From the NCBI GenBank assembly GCA_000004695.1, contig CM000152.2, forward strand, positions 5,792,001 through 5,856,000: DNA of 64,000 nucleotides, read 5' to 3'. The position numbers and the translations under genes are program-made. The stretch's first letter is position 1; every line of letters starts with the position of its first letter. This stretch comes from Dictyostelium discoideum (lineage: Eukaryota). Shown here one piece after another: positions 1 to 64,000 of this stretch. The notes under the pieces are model-generated. The model was not told where the DNA came from. It made no database searches and saw nothing but the letters and a program-made list of their open reading frames with translations.

Positions 1-758
1 AACAATAACAATAAAAAAAAAAAAAAATTGTAAAAATAATAAAATAAATCTCAATTAGATTGTTAACATTTTTTTTTTTCCTCTATTTTTAATCCTAAAA
101 TTGGAAAATTTTGGAAAATGATAAATAATTAGCCCTGTTGACTTTTTTTTTTTTTTATGAGTTTTAATACTTTTTATTTTATATTATTTTTATATTAGTG
201 CTACTTTTGTAAAATGTTTTATCATTTTTTCAATTTTATTTTTTTTTATTTTTTTTTTTATATATATATGTTTCTTTTAATATTTAAGTGATTAATAAAT
301 TACTGGTAGTTTTGTTGATGTCAATTTGGTGTAAATGAAATAAATCGACAAAAATAGAATAAAATTGTGCAATGCATCTTTTTTTTTTTTATTTTTTTTT
401 ATTTTTATTTTTATTTTTTCATTTTTTTATTTTTTTTTTTTTTAAAATTTTCAGTTGCCCCGATTTCAATTATGAATTTTTTTTTTTTTTTTTTTTTATT
501 AAAATTTTAATTAAATTTCTTTTTTTTATTACTTTTAATTTTTTTTTTAATTTTTTAATTCTCAAAATTTTTTTTTTTTTTTTTTTGTTTTTTTTTTTAA
601 TATAGTTATACGTAAATAATATAGCTACATTTCTTTTTTTTTTTTATTTTTATTTATTTTTTCTCATATAAAAAAAAAAAAAAAAAAAAAAAATATAACC
701 CAATCATCATACCCACACAAAAATAAAAAAATAAAAATAACACACCACACATATAAAA

Positions 759-1268
759 ATGAAAAAAAGAGTAACAATTAGATTTTATGTTAAAAAGAAA
801 TTAGAATATGGGCAAAGATTAAAAGTATGTGGATCAGTTAGAGGATTGGGTAGTTGGAATTCAAAATCTGCCATCCAAATGAATTGGACAGAGAATGATT
901 GGTGGACTGGTGAGTTTCAATTTGAAGCTACTTCAAATTTACCCAAAAACAACTTCAAATTAGAAACATCATCATATTATTTTAGAAATAAAAATCAATA
1001 TCATAATAATAATAATAATAACAACAACAATGAGGGTTTTATTGATCAACAACAAATTAATAATTTATTTTCAAATAGTAAAAAACAAAATCATTTACCA
1101 AAATCATCATCATCCTCATCATCATCATTCTCATCATCATCAATTTCATCATACACTGTAGAAGAGGATGATTATTTTGGTAATAATAATAATAATAATA
1201 ACAACTACAATAATCAAAGTGTAGACAATAATAGTTTCATGAATAATCAAATGTCATCATATGATGAA

Positions 1269-1326
<58 letters not shown>

Positions 1327-3128
1327 GTTATAATAATGGTTATAATAGTGATACATTAAATTATGGATGTGGTGATGGTAGTTCAAATAGTGTAAATTAT
1401 CAATTAAGTAATTCACAATCATTATCTCCATCACTTAAAGGTACATCACCACAATTGATCGAATTTGATTATAAATATATGTATGAATCTTATGATTGTC
1501 AATATTGGGAGAAAGGAGCAAATCATCGTGTTTCTTTTATGATGTGGTCAAATGATTTCTCAAATGAAGAAGAAGAAATTTATATTGAAATTAGAGATGA
1601 ATATGAAGGTGTATGTATAACAATATTTTTATATATATATATATATTATTTATTTACTAATAATAATAATTAATAGGGTAATGAAGTTTTCCCAACATTA
1701 GATTATAGATCATTAAGTAAAGTATCATCACCACCATTATATAGTTTGGATGAATTATCATTAATCGATAGTAATAGTAATATTAATAATAATAATACAA
1801 CATCAACACCATCATCATCAATAACAACTACAACATTAACATCAAATAATAGTAATGATGATTTGGTTGGATTACAATTTAAATATTCATTTTTACAACC
1901 ATTGGAATCACAAATTATACCAAGATTTCCAGCACAAATTTGTACATTTGTTGTGATGGATGAAGGTGATTCTGAATTTCATTCAGTGAATTTAGTTAGT
2001 CAATTCTTTGGTACCGATAGTCAGAAATCATTGAGAATGTATCCAGTGACAAGAGCAGGATCATCTAATACCATTTGGATAGGTCAAATCTATTCACCAC
2101 AACCAATGAAATTTGAATATCATTATGTTGTAACAAGTAGTAATAATCGTGGTATCTATTGGGAGAAAGAGAAACGTACATTTTCAACATCGAATTGTAA
2201 TGATAATTTGGTGATCAATAATGATGGTATGATAAAGTACTCCGATGTGTCTGATAGTTGGGTGAAGACTGGTTTCGTGGGTCTATTGGAACAGGATTAC
2301 AATTGTTCGATATCGTGTGTCGTTCAATTATTATATCATATAGTACCATTACGTAATATCATCAAGAATTTGGGTGGAAAGATTGGGTTCCCTTTCACCC
2401 AATGTTTGGCAAAGATTTTCACTTCAATGGAGATGGGATTCGGAACCACCGATATATCACCTCTACCCAATTCAATAGGGTCACAGGATTCTGCAGAGAT
2501 ATTGGATATCATTGTCAATGCTTTGATCGAGGAGATATCAAGAATTTCAAAGAATAATAATGATTACAGTTTGTCAATCGAGTGTTGTAAATTGTTTGAG
2601 GGTGAACAACAACATACCTACGTTTGTATCGATAAGGATGGTAGAATCAACTCTATGAAAACTAGTAATGAAAAGTTTGTAAATATCATATTACCAGTGA
2701 AAGGATTCAGTTCCTTGGAGGACTCGTTGGAGTTCTATAAACATAGTGAGGAGAAATCGGTGGTTGGCGATGGTAGCATCTATGAATCTATGAATGAGTT
2801 TGTAACGATTCCTGATATTTTAATATTCCAATTGGATCGTACAGATTATGAAAATAGAAAAACTATAAAGGTTTCAAATAATTTCAGTTTTCCAAAATCA
2901 TTAGATATCACTAGTCATAATGGTGATAGAGTTAAATTCAAAATAGTTGGTATCCTTTGTCATTCAGGTTCTGACTTTTATGGTGGTGGTCATTTCTTTT
3001 TATTCATTCATCAAAATAATAAATTTTATAAATTTGATGGTTCAAATGTTTCAATTTCAAATAATCAAGAAGCAATCATTAATAATTTTGGTGGTGATTC
3101 AAATCAAACTGCTTGTATGTATTATTAA
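759..3128 (+). CDS. CBM20 (starch/glycogen-binding) domain fused to a USP-type ubiquitin carboxyl-terminal hydrolase. Two exons: 759..1610 and 1677..3128, intron 1611..1676 (GTATGT...AATAG, 66 nt). About 767 aa.
   Basis: The N-terminus 'VTIRFYVKKKLEYGQRLKVCGSVRGLGSWN...AIQMNW...W...YKYMYESYDCQYWEKGANHRVSF' fits the CBM20 consensus (V.F.V..GQ.L.v.Gs..LGnW....a..M.w....W.....YKY.....WE.g.NR), interrupted by a poly-N/poly-S insertion. Exon 2 carries a USP Cys box 'GLLEQDYNCSISCVVQLL' (aligns to GLxNxGNTCYxNSxLQxL with the catalytic Cys retained), the 'IPDILIFQLDR' motif, and a His box 'GILCHSGSDFYGGGHFFLFIHQNNKFYKFDGSNV'. The reading frame is continuous across a 66-nt intron (exon 1 is 852 nt = 284 codons; 759 and 1677 are both 0 mod 3). 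The track ORF at 1746 begins with TTG, not ATG. Confidence 0.7.
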
Positions 3129-3938
3129 ATTATTATTTTTTTTTTTTTAAAAAAAAAAAAAGATATTAATATATATATTTTTATTTTACTTTTTTTTTAG
3201 ATGTTTTGATTTATCAAAAAATAAATCAATTAGATAGTTTTAATTAAATTGGGATAGATATTAATAATAAAAAAAAAATAAATAAAATCTTAAAAAAAAA
3301 AAGAAATAAAAATTTTTTTTTTATTTATTTATTTTTTTATATTTATTTTTAAATCAGAATTCATATTTAGATTAATAATATAATAATAATAATAGAAAAA
3401 AAAAAAAAAATAAAAAATAAAAAAAAAAATAAATTGGAAAAATAAAATTATTTTTAGTGGTATTCACTATTTTCATATCCATCAAAGATATTTTTTTTAT
3501 TTATTTTAATTTCTTTTTTTTTTTTTTTTTTTTTATTTTTTTGGGGTTAATGCACCTTAATTTCATTTTTTTTTTTTATTATTATTTTTTTTATCATAAA
3601 TGGTATACATTCATTAACTTTTTTTAATTTAATAAAATGAAAAATTTAAAATATTAAAAAATGTAAGTCATTTTTAGAATAAAATTTCAACATCTTTTTT
3701 TTTATTTTCTTTTTTTGTATAAAATATGTCTATTTTTATATCACATGTGTTTTATTTTATTTTCCAATAAAAATAAAAAAATAAAAATAAAAAAAAAAAA
3801 AAAAGTAAAAAAAAAAAAAAAAGTTAAAAAAAAAAAAAGAATAGTTTTCTAGAGAACAACACATATTTAATACAACCTCATACTACACACACAAAACACA
3901 CACATAATATTAACAAAAAAAAAAAAAAAAAAAAAAAA

Positions 3939-8480
<4,542 letters not shown>

Positions 8481-8685
8481 ATCTTATAATTATTATAATA
8501 AAATAAAAAAAATAAAAAAAATAAAAAAAATAAAAATAAAAAAAAATAATAAATAAATAAAAAATAAATAAATTATTTATTTATTTTTCATTATTTTTTT
8601 TAAATTATTTTTTTAATTTTTCAACACCACACACACATACAATTATTTGTAAATAAAAAAATAAAATTGAATAATAAAATAAACC

Positions 8686-9114
8686 ATGGTACAATTAAAT
8701 AAAGATAAATTAACAATTCAAATTATATCATTTAGAAATGTTATAATTTTTTCAGTTATTTTATTCATTGCAATTAATATTATACCAAAAGTTATAAATT
8801 TAATTATTAATATTTTTTATTTCACATTCAATATTATTTATTATTCTTTATACATTTTATTATGTATTTCAGTTATATTTGTATGGTTATACATTTTATG
8901 TGTATTAGAGGAATTATTTTATTGTTTTAGAGACACTTTTAAAACAATATCAAACTATCTAACAACATTTATAAAAAATAGTGTTTCAAATAATATAATT
9001 AATTATGACACTGATTTAGGTTATAAAGGACCATTTAAAAAAAATAATATAATCAATATTAACTTTTTAAAAATTAATAAAACTATTGAAAGAGAAATAA
9101 TAGTTATTGATTAA
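8686..9114 (+). CDS. Possible small multi-pass membrane protein of 142 aa; could equally be a chance ORF in AT-rich DNA.
   Basis: ATG at 8686. The translation has 3-4 hydrophobic helix-like stretches (FSVILFIAINIIP, YSLYILLCISVIFVWLYILCVL). It lies in the 1.1 kb gap between two convergent genes. I recognise no conserved domain. Confidence 0.2.
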   Translation: MVQLNKDKLTIQIISFRNVIIFSVILFIAINIIPKVINLIINIFYFTFNIIYYSLYILLCISVIFVWLYILCVLEELFYCFRDTFKTISNYLTTFIKNSVSNNIINYDTDLGYKGPFKKNNIININFLKINKTIEREIIVID

Positions 9115-9584
9115 AAATTTTAAAAATTAGAAAAAAGTAACAATTTTTAAACAAATAAAAAAAATAAAAAAAAAATAATATCCATTTTAAAAAATGCTAT
9201 GGTTGGGGGTGGTTAAAATTTAATTAAGGTATTATATACAAAATATTTTTATTATAATAATTTAAAAACTAATATATCCAAAAATTAATATTTTGCAGAA
9301 TTTCAAAATAATTGTAAAAAACAACTCAATTTTATTTAAATAACCAAAAAAAAGAAAGAACCAAATAAAATAATAAAAAAAGAAACAAATAAAATAATAA
9401 ATAAATATTCCAAAAAAAAATAAAAAATAAAAAATAAAAAATAAAAAATAAAAAATAAAAGCATTAAAAATTCTAATCTTAGTAATAAAAATTGTAATCC
9501 TCTTACAACTCTTTACTTTTTTTTTTTTTATTAATTTATTTGAGTCTTATCTTTTTTTTTTTTTTTTTTTTTAATATTACAATT

Positions 9585-11801
9585 TTAATACAAATGATTG
9601 TTACTATAATGGAAATAAATTTTAGAATTTTGATTATGGATATATAGGTCATTAATTGATTGTTTGAAACGATTAATAAAATAATTGAATAATTCTAAAT
9701 GATCATTATCAATAATCAAGGTAAATAATTCATTAATTTCGCTTGAATCTCTACTGAAATTAATTGACATAATTATTGAAAATTCATTATCCTTTTCAAA
9801 TAATAATTTAAAAATTGATAAATGGCCAACCCTTGCAGAACTTTTTAAACAATCAAATAATAGACCTTTAAATACAGTATCAAGTAAATAACAATCTACA
9901 TCATCGTTTTTTAAACCATAGTTTTCCATTTTATCATTTTTATAATTTTTCATTATTTTCACCAAAGAATCTGTGTCGCCAGATCTACCAATTTCTATCC
10001 AAACGAATTTTGAATTATTATTTTTAAAAAGTGATGAATTTTCTTCAAAATTAAATTTTTTAATATGATATAATAATTCAAAATAATGAATTTGAAATAA
10101 AATTAATCTTGGTGTTGATTTTTGTTGTTGTTGTTGTTGTTGTTGAAGTAAATTTTGTGTTGTAACTGATGTGTTGGTTGTGGTTGTTGTTGTTGTTGTC
10201 ATAAAATTTATAATTGTTGATAAAGAATCTAAATTTTTAGGATCTAAAACTATTAAGTCTGATCTATTCTCTAAAACCCAATCATATATTTTCAAGTGAA
10301 TTAGTGATAAACGTTTTAATTTAGAAGATGGTTGATAATGATTATAAGAAAATTCTGTATTTTCAATTATAAATTGTATATCTGATAAATTTGAATCATT
10401 TAAATTAATAATATCTGATGACCAACAATCCATTACAATTTTATCATATACATATTTAATATTATTATTATTGAGTATTAGTTGTTGTTGATTTTTTGAA
10501 ATTACAAATTTTGACATTTTTATTATATTATCTTTAATTAAATCATTTGATAAAGTGTAAGGATAAACTGAACCAGTTGTAAAATTTATAATTATATTTG
10601 ATGGTGTTAATTGTTCATATAATTCAATTAAGTCAATTCTACCAAGTTCCCATAAAATTGATATATTACAAAAGGAATCTGATGTTTCTATATTTGATTT
10701 AATAATCTTATTATAAATATATTTAAATACTTGTTTTGATTTAATAAATCTGTATATATTAAATATTTTAAAATTTTGGTGTTGATTCTTTTGTTGTTTC
10801 ATTAAAAGTATAATTAAATTATTATTTTCTAATTTATTAAATGCCAAGTCAAGTAATGAAATATCATCATTCTCAACCAATAAATTAAATAGTATAGTGA
10901 AAATTGATGCTTGAGAAACTATAATATAATCACATAATGAATTTACAAATTCAATTTTCAAATCTTGATTATTACAATATTTAAATAAAATATTAGGATA
11001 TTTAATAGATTTATAAATATTTGAAATTTCATTTTTAAATTTCATTACAATATCACATTTTTCATTATTTTCCATAATACTTGAAATTTTATTTAAAATA
11101 TAATTTAATAATTGCCAATTACCATATTCAATTGCATTTATACTAATTGAAATAATATCACTATTATTATTAGTATTATTAAAAATGAAATGATTTAATC
11201 TTTTCTCATCATTTATTGATAATAGATAACAAAGGCTATATTTTCCTGAAATTGAATAATAGGTTTCTAATAATTCTTTTAAATTTGAATCAATCACTAA
11301 TTCATTTTTAATTAATGATTTTAAGTTTTTACTAATTTTATAGTTATCCAATGTTTCAATTAATTTATCAAAATCCTGTTTTTGTTGAAGATCTTCTTGG
11401 TAAGAGTGGGTTAGACATTTTGGTTGCTCTTGTAATGATTGTAATAACCTAATTGAAATATAAGATTCAATTAAATTTTTTATTGTAAAATCATTTTGAA
11501 ATGGACATACTGAAAAATTCTCTTTAATTACATCACTGATATATTCTTTATAAAATTCACTATTGTTACAATTTCTTATTAAATAATTGATTATTTGATA
11601 TCTTTTTCTAAAATTAGTAGATCCATTAGTTATTGTTGTTGTTGTAGTTTCTGATGATAATTCAATCCAATATAAATCTGTTTTATTATTAAGTATTGAT
11701 GTTATTATTAATGATATTATTTTCAAATTTCCAACTTTAATCGATTCATTTACTATTTCTTTTTCATAACCAATCAACCATGATGGTAATTTTAAAGAAT
11801 A

Positions 11802-11900
<99 letters not shown>

Positions 11901-11911
11901 ATTATTATTAA

Positions 11912-11961
<50 letters not shown>

Positions 11962-12422
11962 CCAAAAATACTTAATAAAATTTTTAAACCAATAAAATTA
12001 TTACATTTTATTAAATCTATTATTAAATTTTTATAATTTATAAAATGATTATTATAATTATTGAATAATGATTTATAAATTAATTCTAATCTTTCAATTT
12101 CTTTTTTTTTATTATTTCTTTGATTTTCTTGATTTTTAAAATTATTTTTTAAATATTTAATATTAAAATTATTAAAAATTAATTGAAATGATGAAAAAGT
12201 TGGAAAAACTAAATAATCACCTCTTTTAATTTTATACTCCAATAAATTAAACCATTGATTATTTATTATATATTCTACATTTATAATTTGATCATATTTT
12301 AATGATCTAATTCTATTTGTTTTTAATAATTTTAATATTTTTAAAAATAAATATTTATTTTTTATTATTTTAAAAAATAATTTCTCATTTTTGATATTAT
12401 AATTTATAATTGTTTCTATCAT
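9585..12422 (-). CDS. Hypothetical protein of 945 aa, paralog of the 3939..8480 gene and of the gene at 63098.
   Basis: ATG at 12422 (plus-strand 'cat' at 12420-12422). The ORF is continuous, with an (AAT)n-encoded poly-N tract at 11812..11950. The N-terminus 'EKLFFKIIKNKYLFLKILKLLKTN' matches 'EKLFLKVFNNKYLVNEIINKIQN' of the 63098 gene and 'LWWLVFKNREINSRIFSF' of the 3939 gene. Confidence 0.7.
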
Positions 12423-12435
12423 AAATATTTATATA

Positions 12436-12486
<51 letters not shown>

Positions 12487-13819
12487 ATTATTATTATTAT
12501 TATTTATTTTTATATATACGTAATTTTATTTATTTATTTAATATATTAAATTTATTTATTTTTAATAATCCATTTTTAAAATGTAAAAATAGTTTTTGAT
12601 CTTTTTTTTTTTTTTTTTTCAGCACTATATGAGAAAATCCTAAAAAAAAAGTTTTTTCTTTGAAAATTTATCCTTTCCCAAAAAAATTTTTTATTCACAG
12701 TTTTGTGCGCAATGCACAATCATGCGATAAAAGAGATTGAGTATGAATTTCATCCATTTTAAGATTAACTCCCATTTCATTTTTTATTTCATTTTTTTAT
12801 TTTTTTTATTTTCTTTTAATTTAATTATTTTAAAAAAAAAATAAAAAATAAGAAAGAAAAAAAATAAAATAAAAATAAATATCCAAAAGTGAAAAAAAAA
12901 AAAAAAAAATAAAATTCAAAAACGGTGAAACGTCCTCGTGTAAAAAAAATAAAAAAAAAATAACCAAAAAAAATAAAAAAAAGAAAAAAAAAAAAAAAAG
13001 AAAATACACAAAATTTCTTTGGGTGTTAGTTTTTAAATAATTATTACAAATGGGGTTAATATTGGGTTTTATATAGAAATAAATAAATACCACAGTTTTC
13101 AATCGAATTTTTATTTTTAGTTATAAATTTTATAAAAAGTATAAATTTATAATTGCCAATCGGAAAATGTAACCACTTACTTTAAGATTACTTTAAAAAT
13201 AATCTTTATTATAATTATTATTTTTTTTTTTAAATACTCAAAGAGAAAAAAAAGAAAATAAAAAATAATAGTTGATTAATTAAATAAAAAAAAAAAATTA
13301 TAAAAATAATAATATTATAAAAAAAAAAAATAAAATAAAATAAAATAAAAATAAAAGACTTGTATTTTTTGTTTGTTTTTTTTTTTTTTTAATTAAACTT
13401 ATTTTTTTATTATTATAATTTAGAAAGTATTAAAAATCTATTTTTTAATTTTCGTTTTACTTCATTTTTTGACAAAAAAAAATTAAAAAAATTGTCAAAA
13501 GAAAATTCGAAATTTCCATTGGTTCTGTTCTACCAGCGACCATTCGCAAAAATCATTAAAAAAAAACAAAAAAATAAAATAAATTTTTAATTCTTTTTTT
13601 TTTTTTGGTGAGAAATTCACCTTTTTGTTTTAGTTTGGACAAAAAATAATATTTAATTAAAAAAAAAAAAAAGAAAAAAAAAAAAAAAAAAAAAAAAAAA
13701 TAGTCAAATCAATCAAAAGAAAAAAAAATAAATAAAAAAATAACACATATATACCCTTAAAAAATAAATATAAAAATATTTTAATATTAATAAAAAAGAA
13801 AAATAAAAAAAAAAAAAAG

Positions 13820-15271
13820 ATGGATAATTATAAATCATTTTCAAAAAATGCAAAGAAAATTTTAAATTCACCGATTTGTAATAATAAAATGCAAACTGCA
13901 CATTATACAGCAATGGAGAATTTATTTTGTCCAGAAACTAATAAAGATGGCTATATTAGTTTAGGGATTGCAGAAAATGTTTTATCATTTGATGTAATGA
14001 AAGATAAATTAAGTGTTGATCCAAATTTTTGTCAAAGATTAACTCAATATAGTGATATGGGTGGATTTAGAGATTGTCGTGAATCAATTGCAAATTTATT
14101 ACAAAATCATCTATTTAAGTATAAACCAATAAATAAACCTGAATTATTAGTTAATTATAAACAAATAATATTGGCAAATGGAGCAACACCATTATTAGAA
14201 AATATATTCAATATGTTTTGTGATCAAGATGAGGTTGCATTAATACCATCACCAATGTTTCCAAATTTTATTCCATTCGCAGGTCAAAGATTTGGTGTTA
14301 AAATCGTTGGTGTTAAAAGTGAAGTTTATAATCATGATAATACTAATAATAATAATGATAATAAAATAATTGATTTCGAATTAAATTTAGAAGAGTTTGA
14401 AAAACAATATCAACTTCATCCAGTTAAATTGGTTGTTTTATGTAATCCAAATAATCCAACTGGTTATATATTTTCAAAGAAACAAATTAAACAATTAGTT
14501 GATTGGTGTAGAAAAAAGAAAATTCATTTATTAAGTGATGAAATTTATGCACTTTCAATTTTTAATGGAAATTATTGTAGTGGTACAAGAGAAGATAATG
14601 AAGATGGTAATGGTAATGACGATAATGATGATGATATTTTTGAAAAAGATGGTGCAAATTTTGAAATACCAACAAATTCATTCTCAAGTATTTATGATAT
14701 ATGTAAAGGTGATATGGGAGAATATGTTCATTTAGTATCATCATTTTCAAAAGATTTCGGATTGAATGGATTTAGAGCTGGTTATTTTTTTTCACAAAAT
14801 CTAGATGTTCAAAGATATTTATTATCAACATCAAATTACTATTCTTGTAGTAACATCGTACAATCGGCATTAATTAATATAATAGAGGATAAGAAATACC
14901 TTTGCTCATTTATAAAAGAGAATCAAAAAAGGTTAACATCATCATATAATTTTGCAACTAAAACATTGGAACATTTTAATATACCCTATTTAAAATCATC
15001 TGCTGGTTTATTCATAACAATTGATCTTAGAAAATGTTTAAATAAATTACCATCATCATTAGAATTAAAAGATAATGATTGTCCATTTAAAAAAGAAATT
15101 CAATTATGGGAATTATTATTTGAAAATAAAGTTTTTTTAAATCCTGGAAAACTTTGTTACTTTGATGAACCTGGTTTTTATAGATTAATATTCACTTTAT
15201 CAAATGAATTTGTTTATAATGGAATTGAAAGAATTTCAAAAGTTTATAATCAATTATTATTAAATAATTAA
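13820..15271 (+). CDS. 1-aminocyclopropane-1-carboxylate (ACC) synthase-like PLP-dependent aminotransferase (class I/II fold), 483 aa, single exon.
   Basis: ATG at 13820. 'YISLGIAENVLSFDVM' corresponds to the ACS 'GLAENQLS' motif. 'LLANGATPLLENI', 'NPNNPTGYIFS', 'IHLLSDEIYALSIF' and the PLP-lysine region 'VSSFSKDFGLNGFRAGYFFS' (compare 'SLSKDMGLPGFRVGAIYS' in ACS) are all present. An internal D/N-rich insertion is typical of Dictyostelium. Confidence 0.8.
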   Translation: MDNYKSFSKNAKKILNSPICNNKMQTAHYTAMENLFCPETNKDGYISLGIAENVLSFDVMKDKLSVDPNFCQRLTQYSDMGGFRDCRESIANLLQNHLFKYKPINKPELLVNYKQIILANGATPLLENIFNMFCDQDEVALIPSPMFPNFIPFAGQRFGVKIVGVKSEVYNHDNTNNNNDNKIIDFELNLEEFEKQYQLHPVKLVVLCNPNNPTGYIFSKKQIKQLVDWCRKKKIHLLSDEIYALSIFNGNYCSGTREDNEDGNGNDDNDDDIFEKDGANFEIPTNSFSSIYDICKGDMGEYVHLVSSFSKDFGLNGFRAGYFFSQNLDVQRYLLSTSNYYSCSNIVQSALINIIEDKKYLCSFIKENQKRLTSSYNFATKTLEHFNIPYLKSSAGLFITIDLRKCLNKLPSSLELKDNDCPFKKEIQLWELLFENKVFLNPGKLCYFDEPGFYRLIFTLSNEFVYNGIERISKVYNQLLLNN

Positions 15272-15380
15272 AAAATAAATTTAATTTAAAGACTACTACT
15301 ACTAATACTACTATTTGTGTAAACACAATTTTTTTTTTTTTTTTTTTTTTTTTTTATTTGTTTATTTATTTATTTTATTT

Positions 15381-15434
15381 GTTTGTTTGTTTGTTTGTTT
15401 GTTTGTTTGTTTGTTTGTTTGTTTGTTTGTTTGT
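15381..15434. repeat. (GTTT)n microsatellite, about 13 units, in the convergent 3' intergenic region.
   Basis: Direct reading: gtttgtttgttt... from 15381 to 15434. Confidence 0.9.
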
Positions 15435-15532
15435 TGTTTTTGTTGTGTGTTTCTGTTTGTATTTGTATTTTATTCTTTTTTTTTTTTTTTTTTGTTTTTG
15501 TTTTGATTATTTTTTTTATTTTTTTTTATTTT

Positions 15533-17539
<2,007 letters not shown>

Positions 17540-17632
17540 CTTTGATTTTGATTTTTAATTTCTTGATTCTTTATTTATTTATTTATAAACATAATAAATA
17601 TATATATATAAAATATATATTGAACTTTTGAG

Positions 17633-17664
<32 letters not shown>

Positions 17665-17808
17665 TTTATTATTATTATTTTATGAATTTATTTTTTATTT
17701 TTATTATTTTTTTCACACAAAATAAATAAATAATGCATAAAAATATTTTTTATTATTAATATAAGAAAGAAATTATAAAAAAAGAAAAAAAAATATGGTG
17801 ACTTTTTT

Positions 17809-17859
<51 letters not shown>

Positions 17860-19054
17860 TAAAATAAAAAAAAAAAATTATTTATTATATAATAAAAGTG
17901 GGTGAGTTTGTGGTTGTGAATGTGAGTGTTGGTGTGTGTGTTGATATTGATTGTTTTTTTTTTTTTTAATGTTTAAATATAAATAAATAAATAATTAAAT
18001 AAAAAAATTATTGTTGTTGTGCTTGTATAATTTTTTGAAAAAAAAAAAAAATAAAATAAAAAAAAAAAATCAATTTTTTTTATTATTTTTTTTTTATTTT
18101 TAATTTTATTTTTTATTTTTAATTTTTTTTTTTTTTTTTTTTTTTTTATGGAGGCAAAGGGGTTATCTTGTTTTTTTATTTTTAATTTTTTTTTTTTTAT
18201 TTTTAATTTTTCTCTCGATTAAAAAAAAAAAAAAAAAAAAAAAATTTCCAAAAATGATTCAGCGTGAATTTTTCTTTTTTCTATTTTTTTTTTTTTTTAT
18301 TATTATTTATTTGTTTTTTATTTTTAATTTTGATTACTTTTTCAAAATGAAATAATTTAAAATGAATTATTATTGATTGTTGTAATGTGGTGTGTGTGTG
18401 TGTGTGTGTGGTGTGTATGAGAAGAATAAAATCTTATAAAAAAAAAAAAAAAAATAAAAAAAAGTTTTGGAAAAAAAAGTGTTTTTTTTTTTCTGATTTC
18501 ACTCCTAAATTTTTTTCTTTAATTTTTAAAAATAAAATCCTTCATAATTAGGAAAACTAGTTTTTTTTTTGGGCCTTCTTAAATTTTAAAAAAAAAAATA
18601 AAATAAAAATAATTTTTAAAAATAAAATCCTTCATAATAAGGAAAACTTGTTTTTTTTTTTGGGCCTTCTAAATAAAAATAAAAATAAAAATTAAGAAAA
18701 AAAAAAAGAAAAAAAAAAAATTAGAGATGTTTTTATTTTATTTTAAAATAAAAAAAACAGATTCTTTTTGGTATTCACCAAAAAAAAAACGAACAATGAG
18801 AATTTTTTTTTTTTTTTTTTTTTTTTGCCAATCGAGATTGGGAGTAGGAACGAATAACGAAAGAGAAAAAAAAAAAATGGAAGCGGGAATGAAAATAAAT
18901 ATTAAAATACAATAGTATTTAAATTATTTTATTTTTCATTTTTATCTTTATTTTTTTTTATTATCATTATTATTATTATTTTTTTTCTTTTTTATTATCA
19001 TTATTATTATTTTTTTTTTTTTTTTTTGAAATATTATTTTGTAATTTTTTTAAT

Positions 19055-19085
<31 letters not shown>

Positions 19086-19300
19086 GTTTAGAAGTAGATT
19101 TTTTTTTATTTTATTTTATTTTATTTAAATACTGAAAAAATGAAATAATAACTACATAAAGGAGGGAACTTTTTTTTTTTTTTTTCACACAATAACGGTC
19201 AAAATTTTTTTTTTTTTAATTTTTTTAATTTTTTTTTTTTTTTTTTTTTTTTTTTTGAAAGCCATAAAATTTTTTTTTCCTTTTCCTTTTTTTTTTTTTG

Positions 19301-19332
<32 letters not shown>

Positions 19333-19379
19333 TAAATATTAATATTAATAAATATTAATATAGTTCTTTATAAATTATA
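17540..19379. promoter_or_regulatory. Bidirectional (divergent) promoter region, 1.8 kb, between the glycosyltransferase gene (ATG 17539, minus) and the S/T-rich gene (ATG 19380, plus). Contains GT-rich G-box-like elements and a duplicated element of about 65 bp.
   Basis: Both flanking genes start at its edges. It contains (TG)n/GTGTGAGTG-type elements at 17893..17945 and 18381..18412, a direct repeat at 18521..18585 and 18611..18675, and a GC-richer island at 18829..18890. Confidence 0.5.
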
Positions 19380-19699
19380 ATGTCATCAGTTGAGGAACTA
19401 CAACAAGATCAACTACAACAAAAAGAACAACAAATAGAAGAACAAATAGAAGAACAAATAGAGGAAGAAAAAGAACAACAAGAGGAAATAAAAGAAGGGT
19501 CGATATCGATAAAAGACGATGTTGTAATGACAGTACCCATAATAGAGAACCATTTAAATAATAATAATAGTAATAATAAAATAAATAATAATAGTGTTGG
19601 TGGTAATAATAATATTAATAATAATAATAGCACTAAGAGCAATAGCAGCAATAAAACAATGACATCAAATGTTGCATCAATGGCAGTATCAGCAAAATC

Positions 19700-19730
<31 letters not shown>

Positions 19731-21548
19731 TCATCACCAGTGAAATCCAATAGTTTGAATAGATCAGGTGAGATATCAACAAAAAAAGCATCGACCCCAA
19801 CTAAATCATCTCCATTGTCAAGCGGCAATGACATTAAAAAATCGGGTGAATTAAAAATGAGACCTTCACCAGCATTAGAATATAAAAGATCATCCTCTTC
19901 ATCAAGTTTACCAATTTCATCAACAACAACAACAACTAGTAGTAGTAGTAGTAGTGGCGGTGTTTCAAAGAGAGCATCAGTAAACTTATCATCAACATTT
20001 AATGGTAGCAGTTCAAATATTGCAAGACCATCATCTTCATCAGCAATACAATCACCAACTATAAATAAAACTAAATCACTCACTGGTTCCAGTGGTAGTA
20101 GTAGTAGTGGCAGTGGATCACCATCAAGATCAAATACACCAGTTAATAGCACTATCAAACAAACATCAACCACACCAACTTCATCACCAAGAGTAAAAAC
20201 CACTTCTACTGTATCATCATCATCATCATCATCAACTACAACTACATCTAGATTAGGTTCAACAACAACAACAACATCATCAACAACAGTAACATCATCA
20301 CCATCAAGAGTAGCTTCAACATCAAGTTTAACACCACAAAAATCATTAACACCAAATAGATTATCTGGTACATTTCCAAGAACAACCACATCATCATCAA
20401 CACCAACATCTTCACCATTAAGATCGACATCATCAACAACAACTACATCATCATCTACACCAAATAGACTTTCAAGTACAATTAATAAAGTTGTATCATC
20501 GTCACCATCATCAACATCATCATCATCATCTTCACCAACTAGATCAGCAACACCACTTCCACCAACTAGTACATCAAAATTGTCGTCAACGACATCATCA
20601 TCATCATCATCATCATCTACCCCTAATAAAACACCACTTTCAACAAGATCAACATCAACACCATCATTAAGAACACCAGTTACAAATACAACACCAAGTA
20701 AATCACATTCATCATTTAGTACTCCAACATCATCACCATCTATGAAATCATCACCAGGTAAAGAGATGTTGGAATTTTGGAAGAAGAAAGAGACAGAAGC
20801 CTCACCAAAGAGTTCTCCATCAAGATCATTAACATCTTCACCATCAACTTCTTCACCAAGAATATCTTCAACCACTAGACCAGTGTCAATGACACTTAAA
20901 TCACCTCTTGGTAGTATAAGTAGTAGTCCAAGTAGTAGTGGGGTTAAAAAAACTACTACTACAACAACAACACCATCATCACCACTTCCAAATATTAAAT
21001 CAAGTTTAACAAATGGTAATACACCAACTAAACCAACATCAACAACATCAACATCAACAACAACAACATCAACAACATTATCTTCACCAAAATCTATAAG
21101 AAGATTAAGTACTCCAATACTTTCAAATAATTCAACACCAAATAAAGATTCATTAACCAAACCAAAATCAACATCTGGATTCTCAACATCAACCAAATCA
21201 TCACCTGTATCATCTATTAAAAAACCAACAAATCCAAATCCAACTCAACAATTTGTTTCACCAAGTAAATTATCAATTAATGGTTCAGTATCAAAATCAT
21301 CACCAATTAAAATGTCTGAATTAAAACCTGAAGTTAAACAACAAAAACAACAAGAAATTAAAATTGAACAAGTTGAAATTAAAAAAGAAGAAGAGATTAA
21401 AAAGGTAGAACAAGAGGTTAAAAAAGTTAAAGAACAAGAGAAAACAATTGAAATTATTAATGAGGAAACAATGGATGTTGAAAAAATGGAGAATGAAATT
21501 CAAAACCTTGAAAATCAAATTAAAGAACTTGAACTACAAGAAAAACAA

Positions 21549-21593
<45 letters not shown>

Positions 21594-21609
21594 GTTGAAG
21601 CTGTAGAAG

Positions 21610-21701
<92 letters not shown>

Positions 21702-22376
21702 GATGACCAAATTAAAAAGGTACAAATTGAAAATCAAGAAGAAGTTGCACCATCATCATCTGATATTACAAATGTACCAACTGATGGTATTTTCTTTAGT
21801 ACTGAACAAAAGACAGATGATTCATCAAAAACTCAATCATCAGATTCATCAAATACAGATTCATCAGATTCATCAAATACAGATAAACAAGAATCAACAA
21901 ATTCATCACAATCAACATCTATTATCAATACATTATTAAATCATAAAAAAGATAACGAGGATGATGACGATGACGATGAAGATGAAAATAAGAAGCCATT
22001 AAATAAAATAACAGAAAAAGTTGATGATAAAGAACAAGAGAATAAAAATAATAATGAAGAAACAAAAGAAGAGGAAGAAGAAGAAAAAATTAAACAACAA
22101 GTAACCAAACAAGAAGAAATTAAAGAAGGAATTAAAGAAGTTAAAGAAGAAATTAAAGAAGTTAAAGAAGAAGTTAAAGAAGAAGTTAAAGAGGAAATTA
22201 AAGAAGTTAAAGAAGAAGAAGATGATGATAAAAAACGTAAATTTGAAAAAGTTGAAGATTTAATAACCTCTGGCAAAGTTGAAGAGCCTGTTAAGAAGTT
22301 ATTTGTTCCTCCACATTTCATTACATCACTATCATCACCATCTTTAAATTCAACTTCACCAACTATTTTAGAATCC

Positions 22377-22446
<70 letters not shown>

Positions 22447-23420
22447 TACCATCAACAACGACTATAGTATCAGAAAATACGTCATCCTCTGTGGCAAATA
22501 CAACCACAACAACCACAACAACCACAACAACAACTATACCAATAACAGTTACAACAACACCAACAACTACACCAGTTCAATCATTACATTCTTCATTATT
22601 ATTACCAGTACCAAATTCAATTACTTCAACAACTTCAACACCAACAACTCCAACTACATCACCATCACCTGTATTTAATAAACCAATTTTACCACCAAGA
22701 GACTTAAAAGAAGATACCAAAAAGATTTGGTTAAGAGCATTTTCAACTCTTCCAGTTGGAATGGATTTACCAAGATTAGCATCATGTATTTCAGTTTTCG
22801 ATGCAAGATCATCATCATCATCTGAATCACCAACTAAAGATTTAGCACAAAGAGATAGTCCAAAGAAACAAGTCATTGACGTTTTATTAGGTCTTTTACA
22901 ATTATTCCCAGTTTCAGATGATAATACTACAAGTAAAATTAGAAACTCTGAACAATTGATTGAAACATACACAACCATTGGTGAACCACTACCATTTTCA
23001 AAATCATTATTGGAGAATTTCGGTGAACAGTCACCAATTCTTCAAGCTTTGAAAGCTTGCAATCAATCAATTATCGCACCATCTGTTATCGAATTGAAAC
23101 TTGGTATCTGTCAAAGATTAATGTTCAAAGATGCAGGTGGTTGGGAAATTAGCATAAAGGCCATCGATAATGATACCGTCATCATATCACATGTAAAGAA
23201 ACAACAACATATGGATCCACGTAAAGAAGAAGAATACTTTGAATTCCTTTGGGAGTTGGAATTAATATTCAATGGAGATTTATCAAAATTAAATAATGTA
23301 ACACTATCAATATTAGAATTAAAATTCGGTGAAAAAACAAGACAAGATAAAAAAGATGAATATTTATTATTATTTAATGATCATTTAAAAAATAATAAAA
23401 TAAATAAATTAAATAATTAA
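19380..23420 (+). CDS. Large (1346 aa) Ser/Thr-rich, mucin-like low-complexity protein with a central E/K-rich coiled coil and a conserved globular C-terminal domain. Function unknown.
   Basis: ATG at 19380. There are long S/T/P tracts, an 'EIKEVKEEVKEE' repeat region, poly-Q (21609..21699) and poly-N. The C-terminal region (about 250 aa: 'KIWLRAFSTLPVGMDLPRLASCISVF...GWEISIKAIDNDTVIISHVKK...EYFEFLWELELIF') is not low complexity and looks like a helical + PH-like fold. The antisense track ORFs 19409..21196, 21941..22525 and 22577..22978 are reverse-frame artifacts of this GC-richer coding repeat. Confidence 0.7.
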
Positions 23421-23574
23421 AATAAATAATAAATAATAAATAAATAATAAATAATAATAATAATAATAATAATAACTTTTGAAATATTGTCTACATATTA
23501 CCCCCCCCCCCCCTCTTTATTAAATAAAAAAAAAAAATTATAATTTCTAAACTTGTTTTTATTATTTCTTTTTT

Positions 23575-25647
23575 TTAAACATAAAAACCATTACAATTTA
23601 ATAAAACTATATCAGAAATTAATCTTCTTGTAGTTTCACAACTTGTTTCAATATTTACATTTTGTGGTGATAAGTGAATATTTGTAACTTGGTCACTATT
23701 ATTGTTGTTGTTTGTTTTGTTTTTACTTGAAATTTTAATTAAATAATAGTTTTCATTTATTTCGAAATATTCAATAGAATCACCATTATTTTTAAATTGT
23801 TTTGTTGAATTTATAGCCTTTATAATATTTTCAATTGAAAGTGTACCCCAAATAAACTTTTCTTTGATATGAATGATTTTATTACTATCAGAAATATTTG
23901 GTGGTGATATTATTAATTCATGATCACTCATTGATAAAACACCTGATATCTCTGCTACATGAATTGGTTGTTGATTATTTATTGTAGTTGTAGTTGTAGT
24001 AGTTGTATTATTTTTTAATTGTGATGATTTATCTAAAACTTTTGTTTGAATGGTTTGAGCTAATTCTTTATCAATAAAACCAGATTCAAAATTTTGATTA
24101 TTTTGAATTTTAATTGTATCTAATGGTAATATTGTTGTGACTATACCAAAATTACCATTTGAATGTTTATTTTTTACATAATCTTTTTTTTTTTGTATAT
24201 AAATTATTGAGTTAGTATTAAAAAATCAATATGTATATTTTTTAAGTAACTTACTTTTATAAATTCTAGGTATTATTAAATGTTTTGGAGATAATTTTGA
24301 AATTAATAAATTTGCTTCATTAAAATTTATACGAGGATCAATTGGTAAGAATTGAATTCTTGATATTTGTTTAGAGAAAGGTAAGACGGTTGATTTGAAA
24401 TCGAAATCAGGTTCAATTAAGAGTATTGAATTCTTTGGATTATCGTAGAGTTTAATTAGAGTTGTGATATCACCAATTCTACAACTTGGATGACCAGTGA
24501 AAATGATACAAGGATCATTTGCTTGAAAATTTGAATGTACATGTTGATAGGCTTGAAATTGGCCTTTTCTCATTAGATCTTGATGGAGGAAAGGTGTTTC
24601 AGGCATGAAAGCTCTCTCTTGCTTCGATTTATTTAACCACTCTGAATAGATATCGGCATAGGATAACACGGCTTTACTAACGGATGAAACGAAATAAATC
24701 GGAACATAAGGCAGACCGACTTTATTCAAATAGTCTGCTAAATGTTCAAACAAATCCAATATGATACCACATGAATAGGAGGGTATTAAAACTGTACCAC
24801 CTTGTTGTAACGTAGAGCCTATGTTACTGCAAAGTTCACTCAACATTTGGTCGGGTGGATTGTTTGGATAATGATTGATTTTACTTAGAATTAATACATC
24901 TGGATTATCAATTGGTGATAATTGAAATGGTGTTGGATAACGTGATAATGATAAAGACGAATCCGATATATAGACCACCCTTTCAAAGCCTTTACTCTCA
25001 ATGACCCAATTTGCCGATCCTAACCCATAGCCACTACTACTTGGAATACACTCAAATCCATAGTGTTTAATACTTTCATTGAATCGAATCGATTGTATCT
25101 TTTCAAATGATTTCTCTATATCAATCTTTTTATATAAATCCTTCCATCTATAACTATCCCTATATAAATTCTCATTCTCCATACCAACATTATGTACATT
25201 TAATTTCTCTAATATTTCAATATTTTGCCAACAATCTGATAAGTTATTATTATTATTATTATTATTTATACTACTATTACTATATTGTTTATCCATTTGT
25301 ACTAATTCTTCAAGTAATAATCTTTTAATTTTGTTTTAGTATATATATTTATATTTTATATTTTTATTGTTTAATTTTTTTTAAAAAACTTACTTTCCAA
25401 TTTGAACAGTTGGTTCAGTTGCATAAATTTTACCTTGAAAATTTGTATATTCAGTGATAAATGGTAATGCATAGATATTTGTATAATTTGAAATTAAAAT
25501 CATATCAATTGTTGAAAAATCATCAATCATTTCAAATTGAGGACAATTATATTTTATGTTACTACATCCATTATCAATATATAATGTTCCATTTATATTT
25601 TTAAAAAATTGATTCAATTCTTTATCTTTTTCTTTAAATGAATATGA

Positions 25648-25725
<78 letters not shown>

Positions 25726-25857
25726 ATTTAAATTCTTTGGTAAGAAATGAAGTATTGATGAAATTTCTAATGCACAATCTAATAGTATTTTAACATTTTT
25801 ATATTCTAATAGAAAACATGGTGATTGAGCTGATTGACTTAAACAATGAACTTTCAT
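23575..25857 (-). CDS. ints9: Integrator complex subunit 9 (INTS9) homolog, a metallo-beta-lactamase/beta-CASP fold protein. Three exons: 25857..25394, 25321..24255 and 24182..23575; introns 25393..25322 (72 nt) and 24254..24183 (72 nt).
   Basis: The N-terminus 'MKVHCLSQSAQSPCFLLEYKNVKILLDCALE...IYATEPTVQIGK' parallels human INTS9 '[31 protein letters not shown]...VYATEPTVQIGR'. After the first intron (donor GTAAGT, plus-strand 'acttac' at 25388-25393; acceptor AAAAG) the frame gives 'QIGK-LLLEELVQ' (human 'QIGRLLMEELVN'). Further matches are 'IPSSSGYGLGSANWVIES' (human 'TPLSSGYALGSSNWIIQS'), 'PDQMLSELCSNIGSTLQQGGTVLIPSYSCGIILDLFEHL', 'FTGHPSCRIGDI', 'IEPDFDF' and 'LPIDPRINF'. The second intron has donor GTAAGT (plus-strand 'acttac' at 24249-24254); exon 3 supplies the C-terminal domain. 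Confidence 0.85.
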
Positions 25858-25958
25858 TTTTTATGTCAAAAAAATAATTTAAAAAAATAAAAAAAAAAAA
25901 AATAAAAAAAAATAAAAAAATAAAATTAAAAATAAATTAAAGAAAATTTTTTATGAAA

Positions 25959-25999
<41 letters not shown>

Positions 26000-26333
26000 A
26001 AAATGGTGTTAATTAAAAAAAAACGATATTCTGCAAAAATAGATTTTATTATAATCATATGATAATTACGATAATTAACACGCCAAATAACACAAAATAA
26101 TCAAAAATTTAATTTATTTTTTTAAAAAAAAAAAACATCATTAATTAATCTTTATTATAATTTATTTTAAAAATAAAATAAAAATAAAATAAAAATAATA
26201 AATTAAATAAAAATAAAATAAAAAAAATAAAAAAAAAATAAAAAAATAAAAAAAAAGGGGGTTCCTTCCATATCAAAATTTTAAAACTTACATATACGTA
26301 TTTAAAAAAAGGATTTTTAATTTTTAATATCCA

Positions 26334-26364
<31 letters not shown>

Positions 26365-26584
26365 TTTTATTTTCACAAATAATTATTTTAAAATACTTGC
26401 CAGCACATAAAAAATTTATATATATTTTTTATATATATTTTTTATTTATAACTCTATCTCTCAACAGATCTCTCATTATTTTTTAAAATTATTAATTTTA
26501 ATTATTTTTCCAACAAAAAAAAAAATTTTAATTAATTTAAAAAACCCTTTAATTAAAAAAGGTAAATAAAGATTGTTTTGTTTT

Positions 26585-26619
<35 letters not shown>

Positions 26620-27047
26620 TGTTTTTTTTGTTTTTTATTTATTTATTTATTTTTTTTTAAAAAAATATTTTTTTTTTCCTTTATTTTATAGTAATAATAA
26701 AAAAATAAAATAATAGTAATAATAATAATTTTTAAATATAATTGCAATAAAAATTATAGCCAAAATAAAAAAAAAAAATAGTAATAATAGTAGCAATAAA
26801 AATATTAGCACAATAATTTAAACCAATATTAAAAAAAATTATTTATATATAATTAAAAATTTTAAAAAATAAAAATATAAAAAAATTAAAAATAAATACT
26901 AAAAATACTAAAAATTATTTATTATTCAAATAAAAAAAAAAAATTAGAAATAAAAAAATATATATAAATAATAATAATAAATTAAGGTGCACTCAAAAGA
27001 TTAAAAATAAAAATAAAATAAAAAAAATAAATGATATAAAAAACAAA
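25858..27047. promoter_or_regulatory. Divergent promoter region between INTS9 (minus) and the RhoGEF gene (plus).
   Basis: The two ATGs at 25857 (minus) and 27048 (plus) flank a 1.2 kb extremely AT-rich spacer containing long A/T homopolymers. Confidence 0.45.
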
Positions 27048-27606
27048 ATGAATGGTCACAACAGGAATAATAGTGGAGGTGATAGTAATAAAATGGAACA
27101 GATAAAAAATAAATTTTCATCTTCAACAAATAATAATAATAATAATAACAATAATAACAATAACAATAATAATAAGAGACTTAGTAGGGGGAGTACAATT
27201 GGTAATTTTAATAATTCAACACAAAATAATAATACTAATAATAATAATATGAATATGAGTATGAATATGAATAATAATAATAATAATGGAGAAACAAGTG
27301 GATTTATTGCAGATAGGGTGAAATTTTTTCAACAAAAAGATGTGGAATGTAAAACACAATCTCCAATTGTAAACTCTAGACATAATAGACAAAAAAGTAA
27401 CTGTTCAAATGAAGGTTTATCACCTCAAAAATCATCTCCAAAAATTATACCAAAAGAAAACCCACAGCCACCACCCCCACAAATACAAATTCAACAAAAA
27501 CAACCACAACAACCACAACAACCACAAAAACTACAACCAAAACAACCACCAAGAGTACAAAGAGCATCAACATCAATTAATTTAAATAGTAATATATCTG
27601 GTAATG

Positions 27607-27638
<32 letters not shown>

Positions 27639-27779
27639 TTTAATAGTGGTGGTAATAAAAGAAGATCAAGAGGACTATTGCCAACTCCACCAATTTCAAG
27701 ATCGACAAGTATAGATAGTAATTTAGGTGACAATATAAAACAACAACCACCACCACTATCGAATATCGAAAACAATGTA

Positions 27780-27840
<61 letters not shown>

Positions 27841-29924
27841 TTCAAAATAATGTACATAAAGATGAAGTAATTGTAGATGAAGAATATAATCAACAACAAA
27901 TTAGTTTAGAGAATTTAACAATGAATAATTTCGATAATGAAGGATTTGATGTTCATTCAAATACAATTGATGGTTCTAATATTGAATGTAGTGGTAGTAT
28001 TGAAACTATTAATAATGAAGGGTTTGGTGGATTTGGTGGTGATATAAATTGCAATGATTTGGATAATATTGGTAGTGGTGGCAGTGGTGGTATGTTTGAT
28101 CCATATTATAATATAAATCAACATTCTTATAAAAAACGTCCAATGGATAAAGATACCGAGACGGTTTTAGAGGCAATTGATGTTTTAGAAAGGTATCATA
28201 AATCACCTCAATTAGTTGATGTATCAATGTTAATGGAAGCTAATAGTGCAAATTCCACGGACACTGATAGTATTAGCAATGCAAGTGGTACAAGTACTGG
28301 TAGAAATAGTTTAGAAAATAGTGTAATAAACCAATGGAAACCATCCTCTAAACCTCCACAAATACCAATTTCATCTTCTGCATCCTCTTCCTCTTCTTCT
28401 CTTTTATCAACCACATCAACTCAATCTGAACCAATATCGACAATAAATAAAAACCAACGTCAACAAAAAAGAAAATCAAATAGTCAAGGTACATTTTTAT
28501 CAAAATCAACACCTGGAACCACACCTAATCAAACCACTAATTCAAGTGATGAACAATTACAAAGAAAGGTTTTAGAAGAATTATTAGCAACTGAAGAAGA
28601 TTATCTAAGAGATTTAGATTTCATAATAAATGAAATGGTTGAACCATTATCATCAAAAGGAATATTGGATAAACCAAATATAATGAATATATTTTCAAAT
28701 ATTGAAATCATAAGAAATGTTAGTAAAACTATAGTTGATGATTTAAAACAAAATCCATTAACACTTCATTATTGTGTTATGGTTTTTAAAAAAATGGTAA
28801 ATAAGTTTTTTTTTAAAAAAAAAAAAAGAAAATAACAAAATATTTATTTTAATTTTTAATTTTTTTTTTTTTAGTCAGCATTTTTTAAAATGTATTCACA
28901 ATATTGTACACATCATCAGAAATCGATTCAAGTATGTTCAGAATTAGTTAAAAGTAATTCAACATTTTCAACATTTAAAAATGAAATATCAAGTAATAGT
29001 AATGGTAGAGGATTATCAATGTTGGATTATTTAATAAAACCAATTCAACGTATTTGTAAATATCCACTACTATTTAATGAATTATTAAAGAGCACCACAA
29101 AAGATGATGAGGATTTCTCAACATTGACAGAGGTTCATGGTAAACTTGTAGAGGTTGCAGAGTTTGTTAATCAATGTCAACATATTAAAGAAAATAATGA
29201 AAGATTATTAGAGATTCAAAATTGTGTTGAAGGATCTCCATTTCCAATACTTGAATCAACAAGAAAGATATTAAAAGAATGTTGGGTTAGAATTAAAGAG
29301 GGTAAAAATGATAATGACAATCATAATAGATATATTTTCTTATTCAATGATAATATCATGTTTACAAAGAATAGTTCATTCACAAAGAAATATCAATACC
29401 AATATTCATTCTCTTTGCCCTATCATTCAACCAAGTTATTACCTTCTGTTAAACCATTATCAATTCTATTAAATGGTTTAAACTCTGACAATATTTCAAT
29501 ATCCATTGAAGTTATATTTCAAGAACAGGCAGAGAAAGATGAAGTTTCATTGTTATTGGCTGATTTAATAGATCAAGGTAAAAAACAATTGGAAAAATTA
29601 AAAAGTCGTTCATCAGTTTTAATTCCAAAAAATTTATCTGAAAATAATAGTCCAAATACTTTTAAATCAAGTAATATTAATAACAAATCTTCAACAACAT
29701 CATCATCTTCTTTTCAACATCAAAGTAGTAGTAGTAGTATGAGTAATTTAACATCACCTCCATTTATATCAAGATCTCAAACCTCTCAAACTTTATTACA
29801 ACAACAACAGCAGCAACAACAACAACAAAGTAATCCAGCACTATTAAAATTATCAAAAATTATGTTAGAAGAGGATGCCAAAAAAAGAAGATCAACTTTA
29901 AATCCAATCGAAAAGAAAAATTAA
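27048..29924 (+). CDS. Rho guanine-nucleotide exchange factor (Dbl-homology domain) with a long N/Q/P-rich N-terminal region. Two exons: 27048..28796 and 28875..29924, intron 28797..28874 (78 nt). About 933 aa.
   Basis: DH-domain hallmarks are 'QRKVLEELLATEEDYLRDLDFIINEMVEPL', then across the intron (GTAAAT...TTTTAG) '...VMVFKKM|SAFFKMYSQYCTHHQKSIQ', then 'LSMLDYLIKPIQRICKYPLLFNELLKST'. The frame is preserved (28796-27048+1 = 1749 nt; 28875 and the track ORF start 28890 are in the same frame). Downstream of the DH domain there is a likely PH-like segment. Confidence 0.8.
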
Positions 29925-30180
29925 TTGTTTTTTTTTTTTTTTTACAAATTAAAATATTGGAAAATTTTGGAAAAATACTTGAAAATATTGGAAAAAAAAA
30001 AAAAAAAAAAAGAAATATTTATTTATTTATTTACAGAAAACACATATTTGTAAAAAAAAAAAAAAAAAAAGGAAAATAAAACAATTTTAATTTCATAATT
30101 TTTTCATTTCAAAAAAAAATAAATAATTGGTTAAATAAAAAAAAATAGTTTGGAAAAAAAAAAAAGAAAAAAAAAAAAAG

Positions 30181-30251
<71 letters not shown>

Positions 30252-30315
30252 CAAAAAATAAAAAATTATTATTATTTTTAGTTTTTTGTTGTATAGGAAA
30301 AAAAAAAAAAAAGCA

Positions 30316-40782: not shown

Positions 40783-41825
40783 ATGACAACAATAACACCA
40801 TGTTTTATTATAACAGGAGCAAGTTCAGGAATTGGTGAAAAGTTGGCAAAAATCTATTCAGAAAGAAATATTAATATAGTTTTAGCAGCAAGAAGTACAG
40901 ATAAATTAAATAAACTTGCATTAGAATTAAAATCTATAAATAAATTTTCAAATAAATATTTAGTTGTATCATATGATGCATCAAAAGAATCTGATTGCAA
41001 GTAAGTAAGATACATATTTTTTTTAAAAAAACTTTATTTTTATTTTTATTTTTTATTTTTCCACAAATAATTAATTTTTTTTATTTTTTTATTTTTATTT
41101 TTTTATTTTTTATTTTTTTTTTGGAAAGAAATTTAATTGAAATTGTTATTAAACAATTTGGAAGAATTGATTTATTATTATTATGTGCTGGTGTATCTTA
41201 TCATAATTCATTTAAAGATACAACTGATTTAAATGTATATAGACAAATGATGGATATAAATTATTTTGGATACATGTATACAACTTATTATGCATTACCA
41301 TATATGATTAAACAACAACAAAAACAATCAACTAATAATAATAATAATAGTAATAATAAACCACAAATTGCAGTTATATCATCAATATCAGGAGCACTTG
41401 GATTACCATTGAGGGCAGGATATTGTGCATCGAAATTCGCAGTTAATGGATTCTTTCAAGCATTGAGATTAGAAGTACAATCATATGTGGATATTACATT
41501 ATTATTACCAACTACAGTGAATACACCAATGAGATCTCATTCATTGGGTGATCCAAATGAAAAGAAATTAATTCATTTCCATGGTGAGGATGATTCAAAG
41601 AAAATGACAATTGACCAATGTTGTGAAATTGTTATAGCTGCTATAGATGGAAGAAAGAAAAAAGTGGCTTTCCCATTTAGTAATTTCTTAGCTTCAGTTT
41701 TACATCCAATATTTCCAAATTATATTGATAAAATTTTATTAAAAAAAGCTGGTGGTACAAATTTAATTAATTCAAACTCAAATTCAAATAATAATAATAA
41801 TAATACTTTAAAGTCAAAATTGTAA
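40783..41825 (+). CDS. Short-chain dehydrogenase/reductase (classical SDR; DHRS7/11-beta-HSD-like). Two exons: 40783..41000 and 41129..41825, intron 41001..41128 (128 nt). About 304 aa.
   Basis: The true ATG is at 40783 (the track ORF 40681 starts at TTG). The Rossmann motif 'ITGASSGIGEKLA' (TGxxxGxG) is present. Donor GTAAGT at 41001 (phase 2: ...TGC AA|), acceptor GGAAAG at 41127-41128 (AA+A = Lys), then 'NLIEIVIKQFGRIDLLLLCAGVS', 'ISSISGALGLPLRAGYCASKFAVNGFFQALRLE' (catalytic YxxxK) and 'PTTVNTPM'. Confidence 0.8.
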
Positions 41826-42820
41826 TAAAATAAAAAATACATGTAATTTTCAAATTTATATAAATTTGTAAATTTTTTTTTTTTTTTTTTTTTTTTTCAA
41901 ATAAAGAATGAAGTATATTATAAAACAAATTTATAATTATTATTATTTTATAATAATTTTAATTTTATTTAAAATACAAAAATAGAGAGAAGTAAAAGTT
42001 ATTATAAATTTTTTTTTTATTTTTTATTTTTTTTTATTAATTAAGGAAAAAAAAAAAAAAAAGAGATTGCAATCACAAATCTTGGCACAAAATTATTTAA
42101 TAATTTATCGATTTAAAAAAAAAAATGATACCATAACACTTCACCCTTTGAAGACACACTCACACTCACCAAAAAAATAAAAAAAGAAAATTATTTAAAA
42201 ATAAAAAAAAATATTATTAACTGCTTTACACAATTGAATGCAAATTATAATATTTTTAAAAAATAATAATTTTTATTATTAAAAAAAAAATTATAATTAA
42301 ATAAATTAACCAATTAAACATTGAAATTTATTATATTTTTGAGCGTTTTGATATATGATGTTTAGATGGTTATATAATTTTGGTGGTTGGGTGGGTACTG
42401 AATTATAATAAGTGTGAGTGGATGTGAGTTTTTTTAATAAATCCTAATCACAGAATTATTTTAAGTAATACACAAAACTGTGTTTATTCATTTAATATGT
42501 TGGTTTCTATTTATATTAATTTCTATATATAATAATTTTAAAAATAAAAAATTAAAAAATAAAAAAAATAAAAAAAATATAATAATAATACAAATTTATT
42601 TTTCATCAAATAATTTTTTTTTTTTTTTAAATTATTATTTTTTTTTTTTTTTTTTTCACTATTCACTTTTTACAAATAAAAAAAATAACAAATAAAACTC
42701 ATACTCTTTTTTAATTTTTTTTTAAATATAATAAAAAGAAAATTTAATATAATAAAATATTTTTTTATAATTATTACGAAATAAATATAATTAAAATAAA
42801 TAAATAAAAATAAATAAATA

Positions 42821-43877
42821 ATGAATGCAATAATTGATAATAATAAAGATTTTTTAAATTTTATAAAAAATAATTCATTTGGAGTTAATTTTAATAATTT
42901 TACAAATTCAAATGATATTTTAAATGAAATTAATAATGTAAATGTAATGGTTTATGGTAGTAAAATTGATAAAAGTTATTTAACAACTTTTGATCAATTA
43001 AACCCATTAACAATTGCAATTACAAAAAAAAATGAAAAAATATTAGAATGTTTATTAAACATTTGTAAATTATTAGAATTAAATTTAAATGGTCATAAAA
43101 GATATAAAGATTCTTTACTTTATCATGCAATCTCTTCAAATAATAGTAAAATATTATTAAAAGTTTTAAGTTATCCAAATTTAAGAATTGATATTTTTGA
43201 TGAAGATGATTATAATACGGCATTACATCATTATTGTAGAAAATTCAAGGTAACTTAAAAAAAAAAATAAAAAAAAAAATTAAAATTATTTAAAATAATT
43301 TATATTTTATTAATATATTTTTTTATTTTTTTATTTTTTTATTTTTTTTAATTTGTTTTATATTAAATAGAGTCCAGAAGATTGTCAAGAAATTATTAAT
43401 ATTATGATTGAAAGAACAAATGATTTAAATAGAATTAATGGTAAAGGTAAAACACCATTACATAAAGCAATTTTAAATAATTCAATTCGTTTAATGTTAG
43501 TACATACATTAATTGAAAATGGTGCAAGATTAAATGTTTTCAATTATAATGATTATACACCATTACATTGTGCAATTAAATTAGGTAGAAGTGATGTAAT
43601 TTTAAAACTTTTAAAAAATGGTGCAGATTTATCATTACAAAAAAATAGTTCACCATCTTCATATCAACTTGCAATTCAATTAGATTCACCAAATGTTATA
43701 AAACTAATTAATAATTATTTAAATTTATCTTCATTTTTAGATAAACATCTTTTATCAAATTATTTATTACAATTTTTAAAAAGAGATATACTATATTCAA
43801 ATTTAAATGATTTAAATGAGGAAACCTTAATTGAAATGGGTTTACAAAAAGATAAAATTTTATTAATTTTAAAATAA
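42821..43877 (+). CDS. Ankyrin-repeat protein with a C-terminal SAM-like helical domain. Two exons: 42821..43249 and 43371..43877, intron 43250..43370 (121 nt). About 311 aa.
   Basis: ATG at 42821. Exon 1 ends '...LHHYCRKFK' (phase 0) at GTAACT. The acceptor ATTAAATAG (43369-43370) continues 'SPEDCQEIINIMIERTNDLNRINGKGKTPLHKAILNN...LIENGARLNVFNYNDYTPLHCAIKLGRSDVILKLLKNGADL' (ANK consensus: G.TPLH.A...G....v..Ll..GA). The tail 'LSNYLLQFLKRDILYSNLNDLNEETLIEMGLQKDKILLILK' is SAM-like. Confidence 0.7.
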
Positions 43878-43954
43878 TTTTAAAAAAATAAAAAAATAAA
43901 AAAATAAAATTAAAAAATTTTAAATTATATAATTTATTTATTAGATTTATTTAT

Positions 43955-46273
43955 TTATTTATTTTTCCAATTCCAAACTTTAATTAAATTATCACAACCA
44001 CCACTAAAAATTCTTTTACCATCAGTTGCTAAAGAATTAACACCAGAACGATGAGCTTTTGTTGAAGAAATTATTTTAATTGGTTCATTTTGATTTGAAA
44101 TATCAATGATTCTAATTGTTGAATCATCTGATGAAACGAATAAATAGCCATTTGATGTGACTAAAATATCAGTGATTGCCATATTATGTTGATCCAAGGT
44201 TGTGGTTGGTTGAAAAGTTGAGAGATTCCAATCTTTAATTTCACCATCTTTACTAGCAGAGAATAATCTATTACCAAACATACGTAATGATGTAATTGGT
44301 GCATCATGTGCATCATTCATACCATAAACACACATACACATTTCAAGATCCCAAATTTTAATAGATTGATCATTTGAAGAACTAAATAAATATTTACCAG
44401 ACATATAAATTGATTTAATTGATTTGCCATGTGCATTTAATGATTTTATACATTTAAATGTTGATAAATCATAAATTTTAATTTGTTTATCAAATGAACA
44501 ACTTACTAAAAAGTTATTTTCAATATCAATACACATATCATTAACTTCTGCTGTATGATCTTCCAATTTACCAATACATTCATATGATGATGATGATGAT
44601 GATGATGATTGCTTTGATGTTGTTGTGGTTGTTGTTGTAGTTGGTAACGACCAAATTTTAATAGTACCATCTGAAGAGGCTGTGAATAAATATTTTTCAT
44701 TTAATAACATTTTTTCAATTGATCTACGATGAGCTCTAAAACTATCAATCATTTGAATCTTTGATAAATCTTCATTATTTGTTAAATTCCAAATTTTAAC
44801 GTAACCATCAGCAGATGCTGAATAAAGTTTAGTTTTATCTTGATTGATTAATAGTGAACAAACTCTTTCATCGTGACCTGATAAATGAACGATTGATGTT
44901 AGTTCAGAGTTTAATGGATTGGATGGTTGATTTTCAATTAATGGATATTCTGGTTCGTATAGGTCAGGTGTTAAATCTGGTAATAGCATTGTACCTCTAA
45001 TTACTCTATGAGCATTACGACCTGTTTCTAAGCCAATTGGGGGCAACCCGAATTGAAGACAGATTGGTGAACATTTATGAGAGATTAAAAACTTTTCAAT
45101 ACCTTTTTGACCTAAATTTCCCTCACCATATCCTTTACCGTCTTTAGTGTGAACTTGTGGGTCTGTGTAAATATCATCAACTCCCTGTATATCAACCACC
45201 ACCATTTCATGTGTTGTGCATTCATAAGTGAAATGACTGAATGATTGTGGTGTATTTCTCTCTGTGAAAACAGTACCAAAATTTGAATTTTGTTTCTTAA
45301 ATTCACCCTTCATAAATAATTCAAGACCGTATAGAGTGTTATTTGAACTATTACGATTACCAACTCTATAATTTGTTGTACCTTGAATTTCGATTACCCA
45401 TGCCGAAAGGAACTCAATTTTCTTTGGTGGATGATTACTATTGTATCGTTCGCCATAGGATTTACAAACCATTTGCATTTTAACATCTTCAAAATATCTA
45501 TTGAAATTAACAGATGTTTTTGAATCTTTTGCAACATATAATGTATCTAAACTTAAATTTTGATTTAGTTTTGGAATTTGTGATAAATTTAATTTCTTTC
45601 CTTCCATATATTTCTCATGAATTGGTGTTGCGAAATGATTAAAACATTGCATTGCATTAGATCGAATTTTCAATTGATATGCATTTCTAAGTGCACCTTT
45701 TGCAAATGGTTTAGCATCAATTTCAACTATAATCAATGCTTTTGTCCATTCATCATCATTTGCTGAATATTCCCAAATTATTGCCCATTGACAATTTGAA
45801 TCTGGTAAATTTGGCAATTTATCTTCAGTTGTTATAAAATTAATTTCTTCTTGTTGTTGTTGTTGGTTTTGTTGTTGTTGGTTTTGTTGTTGATTTTGTT
45901 GGTCATTTAATATAGAACTATTATCATTATTTGTACTATCAGTATTATTTGATGAAACTGTATTAATTAATGATGTAGAGGCTATGAAATCCATTGATGG
46001 CGATTTTGAAGGTCTTGGTGTGGTTGGTACAATATACAAATGTTCAGAATCTTTTGAATATTTTAATAATGAATCTGATGAATCCTCTTTTTTAAATAAA
46101 TTGCCAGTTGATGGCATTCTACCATTTCCTAAAAATTGAATTCTTGGTCTATTACCACTACCACTTAATTGTGGTGATGATACTGGTGAAACAATTGGTG
46201 ATGATGAATTTGAATTTGAATTTGAATTTGAAGATGATGTTGATAATGGTGATGTAATTGTTTGATTATTTAA

Positions 46274-46357
<84 letters not shown>

Positions 46358-46584
46358 TACAGTTGTTTGTGATATTGGTGAATTAATTGGTATAAATGAA
46401 TTATTTGAATTGGTTAAACTATTTGGATCAATTTGTGAAGTTGTGGTGATAGTAGATGTTTGAGTAGGTGATGGTGTAGTTGATGATGTGGCTGATGAGT
46501 TATTACTATTTGTCATTGAATCAGTTGATGTTCTTGGACTTAAAGGTGGTGAATTTGAAATTCCAACACATGTTGAATTATTGT

Positions 46585-46616
<32 letters not shown>

Positions 46617-46780
46617 GGGTGAATATTATTTTTTCTTAATAATAATAATAATTCTTGAATTTTAAATTCATGATTATCAACTGATTTTGTTAATTGTTCT
46701 ACCTTTTTTTTTAAGTAATCATTTTTTTCCAAAATTTTTTCAATCTTTTTACTTAATTTTAAAAATGAATTATCTTCCAT
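43955..46780 (-). CDS. mhkD: Myosin heavy chain kinase: N-terminal coiled coil + S/T/N/Q-rich linker + alpha-kinase catalytic domain + C-terminal 7-bladed WD40 domain. 941 aa.
   Basis: ATG at 46780. Alpha-kinase hallmarks are 'AKPFAKGALRNAYQLK', 'FTYECTTHEMVVVDIQGVDDIYTDPQVHTKDGKGYGEGNLGQKGIEKFLISHKCSPICLQFGL' (the D-x-Q-G-x-x-D-x-x-TDPQ-H and GNLG motifs of MHCK/eEF2K/TRPM7) and a C-terminal Cys/His zinc site. The WD repeats are LTSIVHLSGHDERVCSLL, ...SASADGYVKIWNL, FSSSNDQSIKIWDL, etc. This architecture equals Dictyostelium MHCK-A..D. The paralog call mhkD rests only on my recollection that MHCK D is 941 aa; treat the symbol as tentative. Confidence 0.85.
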
Positions 46781-47072
46781 TTATTTTAAAAGATATATAA
46801 ATATTTTTTTTTTTTTTTTTCTTTCAAAATAAAAAAAAATAAGATTTAAAAACTATTTTTAATTTTTGGCTAAACAAATAAAATTTTACAATTTGATTAA
46901 ATAAAATATTACAATTTGATTAAAAAAATAAAATATTTTGTTTTTTTTTTTTGTTTTTTTTTTATTTTTTTTTTTTGTTTATTATTTTATGATCATAAAA
47001 ATTATTTTTTATTCTTTTTTTATTCTTTTTTTTTTTTTTTTACACTGATTTATTTTTAAATGAGGGGAAAAA

Positions 47073-47104
<32 letters not shown>

Positions 47105-47850
47105 AAAAAAAGTTGGGTAATTAATTAAAAAAAAAAATAAAAAAAAAAATAAAAAAGCGAGACAAATATCTAACCGAAAAAAAAAAAATAAAAAAATAAA
47201 AAAAAAATAAAGTTTTTTTTTTAATCAAAGATTCCATCATGATGACAAAAAAAAAAAAAATTATCTTTTTTTTAGTGTAAAGTGCAACTTTACTGGTTAA
47301 TCTGTTCAAAACAACAAAAATATTGGGTTTTTCCATTTCTTTTTTTTTTTTTCCTTTTTTTGTTTTATTATTATTTTTCTTTTTTTCTTTTTTTTTTTTT
47401 ATTTTTTTTTTATTCACATTTTTTTTTATTTTTATTTTTATTTTTATCTCTCTTTTAAATATCTTTAAATAAAAATGTAACTACATATTATTTACATAAT
47501 GGTAATATTTGTAATCTTTAAATCAATTTTAGTAAAAACAATAAAAAAATAATTGAAATTAAAAATAACAATCTTTTTAAACACCACACCAAATAATATA
47601 ATAATAAAAAAAATAAATAAATAAAAAAAAAAAAAATTTCCAATATTTTTATTCTTTTAAAAATCAAATAAACAAATTAATTTTATTTTTTATTTAAAAA
47701 TCTTTTTTTTTTTTATGTATTATGTACATTATTATATTTATATACATATGTTTTATAAATATTATTATTGTTGTTATTATTTTTATTGTTATTAACAATT
47801 ATTATTATTATTATTTTTAATAATAATAATATTACTATTAATTATTTTTA

Positions 47851-48026
47851 TTAATATTTATTATATATTAATAATTGACCCAATGTATCTGTAGTTATTA
47901 AAAAAATATTATTATTTACTGATAAAAATGAAGTATTTGTTATTGGTCTATTTGAAGCAGTAAAATATTCAAAATTTTCAATAGCTATCTTGTTTTGACC
48001 GCTATTATTACTTATACCATTATTTA

Positions 48027-48092
<66 letters not shown>

Positions 48093-49773
48093 TGTTTAAA
48101 TTATTTATAACACTATTATTATTATTATTTAGATTACTCTCGTGAATATTATTATTAATATTATTATTATTATTATATTGTTCTGAAAAGTTATCCCAAA
48201 TATAAATTTGATTATCTTCACAACCGATGAGAATACTCTTTCTATCGATTGAAGCTACAGGTTTAACTTGATAATTACCAAGGATTCCACCACCACCGTA
48301 TCTACATATCCTTTTGAAATCCTTTAATGAGAAATGTCTAATGCAATTATCATTTGAGCTTACTAGAATTTCACTTTGATTTAAAGAATTCGAGATAGTT
48401 TGAATACCAATGATTTTTGGACCTTTACCTTTTTTAGAGTTATTATAACTTTGACTAATATTGAATTTATGAATCAAATGTTGTAGATTCAATGGATTTA
48501 AAAAGAATAAATTACCAAGATGCGTTGAAACTATTAAATAGTATGGATCGGCAATTGATAATACTATACTTGTTATATATTCACCCAAATCAAATTGTTG
48601 CAATGGTTTACTTGAATCATTGATTGACCATTTAAATACACCACCATCCAATGTGGCCGAATAAAAACATTGATTAACATCATCACTTGTTATCGATACA
48701 ACAATATCATTATGTTCAAATGTTTTCAAACATTCACCAGTATCTGTATTCCATAATCTAACGGTTTTATCAACTGATGATGATATTAATCTATTCAATG
48801 ATATCCATTTCATTTCTAATACATGATTTGTATGACCTTCTAATATTAATTTTGGTGTTGTTTCTAAAATATGATGATTATGATTACTTGAATTATTTTG
48901 ATTTGTAATATTTGTATTTGTTGTTGTTGTCGTAGTAGTTGTGGTTGTTGTTGTTGTTGTTGTTGTTGAATTACCGCTACTACTACTTGTAGTTGTATTT
49001 GTTCCACTTGAATTACTTGAATTACTACAAATACTTTCGTCATCAGATGAATGATTTGATCCACCATTACAATTATTACTATTTGTATTTGTATTTGTAT
49101 TTACATGAATTGGTAATGGTGAAGTATTTGCGCCATTATTATTTGGTTGTTTTAAAATTTTCCAAATTTTAATAACACCTTCAGAACCGCCAGTTGATAA
49201 GTAATTTTCATCTTTACTCATTTCCAATGACCAAATTGAACCTTTATGAGCTTGAATTAATTGACCCAATTGATAAGATTTTGTTTCTTTCTTTTTCTTT
49301 ATATTATGATTTTTTAACCATCTACCAACTCTGGATGTTGATTCATGTTGTTTTTCATTATTATTACTATTTACATCACTAACAGCTTCATCAACTGTAT
49401 TATTACTATTACTATTACCACTACCTGGTATTAATTTTCTTTTAATTAATTTTCTAATACCATCTCTTTCTTTATGTTCTTTTTCCTTATGATCTTTATC
49501 TTTAAGTTCTTTATCTTTATGTTCTTTTTCTTTATGCTCTTTGTCTAATAAATTATGTAAATTTGAATTTGAGGTATTTTGTGAGGTTTGTTGCTGTTGT
49601 TGAAATATATTTTGAAGAGAATCAGGTGTTTGTTGATGTTCTTTTTCACCTTTAAATAAATTACTAATCTCTTCTTTTTTATTTTTAATTAAATTTATAA
49701 CTCTTGAATTTCTTTTACTTCTAACTGATCCTGTGCCATTATTGCTATTATTATTTGTATTTGTATTTGGTGG

Positions 49774-49824
<51 letters not shown>

Positions 49825-50066
49825 AGTTAGTGATTGTGATGGTGGTTGAAAAGCAGAAGTATCAGATTGAGACAATATTGAATTCTTTAAAGAGATTGGA
49901 GCCAAATCAACTGTTGGTAATGAAGCAGCAGATGTTGATCTAACCAATGATGGTGAATTGATTGGTGAATCAGTTGGTGAAATTGCTGTTGATGATAATG
50001 TGCAACTATCTGTTAATGTTGAATTTGATAAAACACTTGAATTCGTTGAATTATGTGATGTTGATA

Positions 50067-50136
<70 letters not shown>

Positions 50137-50502
50137 TTGAATTGTAATTTTATTTTGAGATTCTCTTAAATTGATTGAACTAATATCTTTAGAGATTGAA
50201 TTTGATCTATCATTTATTAAATAACTTGGTGATACTGGTGTTGTTGAAGTTGACCAAGATGGATTAACCTCATAGCAATCATAGAATGATTCATCATCAT
50301 CTTCTTCATCACCTCTGGAATATAAACTATTTGATGATGTATGTGTATCAACATTTTTATAAACTAATAAATGGTGATGTGCTGATCCACCACTTGCTGT
50401 TAAATTATTGGCTCCATTTGGGTTATTATTATTATTATTATTATTATTGTTGTTATTATTATTGTTATTATTACAATTACTAATTGAAATCGTTGTTGCC
50501 AT
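47851..50502 (-). CDS. WD40-repeat protein of 883 aa, WDR44 (rabphilin-11)-like, with a long N/S/T/Q-rich N-terminal region.
   Basis: ATG at 50502. The WD-repeat core 'IQAHKGSIWSLEMSKDENYLSTGGSEGVIKIWKI', 'LEGHTNHVLEMKWISLNRLISSSVDKTVRLWNTDTGECLKTFEHNDIVVSITSDDVNQCFYSATLDGGVFKWSI' resembles WDR44 ('FKAHDGAVWTMKFS..GRLLATAGQDNVVRIWVL', '[31 protein letters not shown]', 'FQHIDFVTAIAFHP.DDRYFLSGSLDGKLRLWNI'). A charged 'KEHKEKEHKDKELKDKDHKEKEHKE' repeat and several poly-N/poly-Q tracts are present. The antisense track ORFs 48864..49067, 49755..50483 etc. are artifacts. Confidence 0.7.
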
Positions 50503-51353
50503 AGTTAAAATTATATTCTATTATATTCTATTATATTGTATTCTATTTATTATTATTAATTTTTTAAAGGGAAAAAAAGTTTTTTGTTGTTTTTCAATTT
50601 TTGGTTACTCTTTATTTTTTTTTTTATTTTTATTTTTTTTTTTTTTTTAATATTTTTTATATCCAATTTTGGAAAAATGTATTCAAAATTTTGGAATTAG
50701 TATTCTATTTATTTTATTAATTTAAATTTGGTGAATGTGTTTTTTTTTTTTTTTTTATAGGAGATTATTTTTTTTTTTTTTTATTTTTATTTTTTTCCTT
50801 CAAATACGAAAAGTGTTGTAACCCTCGATATTATTTTAAAACAAAAATGAAAAATGAAAAAAAAAAAAAAAAAAAATAGCCACCTAAACAAAAATATTTT
50901 TTTTCTTTATTATTATTGTTAATGATGAGATATCTTTTGATTGACGTTTTTTTTTTTTAGTTTAATTATTTAAGTTTTTTTTATTTTTTTTTTTATTTTT
51001 TTTCTATTTTTTTTTTATAAACTATAAATAGTAAAACAATGAAACATAAAGACGTTTTTTTTTTTTTCCTATTTTTTTTTTTTTTTATATATAAAAAAAA
51101 AAAAAAAAAAATTAAAATTAAATCTTTTTCTTTTGGTTTCTTTTGGTAATGCAAAATTAAAAAAAAAAAAGTGATTATAAAATTAATTTTTTTAATTTTT
51201 TTTTTTTTTTTTTTTTTGGAGTTAAAACTAAAATTATGAAAAAAATAAAAATAAATAAATTTAATTTAACTTGTCGCAATATTGCGAACAAAATGATTTT
51301 GATGTCGATGATGTTTTCTGAAAAAAACAGGACACATGCATTGCGTTTTCATG

Positions 51354-51388
<35 letters not shown>

Positions 51389-51556
51389 ATTCGGATATTT
51401 ATCCCGAGTTTAATTGCAGCGTGGCAAAAAAAAATAAAAATTTAGGAGTGAAGATTCTTTGGGTTACAATTGATAATTAAAAAAATTATTTTTAAATTTC
51501 CAAATGTTTTTTTTTTTGTTTAATTTTAAAAATTATTTTGTAAATAAATGCATATT

Positions 51557-51589
<33 letters not shown>

Positions 51590-52060
51590 CAATATCTTCA
51601 TTTGTACATACATTTTTTTATTTTTTTTTTTTTTTTATTTTTATTTATTGATTTATTTTATCAATTTTTTTTTTCCCACAAAAAAAAAAAAAGAATAAAA
51701 AAAAAAAAAAACAAAAAAAAAAAAAAAATAAAAAGAAGAAATAGAAAAAAAAAGGAAATTATTTTTTGTTTTTTTAAATTAAATAAATTAAGAAAGATAA
51801 TAATTAATAAAAAAAAAAAAAAAAAGAAAAAGATTGGCAGATAAAAGTAATTATTATAATTATTATTAAATAATAACACTACTGTTTACTTTTGTGAATG
51901 TGAGTGGTGGGTGGTAGGTGTTGTTTGAATTCAAAAAAATTAAACAAAATAAATAAATAAATAAATAAATAAATTTAAATAAAATTTTAATTATTGATTG
52001 TTAAATTAATTTGACAATGATGGTTGGAATGGAAATTATTAAAATATATTTTTATTATTA

Positions 52061-52094
<34 letters not shown>

Positions 52095-53198
52095 ATTTTT
52101 GTTTTTTTTATCTCTTTGTATTGTGGTGTGTGTGTGTGTGTGGTGTGGGATTAATGTTTTGTCAAAATTAATATTTTACCATGGATAGGAATATTTGATT
52201 TTTTCTTTTTTTATTTTTTTATTTTTTTTTTTTAGTTTCTATGGAAATGTATAAATAAGGGATAGTTTAAATATGTAATCCCTTTAATTTTAATTTTATT
52301 TTATTTTATATTTTTTATAAAAAAAAAAAAAAAAAAAAAAAATAAACTAACATTTTATTATTTTTTTTTTTTATTTTTATTTTTTTATTTTTATTTTTTT
52401 TATTTTTATATTTTTATTTTTTATTTTTTTTTTCTAAACAATTTTCGTAATCATTACCTTAATTTGTATAAAAATTGAAAAATGTTTTTTAAATTAAAAT
52501 TATTTTTGTTTTTAGTTGTTGTATTGTTTTATTTTTTTTATTTTTTTTTTTGAACACTATTTTCTTTTATTTTATTTTTTTGTTAAACAAATATTTATTG
52601 ATAGAATTTTTTTTTTTTTTTCTCTTTTCTTTTAATTAAGTAATTAATGTAAAAATTAATTGTAAAATAAAAAAAAAAAACAAATAATTAAAAAAAAAAA
52701 AAAAAAAAAATGAAAATATTAAAAAAATAGTATTAAAATAAAAAAAAAAAAAATAATGAAAATAATAAAATAAAAAAAAAAAAAAAATAGTATCAACCAC
52801 ACAACAACCCTTTTTTTATTTTTTTTTTTTCCTTTTTTTTATTTTTTTTATTTTTTATTTTTATTTTTTTTTTTATTTCTTATTGTTTTGAAATTATGGG
52901 AGGGTAGTTATTATTTCCTTACATTTTTCTGGCAATTCAAGAAGAATAATTGTTTTTATTTGTTAGTTTTGTTTTGTTTTTATTTTATTTTGCTTTTTTC
53001 TTTAAAATTATTATTAAAAACTTAGTAAACCAAGTTGGTACGAGAAAAATTATTATTTTCAAAAATTTGTAGATTTATTTATAGATAAAAATTAAAATTT
53101 GAATATATGAAGTAAAGAAATAAAAAAAAAAAAAAAAAAAAAAATATTATATACTTTTTTATATTTTTTTTTTTTTTTTTTTTTTTTTGTTGTCTTAT

Positions 53199-53241
<43 letters not shown>

Positions 53242-53489
53242 TACAACATATTTAATTATATTGTCATCAACAAAAATAAATAACTATTGTCATATGGCGA
53301 TTAAGGATGGAAAAAAAAAAAAAAAAAAATTATTTTTATTTTTTTTTTTTATTTTTTTTTTTTTTCATTAAAATAATTTTTTATTATAATTTCATTTAAT
53401 ACTAAAAACAGACAACTTTTTTTATTAATGAATAGATCTAAAGTTATCAATGATAGGGATGATGTGTGATGGTGATAATTTAAAAATAG

Positions 53490-53522
<33 letters not shown>

Positions 53523-53720
53523 AAAAAATAAAAACTCATCATGGAACATGTTTATGAAAATGGGGGTGAAATGTTTTTTTTTTTTTTTTTTTTTTTTTCT
53601 ATTTTTATAATTTTTTTTTCTATTTTTATAATTTTTTTTTTATTTTTTTTATTTTTAATTTATTTTTTAATTTATTTTTAAATTCTTGTTCTTTTTTCTA
53701 AATTTTTTTTTTTTTTTTTT
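50503..53720. other. 3.2 kb gene-free, extremely AT-rich interval (upstream of the WD40 gene, downstream of the aminotransferase). Contains isolated GC-richer islands with palindromes and may host ncRNA or regulatory elements.
   Basis: No ORF reaches 60 codons here except homopolymer artifacts. The islands are: 51236..51445 (with the perfect palindrome TCGCAAT|ATTGCGA at about 51271..51284 and 'CATGCATTGCG'); 51895..51925 and 52125..52150 (GT-rich G-box-like); 52905..53045; and 53285..53310. Confidence 0.4.
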
Positions 53721-55037
53721 TTATTGAGTTGAAGTTACAGCATCTAAAATTGCATCAGCAAAATAATCTATATTTTTATTATTTAAACCAGCTAAAGAAA
53801 CTCTACCACTACCTAAAAGATAAATATGATATTTATTTACAAGGATATCAACTTGTGGTTTGGTTAAACCTGTATAGGTGAACATACCAATTTGATTGAC
53901 GATATGTTCCCAATTACCTGGTACTTTACGGGCGATGAGAGCATCTAAAACCTTTTGACGAACATCTTTGATTCTACCAGACATTTCTTTAAGTTCTTTG
54001 ACCCAAAGTGCAGTTAATTCTGGGTCAGAGAGAACGGTGGTGACGAGACGAGCACCATGGGTTGGTGGGGAGGAGTACATTGCACGGATATCCATTTTGA
54101 GTTGAGATAACATCTTTGGAATTACATCTTCACGATGAGAAACAATGGTGAGGGCACCAGTTCTTTCACCATAGAGACCGAAGTTCTTGGAGTATGATTG
54201 AGCAGAGAACATCTCGAAACCACGATTTAAAAAGAGACGTGCACTGTAAGCATCGTAGTCCAAATCACCACTTGCATAGCCTTGATAGGCGCAATCCATG
54301 AATGGGATATGGTTCTTTTCTCTCATGACATCGGCGATGATATTCCATTGCTCGTGGGTTGGGTCGACACCAGTTGGGTTGTGGGCGCAGAGATGCAACA
54401 CAAAGACACTGCCATTTGGGGCGGCTCTCATATCGTTGATCATGCCAGTGAAATCCAAACCCTTGGTCTTTGGATCGTAGTAGGCGTATTCGGCCGATTG
54501 GACACCACTCTCCTTGCAAATGTTATGATGATTGGTCCATGATGGACGTGAAATGTACACTACGGTACCGGCTGGTAAATATTTACGAATGAAAATGATA
54601 CCAATACGTAATGCACCGGTACCTGACAATGCTTGAACTGTTACCATTCTCTTCTCTTTGCCAACCATTGCATCTCCATATAAAAGTTTGGCTGATAATT
54701 TATTGAACTCTGGAATACCATCGATTGGGAGATACTCTTTTGGTGCTCCCAATAATCTTTTCTCTGCTTCAAATACACATTTCAATACGTATGGTTTACC
54801 ATTTTCATCTCTATATGCTCCAACTGATGTATCTACTTTTCTTGGGTCAGTGTCTGCTTTGAAAGCTGTTGAAACACCTAAAATTGGATCTACTGGTCCT
54901 AATGGTACATTTGCAAATAAAGTTGCTACTTGACCACTAACTTCATTTGAATTTATTGAATCTTGCATATTATTATTATCTATTGGTACAAATAAAGAAT
55001 TTTTAATTCTTTCTGAAACTTTTTCTAATGTTGACAT
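53721..55037 (-). CDS. Aspartate aminotransferase (PLP-dependent, class I aminotransferase; GOT-type), 438 aa, single exon.
   Basis: ATG at 55037. Matches are 'GPVDPILGVSTAFKADTDPRKVDTSVGAYRDENGKPYVL' (compare '[39 protein letters not shown]'), 'SGTGALRIG', 'NPTGVDPT.EQW', and 'SAQSYSKNFGLYGERTGALT' (PLP-Lys, 'SKNFGLYGERVG'). The GC content is clearly elevated (about 40%). The track's internal and antisense ORFs 54265..54933 are artifacts of this. Confidence 0.9.
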   Translation of the reverse strand: MSTLEKVSERIKNSLFVPIDNNNMQDSINSNEVSGQVATLFANVPLGPVDPILGVSTAFKADTDPRKVDTSVGAYRDENGKPYVLKCVFEAEKRLLGAPKEYLPIDGIPEFNKLSAKLLYGDAMVGKEKRMVTVQALSGTGALRIGIIFIRKYLPAGTVVYISRPSWTNHHNICKESGVQSAEYAYYDPKTKGLDFTGMINDMRAAPNGSVFVLHLCAHNPTGVDPTHEQWNIIADVMREKNHIPFMDCAYQGYASGDLDYDAYSARLFLNRGFEMFSAQSYSKNFGLYGERTGALTIVSHREDVIPKMLSQLKMDIRAMYSSPPTHGARLVTTVLSDPELTALWVKELKEMSGRIKDVRQKVLDALIARKVPGNWEHIVNQIGMFTYTGLTKPQVDILVNKYHIYLLGSGRVSLAGLNNKNIDYFADAILDAVTSTQ

Positions 55038-56283
55038 TTTTTTTTATTTTTTTTTATGAAATTAAAAAATTTTTTTTTTTTTTTTTTGAAATTTTAAAAA
55101 ATTAATATTTAATTTTTTTTATTTATTTTTTTTTAATTAAGATAAATTATTTTTATAATAATCTGTTTTAATAAACTAATTTAGAAATTTAAATATAAAT
55201 ATTGAATAAACGTTATTTTATTATTTGTGTTTTTTAAAAAGGAAAATATAAAAAATTAAACAAATGATTGTTTTTTTTTTTTTTAAAAAATAATTATTAC
55301 AAAAAAAAAAAAAAAAAAAAATCAAAAAAATAAAGATATTTGTTATTTATTGGGGCAAAATGAAATTTAGAATAAAAAAAAATTAATAAAAAAAAAAAAA
55401 AAAATTTTTGTTTAATAATGAAAAAAAAATAAAAAAAAAGAAATAAAAAAAAATAAAAATAAAAAAGGGGTTTACAATTTCATTTTTCGAGTGTGTGGCG
55501 TGTAATGGTCAATTAATAAATTTATAATGTTGAATTTCTTCCTATATGTTGTCAGACTTACCCATATATGTCTTTTTATGTTTTAAACAAAAGAAATAAT
55601 GAAATAAAAAAAAAAAAAAAATTAAAAAAATTAAATAAAAAAAAAATAAAAAAATTAAAAAAAAAAAAAAATAAATTAAAATAAAAAAAAATTAAAATAT
55701 TAATTTTTTGAAATTTTAATTATTAACTGGTTTTTTTTTTTTTATTGATATTTTGACCAGTTTCTTACGACCTTTCGATTTCTTTTTTTGATTTTTTTTG
55801 GTTCATTCCACTCCCTTTTTTTTTTTATTATTCTAATTTAAAAATATTTAGATCAATTTTAAATTCAAAAAAAAAAAAGGTTTTTTTTTTTTTTTTTTTT
55901 TAATTCCAAAATAGATACAATTAAGTTTAAAAAAATAAAAAAAAAGAAGGAATTTTAAAAAAAATCAGGTAAAGTCCAAAGTGGTAATTTATCAGTACAT
56001 CTTTATTTGGTACAATATTATCAATTATTAAAAATCCAATATTTTCAAATAATTCAATATCTAATTTATTTACTATTAAATAAACTATTACATTCCTTAT
56101 AAAACAAATAAATAAATAAATAAATATATTTATAAAGTAATATGTTAATTCTTTAAAATTTTTTTTTTTTTTTTTTTATGGTATTATCAGTTTTTTTAAC
56201 CACACTTTATTCTAAAAAAAAAGAACAATTAAATAAAATAATATATTTTTATATTTTTATTTTTATTTTTTATTTTTAATTTT

Positions 56284-57305
56284 TTATTTTTTTACAGCAT
56301 CAATAATTATTGGAGATTTATAAGAAGTTTTTGAAAATGTTATTGGATAAAATGATTCTTCTAATTTATTTGAACCATAGATTTTATAACGACCAAATGA
56401 AAAACAAGGTTTAACAGTATCACTGAAAACACTATCACCAGGTGCAAAATGAATTGCAACACTAACACGTTCTTTAAATGATGATGGATTTGAATTTGAA
56501 CCATGCCATAATTTACCATGATGAATTGAACAACCACCTGCTTTCACAGTAACTGGATGAATTGTTAATTCATCGATTGATTTAAACCCATTATATTTAA
56601 TTGCACCTTCTAATCCTTTTAAATAATCAACAGGTGCATGAAATTCATTATTTGAATATGATTCACTATTATTATTATTATTATTATCAATTGGTGGTAA
56701 ATCATTCCATTTATGTGATCCTTCAATAAATTCAACTGTACCATTCTCTTTTGAAACATCTGTTAATGCAATCCAAACTGTTAATACTTTTTTTGACATA
56801 CATTCAAAGTATGGATAATCTATTAAGATTATATGTATTATATATATATTAGTATTTTCTATATTATTTATATTTTTTTATTTTATTTTATATATAGTTT
56901 ACCTTGATGCATTCCAATTGATTTACCATTCACAGGTTTCCAAAATATATCATCTTGTGCAATTAAAACACTATTACAATCTAATAGATCACAAGCTAAT
57001 TTACCAATATCTTGATTTAAAATTAATTGAGCCATTAATGAATCAGTTTTCCAAGAGTTTACCATTTCTCTAGTTTTATCATCTAATGAAAGTCCAGGTC
57101 TCCAACTTACTTCATCTGGTACGATTCCTTTATCAAAACCATTGTTAAAACAATCTTTTGCACGTTTTAATAATTTTTCAACTTGTTCTTTATTTGGTAA
57201 AATATTATCTAATACTAAATAACCATTATTTTCATAAAATTCTTTATCTTGTTTTGTAATTTCTCTAATTTCACATTTTATTAAATCATCATTTTCATTA
57301 TTCAT
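56284..57305 (-). CDS. Phytanoyl-CoA dioxygenase (PhyH)-family Fe(II)/2-oxoglutarate-dependent oxygenase. Two exons: 57305..56903 and 56819..56284, intron 56902..56820 (83 nt). About 312 aa.
   Basis: ATG at 57305. Exon 1 ends '...KSIGMHQ' plus 1 nt (donor GTAAAC, plus-strand 'gtttac' at 56897-56902). The acceptor CTTAATAG continues '(D)YPYFECMSKKVLTVWIALTDVSKENGTVEFIEGSHKW', giving the facial-triad 'HQD..YF' motif split by the intron. The distal 'GGCSIHHGKLWHGSNSNPS...R' supplies the second His and the 2OG-binding Arg. Confidence 0.8.
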
Positions 57306-57587
57306 TTTTTTTTTCTGTTTATAATTATAAATAATATTAAAGAAAATAAAAAAATAAAAAAAATAAAAAAAATTGAATTCTATTAAAAAAAAACAAAAAA
57401 ATAAAAATAATAATTATATTTTTAATTAAAAAAAAAAAAAAAAATAAAAATAAAAATTGAAAAAAAAAGGAAAAAGGGGGAGAGAGAGAGAAAAAAGAGG
57501 TGGTGAATAGTGTTGAATTGGTTAAATCAAAAAAAAAATAATAATTTAAATCTGGATTTTTTTTTTTTTTTTTTATGATTCATTTTA

Positions 57588-57945
57588 TTATTTTCTTTTT
57601 AATTTATTTCTATTATTATTATTATTATTTGGTTTAAAATCTTGTTCTTGTTTAATTTTTTGATTTTGTAAAGCAACACTGTTTGCTAAATGTTCTTGTA
57701 AAGTTGCAAAAGGATTTGCTTTAAATGATGGATGTGATAAAACATTTTTATATTGATTTGCTTCTTTTAAAGACATTTTCTTTCTTTTTTCATTTGTTAA
57801 TTTTGGTCCTTTAGTTTTTGGTTGTAATTTCATTGAATCCTTTAATAAATCAATTGATGATAAAACACCACCCATACCTAATCCATCATTTGATTCATCG
57901 TCATCTTGTTGTTTCTTTTTTTGTAATTTTAAACTTGGATTAAAT

Positions 57946-57987
<42 letters not shown>

Positions 57988-58358
57988 TTTTAAAAATAAT
58001 TTAATATGAATAATTAATTATTTAATTATATAAAATGGTTATTATAATAAAATTTAATAAAATACATACTTTGTAAAAATGCTTCTTTTTTTTGTTTTCT
58101 TTTATCTTTTTTTGAAATTAATTGTGGTCTTTTATCTATATGTTTATTTTCATTATTATTATTATTATTTTCATTATTATCATTATCATAATCTAGTTTA
58201 CCACTTGGTATTATATTTTTATTTAATGATTTAAAATTATTTGCAAGTGTTGATGTATCTAATTTAATTGAAGGTATATGAACAAATGATGTTTTCTCCG
58301 CTTTTGCAAATTCATCCTCTACTTTATATTTTTTAGTTTCTTTTGTTTCTTTTGGCAT
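57588..58358 (-). CDS. Small basic nucleolar-type protein, tentatively SLX9/FAM207A-like (ribosome biogenesis). Two exons: 58358..58070 and 57946..57588, intron 58069..57947 (123 nt). About 215 aa.
   Basis: ATG at 58358. K/E-rich. Exon 1 ends '...KKEAFLQ' plus 1 nt at donor GTATGT (plus-strand 'acatac' at 58064-58069). The acceptor (A)nAG (plus-strand 'ct' at 57947-57948) continues '(K)FNPSLKLQKKKQQDDDESNDGLGMGGVLSSIDLL...KEANQYKNVLSHPSFKANPFATLQEHLANSVAL'. The 'HP.FKANPF..L.EHL.N' C-terminal motif is what I associate with the SLX9 family. The assignment is tentative. Confidence 0.5.
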
Positions 58359-58560
58359 TTTATTTTATCTTTTATAATGAATCTTTATTCTTTTTTTTTT
58401 TTTTTACAGCAATATACAATTTGGTTTTTTTTTTAAAAAAAAATAAATAAAAAAAATAAAAAAAACTGATTCGGCCATCGTTTTTTTTTTTTTTTTTCTC
58501 TTTTTTTTTTTTTTGTGCAAAAAAAAAAAAATAAGAAAAAAATAAAAAAAAAATAAAAAA

Positions 58561-58616
58561 TCCAAAATTCAAAATTCAAAATCCAAAATCCAAAATCCAA
58601 AATCCAAAATCCAAAA
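58561..58616. repeat. Heptamer minisatellite (TCCAAAA/TTCAAAA)n of about 8 units, followed at 58637..58668 by (GAAAAATA)n, in the promoter of the SLX9-like gene.
   Basis: Direct reading: 'ccaaaattcaaaattcaaaatccaaaatccaaaatccaaaatccaaaatccaaaat' then 'agaaaaatagaaaaatagaaaaatagaaaa'. Confidence 0.9.
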
Positions 58617-58861
58617 TAATTTCCAGTGTTTTTAAAAATAGAAAAATAGAAAAATAGAAAATTTTAAATGTATGAAAAGAAATGGTAATAAATGATTTTA
58701 TTAATTTTTCTTTTTTAATTAGTTAGGGCTCATCGATTTTCTGTTTTTTTTTTTTCTTCTTCTTTTCTATTTTTTTTTTCAGTTTGGTTCAGTTAGGGAA
58801 ATAAATATTTTTGTTATTATTGTTTTGTTACTATTAGTTTTTTTTTTTAAATTTTTTTTTA

Positions 58862-61659
<2,798 letters not shown>

Positions 61660-61687
61660 CTATATCCATATTAATTAAAATGGAGGG

Positions 61688-61740
<53 letters not shown>

Positions 61741-62988
61741 TAAAAAAAAGTTTGGTGGTCACCTCTTTTTCTGTTTGTGATTTTTTTTTTTTTTGTTTTT
61801 ATTTTTATTTAATTTTAATTTAAATTTTAATTTTAATTTTTTTTTTAATTTTTTTTTTGGGATAGAAGTCGAATTGCCGAAACGATACGAGTCTCTAAAT
61901 GAAAATAGGGCTGACAAAAATAAAAAAAGCGAAAAAAAAAAATAAAAAAATAAAAAAAAAAGAAAAAAAAAGAAAAAAAAATAAAAAAAAATCAAAAAAA
62001 GAAAAAAAAAACTGGTTTTGGAATGGAACCTACTTTTTAATTTTCTTTTGTTTTTTTTTTTTTATTTTTTTTTAAAGAAAAAAAATTTATTATTTTTTAT
62101 TATTTATTATTTATTATTTATTATTATTAATTTATTATAATAAAAGCTTTTATTTCTTTTTTTTTTTTCCTTGAATGATGAAAAATGAGAATGAAAAAAA
62201 AAAAAAAATAAAATAAAAAATAAAAAAAAAAAAAAAAAAATAATTGAAAGTAACAGTCCAAAAATTTTTTTTTTTATTTTTTTATTTTTTTTTTAATTTT
62301 TTTATTTTTTTATTTTTTTGGTGGGGGAAAAAGTCCACAAGCATAAAATTTTTTTTTTTTTTTGACAACAGATATTTTTTTTTTGTATTTTTGTTTAATA
62401 TACAATACAAATTTTTTTTTTTTTTATTTAATTTTAAAAAATAAATTATATTACTATTATTATTATTATTATTATTGAAACTACTATTTTTTAATGTAAT
62501 ATTCGCGAATCCGTCCTAAAAATATATTTTTTTTTTTGGGCATAGATTTTTTTTTTTTAATCTTTTTTTTTTTTTTCAAATTTTTTTTTTTTTTCGCATC
62601 CAAAAATATCTCATTGGTGATTATTTCCATTATAATAATTAAATCATTTCAATTTAATATATAAAAAAAAAAAAAAAAAAAAAAAAAATTATAAAATAAT
62701 TAATAAAAAAAAACAAAAACTGAAAAATAAATAACCAGTTTTTGTTTATTCAATAATATATAAAATCTAAAAAATATACGAATAATATGCAAACTTATTT
62801 GAATTCAATCCTCTCCCCTGTCTCACTTGTTTATTAAAACCATATATAAATTTTTTTTTTTTTTTTTTTTTTATCTATATTTAATAAAAATAAAAATAAA
62901 TATTAAATAATAAATATTAGATGATAATATATTAATTCTTTTTTTTTTTTTTTTTCCAAAAACCAAAAACCATCCACACAAAAACATC

Positions 62989-63028
<40 letters not shown>

Positions 63029-63097
63029 CTTTTCGAATTTAATTTTTTTTTTTTATTTTTTTATTTTTTTTAACACACACAACCAATAATAAAAATA
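61660..63097. promoter_or_regulatory. Divergent promoter region between the E2F-like gene (minus) and the family paralog starting at 63098 (plus). Contains an A47 tract and GC-richer islands/palindromes.
   Basis: There is an A-run at 61691..61737 immediately 5' of the E2F-like ATG. The islands are 'GAAGTCGAATTGCCGAAACGATACGAGTCTC' (61866..61896), the perfect palindrome ATTCGCGAAT (about 62501..62510), 'GGTGGGGGAAAAAGTCCACAAGC' (62322..62344) and 'GAATTCAATCCTCTCCCCTGTCTCAC' (62801..62826). Confidence 0.4.

Positions 63098-64000
<903 letters not shown>

Follow-up and report, generated by a model that had tools for sequence, protein, structure and literature searches.

Introduction

Laforin (EPM2A), which joins an N-terminal CBM20 to a dual-specificity phosphatase, is an eraser of a modification on glycogen, and it does so within one cytosolic polypeptide that lacks a glycoside hydrolase. 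STBD1, a CBM20 glycophagy receptor, HOIL-1/LUBAC, and malin join glycogen to ubiquitin and to autophagy-type turnover, and these are receptors or writers. HOIL-1 esterifies ubiquitin onto the C6-OH of glucose and can ester-ubiquitinate glycogen in vitro; in HOIP and Sharpin, no carbohydrate-binding domain is evident (PMC9016349). In mouse tissues, ubiquitinated glycogen is abundant, responsive to fasting, and trafficked to lysosomes; that study employed an engineered CBM20-tethered HOIL-1, and it does not name the deubiquitinases of ubiquitinated glycogen (PMC13345935). A review gives the DUBs for most non-protein substrates as unknown, and describes RNF213, a giant animal E3 ligase that has an N-terminal CBM20 of ambiguous role and acts on LPS (PMC12203941). 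A CBM20 in the ubiquitin system is therefore already precedented by RNF213. In the literature searched on this axis, no ubiquitin eraser dedicated to glycogen is named.

The window, a 64,000-nucleotide stretch of Dictyostelium discoideum DNA, contains a gene in which, judged by its sequence, the fusion of CBM20 with a USP in one protein is real. The predicted product is a cytosolic protein of 778 amino acids consisting of a CBM20, a linker, a degenerate CBM20, and a USP7-like catalytic domain, and on balance we consider it probably a glycogen-tethered deubiquitinase. The design logic would be that of laforin, but laforin is a phosphatase removing phosphate, whereas here the enzyme is a USP protease, the putative mark is ubiquitin, and the homology is confined to the CBM20. 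RNF213 is likewise a ubiquitin-system enzyme with a CBM20, and its substrate is non-protein and carbohydrate-containing, but it is a writer-side E3 and not a DUB. Relative to STBD1, HOIL-1/LUBAC, and malin, the CBM20-USP protein would belong to the same glycogen-ubiquitin connection, but as an eraser with its CBM built in. Literature searches, judged mostly at the level of titles and abstracts, returned no published description of a CBM20-deubiquitinase fusion, in agreement with what the earlier note on this DNA had supposed; the orthologues are already present in public databases, under automatic names only.

Gene model

An ORF and splice model gives a gene of 3 exons on the plus strand, with the coordinates collected in Table 1. 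The ATG at 759 is the start of the reading frame, and an MKKR[IV] start is common to all orthologues. The first intron was correctly called in the earlier note as 66 nt long and frame-preserving, and it has GT and AG ends. In H. album, T. lacteum, and C. fasciculata the coding sequence runs straight through its position, and the junction peptide IEIRDEYEG/GNEVFPTLD is kept in all orthologues; the junction being free of an intron in those 3 species is what assigns exons 1 and 2 to one gene.

The 3' end needs revision. The coding sequence had been ended at 3128, but that stop (3126-3128) lies inside a second intron and is a false one, so that both this intron and a third exon were missed. An intron at the same position (ag/AT) is also found in loci L001, L002, L003, L004, and L006, and there is none in C. 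fasciculata. The terminal mini-exon, which is kept in 5 related loci, gives back the C-terminal strand of the USP fold as AYVLIYQK. The orthologues end in AY[IL]L[IV]YE[KR], and AYMLVY of USP7 aligns at exon 3, so the family and USP7 have an AY[ILV]L[IV]Y strand in common. By exact look-up, the spliced 778-residue protein is absent from a collection of 15 billion proteins, in which there are only 2 D. discoideum models, both from other strains; P0001, the model of another D. discoideum strain, terminates at the unspliced CMYY stop.

Table 1. Predicted features of the CBM20-USP gene, in window coordinates
Feature	Position	Strand	Description
Exon 1	759..1610	+	aa 1-284; entire first CBM20 including low-complexity insert; ORF and splice model
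CBM20-1, N-terminal half	771..989	+	aa 5-77; Tyr17 (site 2), Trp33 (site 1, LGSW); best Pfam stretch aa 5-61
Asn/Ser-rich low-complexity insert within CBM20-1	990..1403	+	aa 78-215 (~140 aa)
Conserved motif QSLSPsLKGtSPQ, end of insert	1416..1454	+	aa 220-232
CBM20-1, C-terminal half	1455..1610	+	aa 233-284; site 1 Lys239, Trp250, Glu251, Asn255
Intron 1	1611..1676	+	66 nt, GTATGT..AATAG, 7.6% GC, frame kept
Exon 1/exon 2 splice join	1610/1677	+	predicted ...GAAGGT/GGTAAT...
Exon 2	1677..3114	+	aa 285-763 and first base of codon 764; ORF and splice model
Second, degenerate CBM20	1878..2270	+	aa 352-482
USP (peptidase C19) catalytic domain, main part	2277..3114	+	aa 485-763
Glu489 at oxyanion-hole Asn position (USP7 N218)	2289..2291	+	aligned to USP7
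Catalytic Cys494 (TGT)	2304..2306	+	aligns to USP7 C223; invariant
Catalytic His723 (CAT) in His box GGGHFF	2991..2993	+	aligns to USP7 GGHY histidine; invariant
Catalytic Asp738 (GAT) in KFDG	3036..3038	+	aligns to first Asp of USP7 KFDDD; invariant
Intron 2	3115..3200	+	86 nt, GTATGT..TTTAG, 5.8% GC, phase 1
Exon 2/exon 3 splice join	3114/3201	+	predicted ...GCTT/ATGTTTTG...
Exon 3	3201..3247	+	aa 764-778, ...TA/YVLIYQKINQLDSFN then stop at 3245-3247; last beta-strand of USP fold

The carbohydrate-binding modules

In the spliced protein, Pfam CBM_20 (PF00686) matches exon 1 with 58.1 bits (E = 7.9e-16) against a cut-off of 23.3, in 2 stretches that flank a low-complexity insert, and the first CBM20 still scores 50.1 bits when the insert is deleted. 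The earlier note had recognized this CBM20, and each of the motif strings it quoted is present in the translation; the HMM comparison that it proposed puts both PF00686 and the USP family PF00443 above threshold, far beyond chance. The insert differs in length among orthologues and is missing from Ceratiomyxa P0015. Alignment to the starch-binding domain of A. niger glucoamylase (1ac0) places Y17, W33, K239, W250, E251, and N255 on Y527, W543, K578, W590, E591, and N595, which, following the glucoamylase SBD literature, we take to be the ligand-binding residues of sites 1 and 2. The site 1 residues (2 Trp, Lys, Glu, and Asn) and the site 2 Tyr are all present, and all 6 are invariant in the orthologues. 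The motif at the end of the insert has Q220, L222, S223, P224, L226, K227, G228, P231, and Q232 invariant in 8 sequences, and its pattern is possibly that of 2 proline-directed phosphorylation sites.

A second degenerate beta-sandwich, raised as a possibility in the earlier note, is supported by profile-profile comparison. Pfam gives it 23.0 bits (E = 6.8e-5), which is 0.3 bits below the cut-off of 23.3, and 7 of 7 orthologues match; the Ceratiomyxa counterpart (D2) reaches 22.3 bits, its match covering profile positions 15-91 of 97. With hhalign, it aligns over 65 columns to an independent CBM20 profile at 95% probability (E = 3.5e-8), and to the first CBM20 at 68% probability. It retains Trp418, Trp446, and Glu447, the latter 2 being the equivalents of W590 and E591, but site 1 is incomplete, as the equivalent of W543 (the LGxW Trp) is replaced within FFGTD and that of N595 falls in a gap. 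A search of the PDB with the profile of this second domain found no CBM20; its sole match, StcE at E = 0.41, was dismissed as chance. The AF2 model of the second domain alone is poor (pLDDT 53), and its Foldseek matches are meaningless. In the AF2 model of orthologue P0002, the first CBM20 has predicted beta-strands at a low-confidence pLDDT of about 50-64; given the low AlphaFold confidence for both CBM20 regions, their beta-sandwich folds are without structural confirmation.

The modules could instead be sensors or regulators. Glucan binding would then turn the USP on or off allosterically, much as glycogen is sensed through CBM48 in the AMPK beta subunit, and the enzyme would act on ordinary soluble proteins. 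Or the modules could recognize a different ligand, or a partner protein. The second CBM20 directly adjoins the USP Cys box on its N-terminal side and is missing some of site 1, yet it is 76% identical per column across orthologues, which suggests a conserved noncanonical role, and the invariant SP-rich motif inside the first CBM20 would also fit a regulated module. We nevertheless find this reading unlikely, in that the first CBM20 retains every canonical glucan-binding residue, the long, variable low-complexity linkers are more in keeping with a tether than with rigid allosteric coupling, and the CBM20s of laforin and STBD1 are anchors.

The USP catalytic domain

UCH (PF00443) matches aa 485-768 with 89.2 bits (E = 4.2e-25, cut-off 23.9) over profile positions 1-254 of 254. 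By profile search of the PDB, the closest structure is the USP7 catalytic domain (E = 5e-22), aligned over its whole length, and the closest relatives outside the family in an exhaustive search are USP7 orthologues. Foldseek matched the P0002 model to the catalytic domains of USP7, USP12, and USP46 with probability 1.0 and TM of 0.6-0.7; in that AF2 model the USP part has pLDDT mostly of 60-87, with the Cys-box segment low, and the full-length mean is 50. As modeled, the USP part has the papain-like thumb-palm-fingers fold.

USP7 is the best match in both sequence and fold, with the Cys, His, and Asp of the triad in the same places, but the identity is only about 23% and the equivalent of its oxyanion Asn218 is Glu here. 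By our own reading, the fingers region of the orthologues is devoid of zinc-ribbon cysteines, and USP7 is likewise not known to have them. USP7 also has MATH/TRAF and C-terminal UBL/ICP0-binding domains; Pfam detected no MATH/TRAF, USP7_ICP0_bdg, or USP7_C2 domain in the 778-residue protein, although true USP7 relatives among the matches have such domains, and in their place are the 2 N-terminal CBM20s. On these comparisons, the likeness to USP7 is limited to the catalytic core.

The earlier note had called the USP core complete. That holds for the triad of C494, H723, and D738, invariant in an alignment of 8 sequences, but not for the oxyanion hole, where the Asn is replaced, nor for the Cys box, which is atypical in reading GLLEQDYNC against the canonical GLxNxGNTC. 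Five residues before the Cys, dictyostelid members have E, Q, or H (read by eye from alignments for C. fasciculata and the A. subglobosum paralogue), while Ceratiomyxa has N, as do 175 of the 177 Cys boxes of the other top USP matches. Around the Cys, too, the members depart from the usual NTCY, reading [YFN]NC[SA]. D555 and E558 are invariant in the orthologue alignment, and we presume them to be counterparts of the QHDVQE motif by which USP7 binds the ubiquitin tail, although our USP7 alignment does not place them there.

The Asn to Glu change in the oxyanion hole implies that catalysis may be weakened or altered. Taken further, the departures at the oxyanion position and around the Cys would fit a crippled pseudo-DUB whose USP domain is mainly ubiquitin-binding, so that the protein would connect glycogen with ubiquitinated cargo or machinery, as a glycophagy-type receptor or adaptor. 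The invariance of Cys, His, and Asp, which extends over the dictyostelid orthologues, the A. subglobosum paralogue, and Ceratiomyxa, argues against this, as does the canonical Asn still present in Ceratiomyxa. USP pseudoenzymes usually are without the Cys or the His, and the oxyanion hole of papain accommodates Gln19Glu, so we regard a pseudo-DUB as improbable.

Proposed function

As a glycogen-tethered deubiquitinase, the protein would work as follows. The first CBM20 strand begins at residue 5, so there is no signal peptide. The N-terminal CBM20, with both of its canonical maltooligosaccharide sites intact, would attach it to glycogen particles through their alpha-1,4-glucan chains, and the second, partly degenerate CBM20 may contribute avidity or serve as a spacer. 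Once tethered, the USP domain would use Cys494, His723, and Asp738 to remove ubiquitin from putative ubiquitinated targets on the particle. Candidate substrates, which in Dictyostelium are putative, are glycogen-metabolizing proteins or the glucan itself, and with either class the predicted effect is to counteract glycogen turnover that depends on ubiquitin. Dictyostelium is haploid and easily knocked out, and its development involves massive glycogen mobilization, which makes the idea directly testable there.

A more specific proposal, to which we give little weight, casts the protein as a deubiquitinase dedicated to glycogen, an oxyester hydrolase that takes ubiquitin off glucose hydroxyls, with the Asn to Glu change as a specialization for labile ester over isopeptide bonds. 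If this were true, glycogen ubiquitination would be ancient, occurring in Amoebozoa as well as in mammals, and the protein would be the first natural eraser of glycogen ubiquitin, in a genetically tractable organism. The fusion is topical now that mammalian glycogen has turned out to carry ubiquitin, in a study that leaves the corresponding deubiquitinases unnamed, and the CBM20-USP protein could become a ready-made glycogen-targeted DUB tool alongside the engineered CBM20-tethered HOIL-1 (PMC13345935).

Distribution and conservation

The combination of CBM20 and USP, for which the earlier note suggested searching dictyostelid and other amoebozoan proteomes, is found across Dictyostelia in 6 named genera and in Ceratiomyxa transcripts. 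An exhaustive profile search of 1.84 billion representatives, based on alignments of the orthologues, found this architecture only there, with no homologue outside Eumycetozoa. A fusion kept across the whole of the social amoebae, and shared with Ceratiomyxa, hints in "Rosetta-stone" fashion that selection has acted on the removal of ubiquitin at the glycogen particle.

That the CBM20 and USP exons come from separate genes, or that the locus is a pseudogene, would suit the absence of the exact 778-residue protein from the large collection, but such an artifact has next to no probability, given the unbroken ORF across the junction in H. album, T. lacteum, and C. fasciculata, the 2 Pfam domains precomputed in every database orthologue, the encoding of CBM_20 and UCH on single Trinity transcripts, hence on one mRNA, in Ceratiomyxa, and a mean column identity of 53% across Dictyostelia with no frame disruptions, so the placing of both exons in one gene by the earlier note stands.

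P0014, P0016, and P0017, high-scoring multi-stretch matches considered as CBM20-bearing relatives, were ruled out as mammalian and fish multi-USP-domain proteins, and among the other 7 that were checked, 5 are likewise without a CBM20. No synteny is conserved, the neighboring genes being different in each species examined, so genomic context offers no functional clue. A word-index search with the profile of the first CBM20, aimed at other ubiquitin-system fusions or dictyostelid paralogues, returned no E3-CBM20 partner; its matches are one Logan protein and 3 small proteins, 2 of them from Cryptosporidium, in which CBM20 is the sole Pfam domain.

Gene structure

The closest database proteins are those of Dictyostelium discoideum strains. 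At 20.8% GC the window is extremely rich in AT, and coding tracts of poly-Asn are present. The start codon, the frame-preserving first intron, and the beginning of exon 2 proposed in the earlier note all match our ORF and splice model. Its gene end at 3128 has to be moved, since the TAA at 3126-3128 is just within intron 2 and coding resumes in a terminal mini-exon. That mini-exon, ag/AT followed by [VIL]L[IV]Y[EQ]K, is found in 5 other loci (a second D. discoideum strain, D. purpureum, Polysphondylium violaceum, Tieghemostelium lacteum, and Heterostelium album), and Cavenderia fasciculata encodes the terminal peptide QQAYILIYEKQKS-stop without an intron. The C-terminal AY[ILV]L[IV]Y aligns to the last strand of the USP7 catalytic domain. 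Given the conserved mini-exon and this match, the correct gene product therefore has 3 exons and 778 aa.

Several public models of the gene are wrong at the 3′ end. P0001 (D. discoideum) stops within the last intron (CMYY-stop), as the earlier note did, P0004 (T. lacteum) ends differently, without a match, and the D. purpureum model P0009 (1261 aa) runs on into the gene that follows. All these loci contain the conserved mini-exon (window 3115-3247; L001, the other D. discoideum strain, ~10447; L004, T. lacteum, ~5323; and the ortholog locus L006, ~5524).

The peptide spanning intron 1, IEIRDEYEG/GNEVFPTLD, is nearly invariant among all orthologs, and is an uninterrupted ORF in H. album, T. lacteum, and C. 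fasciculata. PF00686 and PF00443 are both present in every ortholog of the protein collection, and the Ceratiomyxa fruticulosa Trinity transcripts P0015 and P0160 have CBM_20 (59 bits) and UCH (128 bits) on one mRNA. Hence, as first proposed, the exons belong to one gene, not two.

Features of the CBM20-USP gene and of its surroundings (window positions)
Feature	Position	Strand	Remarks
Start codon ATG	759	+	A-rich surroundings; frame open to 1610
Motif QSLSPxLKGxSPQ	1416-1454		aa 220-232
Intron 1	1611-1676	+	66 nt, GTATGT...AATAG, 7.6% GC, frame kept
Exon 2 start	1677	+	
Intron 2	3115-3200	+	86 nt, GTATGT...TTTAG, 5.8% GC, phase 1
Terminal exon 3	3201-3247	+	47 nt; product ...NQTA/YVLIYQKINQLDSFN-stop
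Uninterrupted ORF	3939-8480	+	1513 aa; begins ~700 nt downstream of gene; poly-Asn/poly-Gln-rich
Class I/II aminotransferase	13820-15268	+	
Glyco_transf_49 protein	16013-17539	-	
Protein with GlfB-like C-terminal domain	19380-23417	+	1346 aa
Antisense ORF	19409-21196	opposite GlfB-like gene	595 aa
Alpha-kinase + WD40 protein	43958-46780	-	941 aa; myosin-heavy-chain-kinase-type architecture
Second WD40 protein	47854-50502	-	883 aa; adjoins alpha-kinase + WD40 gene
E2F/DP winged-helix protein	58865-61762	-	

CBM20 modules

A Pfam search of the spliced product recovers both domains named from the sequence. CBM_20 reaches 58.1 bits (E = 7.9e-16), divided over two stretches, and UCH reaches 89.2 bits (E = 4.2e-25) with a match to the full profile at aa 485-768. 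The first CBM20 (aa 5-77 and 233-284) is split by an Asn/Ser-rich insert of ~140 aa, variable in length among dictyostelids and absent from Ceratiomyxa. Its Y17, W33, K239, W250, E251, and N255 align with Y527, W543, K578, W590, E591, and N595 of the A. niger glucoamylase starch-binding domain (1ac0), which are the site-2 tyrosine (Y527) and site-1 residues, and all are invariant in orthologs. Because the first CBM20 strand begins right at the protein start, the protein lacks a signal peptide and is expected in the cytosol, the compartment of glycogen.

The second region, aa 352-482, scores 23.0 bits to CBM_20, slightly below the 23.3 cut-off, with 7/7 orthologs matching; its Ceratiomyxa equivalent scores 22.3 bits across most of the profile. 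Profile alignment to the first CBM20 gives 68% probability with a common block SPQ..[FD]Y.Y..WEK. Pooled with Ceratiomyxa, the region matches at 95% probability (E = 3.5e-8, 65 columns) an independent CBM20 profile that combines glucoamylase with repeats of Pedinophyceae and with small CBM20 proteins of the Cryptosporidium type. Judged by these profile matches, the suspected second degenerate beta-sandwich is probably a degenerate CBM20, with the W590 and E591 equivalents retained and those of W543 and N595 gone. Predicted structures of both CBM20 regions are of low confidence, and a fold search with the model of the second returned noise only.

At the insert end within the first CBM20, the motif QSLSPxLKGxSPQ is invariant, and a related [SA]PQ stands before the YxY strand of the second. 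The motif may hold two putative proline-directed phosphorylation sites controlling glucan binding. The CBM20s closest to the first in a word-index search are P0169-P0172, ~158-aa proteins with CBM20 as the sole precomputed Pfam domain, sharing its GQxLKV.G....LG.W and EYKYV...WE.G.NH motifs. Cryptosporidium accounts for two of them, which bear the name "starch binding domain-containing" and have a coiled-coil-looking N-terminus.

Protease domain

In sequence the USP part is nearest to the USP7 catalytic domain, which it matches end-to-end at E = 5e-22, and Foldseek gives the same nearest fold (probability 1.0, TM 0.6-0.7). Genuine USP7 orthologs, the closest non-family matches in an exhaustive search, carry MATH and UBL domains, whereas the D. 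discoideum protein has neither. The USP7 triad corresponds to C494, H723, and D738, none of which varies in the family. D555 and E558 are likewise invariant and are presumably the counterparts of the USP7 ubiquitin-tail-binding QHDVQE motif, although sequence alignment to USP7 puts that segment elsewhere.

The Cys box is atypical, with Glu489 five residues before the Cys, where USP7 has the oxyanion-hole Asn (N218). Most dictyostelid members have Glu there, A. subglobosum has Gln, and its paralog P0013 has His; Ceratiomyxa retains Asn, as do 175/177 Cys boxes of other top USP matches. The claim of a complete catalytic core therefore holds for the triad alone, and from the residue change protease activity may be reduced or altered. 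Loss of the Asn would suit a pseudo-DUB acting as a ubiquitin-binding adaptor, but the triad is invariant and we consider that role improbable.

Distribution

The same architecture, for which the earlier note proposed a search, is found among 1.84 billion representative proteins only in dictyostelids, a shorter A. subglobosum paralog lacking the first CBM20, and Ceratiomyxa; two metagenome fragments are similar to the Ceratiomyxa type. The remaining family-profile matches, without the architecture, are ordinary USPs, vertebrate tandem-USP arrays, and one CBM20-only protein. The Acytostelium subglobosum protein P0013 (377 aa) retains part of the second CBM20 together with a USP domain whose Cys, His, and Asp are all in place, and could be a paralog or a truncated gene model.

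CBM20-USP is a real, conserved domain combination, and we found no description of it in the searchable literature, in agreement with the earlier note. Neither CBMs nor starch-binding domains are mentioned in a survey of the DUB repertoires of eukaryotes, Dictyostelium among them. The targeting module is new for a USP and lineage-restricted, in sequences already in databases but unremarked.

Functional interpretation

HOIL-1 joins ubiquitin to the glycogen glucose C6-OH by an oxyester bond, and neither HOIP nor Sharpin has an obvious carbohydrate-binding domain (PMC9016349). In mouse liver and muscle, ubiquitinated glycogen is abundant, rises on fasting, and is sent to lysosomes; the authors suggest that specific E3s and deubiquitinases may vary by pathway, naming none, and a part of the paper has Ub-maltoheptaose and Ub-glycogen exposed in vitro to USP10 and USP21 catalytic domains (PMC13345935). 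A review states that DUBs are not known for most non-protein substrates, and that the E3 RNF213 has a CBM20 (PMC12203941).

The observed architecture and its conservation are best read as a glycogen-tethered deubiquitinase, which we think fairly probable; its binding, activity, and substrates are inferred. The first CBM20 would anchor the protein on the glycogen particle, the degenerate second would serve as a spacer or add avidity, and ubiquitin would be taken off substrates there by the USP7-like domain, a logic analogous to that of laforin. That the enzyme is a dedicated Ub-glucan esterase is doubtful, and it is similarly unlikely that the CBMs sense glucan in a regulatory role; an annotation artifact is effectively excluded. 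The finding of this candidate glycogen-tethered enzyme is timely and testable.

Genomic neighborhood

Gene neighbors of the orthologs, compared across species, are different in each, with no conserved context. Downstream of the T. lacteum ortholog, ~360 nt away on the same strand, lies a gene for a ubiquitin-conjugating enzyme (UQ_con, L004 5725-6361), probably a coincidence because the other species have no such arrangement. No link to CBM20-USP is evident for the GlfB-like, aminotransferase, Glyco_transf_49, and E2F/DP neighbors. A Pfam search of the 1513-aa ORF gave nothing at E<=1e-5; the annotation of L001, from the other D. discoideum strain, divides the matching stretch among three genes of 291, 1064, and 141 aa. 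Directly upstream of the CBM20-USP gene in that strain, past the left edge of the window, are two tandem Bmp + 7tm_3 (family C GPCR-like) genes (L001 805-7203).

Follow-up and report, generated by a model that had tools for sequence, protein, structure and literature searches.

The presence of two near-identical copies of a short sequence in the spacer shared by two divergent genes of Dictyostelium discoideum raises the question of whether this doubled DNA works as a pair of small RNA genes or as a duplicated regulatory module, or is a simple local duplication. The analysis has been carried out on a 64-kb stretch of the genome, hereafter referred to as the window, to which all positions correspond unless another locus is named, and on the syntenic loci of related lineages. 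The comparison of these sequences points, with a probability of about 0.8, to a tandem duplication, confined to one lineage, of some 90 bp of AT-rich DNA between genes, which would be most likely neutral and would encode no RNA or protein.

Structure and setting of the 90-bp unit

The window has a GC content of 20.7% and includes genes with poly-Asn and poly-Gln tracts. An ACC synthase identical to the D. discoideum AX4 protein (XP_640066.1, Q54SH3) is encoded at 13820-15271, next to the gene pair under study. The divergent arrangement of this pair, a glycosyltransferase gene on the minus strand and an S/T-rich gene on the plus strand, had been correctly described in the original prediction, and the descriptive part of that prediction, a tandem duplication within the shared upstream spacer of the two genes, holds as well. 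The ATG codons of the pair are at 17539 and 19380. The spacer comprises 1,840 bp (17540-19379) with only 12.9% GC, and the 90-bp unit is located mid-way, at 981 bp from the ATG of the left gene (GT49) and 709 bp from the ATG of the right gene (GlfB_C). The features of the locus are the following:

15533-17539, minus strand: left flanking gene, GT49-family glycosyltransferase (Pfam PF13896) with a long poly-Asn tract; ATG at 17539; one 99-nt intron read at 15952-16050
18520-18609, no strand assigned: copy 1 of the 90-bp unit, 61-nt core plus 29-nt A-rich tail, with the ancestral TAATTAGG state kept; based on repeat finders and on the single-copy alleles of loci L022 and L023 (described below)
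18528-18537, no strand assigned: 10-mer AAAAATAAAA at the left edge of the unit, proposed left partner in unequal exchange or slippage
18538-18553, no strand assigned: dyad TCCT-N8-AGGA of copy 1, no other part of the unit being conserved into D. citrinum; candidate factor-binding site
18561-18575, plus strand: GGGCC of copy 1 with the T10 run before it; lineage-specific, with GGGTTTT in L022 and L023 and no T-run here in D. citrinum
18610-18699, no strand assigned: copy 2 of the 90-bp unit, with derived TAATAAGG, CTTG and T11, and an A-rich tail reshaped by indels
18618-18627, no strand assigned: 10-mer AAAAATAAAA at the junction of copies 1 and 2, proposed hybrid repeat left by the exchange
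18628-18643, no strand assigned: dyad TCCT-N8-AGGA of copy 2, the same as in copy 1
18651-18666, plus strand: GGGCC of copy 2 with the T11 run before it
19380-23420, plus strand: right flanking gene, S/T-rich, 1346 aa, with a C-terminal GlfB_C domain (PF24929); ATG at 19380

Tandem Repeats Finder has revealed at 18520-18690 a repeat with a period of 90, 1.9 copies, 90% matches, 5% indels and a score of 278, and a second repeat search of the window placed the copies head to tail at 18520-18609 and 18610-18699. Together with a pairwise alignment, these results agree with the coordinates first reported for the two copies (18521-18585 and 18611-18675, 90 bp apart). The cores, at 18520-18580 (61 nt) and 18610-18671 (62 nt), were aligned with two substitutions and one T of difference, and the copies are indeed near-identical. 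The substitutions are T/A (TAATTAGG in copy 1, TAATAAGG in copy 2) and A/T (CTAG in copy 1, CTTG in copy 2), and the T-run is T10 in copy 1 and T11 in copy 2; the A-rich tails are more diverged than the cores, mainly through indels. In the 64-kb window the 37-nt core pattern is present twice and no more, with 0.00 occurrences expected from shuffles. The GGGCC block had been called uncommon, and it was found in the whole window only at 18571 and 18662. The hairpin-capable segment attributed to each copy was overstated, however, because the 12-bp palindrome AAAACTAGTTTT is present in copy 1 only and, on both strands, neither the single copies (z +0.06 to +1.59) nor the pair (z -0.87 to +1.50) folded more stably than shuffled sequences.

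Short minus-strand ORFs of the unit (MKDFIFKN...) were considered as coding sequence and rejected, because they differ between the copies and their ATG is lost in L021. Two spacer ORFs of 62 aa and 54 aa were not on record in a Logan look-up, and the Logan contigs carrying the ACC synthase end at homopolymer runs, which makes these ends unusable as transcript ends. The core sequence was absent from the full text of the papers searched. The GT49 protein has 635 aa in its spliced reading; a 465-bp AAT/ATT array at 16172-16636, within its coding sequence, encodes poly-Asn stretches, and the orthologous GT49 proteins vary in length (called genes: 636, 567, 559, 594 and 502 aa).

Copy number of the unit across lineages

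Five syntenic loci were found by way of the proteins clustered at 90% identity with the neighbouring ACC synthase, plus one additional search for homologues, and these five lineages were sampled in the copy-number comparison. The loci belong to the assemblies GCA_054883475.1 (L001/L024), GCA_054859205.1 (L021, labelled D. cf. discoideum), GCA_054859355.1 and GCA_054859385.1 (L022 and L023, both labelled D. discoideum) and GCA_054859145.1 (L030, labelled D. citrinum). The assemblies probably stem from Holland et al. 2025 (PMC12745789), a sequencing study of AX2 as laboratory strain, of D. discoideum isolates from the wild, of D. citrinum and of possible cryptic species. The gene order ACC synthase (+), GT49 (-) and GlfB_C (+) is common to all five loci. 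Homologue searches with the GlfB_C domain and with the GT49 N-terminus gave distant relatives only, in a JGI contig (L002, 62% identity) and in D. purpureum (L003, 71% identity), and the upstream DNA of both was not alignable to the spacer of the window.

Two copies of the unit were found only in the window and in L001/L024, which carries the identical duplication and a spacer differing from that of the window by homopolymer lengths and one substitution alone. One copy each is present at the orthologous position of L021, L022 and L023, whose ACC synthase coding sequences are 96.5-97.9% identical to that of the window and whose spacers are 86-90% identical at the aligned positions, and D. citrinum has one copy too, more diverged but at the same syntenic site. 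The TAATTAGG state of copy 1 is also the state of the single-copy alleles, and the TAATAAGG state of copy 2 is derived. Both copies of the window contain AAAAC-T[A/T]G and GGGCC, and L022/L023 contain AAAAACCAG / AAAAAACAG and GGGTTTT; the polarity of CC versus TT in this stretch (GGGCC/GGGTTTT) is ambiguous because L021 is deleted at that point. Since both copies share bases that set their lineage apart from the others, the duplication postdates the split of that lineage. The half of the unit formed by the T-run and GGGCC is not conserved even within D. discoideum, and unrelated sequence replaces it in D. citrinum.

At the level of sequence, this comparison establishes the single copy as the ancestral state and confines the duplication to the lineage of the window and one near-identical second assembly, presumably the AX4/AX2 laboratory lineage. 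The two substitutions that separate the copies suggest that the variant arose in nature and not during laboratory culture, although this argument is drawn from only two differences. According to the original prediction, the absence of small RNA reads and of other genomic copies would point to a simple local duplication, and with regard to copies this agrees with the sequence covered: the unit is single-copy in four other genomes, with no more copies in the approximately 170 kb searched.

The window and GCA_054883475.1 differ in length at 17816-17828, 18058, 19010-19012, 19057-19060 and 19295-19300, by up to 13 T, and their single substitution is located at 18246. These homopolymer differences may be real variation or homopolymer sequencing error.

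Possible functions of the unit

The copies had been proposed as a pair of small ncRNA genes, either Pol III-type or class I-like; each copy would then produce a short RNA ending at the oligo-T. Dictyostelium ncRNA genes do occur in intergenic spacers (PMC7919456) and each copy shows a short inverted repeat followed by T10 or T11, but the oligo-T is uninformative because the 1.84-kb spacer holds 19 runs of T10 or longer and 52 runs of T5 or longer, and a T5 run is found within the putative RNA itself. Class I RNA genes measure about 60 nt and carry an 11-nt motif, a terminal stem whose ends are conserved and, about 60 nt upstream, a DUSE (Kjellin et al. 2021, PMC7919456). With the DUSE defined as [A/T]CCCA[C/T]AA (WCCCAYAA), preceding the RNA start or a TGTG box by about 60 nt (PMC7919456), the DUSE-like motifs looked for upstream of the element were absent from the spacer (17540-19379) on either strand. 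The nearest one lies inside the GlfB_C coding sequence, at 19535, and the window contains a total of 7, against 9.2 expected by chance. The B box GGTTCGAANCC had no match at two or fewer mismatches within 2.9 kb of the element, ARAGORN detected no tRNA in the 64-kb window, and a reading of the unit gave no CTGT 3' end. The sequence CCTTACAGCAA, taken as the D. discoideum class I 11-nt consensus, was not matched in the element at two or fewer mismatches. Rfam 15 gave nothing at the gathering threshold in the whole window (Rfam may hold no class I family) and, at E<=10 in 17500-19400, only chance matches, located on a T-run/A-run hairpin at 18803-18885, to models of miRNAs, leaders and lncRNAs. 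The consensus fold of six homologous sequences obtained with RNAalifold was a 4-bp TCCT/AGGA stem with 0 compensatory changes. Every sequence feature tested (DUSE, 11-nt motif, B box, Rfam, fold and covariation) thus fails, the 3' half with the T-run and GGGCC is not conserved and the relatives are single-copy, and the proposal of RNA genes, now extremely improbable, is already refuted at the level of sequence tests. Transcription by Pol II could also be considered, each copy being a core promoter and the duplication giving two tandem plus-strand start sites. In Dictyostelium, transcription starts about 2 bp after a sense-strand poly-T, with TATAAA(A/T)(A/T) at about -29 (Chang et al. 2012, PMC3371697), and transcript ends are followed by sense-strand poly-A (PMC3371697). 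Each copy has its T10 or T11 tract, which belongs to the 19 long T-runs of the spacer, followed by a G/C-containing stretch, and CATAAT[T/A]A about 25 bp upstream of the T-run end. However, TATAAA(A/T)(A/T), which would be expected on the sense strand at -37 to -21, is absent from both copies, the nearest ones being at 18435 and 19369, and a sense-strand A11 run starts 17 nt past the predicted start, which by the same rule (PMC3371697) marks a transcript end. The T-run is also absent in D. citrinum, the first ATG of a real gene comes only 709 bp further on, and a far better promoter candidate adjoins the GlfB_C gene, with T-runs at 19287-19299 and 19301-19327 followed by the conserved stretch 19328-19367, all of which makes core promoters in the unit very unlikely.

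A G/C-containing composition that is unusual for the spacer, with GGGCC nowhere else in the 64 kb, would agree with the landing of a dispersed repeat or mobile element between the genes, as a fragment or a solo copy. The orthologous site is nevertheless occupied in every lineage examined, including D. citrinum, and the unit is therefore not an insertion; no further copies were found in the window or in any fetched locus, nor were nearby tRNA genes of the kind that attracts Dictyostelium TRE elements, and the probability of this origin is practically negligible. A duplicated cis-regulatory module, the other function originally proposed, would require the dyad to be a transcription-factor site whose doubling changes the expression of GT49 and/or GlfB_C in the laboratory-strain lineage. 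The unit lies in the upstream DNA of both genes, its left half and dyad, with the fixed N8 spacing, are kept in all lineages of the D. discoideum clade and in D. citrinum, and TCCT-N8-AGGA is otherwise absent from the window (0.29 expected by chance). The left half is somewhat better conserved than the spacer average, and the duplicated DNA may consequently not be functionally inert. On the other hand, the identity of this left half (18517-18556) to D. citrinum is 78% against a spacer background of 70%, which ranks about 11th among the 40-bp windows of the spacer, and the single occurrence of the dyad before the duplication is not statistically unusual. No match of the unit to known Dictyostelium factor motifs was found with the tools used, one copy suffices in three wild lineages and in D. 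citrinum, and far better conserved blocks lie closer to each gene (19328-19367, 98%; 18331-18370, 92%). A duplicated module is consequently unlikely, and a cis-regulatory effect of the unit is, as judged from the sequence, possible but unsupported. The more specific proposal that a doubled dyad for a dimeric factor would be a natural cis-regulatory variant, altering GT49 or GlfB_C expression specifically in the NC4-derived laboratory lineage, is slightly more doubtful still. If the cis-regulatory reading were true, the variant would be specific to the NC4-derived lineage used in most Dictyostelium work.

A scan of metagenome contigs for the 19-mer CCTTCATAATWAGGAAAAC gave 17 matches, which were discarded as chance because of their unrelated flanks and a GC content of 26-52%.

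The comparison also maps the constrained blocks of the 1.84-kb spacer between the divergent genes (18331-18370, 19236-19275 and 19328-19367), and it is there that real regulatory elements should be sought. The AT-rich mid-spacer block at 18331-18380, TGATTACTTTTTCAAAATGAAATAATTTAAAATGAATTATTATTGATTG, is near-invariant across the lineages of the D. discoideum clade and 92% identical to D. citrinum against the 70% background. Its RNA fold is not convincing, with a z of +0.38 for the plus strand and of -2.0 for the minus strand (the latter for a structure of -3.6 kcal/mol), and it is a better candidate cis-element than the duplicated unit. GT/TG-rich arrays at 17899-17943 and 18386-18416 vary in length between lineages, with an expansion of 38-45 bp at 17932 in L022 and L023 and a different 18386-18416 array in every lineage. 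Presumably, these arrays resemble the G-box or GT-rich sites of Dictyostelium developmental promoters.

Upstream of the ATG at 19380, the stretch 19287-19379 contains T-runs followed by the 40-bp block 19328-19367, which is 98% identical to D. citrinum. T-runs and conserved block match the poly-T/start rule (PMC3371697) and probably correspond to the start site and 5' UTR of GlfB_C. A further block at 19150-19204, AACTACATAAAGGAGGGAAC-T16-CACACAATAACGGTCAAAA, is conserved in all four lineages of the D. discoideum clade, its exact motifs not being found in D. citrinum. With a TATA-like CATAAA placed some 29 bp ahead of the T-run end, it may be an alternative core promoter. This block was paired with the duplicated unit at 75% identity in the repeat search, largely through the T-run.

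A recurrent motif of the spacer consists of a T-run of at least 10, a G/C-containing island of 17-73 nt and an A-run of at least 10, and is found at these positions:

18123-18244: T-run/island/A-run motif
18561-18598: T-run/island/A-run motif
18651-18707: T-run/island/A-run motif
18803-18877: T-run/island/A-run motif

The islands 18148-18162 and 18827-18865 are conserved among the lineages of the D. discoideum clade. No island has a more stable fold than its shuffled controls. The motifs may be connected with the way A/T tracts are organised in nucleosome-free regions (PMC3371697). In the D. purpureum locus L003, an exact DUSE, TCCCATAA, was found at 151-158 of that locus, followed by a T-run and upstream of the GT49 homologue, whose downstream neighbours differ from those of the GT49 locus of the window.

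Origin of the duplication and comparison with known systems

The duplication probably originated by unequal exchange or replication slippage between two direct repeats of AAAAATAAAA bracketing the segment, after which two substitutions and several length changes of A/T runs would have been acquired. In the single-copy alleles this 10-mer is present twice, 77 bp apart (at 14574 and 14651 in L022, and at 14647 and 14724 in L023), and the pair brackets the segment that is duplicated in the window, from its left edge to its A-rich right flank. However, AAAAATAAAA is common, with 110 occurrences in the 64 kb, and its location at the borders is consistent with exchange or slippage without being a proof; later run-length changes must also be assumed to reconcile the 77-bp spacing of the single-copy alleles with the 90-bp period of the window. 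The case for this mechanism, built on the position of the repeats, is circumstantial. The result would be a doubled, weakly conserved TCCT-N8-AGGA dyad and 90 bp added to the shared spacer, and any plausible activity would be limited to this indirect effect.

The spacer is prone to indels, with at least 6 further differences in length, between 15 and about 120 bp, among four lineages and 364-410 gapped alignment columns; they include expansions of TG arrays and, in L021, a large deletion. The window contains five more intergenic repeats that are AT-rich and two-copy, with periods of 60-72 bp and identities of 76-79%. Given these lower identities they are older, and the 90-bp unit would be, within a common class, the youngest case and the easiest to read; it attracts attention because its sequence is more complex and better preserved than that of the other long-period repeats of the window.

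The deletion of L021 (about 14500-14540 of that locus, corresponding to 18580-18854 of the window) removes up to about 250 bp of spacer directly to the right of the element, and appears to fuse one T-run-plus-GCC stretch to another. As a second large rearrangement at the same spot, it suggests that T-run/GC junctions are fragile.

Overall, the locus contains a real, lineage-specific 90-bp tandem duplication in an indel-prone AT-rich spacer, which is probably neutral and matters little. A candidate ncRNA locus can be taken off the list, and the composition of the T-run and GGGCC is a lineage-specific accident and no conserved signal. The duplication provides, in addition, a clean structural marker of the AX4/AX2 lineage against the wild D. 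discoideum lineages sampled.

The unit has been compared with three known systems. Like class I RNA genes (PMC7919456), it is intergenic, short (about 60 nt) and followed by a T-run, but those genes have a DUSE about 60 nt upstream and a TGTG box in register, and the element has neither; the AAG start, the CUGU end, the terminal stem, the 11-nt motif and a covariance-model match (among the Rfam models searched) are all absent from it. With Dictyostelium Pol II core promoters (PMC3371697) it shares a poly-T tract, a G/C-containing stretch after it and an A/T-rich box about 25 bp upstream; it differs from them in having no consensus TATA, an A-run 17 nt downstream, no gene within 700 bp and a T-run that is not conserved in D. 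citrinum. The third system, that of two-copy minisatellite-like length variants arising in AT-rich, repeat-rich DNA between genes by unequal exchange or slippage at short direct repeats, shows the same head-to-tail copies, single-copy sisters and shared lineage-specific bases, together with direct repeats that in the unit are putative partners of the exchange at the borders, and likewise the surrounding length polymorphisms and similar older repeats elsewhere in the window. There is no essential difference from these variants, the 90-bp unit being only more complex and better preserved (90% versus 76-79%), and the duplication looks like an ordinary length variant.
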